Origin: an uncultured Bacteroidia bacterium
GTDB lineage: Bacteria > Bacteroidota > Bacteroidia > NS11-12g > UBA9320
Direction of reading: 5' to 3'
Assembly: GCA_943846675.1 (NCBI GenBank)
Contig: OX044357.1
Location: forward strand, 1,546,010-1,610,009
Length of the DNA: 64,000 nucleotides
In this document: one piece after another, positions 1 through 64,000 of the stretch
Position numbering within the stretch: position 1 is the first letter of the stretch
Layout: each line of letters opens with the position of its first letter
Translations under genes and position numbers: made by a program
Notes under the pieces: generated by a model
The model's input: only the letters and a program-made list of their open reading frames with translations
Database searches by the model: none
What the model was told of the DNA's origin: nothing

Positions 1-274
1 GATTAAATGTCCTTTGGTAAAACCCATTCTCACCCCGTCATACATTCGTTTTTGACCCCAAATGACAGAACCTGGCCATAAAAAACAAATGGTTTTGTTT
101 ACGCTATAAAAAGGAACATTGTAAGAGAGTTTTTCTGTGCAATTTGGCACAAGGTCAACAATGAGCTGGCGTAAGTATTCAGTGACTACACGCTCATCAT
201 CAGGCAAGGAGTCAATGCAATGCGCAACATTTCGAAACTTAGGCTTGCTCATGTTTATGAATGACTGACTTTGG

Positions 275-1702
275 TTAGTAGGCGTAAAATGACAGATACT
301 GTTTGCCGCCTTGCGGTGAAATACCTTCAATACGCACTTGACCTTTCATGTTTTCTAGTTTACCGACAAACTCCTGAAGGTCATTTGCCGCAACATTGTT
401 GAATTTTGTAAAAACGAAACCTTCTGGAATGTTCATCTTGAGCAATCGCCCGTTACCAACGGTAGTTACACGAATGCCGGATTCAATGGCATAATGGTCT
501 AGCTCATATTTACTGACTAATTCGAATTCAGCTTTGAGGGTTTCAGAATACAAGGAAACACGTTTTTTAAGTTCGAAGGTGCCATCCATGTTTACCAGCG
601 ATACGTCTGCTTCACGTTCTTGACCTGATCTGATGTACGTATACTTTAGTTTATCTCCAGGCCTGTAATAGGATAAAACTTCGTTGTATGACGCTTTTTG
701 AGAAATCTCTTTCCCGTCTATTTTGGTAATGACATCACCTGGTTCAAAGATCTTACTGGTGTACTTATTTGTTTGGCTAACACGACCCACAAATACCCCA
801 TTTTGAATACCGTTTACCTGATCTAGTATTTCATCATTGATGTCAACAACTTCCAGTCCGTCTAATCCACGTTGGATTTGTCCGAACTCCTTTAAATCTG
901 AAATTATTTTAACAACGATGTTGCTTGGTATGGCAAAACCATACCCTACGTAAGAGCCTGTTTTACTGGCAATGGCCGTATTGATACCAACCAGCTTGCC
1001 AGACAAATTGACCAAGGCGCCTCCACTGTTTCCTGGATTAATGGCAGCATCTGTTTGAATGAAACTCTCTATCGGAAATTGGTTTTGAACGACATTAATA
1101 TTTCTGCCTTTGGCACTCACAATTCCTGCGGTAACGGTGCTGGTAAGATTAAACGGGTTGCCAACGGCCAATACCCATTCCCCAATGTCTAAGGCGTCAC
1201 TATTGGCAATTTCCACAGGATCCAAGTTTTCTGCATCAATTTTCAGCAGGGCCAAATCAGTTGATGGCGCTGTACCAACAACTTCAGCCTTGTAATTCTT
1301 TTTCCCATTGTTTAAAACCACTTCAATGGATTGAGCACCTTTAATAACGTGGTTATTCGTAACGATGTACCCATCTTTTGAAATTATAACGCCTGACCCC
1401 GTACTTGAGACTTTACCGATACTACCAAAAGGGTCGATGTCGAAAAACCAGAACGAATTCCTTCGCACGGCTTCAGCTTCCGTTTTGATAAACACAACAG
1501 AAGGGTTCGCAATTTTTGATGCTTCAACGAAGTTTACCGCTCCTGAAGACGACGCTTGATATTTAATGGGTTGTGCATCGTGGTTGCCAGTTTGCACTTC
1601 AATAATTTGCGTATGCTTAAACTGTTTTGAAAAGATATAGGCTCCAGTTAAGGATGTTAGGACACTAACCAGTATCGCTATTACGAGAATTCTTTTATTC
1701 AT
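275..1702 (-). CDS. htrA: HtrA/DegP/DegQ-family periplasmic serine endoprotease with PDZ domain(s)
   Basis: 475 aa with an N-terminal signal/TM segment and a trypsin-like core (GSGVIISKDGYIVTNNHVI, GNSGGALVN catalytic-Ser motif). C-terminal PDZ-like regions follow, the overall Do/HtrA architecture. Confidence 0.85.
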   Translation of the reverse strand: MNKRILVIAILVSVLTSLTGAYIFSKQFKHTQIIEVQTGNHDAQPIKYQASSSGAVNFVEASKIANPSVVFIKTEAEAVRRNSFWFFDIDPFGSIGKVSSTGSGVIISKDGYIVTNNHVIKGAQSIEVVLNNGKKNYKAEVVGTAPSTDLALLKIDAENLDPVEIANSDALDIGEWVLAVGNPFNLTSTVTAGIVSAKGRNINVVQNQFPIESFIQTDAAINPGNSGGALVNLSGKLVGINTAIASKTGSYVGYGFAIPSNIVVKIISDLKEFGQIQRGLDGLEVVDINDEILDQVNGIQNGVFVGRVSQTNKYTSKIFEPGDVITKIDGKEISQKASYNEVLSYYRPGDKLKYTYIRSGQEREADVSLVNMDGTFELKKRVSLYSETLKAEFELVSKYELDHYAIESGIRVTTVGNGRLLKMNIPEGFVFTKFNNVAANDLQEFVGKLENMKGQVRIEGISPQGGKQYLSFYAY

Positions 1703-1752
1703 AATGCTGAATTATAACGGTAACAATGAAAAACAAAAACAGTACCAATAAT

Positions 1753-2841
1753 CTAATTGGCTAACACTTTGGCACTGACATATAGTTTAACGATATGGTT
1801 GTCCGGATCGTTTGTATAGAGCGTAACTTCTTTTTGCGCTTGACCGGAAACAAACATAGAATCAAATTTAAGTAAGATGGTTTTAGACGCATTCGGTTGT
1901 AGCTCAGATTCAGTCAAATCAATTGTTGTACAACCACAGTGTGTTTCAACTTTTAGAATTTTAAGCACTGATTTTCCTGTATTGGATATGTTTACCTGAC
2001 GGGTAGCTGTGGCTCCTTCTTGCATGGTGCCAAAATCAAATTCCGTCGTAGATATTTTAAGCTTGGGTGCATTTTTTCTTTCCTTTTTGGACAGTTTTGA
2101 AAAGTCACTTTTGATGAAAAATGCCAGCTTTACAGCCTTAAGTGGAAATGACTTGTCATTCGTTTTAAACACAATTTCTGTGTTAACCAGTCCATAGTCT
2201 TTCACTTTTTCTGCGTCTATATGTATTACGACGGCCACGGACTCACCAGGATTAAGGGTTTGTTTGGGCATGTCATAGGTTACATATTCAGGTTTTCTTA
2301 AAACGCCGTTAAACTTTAATGGCAGATTGTACTCGTTTACAAAAAGGACCGTATCCGTGTAGGTGCCTGCGTTAATTATATCTCCTAAGGCAATGGTGTT
2401 TTTAGACTGTCTTATATACCCAAACTGACCTGGGTAAACTTTACTTAAGTCTTGTTCAACAGGTTCTTTAATGATGCCTTTAATGGTAAGTATTTTAGAC
2501 ATGATTACATTGTAATTCGCAAAAATTTCGATTGATTTATCTACTTCACCAGCCAAGTGGGTAGGGTCAAACGTTGCTGTTATGATGCCTTTTTGACCAG
2601 GTTTGATGGGGTGCTCTGGCCATGATGGTACCGTGCAGCCACAGCTTGCTTTGACATCTCGAATTTGAAAGTCGATTGGGCTGTTGTTGGTGAAAATATA
2701 CGTTGCGTTTATTTTTTGATCTCCAAACTTGACTGTTCCGAAGTTGTACTCTTCAGATTCAAATGGTATTTCACTGTCGTCAACTTGCGCAAAAGTGACT
2801 AAAGCAATGGTTGTAAACAAAAAGGTAAAAATGCTTTTCAT
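1753..2841 (-). CDS. secreted DUF1573-repeat protein (two SCGCT-motif Ig-like domains)
   Basis: 362 aa with a signal peptide and two copies of the DUF1573 signature (ASCGCTVPSWP...IKPGQKGIITATFD and ETHCGCTTIDL...NASKTILLKFD). These are typical of Bacteroidota DUF1573 proteins. Confidence 0.7.
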   Translation of the reverse strand: MKSIFTFLFTTIALVTFAQVDDSEIPFESEEYNFGTVKFGDQKINATYIFTNNSPIDFQIRDVKASCGCTVPSWPEHPIKPGQKGIITATFDPTHLAGEVDKSIEIFANYNVIMSKILTIKGIIKEPVEQDLSKVYPGQFGYIRQSKNTIALGDIINAGTYTDTVLFVNEYNLPLKFNGVLRKPEYVTYDMPKQTLNPGESVAVVIHIDAEKVKDYGLVNTEIVFKTNDKSFPLKAVKLAFFIKSDFSKLSKKERKNAPKLKISTTEFDFGTMQEGATATRQVNISNTGKSVLKILKVETHCGCTTIDLTESELQPNASKTILLKFDSMFVSGQAQKEVTLYTNDPDNHIVKLYVSAKVLAN

Positions 2842-2987
2842 ATGGAGAGGTAACGTGTATTAATGCGATTTGGTGTTATGTAATAGACAAATGTATTGTT
2901 AAAATGGTTGTACGAGGAGTATGAAGTATTAAGATGAAGATTTAACCTTGACAGAAATGCATTGCATTACTTACATTATGCGTCATT

Positions 2988-3075
2988 CAGGCAATAGGAA
3001 TTAGCGAATAGCCAATAGCGAATAGCGATTAGGAGTTAGCTGTTAGCTGTTAGCCAAAAAGAACAGAGAGTAAAG
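2988..3075. repeat. low-complexity intergenic repeat tract (AATAGCG / TTAGG / AGAGAATAGA units); related tract at 21090..21230
   Basis: aattagcgaatagccaatagcgaatagcgattaggagttagctgttagctgttagcc...agagaatagac shares 12- to 18-mers (attaggagttag, agccaatagcgattagg, aagagaatagaN) with 21090..21230. Confidence 0.6.
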
Positions 3076-3409
3076 AGAATAGACTTGATTATCCCTAGCA
3101 GGTAGGGGGAATCAGATTGTTATCGAACTTTTAAATCTGAGGTCTACAATCTATTTTGAGCGTTTTAAATAACACAGTAAAGAAATAATATTAAAAGATG
3201 GTAATAGTTATGAGAACATGATTAGTCTAACTACATTCTCACTATATCGGTGGCGCTTGAACATTGAAGTAGTTTCCAAAGACAAATGTAAAGATTTAGT
3301 AACTTGCCATAGTTAATGCAACAGAAGCTGCAACAGAACCAGAGCGGAATTTAGTGTTACTATATCTATTAAAATTTGTTAGTTTGCGTCAATATTAACG
3401 TAAAATCCA

Positions 3410-6394
3410 ATGCAAAAAACGTACTTATTTATTTTACTAGCATCTTTATGCTTTCTTTCCTTTGAAACACAAGCAACCGTAATATTTGTAGACTATAGTT
3501 CTTCGGGTACTAATACTGGTGCATCCTGGACCAATGCTTACACGAGTCTTCAGTCTGCTGTTACTAATGCGGTTAGCGGAGATGAAGTATGGGTAGCCGC
3601 AGGCACATACATTCCATCTGCATATCCAGTAGGGCGAACATCTACAGATATTCGAGAGTATTCTTTTTACCTTGAGTCTGGTGTGGAGTACTACGGAGGA
3701 TTTGCAGGTACAGAAACACTAAGATCTCAACGCGATTATGCGAATAATGCCACCGTTTTGAGTGGAAATATTACAGGTAACAACTGTTACCATGTTTTGG
3801 TATCGGCTAATGAAAGCTCTGTGGTTTTAGACGGTTTTACCGTTACCGCTGGATATGCCAACGGTGGTACAAACGCAACAATAAATGGTCAATCAGGTTT
3901 TTGGACTAATAATGGAGGTGGTGTTTTCACGATTAACACCACGATGACCGTAGAGAATTGTATCATATCCAATAACACAGCTGGTTATGGTGGTGCAATT
4001 CGAGGTGTAGGGGGTACCACAACACTTACAAATTGTACACTTACTGGTAATACTGGGACTGCTCATGCGGGTGCAATAGATATGGTTGGTACTCTAGTTG
4101 TAAGTGGCTGCACATTTACCAGTAACAAGACAGCTACTAGCAGCAACGGAAATGGGGGAGCAATAAAAATTTCTGGGGGTGTTGCTACAATTTCAAATAC
4201 ATCATTTATAAGTAATGTAGGAAGAATCGGTGGTGCCATACATCATTACAGTTCGCAACTAACCATATCAACGTCTACCTTTAGTAATAATTCCGCAACA
4301 AATCATGGTGGAGCTTTATATGCTAGTCATACAGCATTTACTGTAACGAAGTGTGTTTTTGATGGAAATACTGCTACAAACAATGGTGGGGGTATCTCCA
4401 CAGGTTGGGGAGCTACTATGACTCTCAATAACTCTGTATTTAGTGAAAACACCTCTGGGTCAAGTGGAGGAGCTATCTCCAATGATATGATTAATGGTTC
4501 AGCAATCAATTGTACGTTTTATGCGAATACTGCAGCTGTTAGGGGTGGTGCTTATTCTTCAGTTTCAAACAGTATCAATGGCAAGAACTGTGTGTTTTTT
4601 GGAAACAAAAAGGGTACAAGCACGAACGTATCAGGTGCAGATACGTATGGTGGATCATTCACCTATTCTTTAACGCAAAGCAATAGCAACTTCAGCAGTG
4701 GAACAGGTATTGTAAACAATCAAGACCCATTATTCATCAATGCAAGTGACCCAGATGGAGCAGATAATGTATGGATGACGGCAGATGATGGATTAAGTTT
4801 TTTTAGCAATTCTCCTGCTTACGGTGTAGGAACAAGCTCAGGCGCTCCTTCTACCGATATTACGGGTGCTTCACGAGCGTCATCTCCATCTATGGGAGCC
4901 TATGAAGGTTTTTCTTACACGCGGTATTTAGTAGATATTGACGCTACGGGCACCGGTGCAGGTACAAGTTGGACTAATGCCTATACAGGGCTTCAAGACG
5001 CTATAGATGCATCCTCAGTAGGGGATGAAATATGGGTCGCAGAAGGTACATATATACCCAATGTAATTCCTCAATTTCAGGTTACATCTACCGACAATAG
5101 ACATAAAACATTTGCCATAAACAAAAATATAGCAATTTATGGTGGATTTGATGGTACTGAATCCGTCCTATCGCAAAGGGACGCTAAATTAAACATTACT
5201 GTATTAAGCGGAGATCTTGGAACTATTGGTACAGTATCAGATAATTGCTTCCATGTTGTGATGACTGCTAATTTAAATTCAACTGCAATCATCGATGGAT
5301 TTACAATTCAAGATGGTAATGCAAACGGAGGTAACACAACAGATCAGTATGGTGGTAGAAACTTTGCAAGAGAACTAGGAGGGGGAATTGCTAGCAATTT
5401 TTCTTCACCTACTCTTTCCAATCTAATCATCAAAAACAATAGGGCAAAAATTGGAGCAGGTGTCAGTAACAGCGTTTCCAGTTCATATCTTATTAATTTA
5501 ACTTTCGTAGACAATATTGCTAATGAAAAAGGAGGGGGAGTAGCTAATATAACTACTGGATCTCCAAGTATTATTAATTGTGTTTTTAGTGGGAACCTAG
5601 CTGATGATTTTGGTGGTGGTATATACTCTGAAAACTCACCTACAATAACCAATTGCACCTTTTTCAATAACAAAGCAACTACCACTTCACAAGGCGGTGG
5701 TGGTGTATATGCAATAAATGCAGGAACTACTACGGTATCAAATTGTATATTTTTTGGAAATAAAATAGGCTCATCTACGACTAATGTTGGTTCAGATATT
5801 AAAAACGGTACTGGTCATACAACCACTGTAGACTACAGTATGGTACAACTTGCTAGCGGAAGTTATACCTCTGGAAACACCAATGCCCTCACATCTGCAA
5901 CCAGTATGGTCTATAACCAAGACCCATTATTCAGCGGTCATGGTGGTCCAGATGGAGTAGATAATGTATGGATGACTGAGGATGACGGACTCAGATTAAA
6001 TAGTAATAGCCCTGCAGTAGATGCGGGACTTAGTAGTGCCATAAGTGGGTATTCTACAGATATTGTAGGTACTGCTCGTGTGGTGAATACTAACGTAAAT
6101 ATGGGAGCTTATGAGGTTCTTTGTTCTGAAACGACTAAAACAATAACAGCAAATGTATGCGATAGCTACACCTCTCCAAGTGGAAAGACTTGGATAACAA
6201 GCAACACGTATTCAGATACGATAGCAAACACTGCGGGTTGTGATAGTGTTATCACGGTGAACCTTACGGTTCGCGATAAGACGACTGAAACGATAACAGC
6301 AAATGTATGCGATAGCTATACCTCTCCAAGTGGAAAAACTTGGACAACAAGCAACACGTATTCAGATACCATTCCAAACGACTGCGGGTTGTGA
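3410..6394 (+). CDS. N-terminal ORF piece of the frameshifted giant beta-helix protein (signal peptide, two Pmp-like beta-helix blocks, 2-Cys modules)
   Basis: 994-aa ORF. It carries repeated GGAI / CTFTSN / CVFDGN / SVFSEN motifs and two copies of the block-ending motif NQDPLF...DGxDNVWMTxDDGL...MGAYE. It terminates at CGL*, where the paralog reads on as NTAGCDS. Confidence 0.7.
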   Translation: MQKTYLFILLASLCFLSFETQATVIFVDYSSSGTNTGASWTNAYTSLQSAVTNAVSGDEVWVAAGTYIPSAYPVGRTSTDIREYSFYLESGVEYYGGFAGTETLRSQRDYANNATVLSGNITGNNCYHVLVSANESSVVLDGFTVTAGYANGGTNATINGQSGFWTNNGGGVFTINTTMTVENCIISNNTAGYGGAIRGVGGTTTLTNCTLTGNTGTAHAGAIDMVGTLVVSGCTFTSNKTATSSNGNGGAIKISGGVATISNTSFISNVGRIGGAIHHYSSQLTISTSTFSNNSATNHGGALYASHTAFTVTKCVFDGNTATNNGGGISTGWGATMTLNNSVFSENTSGSSGGAISNDMINGSAINCTFYANTAAVRGGAYSSVSNSINGKNCVFFGNKKGTSTNVSGADTYGGSFTYSLTQSNSNFSSGTGIVNNQDPLFINASDPDGADNVWMTADDGLSFFSNSPAYGVGTSSGAPSTDITGASRASSPSMGAYEGFSYTRYLVDIDATGTGAGTSWTNAYTGLQDAIDASSVGDEIWVAEGTYIPNVIPQFQVTSTDNRHKTFAINKNIAIYGGFDGTESVLSQRDAKLNITVLSGDLGTIGTVSDNCFHVVMTANLNSTAIIDGFTIQDGNANGGNTTDQYGGRNFARELGGGIASNFSSPTLSNLIIKNNRAKIGAGVSNSVSSSYLINLTFVDNIANEKGGGVANITTGSPSIINCVFSGNLADDFGGGIYSENSPTITNCTFFNNKATTTSQGGGGVYAINAGTTTVSNCIFFGNKIGSSTTNVGSDIKNGTGHTTTVDYSMVQLASGSYTSGNTNALTSATSMVYNQDPLFSGHGGPDGVDNVWMTEDDGLRLNSNSPAVDAGLSSAISGYSTDIVGTARVVNTNVNMGAYEVLCSETTKTITANVCDSYTSPSGKTWITSNTYSDTIANTAGCDSVITVNLTVRDKTTETITANVCDSYTSPSGKTWTTSNTYSDTIPNDCGL

Positions 6395-6699
6395 TAGTGT
6401 TATCACGGTGAACCTTACGGTGAGATATAAAAGTTCCTTCTCGTTCGCAGAAACGGTATATGAAACCTTTACATCGCCAAGCGGAAAAACATGGACAAAT
6501 TCAGGCACATATTTAGACACAATACCTAATGACGTTAATTGTGACAGCATCATAACGGTCGATTTGACTGTAATCAACAAGTTATTTGTCGATACAGATG
6601 GTTCATCAGGAACAGGAAAATCATGGGGGACTTCAATGAAAACACCTAGATGACGCCATCAAAGTAGCTAATGCAACGGGCAATCATGCTGAAATATGG

Positions 6700-9048
6700 G
6701 TGCGCAAGGGCATGTATTATCCTGGCGGACAATCGAGCAGCAATCGAGATTCAGCGTTCCTAATTACCAATCCAAATGTTGAATTATTAGGAGGTTTTTC
6801 TGGAACAGAAACAGAGCCTGGTCAACGTAATCAAACGGCTAACCCAACCATATTGTGTGGTGATATTGGCAAAGCAAACGATTCCTCGGATAATGCATAT
6901 CACGTATTGATTATTGCACCAAACGGATCAGACATCGGACCTAATTTTAAACTAGATGGGTTAACCTTTAAAAACGGTAACGCTGACGGGAACTCAAAAT
7001 ACACCTACGAAAATAGAGATGTATATCAATCAGAGGGTGGCTCAATAGTTATTCTGGGTAGTGGTAAGTCTGGCCAAGAGATTAGTCCAACGATTACCAA
7101 TTGTCATTTTGAAGGCAACTACGGCGATTATGGCTCGATTTACATACGCGTGCCTAATGGTAAGTCTTTTGCAACCATTAGCCATTGTACGTTTAAAAAC
7201 AACCATTCAATTTATGGCGCTATCTTTAACGATGGTCAAGCAGGTGAAGTATCTCCAAACATTGTAAACTGTGCCTTTGATGGCAACACAAGTGCCACTT
7301 CGGGTGCAGCGATATACAACTATGGTTATGGAGGCAAATGCTCTCCTACAATCACAAGTTGTGTGTTTAACAGCAACAGTGCTAGTTCAATGGGAGGAGC
7401 AATCTATAACACGGGTTATGGTGGAACATCCAATCCAGTGATCACAAACGCTACCTTCCATGCAAACGCAGCTGGTTCTCATGCAGGAGCGATGTATAGC
7501 TTTGGTAACAGCGGAACATGCCAACCTAAGGTGACCAACTCTATCTTTTACAAAAACACAAAAGGTGGAGATGTGGACCATAAGTTTAGTGAGTTCTATA
7601 ACTATGCAGCGTATCCATACATAAAAAATAGTTCGATGCAACGTGCAAGCTCAACATACACAGCAAGCACATTCAACAGCTTAAACAGCGGAACAAACAA
7701 CATCTTCCAGACCAATCCAAACTTTGAGGCGATTGCCGATGGCAATGGTGCGGATGATGTTTGGAGAACAGGAGATGATGGATTGAGATTATCTTCCTCA
7801 AGTACCAACTTGTTAAACGGTGGAACCAATACAGGTGCCCCAACTGCGGATATCTTAGGAAATCAGCGTATGGGAACAACCGACATGGGTGCTTACGAGT
7901 ATGTCAACTGTGGCTTAAATGTTAAACTAGCTACTTCGGTTACCACTCATACAGCAACGCAAAGTGTTGTGGATGGTAATTTTGTATGCTACTGTAACAG
8001 CGACAATGAATTACTCTTGGCTCTTGACACCAATGGAACTGGGGCGGTGATTACACCTAGTCAGGTAAAACTATACATTGGCAATCCATCAACCTTGAGT
8101 TACAACTCTGCTGGCGGTATGATAACCAACACGGCTGGTGGTGTGATACTAGAAAGACGTTGGGATGTGGAACCAACGACTCAACCAACTTCACCAGTAA
8201 CGGTTCGTTACTTCTACACCAACGACAACTACGACGACATTGTAACGGCTATGGCTGGATTAACATCGCCTACAACCATTACTTCGCCAAGTCAACTACA
8301 GTTTTACAAGGTAACAGGCGGCTCATCGGCAACCTTCCCGAACCCACATGATACGGGTGTAACGGGTATTGTACTGACCAACGGAACAACAGCCAGCACA
8401 ACAGTGTGGGTTAATGGAACACATGGTGTACAAGACCATACAGCAGAATACCTAGTAAGCACGTTCTCCGGTGGTGGAGGCGGAGGCGGGGGTGGATCTA
8501 GCCCACTACCAGTGGAACTGATCCAGTTCGAAGCAAGCCCAGCAGCTAGTCATACAGCAGACCTTACATGGAAGACCGCATCAGAGCTAAACAACTCACA
8601 TTTTGTAGTTGAACGTAGCTATGATGGTAGAGACTTCCAGGCAGCAGCAATTGTTCAAGGAAACGGTACCACACAAAACGTGATTACCTACAACCACAAC
8701 GACAATACGATTGATCTAGCACAAAACACTGTGTTCTATCGATTACGTCAGGTGGACTTTGATGGCACCACGGCTTACTCACCAGTAAGACGAGTAGACT
8801 TTGAAGGCAGCATCATACCAAACAGCGTAACGCTTTATCCAAACCCAACAAAAGGAACGGTTACGGTTAGCTTTACAGACGATGAGGCTGAAAGTCATGC
8901 GATTAAAGTAATTGACAACCTCGGAAGAGAGCTGTACAAGCAAACCTTCGACGGACAAGCCATAGAGCTTGATTTGTCGAGCCAAGCAACGGGCATCTAC
9001 TTTATCATTTTAGATTCTGGTGAATCCTTTAAAGTGATTAAACAGTAG
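6700..9048 (+). CDS. C-terminal ORF piece of the same frameshifted gene (beta-helix block, FN3/Ig-like domain, T9SS sorting domain); about 99% identical to 15486..17834
   Basis: 782-aa translation is nearly identical to the last 782 aa of the 2133-aa paralog. It ends in a G9 linker plus LYPNPTKGTVTVSF...IYFIILDSGESFKVIKQ, a T9SS type-A CTD. Confidence 0.7.
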   Translation: MRKGMYYPGGQSSSNRDSAFLITNPNVELLGGFSGTETEPGQRNQTANPTILCGDIGKANDSSDNAYHVLIIAPNGSDIGPNFKLDGLTFKNGNADGNSKYTYENRDVYQSEGGSIVILGSGKSGQEISPTITNCHFEGNYGDYGSIYIRVPNGKSFATISHCTFKNNHSIYGAIFNDGQAGEVSPNIVNCAFDGNTSATSGAAIYNYGYGGKCSPTITSCVFNSNSASSMGGAIYNTGYGGTSNPVITNATFHANAAGSHAGAMYSFGNSGTCQPKVTNSIFYKNTKGGDVDHKFSEFYNYAAYPYIKNSSMQRASSTYTASTFNSLNSGTNNIFQTNPNFEAIADGNGADDVWRTGDDGLRLSSSSTNLLNGGTNTGAPTADILGNQRMGTTDMGAYEYVNCGLNVKLATSVTTHTATQSVVDGNFVCYCNSDNELLLALDTNGTGAVITPSQVKLYIGNPSTLSYNSAGGMITNTAGGVILERRWDVEPTTQPTSPVTVRYFYTNDNYDDIVTAMAGLTSPTTITSPSQLQFYKVTGGSSATFPNPHDTGVTGIVLTNGTTASTTVWVNGTHGVQDHTAEYLVSTFSGGGGGGGGGSSPLPVELIQFEASPAASHTADLTWKTASELNNSHFVVERSYDGRDFQAAAIVQGNGTTQNVITYNHNDNTIDLAQNTVFYRLRQVDFDGTTAYSPVRRVDFEGSIIPNSVTLYPNPTKGTVTVSFTDDEAESHAIKVIDNLGRELYKQTFDGQAIELDLSSQATGIYFIILDSGESFKVIKQ

Positions 9049-9091
9049 TGAGAAAGTATCGTATTACTACACAAATACAATAAGAGAAGGC

Positions 9092-9122
9092 CATTCGTTT
9101 TACGGATGGCTTTTTTGTTGTT
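9092..9122 (+). terminator. rho-independent terminator downstream of giant gene 1 (identical copy at 17878..17908)
   Basis: ggccattcgttttacggatggcc is a stem-loop with one U-G wobble, followed by tttttt, about 45 nt after the stop codon. Confidence 0.6.
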
Positions 9123-9319
9123 CAATTGATTTGAAAATATAAAAAGTGAAGTAAACAAGATATCGGGTTCTGTTGCATTAACTTCCCCTGAATCCAGAAG
9201 TAACCAAATTCGATGTTTATTAAGCTGCTAAAGACTTAAATGTAGCAAACCAGTTTGACTTTGAATCTTTGATTTGGTCCTTTCTGTTGATGCAATCTAA
9301 AGGACAGAACCATAAATAA

Positions 9320-9469
9320 ACTTTTTCGCTTAATGACATAACAGTTGACCATGTGATACCATTGAGTGATATAAGCGACTATGATTTAAAGAAAGGGGCA
9401 CACACATGGGACAACGTTAAAACGTGTTGCATGGGTTGTAATACCCTTAAAGGGACTGACTTTGTATAA
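9320..9469 (+). pseudogene. remnant C-terminal fragment of an HNH endonuclease (no start codon)
   Basis: Translation is TFSLNDITVDHVIPLSDISDYDLKKGAHTWDNVKTCCMGCNTLKGTDFV*. It keeps the HNH signature (DH..P, N, CxxCN..KG) but is only about 49 codons long, with an upstream in-frame stop and no ATG. Confidence 0.5.
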
Positions 9470-9936
9470 ATATACACCCCAGCCCCCATTTCAAACATCC
9501 ATAGACAAGGCATGAGAAACGCAGCAATCTGTTATTTACACACGTGCAAGTTCAAAAAAAAGCCAAGTAGAGAAAGTCCAGTAAAGTAAAGGTCTAAAAG
9601 CGGTTATTGTCGACTATATGTAACCACATTAAAAAACAACTCCTAGATTATTGAAGAATTGCTTTGCAATTTGAGTGGTAACTAACAAAGATAAACTGCC
9701 GCAAATCCCTTGACAGGTAAGGGTTCGTTGAAATTTTAGACACAAAAAACCCCGACTTGGTACAGCCAGGGAATTTCGTTTAGCTCCGAAGAGCTAGTAG
9801 GGGGAATCAGAACGTTATCGAACTTTTTTGACGGTACAAAGGCCCGGCTATAAAATGTTGGGTAACGTTTAGGTTGGTTAGCCATGCATATTAGCCCTGT
9901 AAGGTGCTATGCACTAATTAAATTGTTATTTCAACT

Positions 9937-10272
9937 TTAGTACATTAAATGCTTTTTAGAACTTTCCTTCCACTGTGCTTTGTAGCTTGCATCTACGAAG
10001 AAGATTTTCAAATCTGCTTTATAAGCTGCATCCACGAAATATATTTTCTTTTTTGCCTTGTGAGCTGCATCTGTAAAAAACCATCTACCATTGTTATCTT
10101 CAGCCATATATGCTGCATCAACTTTGTAAACCAAAAGATCAGCTTTATATGCTGCGTCCACAACATAAACTTTAACATCCGCTTTGTAATCAGCATCTAC
10201 AGAATATATTAACTGGGCTTTAACGCTTGCACTAGCAATTAAAAGGGTTGTAATTAGGATTAATTTTTTCAT
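9937..10272 (-). CDS. small secreted protein made of tandem YKAD decapeptide repeats
   Basis: 111 aa. Signal peptide MKKLILITTLLIASASVKAQ, then about 7 repeats of x[VF]Y[VF]VDA[AS]YKAD[VL]K (VDADYKADVKVYVVDAAYKADLLVYKVDAAYMAED...IYFVDAAYKADLKIFFVDASYKAQWK). The conserved 19-bp motif sits 13-31 nt upstream. Confidence 0.55.
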   Translation of the reverse strand: MKKLILITTLLIASASVKAQLIYSVDADYKADVKVYVVDAAYKADLLVYKVDAAYMAEDNNGRWFFTDAAHKAKKKIYFVDAAYKADLKIFFVDASYKAQWKESSKKHLMY

Positions 10273-10805
10273 ATTGTTTCTTTTGGGTTCTGTTGCATTA
10301 ACTAGGGCAATTTACTATATCTTTAGATTTGAAATTAAAAACGACTTTAATGTTCAACCGTCACAGATATCCAAAATCAATAATTCTTCAAGCTGTTTAC
10401 TTTAAACTAAGATTTACAAAACAATATAGTTCAAAGACCGATTCTGTCGGATAATAACTCAAATAACCCACTGGGTTTTTCTACTATTCAAACTCCCATT
10501 GTAGCGGTTCATTAGTTGCATGTGAAATGGTTTCAAGTTTTGGGAAAACATAAGGCATCAGTTTAATCAAAAGCTCTATTCTTTGCTTTGGTTCCAACTC
10601 TTCGAGTCTTTCCTCAATATTCTCCAATTCCTACACATATCCCTCTATATACCAAGCTATCAATATCTTAAGTTGATAGCTGCTAATTTTTAAAACTAAT
10701 AGACTTAATGCCCTTAAGACACTGTCCAATGTTACTCTTTGTTTTTACAATAAATTTCTGCTTTGCAGAGTCCGAGTGAACATTTTATATGGCGTTTCTT
10801 ATACT

Positions 10806-11336
10806 TCAGAAATTTAACTGACTCTCCCAAGGAGGATTGAATTCTTTTACTCTTTTCATAGTACAATTTGGTCCAATCCAAATAACATAAGATAGCCCCG
10901 CTTGTAATTGGTTTCTGGTTCTATTCTGCAAGTAAGAGATATCAAAAATAAAGCGGTCATAACTACCTTTAATCCCAATTTTAGGAAGAATAGTGTAACT
11001 TTTTGTGTTTTCTCGGCTTGTTCGCTCCAATTGAGCTCCTAATACAGGAGTAAAACGATGTGCAACGTAGGCATGGTGCCAAGCTAATACGTTAAACTCT
11101 CCATTTATAAAAAAAGTAGAGAAGTCTTTATCATTCGAAAAAAGCACACCAGTATTTACAGCATACCTTAGATGCGAAAGACTCATTTTTGGGCCTGTTT
11201 GAGAAAAAGTGTTATTACTTAAACCTATTTGGTGTGAAATACCAGCAGATAGCATTTCGGATTTAAGTATCTGAGCTTTCAATTGATTAGCTGATAAAAT
11301 TAAGCACGTTATCAATATTATTTTTCTTGGATTCAT
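10806..11336 (-). CDS. small outer-membrane beta-barrel-like protein (hypothetical)
   Basis: The most probable start is MNPRKIILITCLILSANQLKAQ (signal peptide), 27 nt inside the tracked ORF. The protein has alternating amphipathic segments, aromatic residues, and a C-terminal ...SQLNF ending in Phe, as in OM beta-barrels. Confidence 0.45.
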   Translation of the reverse strand: MNPRKIILITCLILSANQLKAQILKSEMLSAGISHQIGLSNNTFSQTGPKMSLSHLRYAVNTGVLFSNDKDFSTFFINGEFNVLAWHHAYVAHRFTPVLGAQLERTSRENTKSYTILPKIGIKGSYDRFIFDISYLQNRTRNQLQAGLSYVIWIGPNCTMKRVKEFNPPWESQLNF

Positions 11337-11432
11337 CCCTTTGGTAACGTTTAGCAAATACAATTATTGTTTTTTGTAAATTGCTGGTATTAAAAGAATA
11401 GAGTTTTTAATAAACATCAATTTTTTTTACTT

Positions 11433-14400
11433 TTGGATTTGAGATTTCAAAAATTCAAGTCGCAAAATTTAAGTAGTATTATGAAATCATTTTACGTAGC
11501 TCGGCTAACAGCTGTACTTTTTTCCATTATTTGTTTTTCTTTTTCAAACACCGTAGCACAGTCATCAGGTGTGGTCAGCACGCTCGCTGGTAGTGGTGCA
11601 TCTGGCTATACAGATGGTACAGGGACATCGGCTCAGTTTTCCTATCCTATAGGAGTAGCGGTCGATGGCGCTGGAAATGTGTATGTAGCGGATCAGAATA
11701 ACCACCGCATTCGAAAAATAACTACATCAGGTGTGGTCAGCACGCTCGCTGGTAGTGGTACATCTGGCAATGCAGATGGTACAGGGACATCGGCTCAGTT
11801 TAACAATCCTTATGGAGTAGCGGTCGATGGCGCTGGAAATGTGTATGTAGCGGATTACAATAACCACCGCATTCGAAAAATAACTGCATCAGGTGTGGTC
11901 AGCACGCTCGCTGGTAGTACTCAGGGCAATACAGATGGTACAGGGACATCGGCTCAGTTTAACTCTCCTAGAGGAGTAGCGGTCGATGGCGCTGGAAATG
12001 TGTATGTAGCGGATGAGTATAACCACCGCATTCGAAAAATAACTGCATCAGGTGTGGTCGGCACCCTCGCTGGTAGTGCATCTGGCTATACAGATGGTAC
12101 AGGGACATCGGCTAAGTTTAAAAATCCTTATGGAGTAGCGGTCGATGGCGCTGGAAATGTGTATGTAGCGGATAGGTCAAACCACCGCATTCGAAAAATA
12201 ACTACATCAGGTGTGGTCAGCACGCTCGCTGGTAGTTCTCAGGGCTATACAGATGGTACAGGGACATCGGCTCAGTTTTACTATCCTAGCGGAGTAGCGG
12301 TCGATAGCGCTGGAAATGTGTATGTAGCGGATAAGGATAACCACCGCATTCGAAAAATAACTACATCAGGTGTGGTCAGCACGCTCGCTGGTAGTGGTAC
12401 ATCTGGCTATGCAGATGGTACAGGGACATCGGCTAAGTTTAACTATCCTTTCGGAGTAGCGGTCGATGGCGCTGGAAATGTGTATGTAGCGGATTACGTT
12501 AACCACCGCATTCGAAAAATAGGTCAGGCAACTTGCACAACACCCACAACACCATCACTAAGTGCATCACCTGATTCAATATGTAATGGGAATTCCAGTA
12601 CCTTGACCGTATCTGGATCAAAGAATGCTGCTTCAACTTGGAAGGTATATTCAGGTGGATGTGGAACTGGATTAGTTGATTCAATTACTGGAACTGGGAC
12701 TACATTATCCGTGTCACCAACCTCTACAACGAACTATTATGTCAGAGAAGAAGGTTGTGTAACAGCTGGAAGTTGCGGAACGACTGTTGTTACAGTGACA
12801 GCAGCTTCTTATAACACTATTACGGTAACGGTATGCGATACGTACACCTCTCCAAGTGGCAGGCATACCTGGTTTGTAACAGGAATATATAAAGACACGA
12901 TTCCAAACGCAGCAGGTTGCGATAGTATTCTAACAATAAACTTAACGGTAATTGCAACACCAATAGTTACTGTCAGCACGCTCGCTGGTAGTACATATGG
13001 CTATACAGATGGTACAGGGACATCGGCTAAGTTTTACAATCCTACTGGAGTAGCGGTCGATGGCGCTGGAAATGTGTATGTAGCGGATCGGTATAACCAC
13101 CGCATTCGAAAAATAACTACATCAGGTGTGGTCAGCACGCTCGCTGGTAGTGGTACATCTGGCAATGCAGATGGTACAGGGACATCGGCTCAGTTTTCCT
13201 ATCCTAGCGGAGTAGCGGTCGATAGCGCTGGAAATGTGTTTGTAGCGGATCGCAATAACCACCGCATTCGAAAAATAACTGCATCAGGTGTGGTCAGCAC
13301 GCTCGCTGGTAGTACTCAGGGCTATACAGATGGTACAGGGACATCGGCTAAGTTTGACTCACCTACAGGAGTAGCGGTCGATGGCGCTGGAAATGTGTAT
13401 GTAGCGGATCTGTATAACCACCGCATTCGAAAAATAACTGCATCAGGTGTGGTCAGCACCCTCGCTGGTAGTGCATCTGGCTATACAGATGGTACAGGGA
13501 CATCGGCTAAGTTTAAAAATCCTACAGGAGTAGCGGTCGATGGCGCTGGAAATGTGTATGTAGCGGATTACAATAACCACGGCATTCGAAAAATAACTAC
13601 ATCAGGTGTGGTCAGCACGCTCGCTGGTATTGCATATGGCTATACAGATGGTACAGGGACATCGGCTAAGTTTAAAAATCCTTATGGAGTAGCGGTCGAT
13701 GGCGCTGGAAATGTGTATGTAGCGGATCGGGATAACCACCGCATTCGAAAAATAACTACATCAGGTGTGGTCAGCACGCTCGCTGGTAGTTCTCAGGGCT
13801 ATACAGATGGTACAGGGACATCGGCTCAGTTTGCCTATCCTTTCGGAGTAGCGGTCGATGGTACTGGAAATGTGTATGTAGCGGATGAGTCAAACCACCG
13901 CATTCGAAAAATAACGTTAAGTGCTGGTAGTGCTGAAACGACTGAAACGATAACAGCAAATGTATGCGATACGTACACCTCTCCAAGTGGCAGGCATACC
14001 TGGTTTGTAACAGGAATATATAAAGACACGATTCCAAACGCAGCAGGTTGCGATAGTATTCTAACAATAAACTTAACGGTAATTGCAACACCAATAGTTA
14101 CTGTCAGCACGCTCGCTGGTAGTACTCAGGGCAATACAGATGGTACAGGGACATCGGCTCAGTTTTCCTATCCTACAGGAGTAGCGGTCGATGGCGCTGG
14201 AAATGTGTATGTAGCGGATCAGGATAACCACCGCATTCGAAAAATAACTACATCAGGTGTGGTCAGCACGCTCGCTGGTAGTGGTACACCTGGCTATACA
14301 GATGGTACAGGGACATCGGCTAAGTTTTACTTACCTATCGGAATAGCGGTCGATGGCGCTGGAAATGTGTATGTAGCGGATAGGTCAAACCACCGCATTC

Positions 14401-17400
14401 GAAAAATAACTGCATCAGGTGTGGTCAGCACCCTCGCTGGTAGTACTCAGGGCTATGCAGATGGTACAGGGACATCGGCTAAGTTTAACGTTCCTTTCGG
14501 AGTAGCGGTCGATGGCGCTGGAAATGTGTATGTAGCGGATTACAATAACCACCGCATTCGAAAAATAACTACATCAGGTGTGGTCAGCACGCTCGCTGGT
14601 AGTACATATGGCTATACAGATGGTACAGGGACATCGGCTCAGTTTGCCTATCCTTATGGAGTAGCGGTCGATGGCGCTGGAAATGTGTATGTAGCGGATA
14701 GGTCAAACCACCGCATTCGAAAAATAACTGCATCAGGTGTGGTCAGCACGCTCGCTGGTAGTTCTCAGGGCTATACAGATGGTACAGGGACATCGGCTAA
14801 GTTTTACTATCCTAGCGGAGTAGCGGTCGATGGCGCTGGAAATGTGTATGTAGCGGATCGGTCAAACCACCGCATTCGAAAAATAACTGCATCAGGTGTG
14901 GTCAGCACCCTCGCTGGTAGTACATATGGCTATACAGATGGTACAGGGACATCGGCTAAGTTTTACTTACCTACAGGAGTAGCGGTCGATGGCGCTGGAA
15001 ATGTGTATGTAGCGGATTACGTTAACCACCGCATTCGAAAAATAACGTTAAGTGCTGGTAGTGCTGAAACAACAGAAACGATAACAGCAAATGTATGCGA
15101 TAGCTATACCTCTCCAAGTGGAAAAACTTGGACAACAAGCAACACGTATTCAGATACGATTCCAAACACTGCGGGTTGTGATAGTGTTATCACGGTGAAC
15201 CTTACGGTGAGATATAAAAGTTCCTTCTCGTTCGCAGAAACGGTATATGAAACCTTTACATCGCCAAGCGGAAAAACATGGACAAATTCAGGCACATATT
15301 TAGACACAATACCTAATGACGTTAATTGTGACAGCATCATAACGGTCGATTTGACTGTAATCAACAAGTTATTTGTCGATACAGATGGTTCATCAGGAAC
15401 AGGAAAATCATGGGGGACTTCAATGAAAAACCTAGATGACGCCATCAAAGTAGCTAATGCAACGGGCAATCATGCTGAAATATGGGTGCGCAAGGGCATG
15501 TATTATCCTGGCGGACAATCGAGCAGCAATCGAGATTCAGCGTTCCTAATTACCAATCCAAATGTTGAATTATTAGGAGGTTTTTCTGGAACAGAGACAG
15601 AGCCTGGTCAACGAAATCAAACGGCCAATCCAACCATATTGTGTGGAGATATCGGTACAACAAACGATTCCTCTGACAATGTATACCACGTATTGATTAT
15701 TGCACCAAACGGATCAGACATCGGACCTAATTTTAAACTAGATGGGTTAACCTTTAAAAACGGTAACGCTGACGGGAACTCAAAATACACCTACGAAAAT
15801 AGAGATGTATATCAATCAGAGGGTGGCTCAATAGTTATTCTGGGTAGTGGTAAGTCTGGTCAAGAGATTAGTCCAACGATTACCAATTGTCATTTTGAAG
15901 GAAATTATGGCGATTATGGCTCGATTTACATACGCGTGCCTAATGGTAAGTCTTTTGCAACCATTAGCCATTGTACGTTTAAAAACAACCATTCAATTTA
16001 TGGCGCTATCTTTAACGATGGTCAAGCAGGTGAAGTATCTCCAAACATTGTAAACTGTGCCTTTGATGGCAACACAAGTGCCACTTCGGGTGCAGCGATA
16101 TACAACTATGGTTATGGAGGCAAATGCTCTCCTACAATCACAAGTTGTGTGTTTAACAGCAACAGTGCTAGTTCAATGGGAGGAGCAATCTATAACACGG
16201 GTTATGGTGGAACATCCAATCCAGTGATCACAAACGCTACCTTCCATGCAAACGCAGCTGGTTCTCATGCAGGAGCGATGTATAGCTTTGGTAACAGCGG
16301 AACATGCCAACCTAAGGTGACCAACTCTATCTTTTACAAAAACACAAAAGGTGGAGATGATGACCATAAGTTTAGTGAGTTCTATAACTATGCAGCGTAT
16401 CCATACATAAAAAATAGTTCGATGCAACGTGCAAGCTCAACATACACAGCAAGCACATTCAACAGCTTAAATAGTGGAACAAACAACATCTTCCAGACCA
16501 ATCCAAACTTTGAGGCGATTGCCGATGGCAATGGTGCGGATGATGTTTGGAGAACAGGAGATGATGGATTGAGATTATCTTCCTCAAGTACCAACTTGTT
16601 AAACGGTGGAACCAATACAGGTGCCCCAACTGCGGATATCTTAGGAAATCAGCGTATGGGAACAACCGACATGGGTGCTTACGAGTATGTCAACTGTGGC
16701 TTAAATGTTAAACTAGCTACTTCGGTTACCACTCATACAGCAACGCAAAGTGTTGTGGATGGTAATTTTGTATGCTACTGTAACAGCGACAATGAATTAC
16801 TCTTGGCTCTTGACACCAATGGAACTGGGGCGGTGATTACACCTAGTCAGGTAAAACTATACATTGGCAATCCATCAACCTTGAGTTACAACTCTGCTGG
16901 CGGTATGATAACCAACACGGCTGGTGGTGTGATACTAGAAAGACGTTGGGATGTGGAACCAACGACTCAACCAACTTCACCAGTAACGGTTCGTTACTTC
17001 TACACCAACGACAACTACGACGACATTGTAACGGCTATGGCTGGATTAACATCGCCTACAACCATTACTTCGCCAAGTCAACTACAGTTTTACAAGGTAA
17101 CAGGCGGCTCATCGGCAACCTTCCCGAACCCACATGATACGGGTGTAACGGGTATTGTACTGACCAACGGAACAACAGCCAGCACAACAGTGTGGGTTAA
17201 TGGAACACATGGTGTACAAGACCATACAGCAGAATACCTAGTAAGCACGTTCTCCGGTGGTGGAGGCGGAGGCGGGGGTGGATCTAGCCCACTACCAGTG
17301 GAACTGATCCAGTTCGAAGCAAGCCCAGCAGCTAGTCATACAGCAGACCTTACATGGAAGACCGCATCAGAGCTAAACAACTCACATTTTGTAGTTGAAC

Positions 17401-17834
17401 GTAGCTATGATGGTAGAGACTTCCAGGCAGCAGCAATTGTTCAAGGAAACGGTACCACACAAAACGTGATTACCTACAACCACAACGACAATACGATTGA
17501 TCTAGCACAAAACACTGTGTTCTATCGATTACGTCAGGTGGACTTTGATGGCACCACGGCTTACTCACCAGTAAGACGAGTAGACTTTGAAGGCAGCATC
17601 ATACCAAACAGCGTAACGCTTTATCCAAACCCAACAAAAGGAACGGTTACGGTTAGCTTTACAGACGATGAGGCTGAAAGTCATGCGATTAAAGTAATTG
17701 ACAACCTCGGAAGAGAGCTGTACAAGCAAACCTTCGACGGACAAGCCATAGAGCTTGATTTGTCGAGCCAAGCAACGGGTATCTACTTTATCATTTTAGA
17801 TTCTGGTGAATCCTTTAAAGTGATTAAACAGTAG
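11433..17834 (+). CDS. giant T9SS-secreted surface protein: NHL-repeat arrays + 2-Cys modules + Pmp-like beta-helix + FN3/Ig-like + T9SS type-A CTD
   Basis: 2133 aa with a signal peptide. It has about 19 copies of a 47-aa NHL repeat (SGVVSTLAGS..GYTDGTGTSA.F..P.GVAVDGAGNVYVAD..NHRIRKIT) in three blocks separated by a Cys-rich Ig-like segment and 2-Cys TITANVCD[ST]YTSPSG modules. The C-terminal 930 aa match 6125..9048 apart from the two single-base insertions in that copy, and end in LYPNP...IYFIILD...KVIKQ. Confidence 0.85.
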   Translation: MDLRFQKFKSQNLSSIMKSFYVARLTAVLFSIICFSFSNTVAQSSGVVSTLAGSGASGYTDGTGTSAQFSYPIGVAVDGAGNVYVADQNNHRIRKITTSGVVSTLAGSGTSGNADGTGTSAQFNNPYGVAVDGAGNVYVADYNNHRIRKITASGVVSTLAGSTQGNTDGTGTSAQFNSPRGVAVDGAGNVYVADEYNHRIRKITASGVVGTLAGSASGYTDGTGTSAKFKNPYGVAVDGAGNVYVADRSNHRIRKITTSGVVSTLAGSSQGYTDGTGTSAQFYYPSGVAVDSAGNVYVADKDNHRIRKITTSGVVSTLAGSGTSGYADGTGTSAKFNYPFGVAVDGAGNVYVADYVNHRIRKIGQATCTTPTTPSLSASPDSICNGNSSTLTVSGSKNAASTWKVYSGGCGTGLVDSITGTGTTLSVSPTSTTNYYVREEGCVTAGSCGTTVVTVTAASYNTITVTVCDTYTSPSGRHTWFVTGIYKDTIPNAAGCDSILTINLTVIATPIVTVSTLAGSTYGYTDGTGTSAKFYNPTGVAVDGAGNVYVADRYNHRIRKITTSGVVSTLAGSGTSGNADGTGTSAQFSYPSGVAVDSAGNVFVADRNNHRIRKITASGVVSTLAGSTQGYTDGTGTSAKFDSPTGVAVDGAGNVYVADLYNHRIRKITASGVVSTLAGSASGYTDGTGTSAKFKNPTGVAVDGAGNVYVADYNNHGIRKITTSGVVSTLAGIAYGYTDGTGTSAKFKNPYGVAVDGAGNVYVADRDNHRIRKITTSGVVSTLAGSSQGYTDGTGTSAQFAYPFGVAVDGTGNVYVADESNHRIRKITLSAGSAETTETITANVCDTYTSPSGRHTWFVTGIYKDTIPNAAGCDSILTINLTVIATPIVTVSTLAGSTQGNTDGTGTSAQFSYPTGVAVDGAGNVYVADQDNHRIRKITTSGVVSTLAGSGTPGYTDGTGTSAKFYLPIGIAVDGAGNVYVADRSNHRIRKITASGVVSTLAGSTQGYADGTGTSAKFNVPFGVAVDGAGNVYVADYNNHRIRKITTSGVVSTLAGSTYGYTDGTGTSAQFAYPYGVAVDGAGNVYVADRSNHRIRKITASGVVSTLAGSSQGYTDGTGTSAKFYYPSGVAVDGAGNVYVADRSNHRIRKITASGVVSTLAGSTYGYTDGTGTSAKFYLPTGVAVDGAGNVYVADYVNHRIRKITLSAGSAETTETITANVCDSYTSPSGKTWTTSNTYSDTIPNTAGCDSVITVNLTVRYKSSFSFAETVYETFTSPSGKTWTNSGTYLDTIPNDVNCDSIITVDLTVINKLFVDTDGSSGTGKSWGTSMKNLDDAIKVANATGNHAEIWVRKGMYYPGGQSSSNRDSAFLITNPNVELLGGFSGTETEPGQRNQTANPTILCGDIGTTNDSSDNVYHVLIIAPNGSDIGPNFKLDGLTFKNGNADGNSKYTYENRDVYQSEGGSIVILGSGKSGQEISPTITNCHFEGNYGDYGSIYIRVPNGKSFATISHCTFKNNHSIYGAIFNDGQAGEVSPNIVNCAFDGNTSATSGAAIYNYGYGGKCSPTITSCVFNSNSASSMGGAIYNTGYGGTSNPVITNATFHANAAGSHAGAMYSFGNSGTCQPKVTNSIFYKNTKGGDDDHKFSEFYNYAAYPYIKNSSMQRASSTYTASTFNSLNSGTNNIFQTNPNFEAIADGNGADDVWRTGDDGLRLSSSSTNLLNGGTNTGAPTADILGNQRMGTTDMGAYEYVNCGLNVKLATSVTTHTATQSVVDGNFVCYCNSDNELLLALDTNGTGAVITPSQVKLYIGNPSTLSYNSAGGMITNTAGGVILERRWDVEPTTQPTSPVTVRYFYTNDNYDDIVTAMAGLTSPTTITSPSQLQFYKVTGGSSATFPNPHDTGVTGIVLTNGTTASTTVWVNGTHGVQDHTAEYLVSTFSGGGGGGGGGSSPLPVELIQFEASPAASHTADLTWKTASELNNSHFVVERSYDGRDFQAAAIVQGNGTTQNVITYNHNDNTIDLAQNTVFYRLRQVDFDGTTAYSPVRRVDFEGSIIPNSVTLYPNPTKGTVTVSFTDDEAESHAIKVIDNLGRELYKQTFDGQAIELDLSSQATGIYFIILDSGESFKVIKQ

Positions 17835-17877
17835 TGAGAAAGTATCGTATTACTACACAAATACAATAAGAGAAGGC

Positions 17878-17908
17878 CATTCGTTTTACGGATGGCTTTT
17901 TTGTTGTT
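17878..17908 (+). terminator. rho-independent terminator (duplicate of 9092..9122)
   Basis: Identical hairpin plus T-run within the duplicated cassette. Confidence 0.6.
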
Positions 17909-18043
17909 CAATTGATTTGAAAATATAAAAAGTGAAGTAAACAAGATATCGGGTTGGTGAAAGTATTTACGGATATAAGTTGGTTTAAGACCAGTAGCTA
18001 GTTACGAATACTAGTTTTATATATTACTAACGCGTAATATTAT

Positions 18044-19015
18044 TTGTATATTCGCTTTATGGAGTTCAAACCCCTTGAATCATATCTATCTGATCCTAGT
18101 CCTTACACAAGCCGTAGACTCGTGGAACAGTTGGGTGAGGAAAAGTTTACCATTAATGACATAGGCGTTAGTTCACGGGTGTTTACCCATTGGCGATCAA
18201 ATGGGTTAATCCCTTATATGGAGGATGGTTCATGGGTAAAATTGAATGTGTTTCAATTTATCTGGGTACAGATAATTAAAGACTTGCGTGCGTTTAACTT
18301 TTCTTTAAAGCAGATTGTCAAAGTACGCGCTTCGCTATTTGAGTCCTTCGAAGGGTTTGCTACGGCGGATTTGTTTGATAAAAAAGGAAAGATAACCAAG
18401 GTATTGCGAGCACAGCTTAAAAAGATGTTCGACAATCACCAAGAGATAATTGAAGGCTTAGAAAGTAGTTTCGAGTCGGATTCAAATTCAATAAAAGATT
18501 TCCTTGAGGCTTTTCAAATCCCATTGCTCCTATCACTTAGCTTGAACGTATTGTTCCGTGCAATGGATCACACGCTACTGATTAGGCCAGATGGTCGAGT
18601 TGATTATACTTCAGAAACGCAAGACGAGACATTGGTCAATTACTTGTCCGAGCACGATGCGGAGTCCATCTTGGTGCTTCCACTCAAAAAGTACATTCTG
18701 GTGCTGGTATCGACAAAAAAACTAGAAGATAAAGTTGGTAATATGGCCCTGGTTACCCAAGTTGAAATGGAAGTTTTACAAGCCATGCGGCAGGGAACGC
18801 TATCCGAACTTAGAATAATTTTTGACCCCAAAGACCAACACGCAGATTTGGTGTATACCTATAAAGGGGTTGTACCCGAAAATGAAATGAGTAAAGTTTT
18901 AGATCGTTTTCGGCATAAAAAACACGTTCAATTGTCTATGAAAACCAATGACGGTAAAACGGTATCTTTCGAATACCAAGACCGAAAACGGGTCCATAAA
19001 TTAAATGGAAATTAA
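18044..19015 (+). CDS. MerR/excisionase-like winged-HTH protein with a C-terminal domain of unknown function
   Basis: 323 aa. The N-terminus (TINDIGVSSRVFTHWRSNGLIPY...VKLNVFQFIWVQIIKDLRAFNFSLKQI) matches the MerR/Xis HTH_17 pattern. The remaining roughly 230 aa have no recognisable motif. It sits immediately upstream of the iterons and the serine recombinase. Confidence 0.5.
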   Translation: MYIRFMEFKPLESYLSDPSPYTSRRLVEQLGEEKFTINDIGVSSRVFTHWRSNGLIPYMEDGSWVKLNVFQFIWVQIIKDLRAFNFSLKQIVKVRASLFESFEGFATADLFDKKGKITKVLRAQLKKMFDNHQEIIEGLESSFESDSNSIKDFLEAFQIPLLLSLSLNVLFRAMDHTLLIRPDGRVDYTSETQDETLVNYLSEHDAESILVLPLKKYILVLVSTKKLEDKVGNMALVTQVEMEVLQAMRQGTLSELRIIFDPKDQHADLVYTYKGVVPENEMSKVLDRFRHKKHVQLSMKTNDGKTVSFEYQDRKRVHKLNGN

Positions 19016-19100
19016 TTGATAATTAATTCAGATTAATTGATAATAAACTCGGATTAATTGATAATTAATTCAGATTAATTGATAATAAACTCGGATTAAT
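19016..19100. repeat. tandem 41-bp iterons rich in ATTAAT(N5)ATTAAT palindromes
   Basis: ggattaattgataattaattcagattaattgataataaactc is repeated about 2.3 times and contains at least 6 copies of TTAATTGAT. It lies between the MerR-like gene and the recombinase gene. Confidence 0.7.
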
Positions 19101-19235
19101 TGATTTTTAAATGGAAATTAATGGACAAAAAGAGGTGTAGATGCAGTAATGACAAGGCATTGAAGAACTCAAGCCAATTAAATACGGGTTCATTAGAAAC
19201 GGAAACACCGCTAATGGGCATACTCCAATTGAGTT

Positions 19236-19379
19236 ATGTCAGAAAAGTCAAAACAAGGACTTACAATACAAGAATTAAAAACCTATAGCGGATTTGAAAA
19301 ACTAAGTGAGAAGGAATTAGAACAAGCGCTTCGATTTATTGAGTTGATGAGTGAGGTGCTTATTGAAACATTGAAATAA
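19236..19379 (+). CDS. possible small ORF (47 aa, helical) upstream of the recombinase; a speculative RDF/Xis-like candidate
   Basis: MSEKSKQGLTIQELKTYSGFEKLSEKELEQALRFIELMSEVLIETLK* ends 8 nt before the recombinase start. There is no homology evidence, and it overlaps the tracked ORF 19100..19288 in another frame. Confidence 0.25.
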   Translation: MSEKSKQGLTIQELKTYSGFEKLSEKELEQALRFIELMSEVLIETLK

Positions 19380-19386
19380 AAGAATA

Positions 19387-21015
19387 ATGCAGCATGTAGA
19401 TCAACAATTGGCAGTCTTTGCCAAAGGGCAAAAGAACAACAAAGGGAAGGCCATTACAGCGGTCATGTATACCCGTGTATCGACCAAGGAACAGGCCGAT
19501 AACAATCAGAGTCTCTTTACGCAAGCAAAGCACATCAAGCAATTTGCAATGAACAATGATTTGCAGATAATAGGGGAATTTGGTGGGACTTATGAAAGCG
19601 CCAAGAGTGATGAACGGGTTCAGTTCAAACAAATGATTGCCTTTGTCAAAAGACATAAGGTAGATGCCATTGTGGTATACTCGATGGATCGCTTTTCAAG
19701 AAGTGGTCCCAATGCTATTTACATTTCAGAACAACTCAGAAAGATAGGTACTGAGATTATATCTGTAACCCAACCTGTAGACGCCTCTACAGCTGCTGGG
19801 GAATTGCAACAGGGAATTTACTTTATGTTCTCACAATATGAGAATCAGCAAAGGCGCTTAAAGTCCATGGCGGGCACCCGTGAAAAGCTATTACAAGGAC
19901 ATTGGGTTACCAAACCACCCTTAGGGTACAAGAAGATCACAGAAGGTGGACAAAAGAAAATAGTCATCACAAAAGAAGGTAGATTGCTGGCAGCAGCATT
20001 TAGAAGAAAGATTAAGTACAACTACGAATTTACTGAAATTAGTAAGTGGCTGTCAACAAGAGGTCTAAAGGTGAGTCATAAAAGATTATCTGAGTTATGT
20101 AGAAACGTATTTTATTGCGGTTTCATGGCCCATCAGGCATTAAATGGAGAGATTGTAAAGGGCAATCATGAAGGACTCATCACACGTAATGAGTTCTTGA
20201 AGCTGAATGGCATGCTTCAAATCAGACCTGCCAAAAAGCCAAAATCAAAAATGTTGGATCATCTACCCTTAAAGAGGCACATGCATTGCTCAAAGTGCAG
20301 CAAACCAATGACGGGTTACTTTGTGCGACCAAAGAAGTTATATTACTACAAGTGCAATACGAAAGGTTGTAAAGTCAATAGAAGTGCTAAGGTGTTAAAC
20401 CGAAACTGGGAACAGACGCTTTCCAATCTTCAGATAGATGCAAAATACGTTACACCCATCCAAGAACAGCTCAAACGAAAGCTCGAAAGCTTAAAAGAAG
20501 ACTCTGGTGATGGGCTAAAACAGTATCGCAGTAACAAAACAAAGGTTGAGAGGAAGATAGAGATGTTGGAAGAACGATTTGTAATAGGAGAAATTACCAA
20601 AGACTTATTTGATAAGTACGCTGCTAAATATAGAGAAGAATTGGTGGCAATATTAGAAGAAATCGACAAATGTGGAATTTCATTATCGAACCCTGATCAG
20701 GTAATCAAGCAGGCCACTGATTTGATGTCTAAACTTCAGAAAACCTGGCAGTTATCAAAATCAACAGAAAGATCAAAGTTGCTTAAAGCGGTCTACCCAA
20801 GCGGAATTTGGCTTGATCCTGAAAATAACAGTTATCGAACTTTTGGTTTGAACCCAGCGGTGCGCTGTATCCTAGATATAACGGGGAAATCCGTAGAAAA
20901 GGAAAAGCGGAATAGTGAAGATAAACTCACATATTCCGCTTTGGTAGCCCCTAGGGGAATCGAACATAGCTTCGTATCATTCGCTGGAGCTAATATACCT
21001 ATTTTAACATTTTAA
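19387..21015 (+). CDS. large serine recombinase (resolvase catalytic domain + recombinase domain + zinc-ribbon)
   Basis: 542 aa. It carries the catalytic motif VMYTRVSTKEQ...SMDRFSRSG (resolvase/invertase N-terminal domain), a long recombinase domain, a Cys-rich zinc ribbon (CSKCSKPMTGYF...YYYKCNTKGC) and a C-terminal coiled-coil. Confidence 0.85.
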   Translation: MQHVDQQLAVFAKGQKNNKGKAITAVMYTRVSTKEQADNNQSLFTQAKHIKQFAMNNDLQIIGEFGGTYESAKSDERVQFKQMIAFVKRHKVDAIVVYSMDRFSRSGPNAIYISEQLRKIGTEIISVTQPVDASTAAGELQQGIYFMFSQYENQQRRLKSMAGTREKLLQGHWVTKPPLGYKKITEGGQKKIVITKEGRLLAAAFRRKIKYNYEFTEISKWLSTRGLKVSHKRLSELCRNVFYCGFMAHQALNGEIVKGNHEGLITRNEFLKLNGMLQIRPAKKPKSKMLDHLPLKRHMHCSKCSKPMTGYFVRPKKLYYYKCNTKGCKVNRSAKVLNRNWEQTLSNLQIDAKYVTPIQEQLKRKLESLKEDSGDGLKQYRSNKTKVERKIEMLEERFVIGEITKDLFDKYAAKYREELVAILEEIDKCGISLSNPDQVIKQATDLMSKLQKTWQLSKSTERSKLLKAVYPSGIWLDPENNSYRTFGLNPAVRCILDITGKSVEKEKRNSEDKLTYSALVAPRGIEHSFVSFAGANIPILTF

Positions 21016-21089
21016 TTTCCAGCACCTTGGGTCTTACGGCTTTTCCGAGGTTACCCTTCGAAAATTACTGAAGGGTTAAAAAGGGGGAT

Positions 21090-21230
21090 TTAGGATTTAG
21101 GAATTAGGAGTTAGGGGAGGAGAGGAAAGAGAAAAGAGAATAGAGAAAAGACCTTACTAATCTGCCAATAGCTAATAGCCAAAAGCCAATAGCGATTAGG
21201 GATCGCCTAAATGAATAGAGAAAATAGATT
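21090..21230. repeat. low-complexity TTAGG / AGAGAAnAGAG / AATAGC repeat tract related to 2988..3075
   Basis: gggggatttaggatttaggaattaggagttaggggaggagaggaaagagaaaagagaatagagaaaag...gccaatagctaatagccaaaagccaatagcgattaggg. Confidence 0.6.
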
Positions 21231-21342
21231 TAAGAGATTAAGTCTAAAATTTCTCAATACTTTATACTTATATATCCCTTCTCCGTTAATAACTTTTACT
21301 CCAAACAAATTATTAGAACTTTGGGTTTGCTATTTTTGAATT

Positions 21343-22368
21343 GTGCAAAACGAAAATCTTGATCCGTCTTTAGATAACTTGTCAAATTCTGATAGAGACA
21401 TTGAGAAAGTACTCCGCCCTGCCAGTTTTAGTGACTTTAGTGGGCAAGACAAGATTCTGACAAATCTGAAGATTTTTGTTCAAGCCGCCGTTCAGCGGGG
21501 AGAAGCATTAGACCATGTATTGCTTCATGGGCCTCCAGGGTTGGGTAAAACGACTTTAAGTAACATTATCGCTAACGAGATGAATAGCGCGATAAAAGTG
21601 ACAAGTGGTCCTGTCTTAGAGAAACCCGGTGATTTAGCAGGTTTGTTGACGAACTTAGAAGAAGGCGATGTACTTTTTATTGACGAGATACATCGACTGA
21701 GCCCGGTAATAGAAGAGTATTTGTATTCGGCCATGGAGGATTATCGAATCGATATCATGCTCGATACCGGTCCGAACGCCAGAAGTGTGCAGATAACCAT
21801 TAACCCATTCACCCTTGTGGGCGCCACGACACGTTCAGGATTGCTTACGGCGCCTTTACGCGCACGATTTGGTATTACTTGTCGATTAGAATACTACGAT
21901 GCATCCTTGCTCGCTCAAATTCTGAAACGGTCGTCCGATATTTTACATACACAGATTGATGACCAAGCGGCGAATGAAATAGCGCGTAGAAGTAGAGGTA
22001 CACCACGTATAGCGAACGCACTTTTACGTCGGACAAGAGATTTTGCCCAGATTAAGGGTAACGGTCAAGTAGACCTTGAAATAGCTAAATATGCCTTAGA
22101 GGCTTTAAATGTAGATGCTACTGGTCTGGACGAAATGGACAACCGTATTTTGAGTACGATTATTGAAAAGTTTAAAGGAGGCCCAGTCGGTATTAATACC
22201 ATTGCTACAGCGGTCGGAGAGGAAGCCGGCACGATTGAAGAAGTGTACGAACCTTTTTTAATTAAGGAAGGCTATATCCAACGAACAGCCAGAGGTAGAG
22301 AAGCAACGCATTTGGCATACGAACATTTGGGTAAAATCCCTCCGCAAAAAATAAACAGTTTGTTTTGA
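21343..22368 (+). CDS. ruvB: Holliday junction branch-migration helicase RuvB
   Basis: 341 aa with the AAA+ Walker A motif [19 protein letters not shown] and the RuvB C-terminal winged helix. It reads colinearly into the next gene. Confidence 0.9.
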
Positions 22369-23294
22369 GTTCGCTCACGCTTAGACAACGAACGGAATTC
22401 GTAAAAAAAACAGTTAAAGAACACGGATTTCTCAATTGCGGAATCAGCCAAAGTGGATTCCTCGAAGAAGAAGCTCCTCATGTAGAATCATGGCTTTCCA
22501 ATGGCTATCATGGGTCTATGCAATGGATGGAGAATCACTTTGATAAGCGTCTTGATACCTCTAAACTAGTTGAAGGGTCCAAATCCGTCATCACCATGAC
22601 GTTCAATTATTTTCCAGAAGAGTTTCAAAAACCTGGAGCTCCGAAGGTGGCGAAATACGCTTATGGGGAAGATTATCACTTTGTACTCAAAGACAAAATG
22701 CGGTTGGTGCTAGAAAGCCTGCAGAGAGAAATTGGTGCATTCGAATCACGCATATTTGTCGATAGCGCCCCTGTACTTGAACGCGCATGGGCTGCTAAAT
22801 CTGGATTAGGTTGGATTGGCAAACACTCCTTATTGCTGAGTAAAAAACAAGGCTCATTTTTCTTTATTGCTCAAATCATCTGTGATTTAGAGCTTGACTA
22901 CGACGGGCCAACGACAGATCACTGTGGTAGTTGTACGGCCTGCATTGACGCTTGCCCCACAGATGCGATTGTGGCGGATCGGATTGTTGACTCGAACAAA
23001 TGTATTTCATACTTAACCATCGAGTTGAAAGATCAAATATCAAACGACTTTAAAGATCAGATGGAGGATTGGATCTTTGGTTGCGACATCTGCCAAGATG
23101 TGTGCCCTTGGAATAGATTTTCAACGCCAAACCAAGAAGCCAGGTTTAAGCCTCGCGATGCAATACTTCAAAATTCTTTGGAGGATTGGGAAGAAATAAC
23201 GGAAGATGTTTTTAAGGATATATTCAAAAAGTCGGCCGTCAAAAGAACGAAGTTTTCAGGTTTTTTACGGAATTTGCGGTTTGCAAACCAATAA
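22365..23294 (+). CDS. queG: epoxyqueuosine reductase QueG
   Basis: 309 aa with 4Fe-4S ferredoxin motifs ([16 protein letters not shown]; [12 protein letters not shown]), a pattern characteristic of QueG. It overlaps the ruvB stop by 4 nt. Confidence 0.75.
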
Positions 23295-23297
23295 TGA

Positions 23298-24713
23298 ATG
23301 GCAGATCAAGAGGAAGAACCTAAGGAAGAAATAAAATCCAATGCGTCCGGATTGTTTCGAGGTATTCGAAACTTAATTCGTGAGATTTTTAATATCCATG
23401 ACGAGGTTGATCGCGTAGGGACAGCCAAAACAATTCGAAAAGACGTCGTTTTTAAGGGGTTTAATATTTGGATCCTCATACTTTCCATTTTGATATGTAG
23501 CATCGGACTAAACCTAAACTCACCGGCTATAATCATCGGCGCCATGTTGATTAGTCCACTTATGGGGCCAATTACAGGAATTGGTTTTGCTGTTGGTACA
23601 TTCGATCGGGATCTATTGTTTTTGGCCCTGAAGAACTTCTTCATAGCCGTAATCATAAGTGTTTTAGCCTCATTCGTGTTTTTCTATTTTGCTCCGATTG
23701 GTTTTGATCGTTCGGAATTGGAAAGTAGGATTTCTCCAGGTGTCTTGGATCTATTTGTTGCTATTTTTGGCGGGTTTGCCGGGATACTGGCAGGTACGAG
23801 GGGCAGTAAAACGAATGTTATTCCTGGGGTGGCTATTGCCACAGCATTAATGCCGCCATTGTGCACTGCTGGCTATGGCTTGGCTAATGGCGACATGACC
23901 TATTTTTTGGGAGCGTCCTATTTGTTTTTCATTAATTCCGTATTCATAAGCTTGTCTGCGTTTTTAGTAGTGCGTTATTTACGTTTTCCTATTGCCAGCT
24001 ATGTGAATCCAAAAGTTAGGCGAAGAACCAAAACGTTAATTGTTCTTTTTGTGATCATCGTTGCCATACCGAGTGTTATCATTTATAGTAAGGCGTTACG
24101 AGAAACTATATTTAACACCGAAGCAAGAACCTTTATCAATACACATGTAAACGACAGCAAGCACAGCGCGATTAACCCACAGTTAAGTTTTTCAGACACG
24201 TTGAATACCATCAAACTTTTTGTTTATGGAGAAGCGTATTCAGAAGAAGAAAAAGACTCCATTGCCTTATTGATGCAAAACTACAGACTGCAGAATACGC
24301 GTTTGGAAATTCATAACATGGGCACCTTTGACACCTATAAGAGCTTAGCGCAACAAAAGGACGCCATCATTGGGGAAACTCAGCTGTTAAGTAATCAATT
24401 AAGTGTTGAGTTGGTGTCTAAAAATATTGAAAATCAATCGCTCAATACCCGGATAGAAAAAGTAAATCAGTCTTGTGCTGCCTTAAATCAGCTTACAAAA
24501 GAGGCCCAACTCATATTTGAAAGTATTGAGACGTTGGACTATGCAATAAAACCACTTGACGACAGTTTACATAATATGGCGTTGGTAATTTTGGTTGACT
24601 GGGATGTCAAACAGCGGGGTACAAATCATGAAAAGGACAAGCAACGATTGTCGGATTGGATTAACCTAAAGTTTGCCTCAACTGATTCTATTCGCCTTGT
24701 GGATGTGCATTAA
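23298..24713 (+). CDS. polytopic membrane protein (DUF389-like hydrophobic domain) with a C-terminal soluble coiled-coil region
   Basis: 471 aa with about 6 predicted TM helices (ILILSILICSIGLNL, IIIGAMLISPLMGPITGIGFAVG, ...) followed by a roughly 200-aa hydrophilic tail. The family assignment is tentative. Confidence 0.5.
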   Translation: MADQEEEPKEEIKSNASGLFRGIRNLIREIFNIHDEVDRVGTAKTIRKDVVFKGFNIWILILSILICSIGLNLNSPAIIIGAMLISPLMGPITGIGFAVGTFDRDLLFLALKNFFIAVIISVLASFVFFYFAPIGFDRSELESRISPGVLDLFVAIFGGFAGILAGTRGSKTNVIPGVAIATALMPPLCTAGYGLANGDMTYFLGASYLFFINSVFISLSAFLVVRYLRFPIASYVNPKVRRRTKTLIVLFVIIVAIPSVIIYSKALRETIFNTEARTFINTHVNDSKHSAINPQLSFSDTLNTIKLFVYGEAYSEEEKDSIALLMQNYRLQNTRLEIHNMGTFDTYKSLAQQKDAIIGETQLLSNQLSVELVSKNIENQSLNTRIEKVNQSCAALNQLTKEAQLIFESIETLDYAIKPLDDSLHNMALVILVDWDVKQRGTNHEKDKQRLSDWINLKFASTDSIRLVDVH

Positions 24714-24715
24714 CT

Positions 24716-25273
24716 ATGAAAAAACTGTTTGTCTTATGGGCCGTTTGTGTTTGTTTTAGTTTTAAAACAAGCAATGCTGACTTTGAGCAGGACTATGTGG
24801 ACACACAACAAATTGAATCTTTAATTGTCAAGAGGCTCAACGAAATCAGAGCCCAAAAAGAACTTTCTGTTTTAACTGAAAACACAATTCTAAAAAAGGC
24901 AGCTGATGATCAAGCCCGCTACATTTCCAACAAAGGTTCGTTATCACATAGTCAACCTTCTAAGGCTAAGGAAAAAACACGTAACAGGGTGGAGTATTAC
25001 GGAGGCAAAATGCAAGGTATAGGAGAGAATACAGCCTACTTAAAGGTGTTCGGGAGGGCCCTGTTTAAAGGAAAAGAGGGTCAAATAGATACCGTTAATA
25101 TTAACACTGTAGATAGAGCAGTGGATTACTTCGTTTATGCATGGATGAACTCTGTACCGCACAAAACCAACATTCTATACCCCGATTACAGTGAAACGGG
25201 CTTAAAGGTTATTTACAACAAGCAGCGCAAAGCCTTGTATGGTGTTCAAGTATTTGCCTACCCGTATAAATGA
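24716..25273 (+). CDS. secreted CAP/SCP/PR-1-like domain protein
   Basis: 185 aa with a signal peptide. The motifs HSQ...GENTAY...YFVYAWMNSVPHKTNIL are consistent with a CAP domain, but the call is tentative. Confidence 0.45.
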   Translation: MKKLFVLWAVCVCFSFKTSNADFEQDYVDTQQIESLIVKRLNEIRAQKELSVLTENTILKKAADDQARYISNKGSLSHSQPSKAKEKTRNRVEYYGGKMQGIGENTAYLKVFGRALFKGKEGQIDTVNINTVDRAVDYFVYAWMNSVPHKTNILYPDYSETGLKVIYNKQRKALYGVQVFAYPYK

Positions 25274-26085
25274 AAATCTTCGGTCGATGTATTTGGTTTT
25301 TGGTGTTAACCGTTGTAACCCAAGTCGGGGGAATTATCTATCTATTCAATATTGGCATACATAGATATGTTTGGAAACCCAAAAAAAGCAAATGGTTAAA
25401 GCGGCAGTTTAGCTTTATCGTTATGTATGTTTCGATTTGTTTGATGGTTGTACCGCCAGTAGCAAGGTTGAATGACAGACAGCCACTACCATGGTTTAAG
25501 GTAACGACCTTGCAGCCTCAAAACTGGTTTACCATTGTCTGTAATCGACATTATGTGCACACCGCGTTATACCCATTAATCACTCAAGTTGCCGACGATT
25601 TTAATGCGACTTCTGAATACAACGAAGCATCATTGACCATAAACTACCTTGATGCGAACTTTCCATTTATAGATGGATTTCCACTGATTCCACATTTGAG
25701 TCACAACGATGGGAAAAAACTCGATCTCGCTTTTCGATATCAGTCAATAAGTACGCCGTTAGCCGTAAATCAAACTAAGTCTTTGTTGGGTTATGGTGTA
25801 TACGTTGAACCTGCGTCAGGTGAGTTAAATCAAACAACGGCTTGCAAGAAAAACCGCTGGCAATACGATATTACCAAGTATATCGGGTTTCCAATTAACG
25901 ATGGTCTCATCTACGACGAAGACCAGACTAAACGCTTAATGACGCTTTTGGTTGCTGCGAATACGGAGAAAATATTCATCGAACCGCATTTAAAAACACG
26001 GATGGGAATTCAATCAGATAAGGTGAGATTCCATGGTTGCCACGCGGTCAGGCACGACGATCATATACATATTCAAGTACAGTAG
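25270..26085 (+). CDS. LAS-family zinc metallopeptidase-like membrane-anchored protein (MepA-like)
   Basis: 271 aa with N-terminal TM helices. HLSHNDGKKLDLAF (H-x-x-x-D) and a C-terminal HDDHIHIQV (HxH) match the LAS peptidase zinc-ligand pattern. Confidence 0.45.
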   Translation: MKIFGRCIWFLVLTVVTQVGGIIYLFNIGIHRYVWKPKKSKWLKRQFSFIVMYVSICLMVVPPVARLNDRQPLPWFKVTTLQPQNWFTIVCNRHYVHTALYPLITQVADDFNATSEYNEASLTINYLDANFPFIDGFPLIPHLSHNDGKKLDLAFRYQSISTPLAVNQTKSLLGYGVYVEPASGELNQTTACKKNRWQYDITKYIGFPINDGLIYDEDQTKRLMTLLVAANTEKIFIEPHLKTRMGIQSDKVRFHGCHAVRHDDHIHIQVQ

Positions 26086-26128
26086 GTGGGTGGAGGAATA
26101 AAGTAATATTCTTTAACTTCGTTACTCA

Positions 26129-26620
26129 ATGAAAACCTTAACCCTAGTAAGACATGCAAAATCGGACTGGACTTACGATTTACCAGACCATGATCGGCCA
26201 TTGAATAAAAGGGGTAAACACGATTTGCCCATAGTAGCAGACCGTTTAAGTCAATTTGATTGTTCACCAGATGTTTGCTATTTCAGTTCTGCTCGACGAG
26301 CAACTGATACCGCAAATGGCTTACTTGATTATATGAATGTACCGAGCAAACGTGTACAAACTAAGGAACTCTACACATTCGATTCCGGTGAGCTGTTGAA
26401 GTTTATAAAGGGAATTGACAATGACGTTAATCATGCGATGATTGTCTCGCATAATCCGGGATCCACCGATTTAATCAATCAAATAAGTCACATAAACTTG
26501 GATAACCTGCCTACCTGTGGTTACGCACAGTTTACATTTAAGATAACAGCTTGGGCCGAGATTGCAGATGTTAAAGGGGATTTAGACTTGCTGGAGTATC
26601 CTAAGATGATTGGGAGCTAA
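26129..26620 (+). CDS. sixA: SixA-type histidine phosphatase family protein
   Basis: 163 aa with the N-terminal LTLVRHAKSDW (RHG-type motif) and a phosphohistidine phosphatase fold. Confidence 0.7.
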   Translation: MKTLTLVRHAKSDWTYDLPDHDRPLNKRGKHDLPIVADRLSQFDCSPDVCYFSSARRATDTANGLLDYMNVPSKRVQTKELYTFDSGELLKFIKGIDNDVNHAMIVSHNPGSTDLINQISHINLDNLPTCGYAQFTFKITAWAEIADVKGDLDLLEYPKMIGS

Positions 26621-26694
26621 TAGAGAATTGAGAATTAAAAACTGTCCTGGGTCACCAGTCAAGCATCTAAACCAGTCTCACTACTTTATTCTTA

Positions 26695-27573
26695 CTACTT
26701 AACCTTAAAAATAGTTTTTCTGCCGTTTAGATTTGCCTCAGCGTAATGATCGCATGCCCCATTATCGAATGGGTCGTAATTGATAGACACGACTTGTGTC
26801 CCTTCTTTTGCTGCTACGGTGACTACTCCAGAAACAAAAGTTCCGGCGCAACCTTTTTCCATTTGCTTAACCAACGGCTGGTCTATAGAAACATGAAAAG
26901 GATCGCCATCTCTGTTAGTCCCAGAAGCCGAGCCAGTAACGGCGTATACGTCACCCCAAATACCATCTCCATTGTCCTTTGTTTGAACTATAACACGATC
27001 GCTTTGCCATGTAAATGAATTGTCGTCAGAAATAACTTGTGCATCAGTAACACGTACGCGAATTCCGGCCACCCCAGTAAGATTAATCGTTGTTTTACCG
27101 ACAAGTTGAACCATATCAATTCCATTTCCAGAGAAGAACGAATCTTCCTCGGACGTTGTGACAACGGCTCTAAATTCGGCTGATTGAATGGACTGACTTA
27201 CATAAATATGCATTTTACCTGCACGATAACGCCCGTCTTGGCACAGTGTTCCTTTTGGTTCGTCGTTGCCTAATCCGCCAAAGTCAACTAGTACGGAAAC
27301 ACCGTCTCCATCTAAATAAGACGTATCAATAAATTGAATATCCGTAGTACTTGGAATAATGGTGGTTTCAGACTTACGAAACTTTTTATCCGTGGCTATC
27401 ACATCGTATGCCGCATCAAAAATGGCGAAAAAATGGGTTTCCGCCTGACTGTTGTCTTGCGCTGAATTTATATTTTCTTTAACCTCAGGCAATTGTTCTG
27501 TACAATTACTAAGTGAGAGTAGTAGTCCGAGACTTAAAACTAAAAGAAGTTTTTTCATTATGTGCTTACGCAT
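26695..27573 (-). CDS. hypothetical lipoprotein
   Basis: 292 aa with a lipoprotein signal (LLLSLSNC). No recognisable catalytic motif. Confidence 0.55.
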   Translation of the reverse strand: MRKHIMKKLLLVLSLGLLLSLSNCTEQLPEVKENINSAQDNSQAETHFFAIFDAAYDVIATDKKFRKSETTIIPSTTDIQFIDTSYLDGDGVSVLVDFGGLGNDEPKGTLCQDGRYRAGKMHIYVSQSIQSAEFRAVVTTSEEDSFFSGNGIDMVQLVGKTTINLTGVAGIRVRVTDAQVISDDNSFTWQSDRVIVQTKDNGDGIWGDVYAVTGSASGTNRDGDPFHVSIDQPLVKQMEKGCAGTFVSGVVTVAAKEGTQVVSINYDPFDNGACDHYAEANLNGRKTIFKVK

Positions 27574-27652
27574 TCTTTTACGTGTGCAAATATAACGTGC
27601 GGTTTTGTTCTAAATTTTCACAGATTTGTAAATTGCTGATCACTAAATTGTA

Positions 27653-30115
27653 TTGAATCTATTTAACGACTATACCAGCCTGTATGTCAAGGTGTTATTA
27701 CCCTTGTCATTACCTCAAGAATACACGTATCGCATCCCTCAAGAGTTCAATGAGGAGGTTGCTTTGGGTAAACGGGTGATGGTGCAGTTCGGAAAAAAGC
27801 GAATTTATGCTGCCATTGTGGTCGAAATCGACAATAAACCCCCAGAAAAGTATCAAGCCAAATACATTTTAGCCGTATTGGATGACATGCCAATTGTAAC
27901 AGAACAACAGCTCGAATTCTGGGCCTGGATATCGCGTTACTATCTCTGCAATTGGGGCGAAGTGATGCAGGCGGCTTTACCTAATGCGTTAAAACTACAA
28001 AGTGAAACACTTGTTGAGCTCAATCTCGACACAGACTTGTCACATATAGAATTAGATTCTACGGAGTTGCCTATTGTAGAACAGCTTAAAGTTGCCGGTA
28101 GTTTAACACTCGACCAGGTTTCAAGCTTGTTGAAATCAAAATCTAGCTATAAGCAAATACACTCTTTATATGAAAAAGGTGTCATTCATATCAGGGAAGA
28201 TTTACATGAAAGGTACAAACCGAAACTTAAAAGGCACGTTAGGTTCGCTGAAGCGTTTCAGTCAAAATCTGCAATGGCTGAGTTGTTCGACAACCTTGCA
28301 AATAAAGTCCAACAGCTAAACGTCGTGATGCAATTGATGTCTGTTGACCCTTTGTTTGAAGGCGTTGATAAGCTCAATTTTATTTCCGAACACGGCCTCA
28401 GTCCGTCGTCTGTTCGAACATTAACAAAAAATGAAGTCCTTGAGGAATTTCAAGTTGTTGTCGATCGCATCGTGTATGAAGGTGAGGAGGTAACAAAAGA
28501 AAATCAGTTAACCGATGAACAGCTAGACGTCTATAACGCAATAACGACATGGTACAAAGAGAAGGAAGTTGTTTTGTTACACGGAGTAACTTCAAGTGGC
28601 AAAACGCATGTATATATCAAACTCATTGAAGATCACTTGGCCAAAGGCGAGCAGGTGTTGTACTTATTGCCAGAAATATCACTTACCACGCAGCTAATCA
28701 AGCGCATACAAACTTATTTTGGCGACAAGGTTCTTGTGAATCATTCGAAGTTTAACGACAACGAAAGGCTTGAAATCTGGCAAAAAATTAAAGACAATGA
28801 CGCGCAAGTGTTGTTGGCTCCGCGATCTGGCATTTTCATGCCATTCGATAACCTAGGCCTAATTATAGTTGATGAGGAGCACGAGAATACCTACAAACAG
28901 TCAGAACCTTCACCTAGATATCAAGCACGCGACTGTTCTATCGTATTGGGTCAGATTACTGGCGCAAAAGTATTACTAGGAAGTGCAACGCCTTCTGTCG
29001 AAAGCATGCAGAATGCAAAGTCAGGCAAATATGGTTTTGTAGGCTTATCCAACAGGTTCTCTAACGTTACGCCACCACAGTTCGAAGTTGTTGACATGCG
29101 CGACGAAAAGAAGAAAAAGAAAAACAAAGGCATTTTTAGCAGTGTTTTGCTGGATGCCGTGAAACATGCCATTGGTGCTGGTGAGCAAGTGATTTTATTT
29201 CTCAATAGAAAAGGCTACGTCCCAATTACCGAGTGTAACGAATGTTCTTGGTCTCCAAGATGCATTCAATGCGATATCACCTTAACCTATTACAGAAAAG
29301 AGAACCGATTAAGGTGTCATTTTTGTGGGTATAACATTGCACCGATTTCTCAATGTCCGGCGTGTGGAAACACCGCCATGAAGATGCTTGGATATGGGAC
29401 TGAGCGGATTGAATCAGAACTACAACAGTTTATTCCTGACGCCCGTATACAGCGACTAGACTATGAAACTACGCGCACAAAATCCGCATTTGAAAACATC
29501 ATAACTGGTTTCGAAAAGAAAGAAATTGACGTATTGGTAGGTACGCAAATGTTGACCAAAGGTCTGGATTTTGAAGCCCTTTCATTGGTCGGTATTTTGG
29601 ACGCAGATCACGCGTTAAACTTTCCTGACTATCGCGCTTTCGAACGCAGCTTTCAGTTGTTTACGCAAGTAGGAGGTAGGGCAGGTAGACGGAATAAACA
29701 AGGTAAGGTAATCATCCAGGCGAACCAACCAGATCACTTTGTGATTCAACAGGTTGTAGAAGGAAGCTATGACGCCTTCTTCGATAAAGAAGTGACCGAT
29801 AGAGAAAAGTTTAACTACCCGCCGTTTGGGAGGCTGATTAAGATAACGGTGAAACATAAAGACTATTTGGTAACAGAAAAAGCGGGAGATATGCTGGCCT
29901 ATTTATTAAGACCTCAGCTAGGTGCCATGATGCTCGGACCAGAAGAACCGTATGTCACTAAGATTCGGGGTTTGTTTATTCGACAACTCTTGATCAAGGT
30001 GGTGCCACCCATGCCATTGAAGGGCATAAAAAAACACATTCAAGAAAAGGTATTACAATTCAAACAGACCAAAGAGTATCGTCAGGTGCGGGTGATCGTG
30101 GATGTTGATCCGTGA
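27653..30115 (+). CDS. priA: primosomal protein N' (PriA helicase)
   Basis: 820 aa with helicase motifs (GVTSSGKT, DEEHE, GSATPS), a Cys-rich zinc-binding insertion (CNECSWSPRCIQCD...CHFCGY...CPACG) and helicase C-terminal motifs. Confidence 0.9.
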   Translation: MNLFNDYTSLYVKVLLPLSLPQEYTYRIPQEFNEEVALGKRVMVQFGKKRIYAAIVVEIDNKPPEKYQAKYILAVLDDMPIVTEQQLEFWAWISRYYLCNWGEVMQAALPNALKLQSETLVELNLDTDLSHIELDSTELPIVEQLKVAGSLTLDQVSSLLKSKSSYKQIHSLYEKGVIHIREDLHERYKPKLKRHVRFAEAFQSKSAMAELFDNLANKVQQLNVVMQLMSVDPLFEGVDKLNFISEHGLSPSSVRTLTKNEVLEEFQVVVDRIVYEGEEVTKENQLTDEQLDVYNAITTWYKEKEVVLLHGVTSSGKTHVYIKLIEDHLAKGEQVLYLLPEISLTTQLIKRIQTYFGDKVLVNHSKFNDNERLEIWQKIKDNDAQVLLAPRSGIFMPFDNLGLIIVDEEHENTYKQSEPSPRYQARDCSIVLGQITGAKVLLGSATPSVESMQNAKSGKYGFVGLSNRFSNVTPPQFEVVDMRDEKKKKKNKGIFSSVLLDAVKHAIGAGEQVILFLNRKGYVPITECNECSWSPRCIQCDITLTYYRKENRLRCHFCGYNIAPISQCPACGNTAMKMLGYGTERIESELQQFIPDARIQRLDYETTRTKSAFENIITGFEKKEIDVLVGTQMLTKGLDFEALSLVGILDADHALNFPDYRAFERSFQLFTQVGGRAGRRNKQGKVIIQANQPDHFVIQQVVEGSYDAFFDKEVTDREKFNYPPFGRLIKITVKHKDYLVTEKAGDMLAYLLRPQLGAMMLGPEEPYVTKIRGLFIRQLLIKVVPPMPLKGIKKHIQEKVLQFKQTKEYRQVRVIVDVDP

Positions 30116-30119
30116 TTGT

Positions 30120-30160
30120 TGGGCTGAAGGATTGAAGGATTGAAGGATTGAAGGATTGAA
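30120..30160. repeat. (GGATTGAA)n octanucleotide microsatellite, about 4.5 units
   Basis: ggattgaaggattgaaggattgaaggattgaaggatgg lies directly after the priA stop, between convergent genes. Confidence 0.8.
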
Positions 30161-30190
30161 GGATGGAATTGTTCATCCGTGTTCCTTTCT

Positions 30191-33100
30191 TTATTCAATC
30201 AACACAGGAACAGAATACACATCCCCGTCGTGTTTCATAAGCAACATATAGGCTCCAGCAGATGTAACCGAAGCGTTAATCTGTATGCGTCCGTCGCTTT
30301 GTGTTGCCTCTTTAAAAACAACCCGACCATAGATGTCAACTAACTGCATCTCAACACTACCAATTAAATCACTATCGATAACAAACGAACCTGAATTCGG
30401 ATTAGGGTACAGAGTTATGTTCTTTAAATTCAAGTTTGAAACAGAAACATTTGCTCCTTTAATCTTTTTGGTTTGACTGCAAGCGCATCCGGCAGCATTT
30501 GTAACAATAAGTTGCACCTCAAAACTATCTGCAGTGCTAAAATCGTGTGTAGGATTAACTTCAGTAGACGAATCGCCATCACCAAAATACCACTGGTAAC
30601 TTGTGTAGTTAACACTATCTGCATTAAATACGACGTCACGTTTAGGCCAGGTATAATCAACATCGAAACCACAATACGGAAGTTCGTGAATCGTGATGGT
30701 TTTATTCTTTCTATCAACACAACCTTCTGCGTTTTCTAAAATGAGAGAAGTAAAGTACGACGTTGTAACATCAATATCGTAACGGTGTTTAGGGTTTACA
30801 TCGCTCGACGTATCTCCATCGCCGAACAGCCATTTTTGACTAACTTGCTGGGTGCCAATAGTCGAATTATTTTCAAACAACGTTGTATCTCCGATACAAA
30901 CATTACCCACTTCAAAATTTGCTTCAGGTGCAGGTTTTATGGTAATTGATTTTGAAATATAGTTGGTGCATTGAGCACTACTTGCTGTTAATACCACGGT
31001 GTAATCTCCAGGATTTTCATAGGCGGCTAAACCGTTCGTGTCGTTACTGGTTGTGTTATTCCCAAAATCCCAGTGGTACGACACGTCAGCACCTTTAGAC
31101 GTGTTATTAAACGGACTTATGTCGTTTAAACAGAAAGTCGCTAAGTCAAAATCCGCAATGGTTTCTTCAATTTGAATGGTGTCGTGGACTATAACCTTAC
31201 ATCCGTTGTCGTCGCGTACTTCTAATCCGGCAAGCATCGGTTCTGCATTGGTTGCTATATTAAAAGTGGTGTCTTTGTTGTAAGGTCTAAAGAAGCCAAA
31301 ATCCCATTTAATCCAGGTAATTGACGTTGGATGTACAGTCGTATTAATAAACGTTACGGTGTCTTTATAACATGGGTTGGAGTACGTCCAAGTCGGTTTA
31401 GGGTTTTGGTAAATTTCTATCGTATCCATCATCTCAGACTGACATTTTGTGCCCAAATCGGTCGCTGTTAATGTGATGTGCACTTCTTGAACACTGTCTA
31501 AGGTAAAAGTAGGTTCATACCCCGTAAAGGTTAAGTCTTGACTCATTTTATCGCCTGAAATAGTCCAATCGAAGGTTACTGGCCGAGATGTATCAGAACT
31601 GTTTTCAACAATAACTTCTTTACCCTGACATACCGATTTTGCAGTAAACCTTGCTTTTGAAACTTCCACAGGTGATATGTATACTTTTTTCTTTGAAGAA
31701 CAGCCAGTTTTATAATAGGACGTTAATTCAATACTGAAGTAATATTCCAAATCTTTTAGAGGTAGCGCTAAATCGGTGGTGGACTCTTGTATATCATACG
31801 GCTGGATATCCCAGTCATGATAAAGTGTTTGGTTTTTATCGAAGTTTGTCGTCGTGTTTGTAGCGAACAATGTGTCATTAAAACCTTTACAAAACTCTAC
31901 TTGGCTAGGCGTAAAGTTAGCTTCTGGTTGGGCATTTAACCTAAATTCTAAGGTATCAAAAAACGCCTTGTTGCAAACCTCTGTTCTCAATAAGATGTTC
32001 ATGGTGCCATAACTTGAAAATGACTTTTCGAACGACAATTGGCTTGAGGTATCACCTGACGCGCCATACGTCCAAAGTACTTCTCTGCTTGGATCGCCTA
32101 TAGAACTAAACTTTTGTTTGGCTGGAAGAAAAGAGCAACGTAACGTAGGAGCGACAATACCATGGTCTAAATTAGTAAGCTTAACCGTTGTGTCGATTAT
32201 TCCTGCAGCTTCCCAAGCATCCCAAACCATTTGTAACTCTTTCCCGCAAGTCCCGTATAAGTCTTTAGTAGCTTTTAACGTAAAAGTTGCCATGTCTTGA
32301 AACTGCGTATTGGGTGTAACGTAATAAAACATCGCTCTAAAGATGATCTGCGTTGCAGAATCTCTTCCTAAACCAGCTATATCATATTTCACTCCATTAT
32401 CGTTTGTTCCAGTGTCACCCTCAACCATCATATAAAACCAATGGTTTTGAACCTCACCATTGTTATGGCAGCCACCTGCCCAATGTTGGCCTTTGTAGGT
32501 ATCTGGGTGACGTTTGGCTTTTGGGTTTTTCATATTTCTGATGCCACCTCTTGAAGCCCAAACTTCTTCGCCCAATAACCAGTTTGATTTACTCGAGTCT
32601 TCGTAATGTTCTAAAACACTGCCGCTAATGTCTGCAAACGATTCATGTAACATACAAGACTCGCCAGAGTATATCATACCTGCATTTTCGTCGGCTATAC
32701 CATGGCCAAATTCGTGTCCAATAACGTCTATTGAAGCACATGGGTTTACGCTAGTCGTTTTTGCCACAAGGAAGGTCGCAAAATTGCCTGATAAGTTCCA
32801 AAAAGCATTTCCGCTACCACTAAAGTTAAGCACGCTTGAGATGGAATCTCCATTGTTGGCATAACTGTTCCAACCAAAGGTGGTATCCATAAAAGTGTGT
32901 AAAAGATACAAGGCGTAGTGCACGTCGCCAGCTATTTCTTTGCCTGTTGTATTCCAGTTATTGTCGGCGTCTGTCATGTAATCACCCAGTCGAGAGTCGT
33001 ATGTGTTCAGTGGGATTCGGTTTTGTTTCATCCGGAAACTATTCGTCCCTAAGAAATCGGTCGTTACAGGTTTGGTACCCCGGTAATACGTTTTAGCCGT

Positions 33101-33748
33101 TCCAACAGAATCGCTGTGTATGAGCTGAGGTTCAATCCGTGTTAAGTTATTGGCGTTTGGATTAAAAAACACAAAATCATCGCTAGAGGCATCTGGGGCT
33201 TCTAATCTAAAGCGGTAACAAAACTCAAGGTTCTTGTTGTCTGTGGTGGGGCAATATATTCCTGTCGAGTTCTTTTGCTCGTCCAGAACGGTATGACTGG
33301 CATAGTCTGGGTATTGTGCAAAGAATAATTTCTTTACAGCGTTGTAGGTATGCGATGTGTTAACCTGTTGTAGTGGCTTATACACTTCACCATTAAATGA
33401 TTCGACAATATTGTTCTTGATATGTACGTTCAGTACGCCATGATTGACTAAAATCTGATTGATGTATTGCTGATAGCGCACATGTGTAAACCCGTAATCG
33501 TCTTCTGTTCGTTTAATTTCTTTAAACGTTACATCAAGGTCTGATAGATAGATGTCTGAATACACTTGAATAAAGTCAGATTCAGAAAAGGTAGATGTTT
33601 TTTGATCAAGCTCACCATACCACGGGATATCAAACGCGGTATTCATTCTTACTGATGATAAGACAATTTCTTGGTCAACCCCGTAAGAGGTTACAGTAGA
33701 TAGTAGAATAGTAAAAATTAAAGATGAGAAACGGGTAAAGTTCTTCAT
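30191..33748 (-). CDS. T9SS-secreted M4 (thermolysin-like) zinc metalloprotease with FTP/PepSY propeptide, PKD domains and type-A CTD
   Basis: 1185 aa with a signal peptide. The active site VIGHEFGHGIADENAGMIYSGESCMLHESFADISG aligns to thermolysin HELTH...NEAISD. There are several PKD-like repeats (WDFG.N..S...NP.H.Y / YQWYFGDGDSS) and a C-terminal ITLYPNPNSGSFVIDS...YMLLMKHDGDVYSVPVLIE sorting domain. Confidence 0.8.
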   Translation of the reverse strand: MKNFTRFSSLIFTILLSTVTSYGVDQEIVLSSVRMNTAFDIPWYGELDQKTSTFSESDFIQVYSDIYLSDLDVTFKEIKRTEDDYGFTHVRYQQYINQILVNHGVLNVHIKNNIVESFNGEVYKPLQQVNTSHTYNAVKKLFFAQYPDYASHTVLDEQKNSTGIYCPTTDNKNLEFCYRFRLEAPDASSDDFVFFNPNANNLTRIEPQLIHSDSVGTAKTYYRGTKPVTTDFLGTNSFRMKQNRIPLNTYDSRLGDYMTDADNNWNTTGKEIAGDVHYALYLLHTFMDTTFGWNSYANNGDSISSVLNFSGSGNAFWNLSGNFATFLVAKTTSVNPCASIDVIGHEFGHGIADENAGMIYSGESCMLHESFADISGSVLEHYEDSSKSNWLLGEEVWASRGGIRNMKNPKAKRHPDTYKGQHWAGGCHNNGEVQNHWFYMMVEGDTGTNDNGVKYDIAGLGRDSATQIIFRAMFYYVTPNTQFQDMATFTLKATKDLYGTCGKELQMVWDAWEAAGIIDTTVKLTNLDHGIVAPTLRCSFLPAKQKFSSIGDPSREVLWTYGASGDTSSQLSFEKSFSSYGTMNILLRTEVCNKAFFDTLEFRLNAQPEANFTPSQVEFCKGFNDTLFATNTTTNFDKNQTLYHDWDIQPYDIQESTTDLALPLKDLEYYFSIELTSYYKTGCSSKKKVYISPVEVSKARFTAKSVCQGKEVIVENSSDTSRPVTFDWTISGDKMSQDLTFTGYEPTFTLDSVQEVHITLTATDLGTKCQSEMMDTIEIYQNPKPTWTYSNPCYKDTVTFINTTVHPTSITWIKWDFGFFRPYNKDTTFNIATNAEPMLAGLEVRDDNGCKVIVHDTIQIEETIADFDLATFCLNDISPFNNTSKGADVSYHWDFGNNTTSNDTNGLAAYENPGDYTVVLTASSAQCTNYISKSITIKPAPEANFEVGNVCIGDTTLFENNSTIGTQQVSQKWLFGDGDTSSDVNPKHRYDIDVTTSYFTSLILENAEGCVDRKNKTITIHELPYCGFDVDYTWPKRDVVFNADSVNYTSYQWYFGDGDSSTEVNPTHDFSTADSFEVQLIVTNAAGCACSQTKKIKGANVSVSNLNLKNITLYPNPNSGSFVIDSDLIGSVEMQLVDIYGRVVFKEATQSDGRIQINASVTSAGAYMLLMKHDGDVYSVPVLIE

Positions 33749-33834
33749 GATTGAAATCTAACGATTTTGAGCCAGATTTTAGCTATTCTCGGTAGCTCAA
33801 GCCAAAATCATGACATTAAACAGAACCAGAATTT

Positions 33835-35349
33835 CTAACTTTCAATCTCATATGGCGCTACAAGTAGTACTTCTTCGCGGTCGACTCTGACTTGTCCTGG
33901 GAGTGCGCCTTTGAATTTCCGTACGTATTTCGGACTGGTGTAAATTACCGCTGCTAAAGACTCGTGTTGGTTTTTAGAAAAACGTGCAGCTAAACTGGCA
34001 GCATACTCCAAAACATCTGTGGTGACTGATTTCTGCTCAACATTTTTCAATAAAACGTGGGAACCTGCAACACCTCGGGCATGAAACCATAAATCGTTTT
34101 TATGCGCCAATTTTAGTAAGGCATCATTGTGTTTAGCACTTTTGCCGACCCAAATGTCAAATCCTCTATAGGCGTAGCTGCGATACGGAAGTTGATGATT
34201 TGATTTTTTGACCGCCTCTTTTTTTGTTTGATTTTTGTTAAACGATTGGAGCTTGCGAAAATCTTCGGTCAACTCAATGCGCTTCTTTTCAGCGGTTAAT
34301 TCTTCAATTTGATTGCTTACGCCTTCGAGTAATTTGTTATTGTGTTTAATCTCAACATGGACGTTTTTGGATTTTTGGTAATAACGCTCTGCATTTTTTT
34401 GAGCACTTAAATTCTCTTTGAGGACAATGACAACGGTTTTATTTTGATAGAAATCAAACAGTTCTGCCTTTTTGGCCTTTGCCGGAATGTTGTGCAAGTT
34501 GGCCATGATGACATCAGCTTGTTGCCTCAAGGTATCACCGTTTGCCAATTTGCCGACGTGTTTTTCAATCTTTGTTTTTCGCGCGTTTAGTTTCTTAAGT
34601 TCTTTGTTGATCTGGGATATCAGACTGGTTTTTAAAGACGACAGCCTATCTTGGCCCATATACAGTTTGCCAAAGTCATGCATCGCGTCGCCGATGTCGT
34701 CATATTGCACTATGGTGGTTTCAGTTGGATAAAGCGTTAACGTGTACGTATCGTTAATAGACTTAGAAATGATTACAGGTTTTGTGTTTAGATCGGCAAC
34801 GAATGCTTGCCACGCTTTGGGTTGATTGCTGCTTTCAAAAAAAGCAGATTGCTTTAAATCCCTGATCATTTCGGCTGTAACAAATGGGTGCGTTTTCTCA
34901 AATTCCTCTGCATTAGGTGAAAACGAAATGCTTTTATCCGGATTGTTAAAAGTCTCGGGTGGTTGTAATGCCTTAAAATGATCGATTACCGAATCGTTTT
35001 GTACCAAAAGTATTCCGCTTCGCCTTCCAAAACATTGAATATGAAGCGACTGATCTCCAAAACAAAGTTCTATTCCTCTGTCATATGTGTACTCATGGAT
35101 ACCATCAATTGTTTTTCCTACAATGGATTTGAATTGATGAAGCACATTCTTTTTAGGAAAATGAGTGACCTCCGGCAGAATGAAAAAAGTGTGTTGTTTG
35201 TAAAACCGAACTGACAAATAAAAGCCATTCTCAAACCGAAAGTGAACATCAGTAGGTAACGTACTTACACATTCGAGTAACGTATGATTTAAACAGTGCT
35301 TATTGAGGAACTCTGCATACCGCGATAAAACAAAAGCATTGTTGTGCAT
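33835..35349 (-). CDS. NFACT-family protein (FbpA/RqcH-like, DUF814)
   Basis: 504 aa with central coiled-coils and the DUF814/NFACT-R signature DLWFHARGVAGSHVLLK. Confidence 0.65.
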   Translation of the reverse strand: MHNNAFVLSRYAEFLNKHCLNHTLLECVSTLPTDVHFRFENGFYLSVRFYKQHTFFILPEVTHFPKKNVLHQFKSIVGKTIDGIHEYTYDRGIELCFGDQSLHIQCFGRRSGILLVQNDSVIDHFKALQPPETFNNPDKSISFSPNAEEFEKTHPFVTAEMIRDLKQSAFFESSNQPKAWQAFVADLNTKPVIISKSINDTYTLTLYPTETTIVQYDDIGDAMHDFGKLYMGQDRLSSLKTSLISQINKELKKLNARKTKIEKHVGKLANGDTLRQQADVIMANLHNIPAKAKKAELFDFYQNKTVVIVLKENLSAQKNAERYYQKSKNVHVEIKHNNKLLEGVSNQIEELTAEKKRIELTEDFRKLQSFNKNQTKKEAVKKSNHQLPYRSYAYRGFDIWVGKSAKHNDALLKLAHKNDLWFHARGVAGSHVLLKNVEQKSVTTDVLEYAASLAARFSKNQHESLAAVIYTSPKYVRKFKGALPGQVRVDREEVLLVAPYEIES

Positions 35350-35357
35350 GTCACTCC

Positions 35358-36149
35358 TTAATAGTCGCCGTAGACGTCTGTAAGTGCCTCACAGCCATCT
35401 TCCGTAATTAATATGGTATGCTCGTATTGTGCCGATAGTCCGCCGTCAATCGTTCTAGCCGTCCAACCGTCTGATCCGTCAACCTTGCTTCGCGCTTTGC
35501 CTGTATTAATCATCGGTTCAATGGTGAATATCATACCAGGTCGCATACGTTTACCTGTATTTTTATGTGCAATGTGGCTTACTTCCGGATCTTCATGGAA
35601 TTGCAAACCAACACCGTGTCCACAGAATTCATAGACAACGCTATACCCTTGTTTATGTGCAAATTCTGAAATTTCGTAGCCAATATTCCCAAACCTACTT
35701 CCAGGATAGCATTCTTTTAATCCAATTTTCAGACATTCTTTTGTTACATCCATTAGCGCTTGCGCTTCGTCGGTTACTTCACCAACAGCATACATCCTGC
35801 AGGTATCGCCAAAATAACCGTCTAAAATGGTTGTGACATCAATATTAAGGATGTCACCATCCTTTAATGTGTAATCATTTGGCACACCATGACATATAAC
35901 GTCATTAACCGAAGTGCAAATGTGCCCGCTGAAAGGCTGCACGCCATGCCCTTTATAACCAATGGTAGCAGAGGTGGCATTATTTGCTTTCATAAAGTCA
36001 GCAGCAATGGTATCCAACTCTTTGGTTGTAGTGCCAGACTTAACAAATTGCTCTAGGTGTTTAAGACATTGAGCAGCAAGTTGAGCGCTTTTACGTATCC
36101 CTTCAATTTGCTTAGGTGTTTTAATTTTTATTGCCATAATGGGCGGCAA
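35358..36149 (-). CDS. map: type I methionine aminopeptidase
   Basis: 263 aa with metal-ligand motifs (DGDILNIDVT, GHGVGLQFHEDP, FTIEPMI, EHTILIT). Confidence 0.9.
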   Translation of the reverse strand: MPPIMAIKIKTPKQIEGIRKSAQLAAQCLKHLEQFVKSGTTTKELDTIAADFMKANNATSATIGYKGHGVQPFSGHICTSVNDVICHGVPNDYTLKDGDILNIDVTTILDGYFGDTCRMYAVGEVTDEAQALMDVTKECLKIGLKECYPGSRFGNIGYEISEFAHKQGYSVVYEFCGHGVGLQFHEDPEVSHIAHKNTGKRMRPGMIFTIEPMINTGKARSKVDGSDGWTARTIDGGLSAQYEHTILITEDGCEALTDVYGDY

Positions 36150-36656
36150 AGGTATGTTTTATTGTGTTTTTTTATCTCAGTCAAAACTTTTGTCATATGG
36201 TCTACAAATGGGAATATTGTCCACAATTGGGTGGTTGTTGGTGACTTAATTAATCTCATTATTTTATTAATATGTTATTATTCAGTGTCTTATGAATTTT
36301 GGTATAATAATGACTATATAGAAAGTACTACACGCATGTTATGATGACCATTTACTCAAATTCACAAAAGACAGCTATTCAGCAATTTCCTGCTGGATTG
36401 TTTTTTCAGAATCAAGCACAGAATCTAAATACGTTGGTTAAAGTGATAATACCTTTAAGCATTCTCAAACGTATGCGTTCAATTGTAGTTTATAGAACGC
36501 TGCCTGTGCATGCCATCAGTATGCCAATAGTTATCAATGAAGTAATGAAACACCTAATTTAAGACAAAACATAAAAAATTATTTAAGACACTAATTCGCA
36601 TTAGTTATAGATCATGTTGCGTGTGGAGTCGTGAGACTTGCACAGAACAAAGTAGT

Positions 36657-36690
36657 TAGAGCACGACATTGTCGTGCTCTTTTTATATAG
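36657..36690 (+). terminator. rho-independent terminator on + strand inside a 1.1-kb non-coding gap
   Basis: agagcacgacattgtcgtgctct is a perfect 10-11-bp stem followed by ttttatat. No convincing + strand CDS lies upstream, so this may mark a small RNA. Confidence 0.5.
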
Positions 36691-37262
36691 TTTGACGTCA
36701 ATTAGGCTTATCAGCCTATAACCGATTTTCATTTTTTTGAAGCCAAAAAAACGAAACAAAAAAAGCTTTAAAAATAATACGCCCTACGTTTTGGTGCGCT
36801 CTTTCCCTCCTCCTCACCTAGGCCACCAAAACCCACCATCGGACACCGCCGATTATTTTTGGCCACGCTCACTTCGTATTCTCATTGTTTTACCTGACGT
36901 CAATGTGTGCGTGTTGGCCTGACAGGAATGCGAGCCGGCGAAGGGGTGAATGGATGAGGCATTACAAAATCAATAAAAGTGCTTGCATTTGTTCTCCGCA
37001 GGGGAACTTTCTTTTATTAGATTTTGTTTGCCTAACACAGAGTGCGGTGGAAGCATATTTCTGTTAAGCGTTTTTGCCTACTTTTTGAGCCAAAAAAGTT
37101 GGAGCGGGTTATAGGGTTGCTAAACCCTAAGCTTAGACCTTGGTAGGCCCTAAACAATGACTACTTATCACTAGGATTCACCAAAGTAAGAAGAAGCCTA
37201 GTTTGAATCATGTCCCATAACTCACTGAGATAAGACGGATTCACCAGAGAAGAATCTAAAGT

Positions 37263-38912
37263 TTATAACGTCAAACCATGTTCATCACGTGTTTTCAACG
37301 CAATGTCATATCCAGCATCTGCGTGCCGAATCACACCCATTGCCGGATCGTTGTGCAATACACGTCGTAATCGCTCGTGTGCATCGTCAGTACCATCAGC
37401 CACGATAACCATACCGGCATGTAGGCTATAGCCCATGCCAACACCTCCACCATGATGGAAGCTTACCCAGCTTGCACCACCAGCCGTATTAATCAACGCA
37501 TTAAGTATTGGCCAGTCTGCAACGGCATCACTACCATCCTTCATGGCTTCAGTTTCTCTGTTTGGTGAAGCTACTGAGCCTGTATCTAAGTGATCACGGC
37601 CAATGACGATAGGAGCAGAGACTTCGCCGTTTTTAACCATTTCGTTAAATGCCAAAGCAGCTTTTTCGCGCTCACCCATTTTTAACCAACAAATACGCGA
37701 TGGTAATCCTTGAAACGCGATGCGTTCTTTAGCCATGTCGAGCCACCTCAATAAACCAGCGTTTTCTGGAAATAATTCTTTGAGTTTTTCATCGAGCTTA
37801 AAAATGTCGTTTTCATCTCCGCTTAGTGCAACAAATCGGAATGGCCCTGACCCTTCACAAAATAAAGGACGAATATAGGCAGGCACAAAGCCTGGGAAAT
37901 CAAAGGCGTTTTCAACACCATTCGCTAGTGCTTGTCCTCGGATGTTATTTCCGTAATCAAATGTTATAGCGCCTCGTTTTTGCAATTCAATCATAAGCTC
38001 AAGGTGAGTACACATAGACTTTAACGACCTGCGGCAGTATTCGCCAGGGTCACTTTCACGTAGTGTGTTTGCTTCTTCAACGCTAAGTCCTTCGGGGAAA
38101 TAACCAACCAACTCATCGTGGGCAGACGTTTGGTCTGTTAATGTATCTGGCGTGATATTGCGTTCAACCATCCTTTTCAATAAGTCGATGGCATTACAAA
38201 CGACGCCAATAGAGATGGCCTCTCCATTTTTAGCTGCATCAACTGCCCAATCAATTCCTTGGTCAATATCAGACGTCATCTTGTCAAGATATCTAGTGTC
38301 AAGACGTTTCTTTACGCGCCATTCTTCCATTTCCGCGGCTAAAGCAACACCTTCATTCATTGTGATGGCGAGTGGCTGAGCACCACCCATTCCGCCTAAA
38401 CCAGCGGTAACATTCAGTTTGCCTTTAAGAGAACCGTTGTAATGTTTATTGGCAAGTGATAAATATGTTTCATAGGTTCCTTGAACGATGCCTTGAGAAC
38501 CAATGTATATCCAACTTCCAGCCGTCATTTGGCCGTACATCATTAATCCTTTTTTCTCCAACTCGTTGAAGTGGTCCCAATTGGCCCATTTTCCTACGAG
38601 GTTCGAATTTGCAATAATGACACGCGGTGCGTCCTTATGCGAACGCATGACACCCACGGGTTTACCAGATTGAACCAACAAGGTTTCGTTCTCTTCTAAT
38701 GTTTTTAAAGCACTCAAAATGCCCTCTAAACTGTCCCAATCACGTGCTGCCTTTCCTCGACCTCCATATACGATAAGGTCTTCAGGTCGTTCTGCCACTT
38801 CAGGATCTAAGTTGTTTTGCAACATTCTGAATGCTGCTTCTTGAACCCAGCCTTTGGTGTTTAATGTATTTCCTGTAGGTGATTTGATCACTCTGCTTTT
38901 AGATGATGTCAT
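37263..38912 (-). CDS. hutU: urocanate hydratase
   Basis: 549 aa with the HutU signature ([10 protein letters not shown], the NAD-binding region). Length is typical. Confidence 0.9.
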
Positions 38913-39314
38913 ATATACTAATGAACGCCAAAATTACATTGGCGATGAATAATTAACAATTAACAGTTGTCAACGGTTTCTGTTTGCCAAATATCGAAAT
39001 GTTCCAACGCTAATTGTCCATAAGGGCTTACCAGTCCTTTAACCTGGTTTTCTTTTTTTCCTTGATGAAAAAACGAAACAAAAAAATCAAGACTTCTGAA
39101 GTTTTCATCGATCTCTACAAAAGTCTTTTCTTCCCCGCAGCCAGAGCCGCTCCGCTTTCCTGCCTGCTTAGCTCTCGGCCGTCACTCAAAAACCTTTCTT
39201 GATTTCTACTGAACACTTCAAATGTCAATCTTAATCGAGCAATCATCAATTATCTAATCTCAATTCAATTAATCATTAGAAATTAAAAATTAACAATTCA
39301 CAATTCACTTATCT

Positions 39315-40289
39315 TTGTCTATGCCCGTGTCATACGAAACTCCATTAACCAAAATGTTAGGTATTAAATACCCAATCATTCAAGCACCTATGTTTTTGGT
39401 GAGTAATGTGGCGATGGTCAAAGCTGCAATTGATTCTGGCATTACGGGAGCCATTCCAGCATTAAATTACCGTACAATTGAAGAACTCGAGATGGCCATT
39501 CAAAGGCTAAAATCGGAGTGTAACGGGCCTTTTGGTATCAACCTCATTGTTAACAAATCCAACTTTAAATATCGTGAGCAGCTGGAAGTGTGCTGTCGTT
39601 TAAAGGTTGATTTTCTCATTACGAGTTTAGGTAGTCCGGAAGAAACTATACGCCAAGCACATAAGGCAGGCGTAAAAGTATTTTGTGATGTGACGACGGT
39701 AGAATATGCAAAAAAAGTGGAAGCCTTGGGCTGTGATGCCATTATTGCTGTAAACAAAGAAGCAGGTGGACATGCTGGTAATATTTCAAGTAAAGACTTT
39801 ATCCCACAATTAAAAGCCGCTTGTAACATTCCAATAATATCAGCTGGTGGAGTTGGTGATTACGACAGCCTGCAACAAGTTTTGGATACTGGCGCAGATG
39901 GTGTTTCGGTAGGTAGTATTTTTATCGCTACCGACGAAGCGCCTGTCAATATCGAATACAAACAAGCCATTGTTGATTATAAAGCAAGCGACATCGTAAT
40001 GACAACAAAGCTTTCTGGTAGCCCTTGTACAGTAATAAACACGCCATACGTTAAAGAAATAGGTACGCAGCAAAACAGTCTTGAGCGATTTCTAAATAAG
40101 AACAAACGTTTTAAGAAATGGATGAAGGCATTCACCTTTATTAAGGGCATGAAGAACTTGCAGAAAGCTGCTTTTAGCGCTACGTATAAGACGCTTTGGT
40201 GTGCCGGTCCAACTATAGAATATGTTGATAAAATTAAGCCTGTTAGAGAAGTCGTACAACAACTGATAACCCGCAATGGCAGCAAATAA
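39315..40289 (+). CDS. nitronate monooxygenase / FabK-like FMN-dependent oxidoreductase (NMO family)
   Basis: 324 aa with a TIM-barrel NMO pattern (IIQAPMFLVSN, GITGAIPA, SAGGVGDYDS...GADGVSVGSIF). Confidence 0.7.
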   Translation: MSMPVSYETPLTKMLGIKYPIIQAPMFLVSNVAMVKAAIDSGITGAIPALNYRTIEELEMAIQRLKSECNGPFGINLIVNKSNFKYREQLEVCCRLKVDFLITSLGSPEETIRQAHKAGVKVFCDVTTVEYAKKVEALGCDAIIAVNKEAGGHAGNISSKDFIPQLKAACNIPIISAGGVGDYDSLQQVLDTGADGVSVGSIFIATDEAPVNIEYKQAIVDYKASDIVMTTKLSGSPCTVINTPYVKEIGTQQNSLERFLNKNKRFKKWMKAFTFIKGMKNLQKAAFSATYKTLWCAGPTIEYVDKIKPVREVVQQLITRNGSK

Positions 40290-40746
40290 CGTTAGTAGTT
40301 TACAGTGGAAGTTGTTCTTGTTTGGCATTGTCAAAATTCCATTGATTGGGTTTTGCCGACCACGTGTACACGACGTTTCTGATACACATATATCGATCAA
40401 AATACCTTTAAAACGGCGCACGCGAAATCATGTTAAAAGCATGTATTTGGGCGTGATGAGTATCGGCGCAGATTTAGCCTCTGGTTTTCTTGCTTACCAT
40501 CTGCTACTAAATAGAAACTTGAATGCAGCACCTGTATTTAAAACCATGAAGGTTGAATACCTGAAAAGAGCCGAGTCTGATGTTTACTTCAATTGCAATG
40601 AAGGTGTAGCCATATCTGAAATGATAGACGAAATGGAACGTACTGGTGAACGTGTAAATAAGGTAGTTACCATCAACGCAATGTGTAACGACGAATGTGT
40701 GGCCATTTTTGAGATGGAACTCTCGATGAAGCTGAAACAGCCCTAG
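40276..40746 (+). CDS. hotdog-fold thioesterase-like protein (DUF4442-like)
   Basis: 156 aa. MYLGVMSIGADLASG resembles the PaaI/hotdog substrate-binding helix. It overlaps the previous gene by 14 nt. Confidence 0.4.
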   Translation: MAANNVSSLQWKLFLFGIVKIPLIGFCRPRVHDVSDTHISIKIPLKRRTRNHVKSMYLGVMSIGADLASGFLAYHLLLNRNLNAAPVFKTMKVEYLKRAESDVYFNCNEGVAISEMIDEMERTGERVNKVVTINAMCNDECVAIFEMELSMKLKQP

Positions 40747-41720
40747 TGGCTGCTATAGTCGATAATTACATTTCCAATTTTTTGACCTGATTCTACATAG
40801 GTATACGCGTCTTGAATGGACGTCATGGGATAAACGGTATCAATTAGTGGTTTAAATACACCTTTGCTCAGTAGGTCTATCATAATCTGAACGCTGCGTT
40901 TACAGTTGCTAGGAATTGGAAAAATAACGCGCTTTCCGCCCTTTAACTTAGTAATCACTGGCAAATAGAAGTTCTCTGCGCCTGGTCCTAATTCGCTTGA
41001 TATGTAGACACCAGTTGGTTTAAGCAATTTTTTGCATGGGTCAAATGAAGACTTTCCAACCGCATCAAAAACGAAATCATACTCAATCTCATCTACTGTA
41101 AAGTCTGTTTTTGTGTAGTCAATAGTTTTATCTGGGCCCAATGCCTCCAATGCAGTGACGTGGTTTGTGTCGGTTACAGCTGTTACTTGGGCACCCATGT
41201 TTTTTAGAAGTTGAATAGCGGCAGATCCTATTGCCCCAGTCCCTCCATTTACCAATACTTTCGACCCTTGATCAATCTTAACCTTGTTGATAAAGTTATA
41301 AGCATAATGAGCACCTTCTAAAGATGCTACGGCATCATTGAAACTTACATCTTCAGGAATTTGTTCAATAGCATCAGAGGCTTTAAACGTCATATATTCT
41401 CTTTGAGATGCGAGGCCAGCGTCTCGTAATCCAAAAACACGATCACCTACATTAAAACGGTCAACCATATTGCCAACTTGTTCGACAACGCCGGCAAAAT
41501 CAGTTCCCGGGGAGGAAGTAGAGGGTTTAAACAATCCTGAAAAAAAACGTATTAAAAAAGGTCGTCCTCGAAGGATGCCACAGTCTGTTCTGTTTACAGT
41601 TGTTCTTTGAACACGTATTAATACTTCATCTTTGTTTGGGAGTGGAGTGGTCTGTTCTTTTACAGATAAAACCTCCGGGCCACCATATTGGCTTCTAATT
41701 ACTGCGCGCATGTTGCGCAA
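40743..41720 (-). CDS. NADPH:quinone oxidoreductase / zinc-type alcohol dehydrogenase family (MDR superfamily)
   Basis: 325 aa with a Rossmann motif VLVNGGTGAIGSAAIQL and a GroES-like N-terminal domain. Confidence 0.75.
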   Translation of the reverse strand: MRNMRAVIRSQYGGPEVLSVKEQTTPLPNKDEVLIRVQRTTVNRTDCGILRGRPFLIRFFSGLFKPSTSSPGTDFAGVVEQVGNMVDRFNVGDRVFGLRDAGLASQREYMTFKASDAIEQIPEDVSFNDAVASLEGAHYAYNFINKVKIDQGSKVLVNGGTGAIGSAAIQLLKNMGAQVTAVTDTNHVTALEALGPDKTIDYTKTDFTVDEIEYDFVFDAVGKSSFDPCKKLLKPTGVYISSELGPGAENFYLPVITKLKGGKRVIFPIPSNCKRSVQIMIDLLSKGVFKPLIDTVYPMTSIQDAYTYVESGQKIGNVIIDYSSH

Positions 41721-41842
41721 TTTAACAAAGCAAAGGTTGTTAAGGCTCTAAATATCCTTAAATGACAAAATGTTTATACAAATGTTGGGTTTTAAAGTTA
41801 GCGCACGTGTACCGTAATGAAATTGAAGAGTAACTTTGACCA

Positions 41843-43726
41843 GTGAATTACGTTTCGGTAGAAAATCTAGAAAAAAACCTTGGTGAACGCATTCTCTTTT
41901 CTGACTTAAACTTTGGTTTGAGTAAAGGAGATAAGATGGCTTTAGTGGCCAATAATGGCACAGGTAAATCAAGTCTGTTGAAGATTATGACTGGGAAAGA
42001 TCAACCCAGCGCAGGCAAGGTGGTGTTCCGCAATGGTATTCGATTTGGTTTTCTAGAACAAGAGCCAGATTTTAATGAGTCAGTGACCATTTCTGAACTC
42101 ATACGCACGGCCAATTCTGAGATGTTGGAGATAATTTCCAGTTACCATAACGTGTTAGAGAACCAAGCGGAAAACTATTCTAGTCAAGACCAAAAAGCAT
42201 TAGACGATGCTATGGCAAAGATGGATGAATTTGGCGCTTGGGATTATGAAAGACGATTAAACGAAATACTCACCAAGTTTGAAATTGAAGACCAAACACA
42301 ACAGGTAGCTACACTTTCTGGCGGCCAAAAAAAGCGATTGGCGCTTGCACTTGCCTTACTAGACGAGCCAGACGTGCTCATTTTAGATGAGCCAACCAAC
42401 CATTTGGATGTGGCCATGATTGAATGGTTGGAGCAATACCTCAGTAGATCGGGGTTAACACTATTTATGGTTACGCACGATCGGTATTTCTTAGAAAATG
42501 TATGCAATGTTATTCTAGAGTTACATCACGGCAAGCTGTATACCCATCACGGCAATTATTCATTTTTCCTACAGAAAAGAGCAGAGCGAGAAGAGGTAAA
42601 CCGTATAGAAATTGAAAAAGCAGGTAAAAAGGTTAAGACCGAAATTGATTGGATAAGACGGATGCCGAAGGCACGTGGGACCAAATCAAAGGCAAGGATT
42701 CAGAAGTTTCACGAAACCGAGGCGATCTCGAGAAGTGGGCATAAAGACCAGGAGCTCAAACTCCAAGTGAAGATGAGTCGGGTTGGCGGCAAAATATTGG
42801 AATTGAAAAAAGTGTACAAGTCTTACGATGCTTTGAAAATTGTTCAAGGCTTTGATTATACCTTTAAAAATAGCGAACGCATCGGTATTGTTGGGCCAAA
42901 CGGAGTGGGGAAGTCCACATTCTTGAACATGCTATGTGGTATAGAAGAACCTGACTCCGGAAAAATAAACACAGGTGATACGGTTGTTTTTGGATACTAC
43001 AATCAGCAAGGACTGGCGTTTGAGCCAGAAATGAAAGTCATCGATGTACTGCGTGAATATGCTGAAGTGATTGAGTTGGGTGATGGTTCGAAACTAACGG
43101 CTTCACAGTTTCTAAATCACTTTATGTTTCCGCCCAAGATGCAACACAATCCGGTTAGCAAATTAAGTGGGGGAGAGAAGCGCCGGTTGCATTTGATGAC
43201 GGTGCTTATAAAGAATCCTAATTTTCTAATTTTAGATGAGCCTACCAACGATTTAGATTTGTTAACACTAAACAAACTAGAAGACTTCCTTTTGCAGTTT
43301 GGCGGGTGTTTGATTATTGTTTCTCATGATAGATACTTCATGGACACGCTGGTAGATCATTTATTCATTTTTAAGGGAAAGGGAGAGATTAAAGATTTTA
43401 ACGGTTCGTATCAAGACTATCAAGCATACATTCAGGCTGAGCAAGAAGAAGCAAAGGTCGACGTAGAAGAAAAAACGGATTGGAAGAAAGATCAAAAAAA
43501 GGAAGAGGTTAAGACCAAATTAACGTTTAAAGAGCGTTTCGAATTTGAAGCCTTAGGTAAGGAGGTTGAAAGTTTGGAAGTTGAGAAAAAAGAATTGGAG
43601 GCCTTTATGATCAGCGGAGAAACGGATTATAATCTCTTGCAGGACAAAGCGCAACGTTTGGAATCAGTCATTCAAGAATTGGATGAAAAAGGCATGCGGT
43701 GGTTGGAACTGTCTGAGTTTGATTGA
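41843..43726 (+). CDS. ABC-F family ATPase (tandem ABC domains, no TMD; EttA/Uup-like)
   Basis: 627 aa with two Walker A motifs (NNGTGKSS, GPNGVGKST), two signature motifs (LSGGQKKRLALA, LSGGEKRRLHLM) and a charged C-terminal coiled-coil. It probably starts at GTG. Confidence 0.9.
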   Translation: MNYVSVENLEKNLGERILFSDLNFGLSKGDKMALVANNGTGKSSLLKIMTGKDQPSAGKVVFRNGIRFGFLEQEPDFNESVTISELIRTANSEMLEIISSYHNVLENQAENYSSQDQKALDDAMAKMDEFGAWDYERRLNEILTKFEIEDQTQQVATLSGGQKKRLALALALLDEPDVLILDEPTNHLDVAMIEWLEQYLSRSGLTLFMVTHDRYFLENVCNVILELHHGKLYTHHGNYSFFLQKRAEREEVNRIEIEKAGKKVKTEIDWIRRMPKARGTKSKARIQKFHETEAISRSGHKDQELKLQVKMSRVGGKILELKKVYKSYDALKIVQGFDYTFKNSERIGIVGPNGVGKSTFLNMLCGIEEPDSGKINTGDTVVFGYYNQQGLAFEPEMKVIDVLREYAEVIELGDGSKLTASQFLNHFMFPPKMQHNPVSKLSGGEKRRLHLMTVLIKNPNFLILDEPTNDLDLLTLNKLEDFLLQFGGCLIIVSHDRYFMDTLVDHLFIFKGKGEIKDFNGSYQDYQAYIQAEQEEAKVDVEEKTDWKKDQKKEEVKTKLTFKERFEFEALGKEVESLEVEKKELEAFMISGETDYNLLQDKAQRLESVIQELDEKGMRWLELSEFD

Positions 43727-43815
43727 TTAGTCTATGGATTAAACTAGTCCGATTGTCTATAACAATCCGCTAATCTTTTATTAAATATTAGGTTTAAATC
43801 TTTAATGAACGCAAC

Positions 43816-44340
43816 ATGAAAAGATTTGCAAACACACTAGTTATTGTTCTTTTAGGACTTTCGTCAATGTCTCAAGGTGTTAATGTACACAATCAGGTTT
43901 AAAATTCATCTCCGATTGGCGACTTCCATTTTTGGATTGGTCAATGGAAAACAGAAGCAAGTGTTCCACCAACTTGGGATATTAAATTAGGCGTAGACAG
44001 CGTCAGGTACTTGCTTAACGGAACGTTAATTGAAGAAGTTTTTACAAAAGATTCTGGTGTAAATTTTCAACGGGGGTATTTGTTTTATTTAAAAAGAGAG
44101 GGGCGACGGAGACATACGGTTTACGATGTTAAATGGGGAGAATACTCTTTTTAACGTAACAAAGAAGGAGACGACTTGGTGCTCCATTCTGACCGGAAGA
44201 GTTCGCGGCTTGGTTAGCGTAAGGAAACATTCTACAATATCACGGACAAAACTTTTGATTATAAATGGGAAACTTCGAATGATGGTGGTGAATCTTGGAC
44301 AGCTATGTGGAAGGTTCACTATACAAGGAAGGTCGATTCT
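43816..44340 (+). pseudogene. decayed gene for a small secreted protein, with an in-frame stop plus two frame changes
   Basis: A signal peptide MKRFANTLVIVLLGLSSMSQG is followed by TAA at 43899. The frame then continues in-frame as FHFWIGQWKTEASVPPTWDIKLGVDSVRYLLNGTLIEEVFTKDSG... Another frame reads FYNITDKTFDYKWETSNDGGESWTAMWKVHYTRKVDS*. These are protein-like segments in three frames. Confidence 0.45.
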
Positions 44341-44456
44341 TAAAACAAAGGAGGTGAAGATGCCGAACACAAAAGAAATTGGCCTAAACTAAATCTGTCG
44401 GATAAAAAGTTATAATATGCGGCAATCTTAATTCAACAAAAAGTCAAAAATCTCAT

Positions 44457-46004
44457 ATGACAAAAAGCCCCAAAACATTTTTGAGTTATACTGCCGTACT
44501 TACTTTTTTTGTATTGGTTTGTGCCTCTTGCAACTCCAAAAAGCCTGAAACTGCTGCAACTGATTTCTGCGATAGTATTCATCGGAATGATTCAATAAGT
44601 TTAACCAGTGAACTTGAAGGCATTTCTAACAAAATGGACTCATTAACAGGTGTTTATGTGCTTGAAGATGGCAGTGGTTCCATGGTAGCACGCGCATGGC
44701 TAAGTGAATATGCTGAAAAGACTATCGACATTCAATACTTTATTTTTTCAATGGACAATGTTGGACTCATTGCTTGTGATTACTTAATTCGGGCCGCTGA
44801 TCGCGGAGTGAAAGTAAGAATTATTGTAGATGACATAATGGTTGGTGCCGACATACAAGATATACTTTCTTTTAATTCTCATGAAAACATATCGGTAAAG
44901 ATTTACAACCCTGGTGTTAATCTTGGTAAGAACTTGTTTCAGAAGATTAAAACGTTCACAACAGATTTTAAATCTGCCAATCAAAGAATGCACAATAAAG
45001 CGTTTGTAGTGGATGGTAAACTTGTGATAACAGGTGGCCGAAATATTGCTGATGAATATTTTGATTATGACCATGAATATAATTTTAGAGATAGAGACAT
45101 TCTTTTAATGGGGGAAGCTTCAAACCAAGTGAATCTTTCCTTTGAGGAATTCTGGGACAGTGATTTGAGTCAAAACGTAACGGATGTTATCGAAGAAGAT
45201 AAAGAAACTACCTACCCTGAAAATAGATTTGATGCACTCCACGAATATGCCTGCAATCCAGATAATTTTTGGCCACAAGTGAGAGAAAGAATTGCAAAAT
45301 TACCAACGACATTTAAGTCAATCTTAAACTCTGGAGATCTTGTTTGGTTAGACAGTATTGAATATATATCAGACGTTCCTGGTAAGAATGATAGTACCGG
45401 TTTAAACGGGGGAGGTGTGACAACTTCGGCCCTCATTGAGCTGGTTAAAAAGGCCAAATACTCCATTGAGATTCAAACACCATACTTGATTACTTCCGAA
45501 CTCAGTCGAAATCTATTCAAAGAAGCAGTTGAACGTGGTGTTAAAATCAGGATACTCACCAACAGCCTTGCATCAACGGACAATGTCGAAGCATTTAGCA
45601 GCTATCAATCTAGTCGAGAAGAATTACTAGAAACAGGTGTGCGCATATTTGAGTTTCGTCCTGATGCGGCAGAGCGAACTAAAATAATGACTGGCGAGCT
45701 GCAGGAATCATTGGAACATAAACCCGTTTTTGGGCTTCATGCAAAATCGATGGTTATTGACAATGAGATTACCGTAATTGGGACATTCAACCTTGATCCA
45801 AGAAGTGCAAACCTGAATACAGAATGTATAGTGGTTGTTCGATCTGACAAGGTTTCTGAGGGTGTCTTGGCAGGGATGGAAACGGAGTTTAGCGAAGGAA
45901 ATTCTTGGGAAACCACCATGGAGTACAATCCAGATTCGGAAGTTAGTAGAGGCAAGCGTGTAAAAACATGGACACGAAAAATTATTCCACAAGAGATTTT
46001 GTAA
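44457..46004 (+). CDS. phospholipase D / cardiolipin-synthase-like protein with two HKD motifs (lipoprotein)
   Basis: 515 aa with a lipobox (VCASC) and two HKD motifs (HNKAFVVDGKLVITGGRNIADEY and HAKSMVIDNEITVIGTFNLDPRS). Confidence 0.8.
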   Translation: MTKSPKTFLSYTAVLTFFVLVCASCNSKKPETAATDFCDSIHRNDSISLTSELEGISNKMDSLTGVYVLEDGSGSMVARAWLSEYAEKTIDIQYFIFSMDNVGLIACDYLIRAADRGVKVRIIVDDIMVGADIQDILSFNSHENISVKIYNPGVNLGKNLFQKIKTFTTDFKSANQRMHNKAFVVDGKLVITGGRNIADEYFDYDHEYNFRDRDILLMGEASNQVNLSFEEFWDSDLSQNVTDVIEEDKETTYPENRFDALHEYACNPDNFWPQVRERIAKLPTTFKSILNSGDLVWLDSIEYISDVPGKNDSTGLNGGGVTTSALIELVKKAKYSIEIQTPYLITSELSRNLFKEAVERGVKIRILTNSLASTDNVEAFSSYQSSREELLETGVRIFEFRPDAAERTKIMTGELQESLEHKPVFGLHAKSMVIDNEITVIGTFNLDPRSANLNTECIVVVRSDKVSEGVLAGMETEFSEGNSWETTMEYNPDSEVSRGKRVKTWTRKIIPQEIL

Positions 46005-46047
46005 CTTAGCTTCCGAGCACAATTCAACGGATTAATCTGAACTTAAA

Positions 46048-46728
46048 ATGAAAGAACCTCTTGTCCTTTTACATGGCGCATTAGGATGTAAAGACCAACT
46101 GGTCGACTTGGAATCTCGTCTCGAGTCTGTGTTTGAAGTCCATGCAATCAACTTTGAAGGCCATGGAGGAGTAGTGTCAAACAAAACATTGTCTATTGAC
46201 TTATTTACGGGCAATGTCTTAGACTATTGTGCTGCGAAAGGGCTTGAATCCATTGCCATATTTGGCTACAGTATGGGTGGATACGTAGCACTAAATCTAG
46301 CAGTAAGAAGACCAAACCTTGTAAACAAGATTTACACGTTGGGAACAAAATTTGATTGGAGCATGGAGTCCGCTCAAAAGGAAGTGAAGATGCTTAACCC
46401 AGAAAAAATTGAAGAAAAGGTGTCGCACTTTGCTAATCATTTAAAGCAACTTCACCATCCTCAAGATTGGCGGGCGATAATGACTAAAACCGCGGAAATG
46501 ATGCTCAGTATGGCCAAAGGAGCGAAGTTGTTTGAACGTGATTTTAAACGAATAGAACAGCAAGTAGTAATAGGGATTGGTAGTCAAGATTATATGGTTA
46601 CGTATGAGGAATCAGAACAGGTCGCAGCGATGCTGGTAAATGCCAAACTTGTGAGATTAGACGGTGTTCCACATCCGATTGAAAAAGTTGATGTAAGTGT
46701 TTTGGTGGATTATGTTTTACAGAACTAG
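46048..46728 (+). CDS. alpha/beta-hydrolase fold protein
   Basis: 226 aa with a nucleophile elbow GYSMGG and an HGALG N-terminus. Confidence 0.7.
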   Translation: MKEPLVLLHGALGCKDQLVDLESRLESVFEVHAINFEGHGGVVSNKTLSIDLFTGNVLDYCAAKGLESIAIFGYSMGGYVALNLAVRRPNLVNKIYTLGTKFDWSMESAQKEVKMLNPEKIEEKVSHFANHLKQLHHPQDWRAIMTKTAEMMLSMAKGAKLFERDFKRIEQQVVIGIGSQDYMVTYEESEQVAAMLVNAKLVRLDGVPHPIEKVDVSVLVDYVLQN

Positions 46729-46736
46729 CCAGAACA

Positions 46737-47246
46737 GTGTGTGATATGCAAATACGATTCAAACAAATAGTTGTTGACGATAAAGCAGCCGTTCTTGCAT
46801 TATTCAAAAGATCTGCTGAGAAAATTAAGCGAATGCAGGTTAATCACTGGCAATATTGGAATAATCCACCTGCAGATAAGATCAAATGGGTCGAAGAAGG
46901 CATCCATAACAGCGAGTTCTTCTATATATTCGTTGAAGGTGTCAATGTCGGTATGGTTCGAATTCTTGACGAGGATTTACCCTATTGGGGCAGGCAAGAT
47001 GAGAAAGCAAAGTATATTCACTCGTTAGTCGTTAGAGAACAATTTAACGGCAAAGGCATTGGTAACGCAGCGATAAAGGCTGTTGGGGCTATGGCACAAG
47101 AGAATAACTGCAAGTATATTCGGTTAGATGCCGATTCCGAAAATCCAAAACTCTGTGAATACTATGAAAATCAAGGATTCAAGAAGGTTGGGACAAAAAC
47201 ATTGACATTGTCTACCTATATTCTGTATCAGAAGGAACTGACCTGA
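46737..47246 (+). CDS. GNAT family N-acetyltransferase
   Basis: 169 aa with the acetyl-CoA binding motif VREQFNGKGIGNAAIKAV. Confidence 0.7.
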   Translation: MCDMQIRFKQIVVDDKAAVLALFKRSAEKIKRMQVNHWQYWNNPPADKIKWVEEGIHNSEFFYIFVEGVNVGMVRILDEDLPYWGRQDEKAKYIHSLVVREQFNGKGIGNAAIKAVGAMAQENNCKYIRLDADSENPKLCEYYENQGFKKVGTKTLTLSTYILYQKELT

Positions 47247-47373
47247 AATGAGTGAGGTGTTTAGGCGTTCAATTGAGCCTTGCCGTACAAATCACTTTAT
47301 TGTATTTTACCGTCGAACATAAACGCTCATTCTATATACACGAAACGAGGAGGGCCAGTGTAGTTTATCAAAA

Positions 47374-47593
47374 ATGACAGATGCAAGGAAAATTCACAGG
47401 TCTCTGGCTATTAAACCGTTAGTCGACTACTTCAATGGTATTATGCCGTTACAAGCTCCAAAGGAACGGTTAAAATTCTTGCCAATGGAATGGAAGCACC
47501 CGAAGCAAATAGAGAGTTATTTGTATTAGAAAAAATAAAGGGTAGCTGGAAAATTGCACGATACATGTTTAATAAGACAGAACCCAAAGGATA
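47374..47593 (+). pseudogene. frameshifted remnant of an NTF2-like (SnoaL/DUF4440-like) protein
   Basis: Frame A reads MTDARKIHRSLAIKPLVDYFNGIMPLQAPKERLKF... Frame B reads ...VKILANGMEAPEANRELFVLEKIKGSWKIARYMFNKTEPKG*. The tail is typical of NTF2-like proteins, and the frames switch near 47470. Confidence 0.35.
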
Positions 47594-47751
47594 GTGCTAT
47601 CACCCTTACAAGTGATATGTATGATTGTTTGTTGACCTCGTATGGCTATGTTGTAAACGACTGGAGAGCCAAATAAGTAGGATAGAGAGTATTGGTAAAA
47701 TTGGTAACAACGAATTATAGCTTGCACGTATTACTTATTTGATTTGTTCGA

Positions 47752-47833
47752 AGGCATGCACCATGGCAAAAGAACCAAACGACCATTGCCTAAACTAAAA
47801 TTGATACTACTTCATACGTGCATGCCTTTTTTA
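47752..47833 (+). promoter_or_regulatory. long-range hairpin + T6 (terminator or attenuator-like element) 37 nt upstream of the class D beta-lactamase gene
   Basis: aggcatgcac (47752..47761) pairs perfectly with gtgcatgcct (47818..47827) across a 56-nt loop and is followed by tttttt. Confidence 0.45.
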
Positions 47834-47869
47834 GGAAACTTGGTTAAATTGTAGCCACATACAGCACAT

Positions 47870-48781
47870 ATGAATCCAACTTCTTTTTTGACTTTCGCTA
47901 TTGTCTTATTTACAACAGTTACGGCTTGCAATTTTAAAAGCAGAGAAGAACGCAAGAGTGCCCAAATGGAAGAACTGTCCGTCCTTGAGAATAAAATAGA
48001 AGAACTGGAGGATAGAATAGGGAATAAGACAACAAAACGAATCGATGTCAAAGGGTTTGGCGATATTATCGACAGCAACGACCTGAGCGGGTCAATCGTT
48101 TTTTTTGAAGAAAGTACGAATACCTGGTTTAGTAACGATTTTGATTGGGCAGACAAGAGGAGACTACCTGCTTCCACGTTTAAAATTGTTAATTCTATTA
48201 TTGGACTGGAAACCAACGTAGTCTCCGACACCGGCATACAGTTTAAATGGGATAGCAGTCAAGATCGACGAAAAATGTGGCGTAAAGACTTTGACTTACA
48301 TGGGGCCTTTCATGCGTCTTGTTTACCTTGTTATCAAGAGCTGGCAACAAACGTTGGTTTGGAAACTATGCAGCAATATGTGGATCGACTATCCTATGGC
48401 GATATGATTGTGGATTCCAGTTCATTGGATAATTTCTGGATAAAGGGTGAATCAGGTGTTAGTCAGGTCGAACAAATCGACTTCTTGCAGCGGTTATATA
48501 ATCACCAACTACCGGTCAGTGTTTCTACAATAGATAAAATGAAAAAGCTAATGGTTATTGATTCCAATGCCAACTACAAATTAAGTGGCAAAACGGGTTG
48601 GGGTTTTCACAATGACCAAGATAATGGCTGGTTTGTGGGGTACATAGAAAAGGACGACAATACGTATTTCTTTGCCACAAATGTGACGCCAAAAGAAACG
48701 TTTAATATGTCTCTGTTTGCCAAGATGCGCAGCCTTGTGACCATGCAGGCATTTGAACTTTTAGGCACATTGCCTGACTAA
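47870..48781 (+). CDS. class D (OXA-type) beta-lactamase, lipoprotein-like N-terminus
   Basis: 303 aa with the class D motifs PASTFKI (S-x-x-K), YGD (YGN equivalent), SGKTGWG (KTG) and FWIKG (W-x-x-G). It aligns in order to OXA-10-like enzymes (WD..KR...W..D.......A..YQ.LA...GLE.M...V.R..YG...). Confidence 0.8.
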   Translation: MNPTSFLTFAIVLFTTVTACNFKSREERKSAQMEELSVLENKIEELEDRIGNKTTKRIDVKGFGDIIDSNDLSGSIVFFEESTNTWFSNDFDWADKRRLPASTFKIVNSIIGLETNVVSDTGIQFKWDSSQDRRKMWRKDFDLHGAFHASCLPCYQELATNVGLETMQQYVDRLSYGDMIVDSSSLDNFWIKGESGVSQVEQIDFLQRLYNHQLPVSVSTIDKMKKLMVIDSNANYKLSGKTGWGFHNDQDNGWFVGYIEKDDNTYFFATNVTPKETFNMSLFAKMRSLVTMQAFELLGTLPD

Positions 48782-48958
48782 TTTCAGGATCTTATGGTTA
48801 TTCTGGCTAGGTCCAACTTTATTCAAGTAATAGAATGCTCGGATGATGCTCACTTTAGCTCTATCCAGTCTATTTTCTATACTCTATGTTCTTTTTTCTG
48901 TTGTACGGAGCAGAATAGCTGCCTACAATTTCCATTGGCTAGTAGCAAATTCTTATAT

Positions 48959-49888
48959 CTACCTTGCCGCCCGTGTCATTCGGTCATTTATAGCCTTCCC
49001 AATACCGACATCTGGTGCTTTACAAATGGCAATTTCATTGCGTTCCGAATCATCTGCTTGACGTAATGCCGTAAATAATTGTTGAGCCATTTCGTCCAAG
49101 ATGCTGGTGGGTGAGAGATTGAAGTCAAACAGGCCTTCACCATAACCTATCGTAAAAACGTTGTCTTGATTGAACTGCAATAATTCATAGGGTTGACCTA
49201 CTAAATGAGTGGGTTTGCCTGTTGCATAATGCTTGTCGAGCTGACCGGGTGCAGAAGGGTTTGAGTTGTTTGAAATACTCACTTCTACAGATCCTACAAC
49301 TTTTTCTATGGCTTCTTGATCAATTCCGCCAAATCGTAAAATTTTAGGTACGTCCGTCTCAAACGAAACGATGGTTGATTCCAATCCTACGATGCATGGG
49401 CCACCATCAAGAATGTATTCAATCTTGTTACCTAGTTGATCTTCTACATGCTGAGCCGTAGTTGGACTTACATAACTAAACGGGTTCGCACTTGGAGCAG
49501 CAAGAGGGAAGTCCAATGTGCTTAATAGGGCTTTGGTCATTTGGTGGCGTGGCATTCGCACACCAACGTACCGCAAACCGGAGGTAACAATATCGGGAAC
49601 CAATCCTGACTTTGGGAGTATTAAAGTGAGAGGTCCTGGCCAGAAGGCGTCCATCAGTTCCAGTGCTTTTTTAGGAACATCAACGGTTAACTTATTAACC
49701 CAATCAACAGAGCTCACATGAACTATTAACGGGTCGAAACTCGGACGATTCTTTGCCTTGTAAATAGTCAATACCGCATTTGTATGCAGCGCATTCGCTG
49801 CCAATCCATAAACCGTTTCTGTTGGTATAGCAACCAACTTGTCGGCCTCAAGCAGCTGTTTGGCAACCGATAGGTCGGTACCAATCAT
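48959..49888 (-). CDS. tsaC: L-threonylcarbamoyladenylate synthase (Sua5/YrdC type)
   Basis: 309 aa with the YrdC signature (VAIPTETVYGLAANAL) plus a Sua5 C-terminal domain. Confidence 0.85.
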   Translation of the reverse strand: MIGTDLSVAKQLLEADKLVAIPTETVYGLAANALHTNAVLTIYKAKNRPSFDPLIVHVSSVDWVNKLTVDVPKKALELMDAFWPGPLTLILPKSGLVPDIVTSGLRYVGVRMPRHQMTKALLSTLDFPLAAPSANPFSYVSPTTAQHVEDQLGNKIEYILDGGPCIVGLESTIVSFETDVPKILRFGGIDQEAIEKVVGSVEVSISNNSNPSAPGQLDKHYATGKPTHLVGQPYELLQFNQDNVFTIGYGEGLFDFNLSPTSILDEMAQQLFTALRQADDSERNEIAICKAPDVGIGKAINDRMTRAAR

Positions 49889-49891
49889 AGG

Positions 49892-51253
49892 TTACTTTTT
49901 AGTACGTTTGAGTCCGTATTTGTCAATCTTGTTGTACAAGTGACTTCGTTGAATGTCAATCTCTGCAGCTGTTTTGGCCACATTCCATTTGTTCTTCTTC
50001 AACTTGGCATCAATAAACACTTTCTCTGCGTAGTCTTTGAAATCTTGGAATTTGTCAAACTGCTCAACGACATCTAAACTACTTGTTCGTCGACTTGCCG
50101 CGTTAGAGAAGTTCAAGACGTCTTCGCCTGTGATTTTATCGTCGCACAAAATGGTTAAACGCTCAATAACGTTACGCAGTTCACGAATGTTACCAGACCA
50201 ACTGATCTTTTTTAGTTCTTGCATAGCACTGGCGGCTAAAACCTTACGTGGCATGCCATTGTCTTCGCAAGTTTCATTGATAAACTTCTCAGCCAACAAT
50301 GGGATATCGTCTGTACGCTCGTTTAAAGACGGTACATGGATAAGAATAACGCTGATTCGGTGGTATAAATCTTCTCGGAAGTTTCCTTCATCTATCTCTT
50401 TTCGCAGGTCTTTGTTTGTTGCGGCCACAATCCGAACGTCAACGTCCAAGTCTTTGTCGCCACCCACACGAGTAATTTTGTTTTCTTGTAAAGCACGTAA
50501 TACTTTGGCTTGAGCCGATAAGCTCATGTCGCCAATTTCATCTAAGAATAAAGTGCCCTTATGTGCTTTTTCAAACTTACCACTACGCTGTTTGTGGGCA
50601 GAAGTAAACGATCCTTTCTCGTGACCAAATAACTCACTTTCAATTAGTTCCGACGGTATTGCGGCACAGTTTACTTCAACAAAGGCCTCTGAATGACGGT
50701 TTCCTTTTTCGTGAATCCATCTGGCAACCAGTTCCTTTCCTGTACCATTCTGACCCGTGATTAAAACCCTTGCATCTGTTGGAGCAACCTTTTCAATGGT
50801 ATCCTTAATTTTTTTGATGGATGGGCTTTCGCCAACCATTTCACGCGTTTTGGTGATTTTACGCTTGAGTACTTTAGTCTCAATGACCAAACTATTCTTC
50901 TCTGTTGCGTTACGAACAGTGATCAGTAGCTTGTTTAAATCTGGTGGTTTAGAAATGAAATCGAAGGCACCTTTTTTGGTTGCTTCGAGCGCTGTTTCTA
51001 TAGTGCCATGACCGGAAATCATGATGAAGGGAAGTTCTGGAACCAATTCAGAAACCTTATCTAGTAGTTCGATGCCATCCATTCCTGGCATCTTGATATC
51101 ACATAAGACAGCGTCGTAGTTAAACTTCTTGATTAAGTCAAACGCTTTTTTACCGTCTTCGGCTTCTTCTACTTCGTAGCTTTCGTATAAAAGAATCTCC
51201 TTAAGGGTTTCCCTGATACTCTTCTCATCGTCTACAATTAATACTCGTGGCAT
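49892..51253 (-). CDS. sigma-54-dependent response regulator (NtrC family)
   Basis: 453 aa with a REC domain (VLIVDDE...D), an AAA+ sigma-54 interaction domain (ITGQNGTGKE, GAFDFISKP-type ESELFGHEKGSFT) and a C-terminal Fis-type HTH. Confidence 0.9.
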   Translation of the reverse strand: MPRVLIVDDEKSIRETLKEILLYESYEVEEAEDGKKAFDLIKKFNYDAVLCDIKMPGMDGIELLDKVSELVPELPFIMISGHGTIETALEATKKGAFDFISKPPDLNKLLITVRNATEKNSLVIETKVLKRKITKTREMVGESPSIKKIKDTIEKVAPTDARVLITGQNGTGKELVARWIHEKGNRHSEAFVEVNCAAIPSELIESELFGHEKGSFTSAHKQRSGKFEKAHKGTLFLDEIGDMSLSAQAKVLRALQENKITRVGGDKDLDVDVRIVAATNKDLRKEIDEGNFREDLYHRISVILIHVPSLNERTDDIPLLAEKFINETCEDNGMPRKVLAASAMQELKKISWSGNIRELRNVIERLTILCDDKITGEDVLNFSNAASRRTSSLDVVEQFDKFQDFKDYAEKVFIDAKLKKNKWNVAKTAAEIDIQRSHLYNKIDKYGLKRTKK

Positions 51254-51271
51254 ATTTTCTATTTTAAAAAA

Positions 51272-51655
51272 AGGACAAACTTGTAAGCCGGGTTCTGTAC
51301 CATGACCAAGGTCACGATGCCTATCATTTATCTAGTCCTAATGTTGCCATCAGGATCAATCAACCTACCCTCCTTAGTTGCCGAAGCATTGAGCGGGCAG
51401 CTCTTATAACTAAGGTTTACTTGGTTTTTCAACATGCAAGGTTTGTACCGTTTCGATGTTGCCACCGAAAAGCGTGGTCTCTTACACCACGTTTTCACCA
51501 TTCCCTGTCCTAAAACAGGATGTTATTTTCTGCTACACTCGCTGTCTTGCAGCCTTTCAACTGCAATCCCCCGAAGTTATCGGGGTGCATTGCCCTGCGT
51601 TGCCCGGACTTTCCTCGTAATCACAAAAGTGAGCACGCGATAGACCCGTTTGTCC
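51272..51655 (-). ncRNA. rnpB: RNase P RNA (bacterial type A)
   Basis: The minus strand reads ...GAGGAAAGTCCGGGCAACGCAGGGCAATGCACCCCGATAAC... (P4 5' strand) and ...ACAGAACCCGGCTTACAAG (P4 3' strand). A P1 helix pairs GGACAAAC at 51655 with GTTTGTCC at 51272, and a T-run follows the 3' end. The tracked ORF 51434..51643 lies inside it. Confidence 0.8.
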
Positions 51656-51695
51656 AAGACAAAAGTAAATAAAATATGTACAAAATAATTGACGG

Positions 51696-52739
51696 TTAGT
51701 CGCCGCTATGCTTCAGTATGGCGTAAACCGGAAGGTGGTCACTATATCCGGCTAGATAGTTTTTGCCACCAAATGTTCGTAAAGGGAAGTTTTTATATTT
51801 TCCAGATGCTTGCTTTAGCCACTTTTCGTCACGAATTTTAGCTGACTTTCCTACGTACTCCCATGATTTGCCGTCTAACAGGTTATCGTTCACCATTATT
51901 TGATCTAACATGTTCCAAGTACCTCTAAAGCAATAACTACCTTTTTTCTTGTCATTAAGTCGACTCATAACGTTGAAAAGTTGTTCATTACTAATTGTTT
52001 TGTAATCGCCAGAAGTATTCAATTCGGTCAAAACACTCTTGTTATCTGGTTCATCATTAAAATCCCCAACCACAACTACGTTGGCATTCGGTGTAAGTTT
52101 AACCAAACTATCTTTCAGGCGTTTTAGCGTTTTTGCCGCTTGTATACGCTTTGGTTCACTCTCTGCAAGACCTCCGCGTCGACTTGGCCAGTGATTCACA
52201 AAAAATAGAAAATCTTCGTCTCCCACAACACTTTTCATTTTGACCCACAAAATGTCTCTCGTTATTTGCTCAAATTCAGAAAGGTCTACCCATTGAACTC
52301 CGCTCTCTACAAGGGTCAATTTTTTAGGGTTATACATGGCCGCAACGTCAATACCTCTTGCGTCGCTACTTTCATAGTGGACGAGCTCGAATTTTAGTTT
52401 ATTTAGTGGGTTTGTCGCTAATAGATCTTCTACCACTGTTTTGTTTTCGACTTCACATAAGCCTAGAAAATCTGGAGCGTACTGACCATCAAAAGTGGTA
52501 ATTACTTTGGCCAAGTTGTGTAATTTAGTTTTATACTTTTCTGTATTCCATTGTCGGAATGAATCCGGTAAATATTCTCCATCATAGGTTTCAGGATCGT
52601 CTATCGTGTCGAATAGGTTTTCGACATTGTAGAATGCGACTCCCATATAATGTGGCTCTTTGCAAGACGAGTAAATCATTGCAACAACGAAACAAATGCC
52701 AAGTAAAAGTACTGTTTTGCGCATTGTCCAAAAGTACAA
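51696..52739 (-). CDS. secreted endonuclease/exonuclease/phosphatase (EEP) family protein
   Basis: 347 aa with a signal peptide. EEP motifs include LGLCEVEN and SDHLPVYAIL at the C-terminus. Confidence 0.75.
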   Translation of the reverse strand: MYFWTMRKTVLLLGICFVVAMIYSSCKEPHYMGVAFYNVENLFDTIDDPETYDGEYLPDSFRQWNTEKYKTKLHNLAKVITTFDGQYAPDFLGLCEVENKTVVEDLLATNPLNKLKFELVHYESSDARGIDVAAMYNPKKLTLVESGVQWVDLSEFEQITRDILWVKMKSVVGDEDFLFFVNHWPSRRGGLAESEPKRIQAAKTLKRLKDSLVKLTPNANVVVVGDFNDEPDNKSVLTELNTSGDYKTISNEQLFNVMSRLNDKKKGSYCFRGTWNMLDQIMVNDNLLDGKSWEYVGKSAKIRDEKWLKQASGKYKNFPLRTFGGKNYLAGYSDHLPVYAILKHSGD

Positions 52740-52831
52740 TTGTCAATCAAAATAGGCGATAAATGTTTCGTGTTTATGAATTAATAAATAACACATGGTA
52801 TCGACTCACATTCAACCTGTAGTTTTGCGTT

Positions 52832-54208
52832 ATGACGTTGATAAAATCGATATCCGGATTTAGAGGAACTATAGGGGGAAAAGTAGGAGAAAACCTGACA
52901 CCTATTGATACCGTAAAGTTTGCTGCAGCTTTTGCGACTTGGTTAAAAGACCAAGACAAAGGCAACACTATTGTTATTGGTAGGGATGCCAGAATTAGTG
53001 GTTCTATGATTTCGAGTTTGGTAACCAACACCTTAATTGGTATGGGGATGAATGTGATTGACTTAGGGTTAAGCACAACACCTACGGTGGAAATGGCAGT
53101 GCCTAGTTTAAAGGCAGCCGCAGGCATAATACTTACAGCAAGTCATAATCCGGCACAATGGAACGCCTTAAAATTGCTGAATAGTAAAGGGGAATTTATT
53201 AGCGCGGAAGATGGAAAAGAGTTGCTTCAAATTGCTGAAGGGGATGACATGACTTTTGCTGGTGTCAATGAGCTAGGCACTGTCATAGAAGACACTACAT
53301 GGATTGAAAAACATATTGACGCTATTCTTGAATGCAGCGAGGTGGATCAGGATGCGATTGCAGCAGCAAATTTCAGCGTGGTTGTAGACGGTGTAAACAG
53401 TACCGGTGGCATCGCGATTCCAGCGGTTCTTAAACGTTTAGGCGTAACCGAAATTACAGAACTGTATTGTGATCCAACGGGCGATTTCCCGCACAACCCT
53501 GAACCACTAGCCGAAAATTTAACGAAAATATCGGAAGTGGTAAAGTCGAAGAAGGCTGACCTAGGCATCGTTGTAGATCCAGATGTAGATAGGTTGTGTT
53601 TTGTTATGGAAAATGGAGACTTGTTTGGAGAGGAGTATACCTTGGTTGCAGTCTCTGATTATTTGTTGGGTATTCAACCAGGCAACACGGTTTCCAATTT
53701 GTCGAGTACCAGAGCACTGCGAGATGTCACTGAAAAACATGGAGGCAAATACACAGCCAGTGCTGTGGGCGAGGTGAATGTGGTTGATAAAATGAAAGAA
53801 ACACAAGCTGTGATTGGTGGAGAAGGAAACGGCGGCGTGATTTGGCCAAAGCTTCATTACGGTAGAGATGCCCTTGCTGGTGTCGCTTTGTTTTTAAGTC
53901 ACCTTGCTCAGAAAAAGTGTTCCATGACCGAATTGAAAGCTTCCTATCCTTTATATGAAATGTCAAAGAACAAAATAGAACTTACTCCTGACATGAATAT
54001 TCCTGATATATTGAAACAAATGGGGGAGAAGTATGCCCACGAAGACACCAACACCGTAGACGGATTGAAGATAGAGTTTGCTGAAGAGTGGGTGCATCTT
54101 AGGGGCTCAAACACAGAGCCAATTATTCGTATTTATGCAGAAAGCAAATCTGCTCAGAAAGCCCACGAATTGACCGAAAGGATAAAAGCGGAAGTATTAG
54201 CACCGTAG
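52832..54208 (+). CDS. glmM: phosphoglucosamine mutase (alpha-D-phosphohexomutase family)
   Basis: 458 aa with the active-site loop TASHNP, metal-binding DPDVDR and the Bacteroidota GlmM-like N-terminus MTLIKSISGFRGTIGG. Confidence 0.8.
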   Translation: MTLIKSISGFRGTIGGKVGENLTPIDTVKFAAAFATWLKDQDKGNTIVIGRDARISGSMISSLVTNTLIGMGMNVIDLGLSTTPTVEMAVPSLKAAAGIILTASHNPAQWNALKLLNSKGEFISAEDGKELLQIAEGDDMTFAGVNELGTVIEDTTWIEKHIDAILECSEVDQDAIAAANFSVVVDGVNSTGGIAIPAVLKRLGVTEITELYCDPTGDFPHNPEPLAENLTKISEVVKSKKADLGIVVDPDVDRLCFVMENGDLFGEEYTLVAVSDYLLGIQPGNTVSNLSSTRALRDVTEKHGGKYTASAVGEVNVVDKMKETQAVIGGEGNGGVIWPKLHYGRDALAGVALFLSHLAQKKCSMTELKASYPLYEMSKNKIELTPDMNIPDILKQMGEKYAHEDTNTVDGLKIEFAEEWVHLRGSNTEPIIRIYAESKSAQKAHELTERIKAEVLAP

Positions 54209-54209
54209 G

Positions 54210-55649
54210 CTAGTCTTTGTCTTTCTTTTTCTTGTCTTTCTTTTTTAGTTTCTTCTCGCCGCGACCGATGGTCACATTGATGCCAGTCCTCATGTTGATG
54301 GTATTCGCTTGTTTATGCGCAAATAGGCCAATCAGGTTGTCGCTAACAAAATAGGTTTGAATTGGTCCAGCATTGAGGCTAAACCCTAATCCTGCGTTAA
54401 CGATTGAATTGTTTGCCACTGAATACGACAGCGATACACCCAACACCCTGGTTAATTTAGAGTTCCAACTTAACGTAATAGCTGGATCAAGGGTTTTCTT
54501 ATAGACACTGCCATGCAAAAGAACGCCAGCATTGTGATTCTTTGTGAAATTTAGATTTCCACCTACGTAAAACTGTGCAAATAAACCAGTTGTAAAAGAC
54601 TCTGTGTTGTTGTTTAGTCTAAAGGTTGATTGTAATGTGTCACTCAATTTATTAAATGCGGTCTCTACGTCATCGCCGTCAAAATCAAGCGCGTTTTCAA
54701 TGTTAAGACCCGTAAATTGATACGTAGCACTAGGGTTTTCCGATTTCCAATTGTACGTGTTGGTATTCCATGTAATGCGGCCAAGGTTGGTAATACTTGC
54801 GCTCAATGTAAGGTTATTGTTGAGTTTGTATGTAGCTCCTAGATCTAACGCAACACCGTGATTACCACCTTTTAAAATAGAATTAACGGCATCTTGAAAG
54901 GTTAATGAATCAGAAAACTCAAAAGTCGAATCAAAAGGTGATATAGAAGGAATACCGCTAAAAGAGTTTGCTGTATTAATTTGAATATCTGATTGCAAGT
55001 AGTAATCAAAGGTATTTGGGTCAGTCGTAAAGTTAAACGAACTCTCTTCAGTAGATACCGTAGCAATCCCTTTTATGAAATGGACCCGTCCACCTACGGT
55101 TAACTTGTCATTCATTAGCTTGCGGCTATATCCAATGCCTACTTCTGCGTAAGACATCATATCTAAACCGAAACCAAAGTCGAACTCTCGATTAAGGTTT
55201 GCACCACCGTTTCCTTGGGCAACAAATTGGAAGAAATCGCCAGGAGCTGTAAATCTTACGTTATTAACCAGTGATGTGTTGAAGAAGAAATAGTTCTTTT
55301 TTACCTTAAAGCCGAATGAAAACAGATCAACGGAATTCGAAATAGATATGAAATTCTTTTTCTTAAATCCGTCTGTAAACTCTCCTAACATAAACGTCGT
55401 GTCTCCATTTTCATCTGGTCGGATAGCGTCAACCACGTCTCCAAGTTTGAAAGCTGAGAGCCCAAAATCAAAGTAGTTCGAAGAGATGCCTGGTAATCCT
55501 ATAAAGACCTTTGCGTCGGATTGATTTGCAGGATTGACATAAAACTTTTGTGGAATTGGCTTCATGTTGTACAAGGTTAAATTGTTTTGTCCTTGCACTT
55601 GTATTAAACCTATCAGAGCGACAACCGAAGTAATAATTAATCTTTTCAT
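54210..55649 (-). CDS. outer-membrane beta-barrel protein with PorP/SprF-like N-terminal motif and a Lys/Asp-rich C-terminal tail
   Basis: 479 aa with a signal peptide. The N-terminal LYNMKPIPQKFYVNPANQS resembles the PorP/SprF Y-M-x..NPA motif. The body has many alternating beta-strand-like segments. The tail is GEKKLKKKDKKKKDKD. Confidence 0.45.
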   Translation of the reverse strand: MKRLIITSVVALIGLIQVQGQNNLTLYNMKPIPQKFYVNPANQSDAKVFIGLPGISSNYFDFGLSAFKLGDVVDAIRPDENGDTTFMLGEFTDGFKKKNFISISNSVDLFSFGFKVKKNYFFFNTSLVNNVRFTAPGDFFQFVAQGNGGANLNREFDFGFGLDMMSYAEVGIGYSRKLMNDKLTVGGRVHFIKGIATVSTEESSFNFTTDPNTFDYYLQSDIQINTANSFSGIPSISPFDSTFEFSDSLTFQDAVNSILKGGNHGVALDLGATYKLNNNLTLSASITNLGRITWNTNTYNWKSENPSATYQFTGLNIENALDFDGDDVETAFNKLSDTLQSTFRLNNNTESFTTGLFAQFYVGGNLNFTKNHNAGVLLHGSVYKKTLDPAITLSWNSKLTRVLGVSLSYSVANNSIVNAGLGFSLNAGPIQTYFVSDNLIGLFAHKQANTINMRTGINVTIGRGEKKLKKKDKKKKDKD

Positions 55650-55652
55650 GGC

Positions 55653-57305
55653 TTACTTCGTTTCAAGATTAAATACCCCTTTGGCTTGTATACCTAATTT
55701 TACACTGATTCCATAGTCATTGAAAAACTTGACTTCAGGTTGCGGTGTGACACCCTTATAGGTGTTCAGGTTGGCTTTAATTAAGCCGAGTTTTGATTCC
55801 CTTATTTTGTCAAACCTTTCTTTGTTTAATGTGATGTCTAACGTGTAGATGGTTGGACCAGTAATTTTACCAGTACCATCAACTGCAGCGCTCCTTAATA
55901 AGAATGTATCATCTTTAAAAAGAGAATCAATCGTTACATTATTTTCGTCTTGGAAATACAATTGAATGTCTACATCAAGTGGGAAGTCGTTTTCTAAAAA
56001 GAGTCGCAGCGTGACCTCATCCAGCTCTTCGACGTCGTCCAAATCAGTATAGGTGCTGTCTAATGATACTTCTCGACTTAAGGTAATGCCATCTGCGGAT
56101 CCATGCAGCGGAATATCAATATCTACGCCAACTACAAGCTCGCTGTTATAGGTGATAAAATTACGATCAGTGGTTCCTGGTGGGTTTATCTGAGCACCGT
56201 ATCCGTATAGCAAATACTCTGGCACATTACTTACGACATCGGCGATGTTACTGTTGTCTTTATTGAGTTCAAACGAATCCACCAAGGTTTCCCCTATTTG
56301 TTGTTTGTTTGGCGTTGGTATAACCAATGGGTCAGGGTAACCAGTAAGCGTAATCTTTCCTTTGGACTTAGAGAAACTAGAGAATTCACTAATTGTTGAA
56401 TGTATTGGAAGTCCGTAAGAGTTTGATAATATTATCTTGATTCTCGGGTCGCCAATTCTGAACTCAATGTCTTGTAGTGAGGAATCTACACCTTTAAAAA
56501 GGTCCAGACGTAACGTGTCGGCTGCTTCAGGTGCGATGTCAGAAGGTTTCACCAAACCATATAAGACGTCATATTCGTTGTAAATGAAATCTGTTACAAA
56601 GCTTAGCTTGTCATCTGTGCTTATAGGGTTGTTGCCCACTTTAGTTACAGAGATTTTAAACTGTGCTAAAACTTGGTCAAAATCTTTGTCGCCACTTTTA
56701 GTCAGATCGAAAAACGAATTATTAAGATCCTTGTTTTGCTTGGAAACCACCGTCCCAGTTCCATCATAAGCCAAATCAAATGCATACTTCAACGGTAGGC
56801 CATTTTTTACAATCTCAGGGATTGTGATGTCTACTTGAACATCATGTTGGATGTCTGACGTTAATTGCGTCATAACACCACAGGCACCCATGACAATACT
56901 GTCTATTTCGGCATTGTCAACACCAAAATTAAAGAGCGTAGTGAAGCTAACTTCCGTACTACTTGTGTTGTTTAGTTCGTTGATATGGAATTGTAATAAT
57001 CCAAAAGAACCGTCAAAGTGCTGCAACGGTATGCGCACAATTTCGTTGGCTTTTAAACTGGCTAATTCGTCGCGATAAACAACATGAAACAGGTTGTCAT
57101 GATCTACCTCTACAAAAGCGGTTGAGCTTTCGTTAAAGAAATCACTTATGGTAACACGCGTATTAACCAGAGGCACTGCAATCGTAGGGTCCCACTGAAC
57201 TTGCTCTACACTGTCAATGGTTTTAAACGTTTCCTTAATGTCTTTAATGCAACCGGAAAAAACACCAGTAAATACAATTAAAATAAGTATTCTTGAAAGC
57301 CTCAT
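55653..57305 (-). CDS. hypothetical lipoprotein, co-transcribed with the downstream OM protein
   Basis: 550 aa with a lipobox (VFSGC). It lies 3 nt upstream of 54210..55649 on the same strand. Confidence 0.5.
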   Translation of the reverse strand: MRLSRILILIVFTGVFSGCIKDIKETFKTIDSVEQVQWDPTIAVPLVNTRVTISDFFNESSTAFVEVDHDNLFHVVYRDELASLKANEIVRIPLQHFDGSFGLLQFHINELNNTSSTEVSFTTLFNFGVDNAEIDSIVMGACGVMTQLTSDIQHDVQVDITIPEIVKNGLPLKYAFDLAYDGTGTVVSKQNKDLNNSFFDLTKSGDKDFDQVLAQFKISVTKVGNNPISTDDKLSFVTDFIYNEYDVLYGLVKPSDIAPEAADTLRLDLFKGVDSSLQDIEFRIGDPRIKIILSNSYGLPIHSTISEFSSFSKSKGKITLTGYPDPLVIPTPNKQQIGETLVDSFELNKDNSNIADVVSNVPEYLLYGYGAQINPPGTTDRNFITYNSELVVGVDIDIPLHGSADGITLSREVSLDSTYTDLDDVEELDEVTLRLFLENDFPLDVDIQLYFQDENNVTIDSLFKDDTFLLRSAAVDGTGKITGPTIYTLDITLNKERFDKIRESKLGLIKANLNTYKGVTPQPEVKFFNDYGISVKLGIQAKGVFNLETK

Positions 57306-57426
57306 GTCAACTAGATTTGAAGACGCAAGTTACAGAATAGTCACTTTGTCCAAAAGGGTTGTTTACTATTTGTGGCAATCAAAAGACAAATAAATTTGAC
57401 TGCCGGATATTCAACATTACTAAGGT

Positions 57427-58395
57427 TTACATCACATGACCTTTCGCGCTTAAGTAGCGCTCAGCGTCCAAAGCTGCCATACAACCTGTACCTGCCGCTG
57501 TTACGGCTTGTCTGTAAATCTTGTCTTGCGCATCACCACAAGCAAAAACACCCTCTACATTTGTTTTGGCAGTACCTGGTTTGGCAATGATGTATCCTTG
57601 ATCATCCATGTCTACAAAGTCTTTAAAAATCGCGGTGTTTGGTGTATGTCCAATCGCGACAAAGAAACCTTTCACTGGAATTTCTTTCTTTTCGTTGGTG
57701 ATGTTATTGTGCACACGAACACCTTCTACCTCCATATCGCCCAAAATCTCGTCTGTTTCCGTGTTGAATAATACTTCAATATTCTCTGTGTTTTCAACCC
57801 GATGCTGCATCGCTTTTGAGGCACGCATTTCATCACGACGAACCAACATGTATACTTTGTTGCAAATTTTTGATAGGTATGTAGCTTCTTCTGCTGCAGT
57901 ATCTCCTGCGCCTACTATGGCTACATCCAAACCTCGGTAAAAGAAACCGTCACATACAGCACAAGCAGAAACTCCACTACCGTTTAAGCGTGTTTCACTT
58001 TCTATACCCAACCACTTAGCTGAAGCACCTGTTGAAATAATAACAGATTCAGCTTCTATTTCGTGTTTGTCGTCGACCCACACTTTATGTGGTGCACCGT
58101 TTGAAAAATCTACCTTGGTAATCATTCCAAAACGGACATCGGTACCCAGTCGCACTGCTTGCTTTTTGAAATTGTCCATCATTTCAGGACCCATTATCCC
58201 ATCTGGATATCCAGGATAGTTTTCTACGTCTGTCGTTATGGTTAATTGTCCACCTGGCTGCATACCTTCATACAAAACAGGCTTCATATCTGCACGTGCT
58301 GCATATATGGCTGCCGTATATCCTGCAGGGCCACTTCCAATGATTAAACATTCTACTTTTTCGACGTTTTCTGACATTTCTAAAATTTTATGCAA
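57427..58395 (-). CDS. trxB: thioredoxin-disulfide reductase
   Basis: 322 aa with an FAD motif (IIGSGPAGYTAAIYAAR), the redox-active CAVCDG and an NADPH motif (VAIVGAGDTAAEEA). Confidence 0.9.
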   Translation of the reverse strand: MHKILEMSENVEKVECLIIGSGPAGYTAAIYAARADMKPVLYEGMQPGGQLTITTDVENYPGYPDGIMGPEMMDNFKKQAVRLGTDVRFGMITKVDFSNGAPHKVWVDDKHEIEAESVIISTGASAKWLGIESETRLNGSGVSACAVCDGFFYRGLDVAIVGAGDTAAEEATYLSKICNKVYMLVRRDEMRASKAMQHRVENTENIEVLFNTETDEILGDMEVEGVRVHNNITNEKKEIPVKGFFVAIGHTPNTAIFKDFVDMDDQGYIIAKPGTAKTNVEGVFACGDAQDKIYRQAVTAAGTGCMAALDAERYLSAKGHVM

Positions 58396-58523
58396 TTATA
58401 CAATCAGGAGTCGCAAAAGTTGAAAGAAGTGGACAAACTGTCGATGATAAAAATCAATACATAAATAATTATTTTCGATAGTGACTTCAAACAACAATTC
58501 TTTTAATTTGGCACAACCATTAA

Positions 58524-58970
58524 TTGTTTATGACTAACACTAACCTTAATCACTTCGTTGTCATCCTGTTAACAGGATCATTTCTATTATTTGGTTGTAG
58601 CCAAGAGTACACTTCCGCTAGCCTTAATGGCAAGTGGCAGGTGACCAAAATGGTAGCAGATATGCCTGAATTAAAAGATTTGTCTCCTGCCATTATAAAA
58701 GCAGGAGAGGAGCTTGCACTATCGACGACGTATGAATTTAACGCAGATGGTTCAAGCATCGAGACATCAAATTATTATCCGGAAGGTATTCCTGGCAAAT
58801 GGACATACAACTCCGATAGCATGACGCTTAACCTTATCAGCACGGATGAAGCCATACCAAGTGAATCGTATTATACGGTGGCGTTTCACAGTAAACGCAA
58901 AATGACGTTACTCCAGAATTATCAGGAAATGGGTAGTTTGAAAATGGAATTGGTAAGATTGAAGAAGTAA
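58524..58970 (+). CDS. small lipoprotein (lipocalin-like?), hypothetical
   Basis: 148 aa with a lipobox (LLFGCS). Confidence 0.45.
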   Translation: MFMTNTNLNHFVVILLTGSFLLFGCSQEYTSASLNGKWQVTKMVADMPELKDLSPAIIKAGEELALSTTYEFNADGSSIETSNYYPEGIPGKWTYNSDSMTLNLISTDEAIPSESYYTVAFHSKRKMTLLQNYQEMGSLKMELVRLKK

Positions 58971-58972
58971 CA

Positions 58973-59650
58973 ATGAGTAATGTTGCCTATTTTATTGAGA
59001 AGTTCAAGACTAAAAGTAAAGAAGAATTACAACAAATTGTCGAGCAACCTGCGCATTATCAAAATGATGCATTAATAGCTGCCAAACAGCTACTTGCAGA
59101 TCTTGGTGCCTACGTAAACATGGAGCCTGAGACAATTATTGAAGAGGAAACTCCAAAACATGCCGCATCAGTAGACAATTTAATTGTATCGCGCCAAATG
59201 AGATTAATTCATTACGTGATAGATTATGTAGTGTTGCAGGTGCTAACCGTAGCTTCAATGGCATTGATCAATCTGTCTTACGAGCTCACTGGAATTTATT
59301 ATCAAACGACGCTTTTTGCCCCACTAGACATTGCCAACTATTTTGTACTATTCTTCTTGTATTACCTGTTGTTAGAGCATTACGGTCAGATTACCATTGG
59401 GAAACTGATTACGAAAACCATGGTGGTAGACGAGATGGGCTATGAACCTAGTTTTTCAGAATCATTGTACCGTACCTTATCTCGTTTTATACCATTTGAA
59501 GCTTTTAGTTGTCTAAGAAAACCAAGTAGAGGGTGGCACGATACGTTGTCAGGCACGTACGTAATTGAAAGGAGAAATCTTGATCGGTTTAGAAAAAGAT
59601 TGGGAGGCGTGAGCGCAGAAGACCACTTGGTCGATAGTGGATCTGAATAA
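58973..59650 (+). CDS. RDD-family membrane protein with N-terminal DUF2007-like domain
   Basis: 225 aa. The RDD landmarks are R..IDYVV, conserved D residues and a terminal GWHDTLSGTYVIER. There are two or three TM helices. Confidence 0.55.
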   Translation: MSNVAYFIEKFKTKSKEELQQIVEQPAHYQNDALIAAKQLLADLGAYVNMEPETIIEEETPKHAASVDNLIVSRQMRLIHYVIDYVVLQVLTVASMALINLSYELTGIYYQTTLFAPLDIANYFVLFFLYYLLLEHYGQITIGKLITKTMVVDEMGYEPSFSESLYRTLSRFIPFEAFSCLRKPSRGWHDTLSGTYVIERRNLDRFRKRLGGVSAEDHLVDSGSE

Positions 59651-59748
59651 GGTGAAAAATTGCGCAAATGGCGTTCAGAAGTTCTCATGACATTTCATTC
59701 AATCTTAAAGACGATATTTGCTCGATTTTGTAGTATAATAAGTCACGT

Positions 59749-62700
59749 ATGTATAAAAAGATTTACCTATTAGCAGTCATCACTCTGCTTGCCAACACAG
59801 TATTTGCTCAGTTCATCGATAGTAAAACAGAGGTTGTGAAGCAAGCATTCATCACCACATACAACTTTGAGTCATCAGACTTAGTCAATGTCGAAACGAC
59901 GGATGATTACATAGATAAAAAAACAGGATTCAACCACATTTACTTACGTCAGCAGTTTGATAAAAAGCCAATTTTTAACGCTGTTGCTAATGCCGTTATA
60001 CATAAAGGTGTTGTAAGTCATGTATCTAAAGGATTTCAGACAGACTTAAACAGTATGCCAGTTGACCGGGATTTTACTGTTAATGCAAATCAGGCATTTA
60101 CGTCATTTTTGAAGTCAGAAAACTTGCTAGATAATGAGGCATATGCATTTGATTTAAACCAAGTAGGTTCATCGTTGGTTTGGATTGATTCTACTGCCGA
60201 TGAGGTGCCAACTAAAGTTGAGCAAGGATTCTATTTAGATAACAATGTAATAAAATCATGTTATTTCATTCAATACTACAGTCCAGAACCCGAACACATG
60301 TGGAATGCTTTTGTTAGCGCTTCTTCTGGACAAGTAATCATGAAGTCCGATTTAATTGTAAGGTGCAGCTTTGATTCTCATCAAAATTGTACACATGGCG
60401 TTACGCTTGGCGGACCACTTCCAAACATATCTCAAGTAAATAAAGTAGAACGTATACAAGCCGATGCCAGTTATCAAGTGTTTGACTTTCCTCTTGAAAG
60501 TCCTAATCACGGGAATAGAACGGTAGTTGAAGATCCTGCTGATTCGGAGTCTTCACCTTTTGGGTGGCACGACGATAACGGAGTTGCAGGAGCTGAATAT
60601 ACCATTACTAGAGGAAACAATGTTTGGGCACAAGATGATTTAAATGGTAACAACGGTACGGGTTATAGCCCAGAGGGTGGATCGGGCCTAACCTTTGCTG
60701 CAGACTTTGATGTCAACCAATCAGCGACAAAATATATCGATGCGTCTATTATAAACCTGTTCTACTGGAATAATTTAATGCATGATGTTTTTTACATGTA
60801 TGGATTTGACGAGGAATCTGGAAACTTTCAAGAGAACAACTACGGAAACGGTGGTCAAGGAAGTGATTACGTATTTGCCGATGCACAAGATGGTACAGGA
60901 ACTAACAACGCCAACTTTAATGCCATGGTTGATGGTCAAAACCCAAGAATGCAAATGTATTTGTGGGGAAATGGAAGTACCATAGAAGATTACTTTCAAA
61001 TAGACGAACCGGCTTCTATCGCTCGAAAATATGGATCTGCACCAGCGTCAATTGGAGGTAACTTAACCAAAACTCCAGTTAAAGGTGAGTTGGTACTTGT
61101 CGATGATGGTACCGCCAATGGTTCAGAAGGGTGTAACGCACTGACCAATAATACTTCTTTGAATGGTAATATTGCCGTGTTTGATCGTGGTAATTGCTCA
61201 TTTGTGTCTAAGATTACAAAAGCACAGAATGCCGGTGCTATAGGTGTTATTGTGATTAACAACGTAGGTACTGCACCAATTGCGATGAGAGGCAACGGTG
61301 CTGGCGCTCTCACCATTCCTGCGATTATGATATCACAAGCCAATGGCAACACGATTAAAGCAAGAATGGCTCTAGAATCGGTAGAAGGATCGATGTATGA
61401 TTCGTCTCGCATTGAAGGTAATTTTAGAGATAGTGATTTTGATAACGGTGTAATTGTTCACGAATACACACACGGAATTAGCGTCCGGTTGACAGGTGGG
61501 CCTAGTAATAGTGCTTGTCTTCAGTCAAATAGATACCAAGAGCAAATGGGCGAAGGGTGGAGTGACTTTTTGGGACTGATTATGACCCAACAAAAAGATG
61601 ATTTACCAGAAAAGCGAAGAGGCATTGGAACGTATTCTAGTGGTCAACCAACAAATGGAAGAGGAATTCGTGTTTATCCATATTCAACAAGCTTTGCTGT
61701 TAATCCTGTTACTTACGACGATATTAAAAGTGCTCAATTCACTGTACCACACGGTGTTGGAAGTGTTTGGTGTTCTATGTTATGGGACCTACACTGGGCA
61801 CTTATTCTTGAATATGGATACGATGAAGATATTTATCGTGGAACTGGTGGAAACAACCTCTCCATGCGCTTGGTTTTGGAAGCAATGAAACTTCAACCTT
61901 GTGGGCCAGGTTTTGTCGATGGACGGGATGCCATTCTAAAAGCGGATGAATTGCTGAATGGCGGCAAAAACAAGAAACTCATATGGACCACTTTTGCAAA
62001 GCGCGGATTAGGCTATAGTGCAGATCAAGGTGCATCTAGCAGTCGAGCTGATGGATCAGAAGCATTTGATCTTCCTCCATTTCTTGATAATTATAGTATT
62101 CACAAAACGGCAGTAAAGAGCGCTCTTTCTAACGAAACCATTGACTATACCATAAAAGTTGTTAATCGTGGTGGAGAGAATCTTCCAGAAATTGAAGTAT
62201 TTGATAGCCTAGGACAAGAAGCTGAGTTTGTTACTTCTGATGGTAGATGTGATATCAATTTCAATGAAGCCAATAACACGTTTACCTTAACAATAAATGA
62301 CCTAAACGCTGGTGACAGCGTAGAATGTGGCTATTCGGTTAAGGTGAACAAAGATGCTGGAGGGAAGTTGGTGTGGCTTGATAATGTAGAGCAAGACACG
62401 GCAAATTGGACACCAACAGTAGATGAAGGTTCTATTCGTTGGTTAAGAACCCAGTCCGAGTCAAACAGTGGCTTTTTTAGTTGGTTCATCCAAAACATTG
62501 GAATTAGTTCAGATGGTTGGTTGGAAAACACGTTTGACCTGACAGAAATGGCAAATCCTAACCTAATCTTTTCGCATTATTACAATACAGAAGGCGCTAA
62601 TGATGGTGCTGTTGTTGAGATATTGGTCAATGGTGACTGGGTTGATTTAGGGGATAAAATGATTTTAAATGGTTACAACTCAACGATAGACCCAAATAAT

Positions 62701-63243
62701 ACGAGTCGTATCGCTGGAAGACAAGCTTTCTCTGGTAACTCTAATGGGTTTATCCAAACCAATATTGATTTGAGTTTTTATCAAGGAAATGTTGTCAATA
62801 TCCGTTTCCGAATGGTGTCTGATCCTGCTGTAGGTGCGAGGGGATGGTACATCGATGATGTGGCCTTGTGGAATAGGTTTACATTATTGTCAAACGTTGC
62901 TTCGGCCAGCGTTGATGGTGATGCGGTGTTCGATTTAACGCAAACCGAAATTATCAAGTCAGATCTGCTAGACACGATTGTTGTTCCGATCATTGATGTA
63001 AATGAATTGATTCAAGTATTCCCGAACCCTATTGTTACCGACTTCACTCTAAAATTTGAGTCTAAAATTGATCGATCAATAGACCTTAATATTTTTAACG
63101 CAACAGGTCAAGATATTTGGTCTGGTACCATTAAGTCCAATAATGACTTGATAATACCTGCCAATCATTTAGCCGCTGGAGCTTATTATTTAGAGGTGTC
63201 TGATGCAGATAAAGTCCGCATTTTCAAGTTGTTAAAGCAATAA
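59749..63243 (+). CDS. T9SS-secreted M36 (fungalysin-like) metalloprotease with PA domain and type-A CTD
   Basis: 1164 aa with a signal peptide. The active site is VIVHEYTHGISVRLTGG ... GEGWSDF (M36). The PA domain reads GNIAVFDRGNCSFVSKITKAQNAGAIGVIVINN. The C-terminus is VFPNPIVTDFTLKF...YYLEVSDADKVRIFKLLKQ. Confidence 0.8.
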   Translation: MYKKIYLLAVITLLANTVFAQFIDSKTEVVKQAFITTYNFESSDLVNVETTDDYIDKKTGFNHIYLRQQFDKKPIFNAVANAVIHKGVVSHVSKGFQTDLNSMPVDRDFTVNANQAFTSFLKSENLLDNEAYAFDLNQVGSSLVWIDSTADEVPTKVEQGFYLDNNVIKSCYFIQYYSPEPEHMWNAFVSASSGQVIMKSDLIVRCSFDSHQNCTHGVTLGGPLPNISQVNKVERIQADASYQVFDFPLESPNHGNRTVVEDPADSESSPFGWHDDNGVAGAEYTITRGNNVWAQDDLNGNNGTGYSPEGGSGLTFAADFDVNQSATKYIDASIINLFYWNNLMHDVFYMYGFDEESGNFQENNYGNGGQGSDYVFADAQDGTGTNNANFNAMVDGQNPRMQMYLWGNGSTIEDYFQIDEPASIARKYGSAPASIGGNLTKTPVKGELVLVDDGTANGSEGCNALTNNTSLNGNIAVFDRGNCSFVSKITKAQNAGAIGVIVINNVGTAPIAMRGNGAGALTIPAIMISQANGNTIKARMALESVEGSMYDSSRIEGNFRDSDFDNGVIVHEYTHGISVRLTGGPSNSACLQSNRYQEQMGEGWSDFLGLIMTQQKDDLPEKRRGIGTYSSGQPTNGRGIRVYPYSTSFAVNPVTYDDIKSAQFTVPHGVGSVWCSMLWDLHWALILEYGYDEDIYRGTGGNNLSMRLVLEAMKLQPCGPGFVDGRDAILKADELLNGGKNKKLIWTTFAKRGLGYSADQGASSSRADGSEAFDLPPFLDNYSIHKTAVKSALSNETIDYTIKVVNRGGENLPEIEVFDSLGQEAEFVTSDGRCDINFNEANNTFTLTINDLNAGDSVECGYSVKVNKDAGGKLVWLDNVEQDTANWTPTVDEGSIRWLRTQSESNSGFFSWFIQNIGISSDGWLENTFDLTEMANPNLIFSHYYNTEGANDGAVVEILVNGDWVDLGDKMILNGYNSTIDPNNTSRIAGRQAFSGNSNGFIQTNIDLSFYQGNVVNIRFRMVSDPAVGARGWYIDDVALWNRFTLLSNVASASVDGDAVFDLTQTEIIKSDLLDTIVVPIIDVNELIQVFPNPIVTDFTLKFESKIDRSIDLNIFNATGQDIWSGTIKSNNDLIIPANHLAAGAYYLEVSDADKVRIFKLLKQ

Positions 63244-63423
63244 GAAAGCGCTACTGAAGTTAATTACTACCTGCATACATTGATACAGTCGGGTAGCACA
63301 TGCTATAGATTGCGAGATCTTGCATCGGAGTTATTGGCTTACGTTCTGCAAAAATGCTCTCCCCTGAAGTTCGTAGGACTGTTTGATGTAACCTATTTAT
63401 TATCACATTTTTAGTAAATTCGT

Positions 63424-64000
63424 ATGTTGATCAAAAGTATGTCGAGTAAATCCATCAAATACATGTTGATGAAATTAATAGTTGTATTAATTTCTGTACT
63501 GTGTTCTACAGTATCGGGTTTCGGGCAATCAAAAGTTAATATAACCTCCAAAATTCCCAGCGCTATTGGGATTTGTGGTGCTTCACAGAAGGTCGAGATT
63601 GATGTAAGAAACATTACAACAGGCAGTGTTTCAGCCATATCTGTTACGCTCACATTACCCACAGGTATGCATTACGAAAAAGGTTCTGTTTCCGGAACTG
63701 GTGTATCGGAAAAGTCGACTACAAATCTTCAAAAACCAGAATTCAATTTACCGAACCTAGCCATAACTGGCAATTCTACGTTTGCCGTAGAAATTATCGC
63801 AGATTGTGACCTTACCGGTTTTTTAACCAGCGGTGGGATTCCGACGATAACCGCAGTTTGTTACTATTCTGGTGGTTCAGTAACACACAAATCACTTCCG
63901 TTGTCGGTCAATCAACCTTCAATCAACGTGAGTAGTATTTCTAATCAATATATATCTGCTTCGCTTGGAGAATTGTTTATACGCAAATTGACAATCACCA
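63424..64000 (+). CDS. 5' part of a secreted repeat-domain protein (continues beyond the window end)
   Basis: An open frame of at least 192 codons with no stop. The signal-like N-terminus is MLMKLIVVLISVLCSTVSGFGQ, followed by Ig-like and conserved-repeat-like segments (NITTGSVSAISVTLTLPTGMHYEKGSVSG). It is absent from the ORF track because it is unterminated. Confidence 0.5.
   Translation, partial: MLIKSMSSKSIKYMLMKLIVVLISVLCSTVSGFGQSKVNITSKIPSAIGICGASQKVEIDVRNITTGSVSAISVTLTLPTGMHYEKGSVSGTGVSEKSTTNLQKPEFNLPNLAITGNSTFAVEIIADCDLTGFLTSGGIPTITAVCYYSGGSVTHKSLPLSVNQPSINVSSISNQYISASLGELFIRKLTIT

What the first reader, a model, noticed from the sequence alone, without database searches (positions are those of the whole stretch)
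47374..48781. Chromosomal class D (OXA-like) beta-lactamase preceded by a pseudogene and a large hairpin-T6 element
The bla gene has all the class D active-site motifs (STFK, YG[DN], KTG, WxxG) plus an unusual ~70-aa N-terminal extension with a lipobox and a coiled-coil segment. About 40 nt upstream is a 10-bp perfect stem enclosing a 56-nt loop followed by T6 (47752..47833). This is either the terminator of upstream transcription or an attenuator controlling bla expression. Further upstream lies a frameshifted NTF2-like gene remnant. The locus is relevant for intrinsic beta-lactam resistance.
Basis: partly seen in the sequence, partly recalled or inferred. Interest (0 to 1): 0.5.

Follow-up and report, generated by a model that had tools for sequence, protein, structure and literature searches.

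The report
Conserved RNA element upstream of beta-lactamase
An ordinary chromosomal class D (OXA-type) beta-lactamase gene of an uncultured Bacteroidia bacterium is preceded by an undescribed, evolutionarily conserved ~85-nt structured RNA with its own promoter and terminator, which may control the resistance gene.

Summary
The 303-aa ORF (47870-48781) is a lipoprotein-type class D beta-lactamase with every catalytic motif and an OXA fold. It belongs to no named OXA family and scores 9 bits below NCBI's generic class D cutoff. The "pseudogene" is real, but it is a 5'-truncated remnant (the last 49 codons of a SnoaL_3 gene) left by a deletion, not a frameshift. The hairpin is the interesting part. 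On its own it is statistically unremarkable. However, the same element lies directly upstream of the orthologous bla gene in nine loci (bla identity 50-78%). It keeps a 12-14 bp stem through compensatory and G-U changes that fit only the + strand, an invariant C/A-rich loop motif (GGCAnAnnAACCAAAC) and a U-tract. A conserved Bacteroidota-type promoter box ends 4 nt before the stem. The element is not the upstream gene's terminator, not a repeat, and matches no Rfam family. It is absent upstream of bla in 78 other loci from other Bacteroidota. The best reading is a bla-linked leader or small RNA unit ending in its own closing-stem terminator. Whether it attenuates bla in cis or acts in trans is unresolved.

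The parts
47445..47594 (+). 5'-truncated remnant of a SnoaL_3/DUF4440 (NTF2-like) gene: the last 49 codons plus the stop
   Evidence: It is 83-84% identical in DNA to L001 5031-5179, the 3' end of an intact 170-aa gene. The intact L001 protein hits PF13474 SnoaL_3 at E 1e-8. There is no similarity upstream of 47441 apart from a 37-nt match to the spacer downstream of the L001 GNAT gene, which marks a deletion of about 1.9 kb.
47657..47690 (.). Distal conserved DNA block (ACGnyTGGAGAaCCA ... AGAGA) at a fixed 82-85 nt upstream of the RNA element. It may be a regulator-binding site.
   Evidence: It is present at the same spacing in 8 of 8 loci that reach that far. RNAalifold finds no conserved pairing across this block and P1. 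Its function is not established.
47718..47746 (+). Predicted promoter P1 of the RNA element: TAgcTTGC, about 5-8 nt, then TTACTTATTTGATTTG. A TTTG ends 3-4 nt before the stem.
   Evidence: The columns T-A..T-T-G-C and TTACTTA.TTGA are invariant across 9 loci. It resembles the Bacteroidota -7 box TAnnTTTG (own knowledge). As an internal calibration, the RNase P RNA gene in this window has TACTTTTG ending 3 nt before the RNA start. The transcription start site itself is inferred.
47750..47832 (+). Conserved structured RNA element of about 83 nt: 5' arm 47750-47761, 56-nt C/A-rich loop 47762-47817, 3' arm 47818-47829, U-tract 47827-47832. The loop holds the invariant GGCAAAAGAACCAAAC at 47765-47780 and AAACTAAAA at 47792-47800.
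   Evidence: Covariance-model hits of 73-101 bits on the + strand in 9 loci, against 27 bits or less on the reverse strand. On the 13-pair helix, 94.9% of cells are paired, against 24-67% when the partner is slid. Three pairs show compensatory changes. Eight pairs vary on one side, all through G-U and none through A-C. No Rfam family matches.
47845..47852 (+). Conserved box TAAATTGT (TAnnTTG invariant in 9 loci), 12 nt after the U-tract and 17 nt before the ATG. It may be the -7 box of a bla promoter of its own (P2).
   Evidence: Invariant columns T226, A227, T230, T231 and G232 in alignment A4. Perfect TAnnTTTG boxes lie 3-16 nt before several other ATGs in this window, so the position is plausible for a promoter. 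Its function is inferred.
47870..48781 (+). Class D (OXA-like) beta-lactamase gene, predicted lipoprotein precursor of 303 aa. The Cys21 codon is 47930-47932.
   Evidence: Pfam PF00905 at E 3e-34. NCBIfam bla_class_D_main scores 241.2 bits against a cutoff of 250. Best solved structure by sequence is 6nhs_A at E 1e-46, followed by OXA-10 and OXA-48. The AF2 model has pLDDT 83.8, and Foldseek gives TM about 0.9 to OXA-232, OXA-48, OXA-10 and FUS-1. The catalytic residues are invariant in 25 relatives.

Best explanation
The locus is a vertically inherited chromosomal class D beta-lactamase gene for a lipoprotein-anchored enzyme. It carries a lineage-specific, bla-linked RNA unit immediately upstream.

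Proposed mechanism:
- A conserved promoter (P1, 47718-47746) starts transcription at or within a few nt of the base of a 12-14 bp helix.
- The helix closes a largely unstructured, C/A-rich loop of about 56-65 nt with an invariant 16-nt motif.
- The 3' arm of the helix runs directly into a U-tract. The closing helix is therefore also an intrinsic terminator and yields an RNA of about 85 nt.
- The unit ends 15-39 nt before the bla ATG and overlaps the region where the -33 element of a second, weaker promoter-like box (P2) would lie. I therefore propose it acts in cis. Termination at the closing helix sets how much P1 transcription reads into bla (attenuation or insulation). A trans factor that recognises the invariant loop modulates this.

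Shown: conservation; + strand RNA pairing with covariation; the U-tract; linkage to bla; absence from Rfam and from other Bacteroidota bla loci.

Inferred: the transcription start site, termination itself, any effect on bla, and the identity of the loop-binding factor.

The SnoaL_3 fragment upstream is deletion debris and is not part of the unit.
For: 1) The element lies directly upstream of bla orthologs, in the same orientation, in 9 loci (8 distinct lineages, bla identity 50-78%): the window, L001, L006, L007/8, L009/10/11, L012, L097, L098 and L099.
2) Helix: 94.9% of cells are paired, against 24-67% for slid controls. Compensatory changes occur at 3 pairs (C-G/A-U to U-A/G-C, and A-U to G-C). 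All one-sided changes are G-U type on the + strand. The reverse-strand CM score is about 26 bits against about 100 bits.
3) At least four U residues follow the 3' arm in 9 of 9 loci, and the loop motif GGCAnAnnAACCAAAC is invariant.
4) A promoter-like block is invariant immediately 5' of the stem, with no RNA structure in it. It resembles the promoter of the RNase P RNA gene in the same window.
5) It is not the upstream terminator. L001 has a separate canonical terminator at 5674-5708. Upstream genes differ between loci, and L097 has a different downstream gene.
6) The stretch from P1 to the ATG is 85.5% identical between the window and L001, against 79-81% for the flanking coding sequences.
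7) It is single-copy and lineage-restricted. No other convincing copy occurs in the window or in 78 other Bacteroidota bla loci, and the loop pattern finds only bla-linked copies in JGI metagenomes.
Against: - There are no transcript data, so the start site, termination and read-through are all inferred.
- A 56-nt loop is atypical for an efficient intrinsic terminator, and the consensus terminator scan does not call it.
- No alternative antiterminator pairing is conserved. No consistent inner helix is conserved either: the partner of GGCA differs between loci.
- The loop shows no significant complementarity to the bla 5' region.
- The conserved TAnnTTG box between the U-tract and the ATG suggests bla can be transcribed independently. 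That weakens a strict attenuator model and favours a separate sRNA gene.
- There are only 9 sequences and about 2 independent compensatory events, so the covariation statistics are modest.
Confidence: 0.5

Rival explanations
1. An independent trans-acting small RNA gene with its own promoter and terminator happens to be syntenic with bla. The C/A-rich invariant loop is a seed that pairs with G/U-rich targets elsewhere. bla is transcribed from its own promoter (the TAnnTTG box) and is not regulated by the element.
For: The unit looks discrete: a promoter box ends 4 nt before the stem, the 5' and 3' ends pair, and a U-tract follows. A conserved -7-like box lies between the U-tract and the ATG, at a distance typical of this genome. 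The single-stranded invariant loop is typical of a seed region. No antiterminator is conserved.
Against: The element is adjacent to bla in 9 of 9 loci while upstream genes vary, and in L097 the downstream gene differs too. It is absent where the bla subclade ends (L100 and 78 other loci). The seed complement GTTTGGTT is not enriched in the window and none of its other copies lies at a gene start.
Confidence: 0.3
2. The hairpin with T6 is simply the intrinsic terminator of the upstream transcription unit. It insulates bla from upstream read-through.
For: A G+C-rich stem is followed by T6 downstream of the upstream genes in the same orientation.
Against: L001 has a separate canonical terminator right after its upstream gene, about 170 nt before the element. 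In the window the upstream gene is a dead remnant, yet the element is intact. Upstream genes are unrelated between loci. A terminator needs neither an invariant 16-nt loop motif nor an invariant promoter-like block right in front of it. A 56-nt loop is unlike ordinary terminators.
Confidence: 0.05
3. The element acts at the DNA level. It could be an inverted-repeat operator pair bound by a dimeric regulator, a miniature transposable element, or a recombination site.
For: It is a perfect 11-bp inverted repeat, each arm containing the palindrome GCATGC. A fixed-distance conserved DNA block lies upstream. Symmetric operators can also change both arms together.
Against: All one-sided arm changes are G-T on the + strand (14 cells at 8 pairs) and none are A-C. 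That is expected for RNA pairing and not for DNA symmetry. A U-tract always follows the 3' arm. The element is single-copy: no second convincing copy occurs in the window, in about 630 kb of related loci, or in the JGI metagenome scan. No target-site duplication is visible.
Confidence: 0.05
4. The protein is not a functional beta-lactamase. It would instead be a low-activity or non-hydrolytic class D-fold protein (penicillin-binding or sensor-like, as with YbxI-type enzymes), so the locus would not confer resistance.
For: It scores just below the NCBIfam class D equivalog cutoff, 241.2 against 250 bits. It departs from the usual motifs: YGD instead of YGN, S-C-L instead of S-x-V, and a CxxC pair at the SxV motif that is absent from the best-matching solved OXA structures whose alignments were shown. 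Activity was not tested.
Against: Every residue known to be catalytic in class D enzymes is present and invariant in 25 relatives: Ser and Lys of STFK, Ser of SxV, Tyr-Gly, the Trp after the omega loop, KTG, and the C-terminal Arg. The fold matches OXA-48 and OXA-10 at TM about 0.9. There is no BlaR1 N-terminal transducer domain, and the BlaR1 model scores 159 bits against a cutoff of 400.
Confidence: 0.15

Closest known systems
E. coli ampC attenuator (hairpin plus U-run between the ampC promoter and the coding region; the promoter lies inside frdD)
   Same: A G+C-rich hairpin followed by Us sits between a promoter and a chromosomal beta-lactamase start codon. In E. coli this hairpin limits bla transcription, and attenuator mutations raise expression (PMC11796351; the older work of Jaurin, Grundstrom and Normark is cited from my own knowledge).
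   Different: The E. coli hairpin is a short, ordinary terminator that also ends the upstream frd operon. Here the helix closes a 56-nt loop with an invariant motif. It is not the upstream terminator. It is linked to a class D rather than a class C gene, and a second promoter-like box lies downstream of it. No function has been shown.
Class D (OXA) beta-lactamases, e.g. OXA-10, OXA-48 and the structure 6nhs_A
   Same: It shares the fold (TM about 0.9), the STFK, SxV-position Ser, YG, W and KTG motifs and the C-terminal Arg. Lipoprotein-type signal peptides are also reported for some OXA enzymes of Acinetobacter (own knowledge).
   Different: By HMM score it is far below the threshold of every named OXA family (166 bits or less against cutoffs of 390-625). 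It is 9 bits below the generic class D cutoff. It has a longer charged tether after the lipobox, and S-C-L-P-C-Y-Q instead of S-A-[ILV]-P-V-Y-Q.
Terminator-ended small RNAs and leader-derived sRNAs of bacteria, including Bacteroides sRNAs such as GibS (own knowledge)
   Same: It is a short transcript unit with a sigma-A-type Bacteroidota promoter box, a single-stranded conserved region and a stem plus U-tract at the 3' end.
   Different: The terminator helix here is formed by the extreme 5' and 3' ends and encloses the whole RNA. There is no sequence or Rfam relationship to any described family. No target is known.
Riboswitch-type expression platforms in which a P1 helix closes the sensor
   Same: A long-range helix closes a conserved core, is followed by a U-tract and lies upstream of the regulated gene.
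   Different: The enclosed core has no conserved internal helices. It is C/A-rich and predicted to be unstructured, unlike a ligand aptamer. No alternative pairing is conserved.

Membership tests
Class D beta-lactamase (OXA superfamily) | Penicillin-binding/transpeptidase-like fold of class D type | tested here: met
   PF00905 at E 3e-34. The AF2 model has pLDDT 83.8 and Foldseek TM about 0.9 to OXA-232, OXA-48, OXA-10 and FUS-1.
Class D beta-lactamase (OXA superfamily) | Active-site motifs: S-x-x-K, S-x-V, Y/F-G-N, the Trp that stabilises the carbamylated Lys, K-T/S-G | tested here: met
   Present as S102TFK105, S150-C-L, Y176-G-D, W190 and K241TG. Ser, Lys, Ser, Tyr-Gly, Trp and KTG are invariant in 25 relatives. 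The third residues of SxV and YGN deviate (L and D).
Class D beta-lactamase (OXA superfamily) | Score at or above the curated NCBIfam equivalog cutoff (NF012161) | tested here: not met
   241.2 bits against a cutoff of 250. This is a narrow miss. Close relatives are nevertheless named class D beta-lactamase by NCBI and JGI.
Class D beta-lactamase (OXA superfamily) | Hydrolysis of beta-lactams (bicarbonate/CO2-dependent) | not testable with these tools
   Needs enzyme assays and MIC measurements.
Named OXA families (OXA-10, -23, -48, -50, -58, -1089 and others) | Score above the family-specific HMM cutoff | tested here: not met
   The best is OXA-1089-like at 166 bits against 580. All others score 159 bits or less against cutoffs of 390-625.
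BlaR1/MecR1 beta-lactam sensor-transducer | N-terminal multi-pass membrane and zinc-protease (M56) domain fused to the class D-like sensor domain | tested here: not met
   The protein is 303 aa and has only a signal peptide, a lipobox and a linker before the class D domain. blaR1_generic scores 159 bits against a cutoff of 400 and matches only model positions 358-570.
Intrinsic (Rho-independent) terminator | G+C-rich stem immediately followed by a U-tract on the transcribed strand | tested here: met
   A 12-14 bp stem and at least four Us in 9 of 9 loci.
Intrinsic (Rho-independent) terminator | Short hairpin loop (about 3-8 nt) | tested here: not met
   The loop is 56 nt (52-65 nt in relatives). 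The consensus scan does not call it.
Transcription attenuator of a beta-lactamase gene (E. coli ampC type) | Terminator hairpin located between the gene's promoter and its start codon | tested here: inconclusive
   A conserved promoter-like block lies upstream and the ATG lies 15-39 nt downstream. No start site has been mapped, and a second promoter-like box lies downstream of the hairpin.
Transcription attenuator of a beta-lactamase gene (E. coli ampC type) | Measured reduction of downstream transcription | not testable with these tools
   Needs transcript mapping or reporter assays.
Riboswitch / any Rfam family | Match to a curated covariance model, or a conserved multi-helix aptamer | tested here: not met
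   No Rfam hit at gathering threshold. The only hit at E of 10 or less is snR82 at 9.2 bits. RNAalifold finds only the closing helix.
MITE / repeated element | Multiple dispersed copies and target-site duplication | tested here: not met
   One copy in 64 kb. All copies found elsewhere are bla-linked. No duplication flanks the arms.
SnoaL_3/DUF4440 (NTF2-like) gene | Full-length domain of about 110-120 residues | tested here: not met
   Only the C-terminal 49 codons remain. The fragment alone gives no Pfam hit, while the intact L001 ortholog does. It is therefore a gene remnant.

The most novel reading that the evidence does not exclude
The element is a new class of cis-acting RNA regulator of a beta-lactamase. 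A promoter-proximal terminator helix encloses an invariant C/A-rich platform. A cell-envelope or beta-lactam-responsive factor (a protein or an RNA) binds this platform to switch between termination and read-through into bla. The fixed-distance upstream GGAGA/AGAGA block may be the binding site of a response regulator that drives P1. This would be the first RNA-based control system described for a class D enzyme.
Probability: 0.25. Interest if true: 0.65.

Novelty: new variant of a known kind. Interest (0 to 1): 0.45.

Why it matters
The enzyme itself adds one more environmental Bacteroidota class D beta-lactamase to a very large clade. The upstream RNA is the new part. It has no Rfam counterpart, shows covariation, and is inherited together with bla across a lineage in which the protein has diverged to about 50% identity. 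If it controls bla, it would be a previously undescribed RNA-based way of regulating a class D beta-lactamase. It would also be a compact, testable model of a terminator formed by a long-range closing helix in Bacteroidota, a phylum whose transcription signals and regulatory RNAs are still poorly charted. If it is a trans-acting sRNA, it is a new family with an unusually well-defined 16-nt seed.

Tried and rejected
- Rfam gave no match, either at gathering threshold on the whole window or at E-value threshold on 47550-47900.
- The consensus terminator scan does not call the hairpin.
- Single-sequence statistics are not significant on their own.
- Covariance models R1 and R2 found no homolog upstream of bla in 78 loci of other Bacteroidota, nor in L100. 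A weak window hit at 20203-20293 lies inside a 542-aa ORF and is taken as chance.
- The JGI metagenome scan with the loop pattern returned 6 loci. Two are true and are duplicates of L001 and L009. Four are chance matches inside unrelated sequence.
- A leader peptide was considered. An 11-codon ORF (MAKEPNDHCLN) in the window's loop is not conserved, because L007 and L009 have no start codon there.
- Conserved inner helices were sought. GGCA pairs with UGCC in some loci and with UGCUU in others, so no consistent second helix exists.
- Pairing between the loop and the bla 5' region is no better than for shuffled loops.
- The seed complement GTTTGGTT is at chance frequency in the window and none of its other copies lies at a gene start.
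- A sigma-54 promoter (GG-N10-GC) for the neighbouring NtrC-type regulator was looked for by eye and not found.
- RNA structure in the 100 nt upstream of the stem: none.
- The DNA for P0005's contig could not be fetched.
- Literature searches found nothing linking an RNA element to Bacteroidota class D genes.
Full report
OBSERVATION.
The ORF at 47870-48781 (+) encodes 303 aa. Its motifs are STFK (102-105), S-C-L at the SxV position (150-152), YGD (176-178), FWIKG (W190) and KTG (241-243). A lipobox V-T-A-C21 follows a hydrophobic N-terminus, and that Cys is conserved in at least 90% of 25 relatives. The inverted repeat has arms at 47751-47761 and 47818-47828. It is 11 bp perfect, or 12 with a G-U pair, and encloses 56 nt. 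T6 at 47827-47832 follows, and the ATG is 37 nt further on.

THE PROTEIN.
- It is a class D beta-lactamase homologue. Pfam PF00905 scores E 3e-34.
- NCBIfam bla_class_D_main is by far the best model, but it scores 241.2 bits against a curated cutoff of 250. Every named OXA family model is far below its threshold, the best being OXA-1089-like at 166 against 580. The BlaR1 model matches only through its sensor domain, at 159 against 400.
- The closest solved structures by sequence are 6nhs_A (E 1e-46) and the OXA-10 and OXA-48 groups.
- An AlphaFold2 model built on 25 relatives has pLDDT 83.8. It superposes on OXA-232, OXA-48, OXA-10 and FUS-1 at TM about 0.9 normalised to the target.
- A database search returns 3774 relatives at E of 1e-20 or better. 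The best 120 are 260-300-aa proteins (one of 415 aa); those that carry a source name are from Bacteroidota (Flavobacteriales, Cytophagales, Saprospiraceae, Bacteroidales and others).
- In an alignment of 25, all catalytic residues and a C-terminal Arg (R287) are invariant.
- The 'about 70-aa N-terminal extension' is overstated. Query residue 71 corresponds to residue 36 of the 266-aa OXA-10 chain. The excess is therefore about 35 aa: the lipoprotein signal peptide plus a charged tether whose length and sequence vary freely among relatives.
- The heptad-like EELSVLENKIEELEDRI stretch is shared only with the 78% ortholog and is modelled at pLDDT 52-73.
- Activity cannot be tested here. The architecture excludes a BlaR1-type sensor.

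THE GENOMIC SETTING.
- The window is an ENA metagenome contig.
- The downstream gene order is bla, then Sua5/TsaC (-), an NtrC-type regulator (-), an Exo_endo_phos protein (-) and phosphoglucomutase. This order is kept in relatives whose bla is only 52-78% identical. An RNase P RNA gene lies 2.5 kb away. The gene is therefore chromosomal and vertically inherited in this lineage.
- The nearest named genome record is 'uncultured Bacteroidia bacterium'.

THE PSEUDOGENE.
- In the closest relative (L001, bla 78% identical) four genes lie between the GNAT gene and bla: a 135-aa protein, an NmrA-like protein, a 170-aa SnoaL_3/DUF4440 protein and a 147-aa protein.
- In the window this interval has shrunk to about 620 bp.
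- Bases 47441-47590 are 84% identical to the 3' end of the L001 SnoaL_3 gene.
- Bases 47419-47455 match the spacer just downstream of the L001 GNAT gene, which marks the deletion junction.
- Bases 47445-47594 encode, in one open frame, the last 49 residues plus stop of that protein (AVTSSKGTVKILAN...FNKTEPKG*). Nothing upstream is similar.
- The intact ortholog is SnoaL_3.
- It is thus a real NTF2-like remnant, truncated by deletion rather than frameshifted. The 51-aa ORF at 47374 is a spurious frame.

THE HAIRPIN: SINGLE SEQUENCE.
Taken alone it is not remarkable. The fold z-score is -1.68. A consensus terminator scan misses it because of the long loop. Perfect 11-bp inverted repeats with loops up to 100 nt occur twice in the window against 2.4 expected, although only 0.04 are expected with a T5 tail.

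THE HAIRPIN: COMPARATIVE EVIDENCE.
- The stretch from 47718 to the ATG aligns to L001 at 85.5% identity. That is higher than bla (80.9%), GNAT (79.2%) or Sua5 (79.4%).
- The same element is found immediately upstream of bla in loci for P0003 (62%), P0004 (56%), P0006, P0007, P0008, P0009 (52%) and P0010 (50%). That makes nine loci and eight distinct sequence lineages.
- On the nine-sequence alignment a 13-pair helix has 94.9% of cells paired, against 24-67% when the partner is slid by 1-3 columns.
- Three pairs carry compensatory double changes: C-G/A-U in the window and L001 against U-A/G-C elsewhere, and A-U against G-C in three loci.
- Eight further pairs vary on one side only, always through G-U and never through A-C. 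This asymmetry fits an RNA made from the + strand, the strand of bla. So do the much lower reverse-strand covariance-model scores, about 26 against about 100 bits.
- At least four Us follow the 3' arm in all nine loci.
- The loop is C/A-rich and nearly free of G. It contains the invariant motif GGCAnAnnAACCAAAC and a second motif, AAAC-A-AA.
- No second helix is consistently conserved. The invariant GGCA finds a UGCC partner in some loci and a UGCUU partner in others.

FLANKING SIGNALS.
- Immediately 5' of the stem lies an invariant block, TA..TTGC then 5-8 nt then TTACTTA.TTGA(TTTG). A TTTG ends 3-4 nt before the helix in all loci, including L097 where a 6-nt deletion brings the first TTTG into that position.
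- This resembles the Bacteroidota -7 box TAnnTTTG (own knowledge). It also resembles the promoter of the RNase P RNA gene in this same window: TTTG, 13 nt, then TACTTTTG ending 3 nt before the RNA.
- The 100 nt upstream of the stem show no conserved RNA pairing, as expected for DNA signals.
- Further upstream, a block ACGyTyGGAGAaCCA...AGAGAc sits at a fixed 82-85 nt from the element in 8 of 8 loci. Its role is unknown. A regulator site is my guess.
- Between the U-tract and the ATG a box TAnnTTG is invariant (TAAATTGT at 47845-47852). It lies 4-21 nt before the start codon.
- Perfect TAnnTTTG boxes lie 3-16 nt before several other start codons in the window. This box could therefore be a -7 element of a bla promoter of its own, in which case its -33 region would overlap the U-tract.

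WHAT IT IS NOT.
- It is not the terminator of the upstream gene. L001 has a separate canonical terminator (GACCTG...CAGGTC followed by T8) directly after its upstream gene and about 170 nt before the element. Upstream genes differ among loci. In the window the upstream gene is dead.
- It is not a repeat or a MITE. There is one copy in the window. There are none in about 630 kb of loci around other Bacteroidota bla genes. A scan of JGI metagenomes with the loop pattern returned only bla-linked copies plus four chance matches.
- It is not a described RNA family.
- It is not a leader-peptide attenuator, because the small ORF in the loop is not conserved.

MECHANISM.
- Shown: a conserved + strand RNA helix with a U-tract, an invariant single-stranded loop motif, a conserved promoter-like block, strict linkage to bla, and restriction to one sub-lineage. 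That sub-lineage is also the one whose bla has the long tether.
- Inferred: P1 fires at the base of the helix, and the closing helix with its U-tract terminates transcription. This gives an RNA of about 85 nt. The fraction of polymerases that read through, or interference with the overlapping P2, sets bla expression. A factor that binds the invariant loop tunes this.
- I give about 0.5 to a cis-acting leader, attenuator or insulator. I give about 0.3 to an independent trans-acting sRNA that merely travels with bla. The rest is spread over the other rivals. The two main models differ only in experiments I cannot run.

COMPARISON WITH KNOWN SYSTEMS.
- The nearest functional analogue is the E. 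coli ampC attenuator, a hairpin plus U-run between the ampC promoter (inside frdD) and the coding region. Mutations in it raise AmpC production (PMC11796351).
- The present element differs in four ways. It has a 56-nt conserved loop. It does not double as the upstream terminator. It belongs to a class D gene. A second promoter-like box follows it.
- It also resembles terminator-ended sRNAs and P1-closed riboswitch platforms in outline. It lacks an aptamer-like core.

NOVELTY AND SCORE.
The enzyme is a new member of a known kind. The RNA is an undescribed family of a familiar general kind (leader or sRNA with an intrinsic terminator) with an unusual geometry. Literature searches found nothing comparable for Bacteroidota class D genes. 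Interest is 0.45. The comparative signal is solid and the hypothesis is cleanly testable. Set against that, the lineage is narrow, the function is unknown and the covariation sample is small.

Noticed in passing
window 48317-48328 (codons C151-L-P-C154 of bla); alignment A1: The whole Bacteroidota class D clade has an invariant S-C-[VL]-P-C-Y-Q where the best-matching solved OXA enzymes have S-A-[ILV]-P-V-Y-Q. This puts a CxxC pair right at the SxV active-site motif. It could be a disulfide or redox feature. It is not explained.
   Followed up: partly
window 47657-47690: A conserved DNA block ACGnyTGGAGAaCCA ... AGAGA lies at a fixed 82-85 nt upstream of the RNA element in 8 of 8 loci. It contains two GAGA-type direct repeats about 22 nt apart and has no RNA structure. 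It may be a transcription-factor site. An NtrC-type regulator gene is conserved two genes downstream, but no sigma-54 promoter was seen.
   Followed up: partly
window 51268-51656 (-), promoter 51660-51684: A bacterial RNase P RNA class A gene scores 229.7 bits. A perfect TACTTTTG box ends 3 nt before the RNA, and a TTTG lies 13 nt upstream of that box. It is useful as a calibration of this organism's promoters.
   Followed up: yes
window-wide, e.g. genes starting at 52832 (+), 39321 (+), 52724 (-), 36137 (-): Perfect TAnnTTTG boxes end only 3-16 nt before several start codons. This suggests that very short or leaderless mRNAs are common in this genome.
   Followed up: no
window 47247-47869 compared with L001 2929-6000: Relative to the closest relative, the window has lost a 135-aa cNMP-binding-like gene, an NmrA-like gene, two thirds of a SnoaL_3 gene and a 147-aa lipoprotein-like gene through two deletions. 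The region upstream of bla is a variable island in all relatives.
   Followed up: partly
window 48782-48958: The bla-Sua5 convergent spacer is 177 nt here but only 19 nt in L001. The consensus scan found no terminator in it.
   Followed up: no
window 47763-47798: A small ORF (ATG GCA AAA GAA ..., MAKEPNDHCLN*) lies inside the RNA loop. L001 has a GTG-initiated counterpart, but L007 and L009 have no start codon there, so it is probably not a leader peptide.
   Followed up: yes
window 47870-47932: The predicted signal peptide (MNPTSFLTFAIVLFTTVTAC) has no positively charged residue in its n-region. The same holds in the 78% ortholog, whereas more distant relatives start with MK or MKK. The residues after the lipobox Cys (NFKSREE; NKINKDE in P0002) loosely resemble Bacteroidota lipoprotein surface-export signals (own knowledge).
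   Followed up: no
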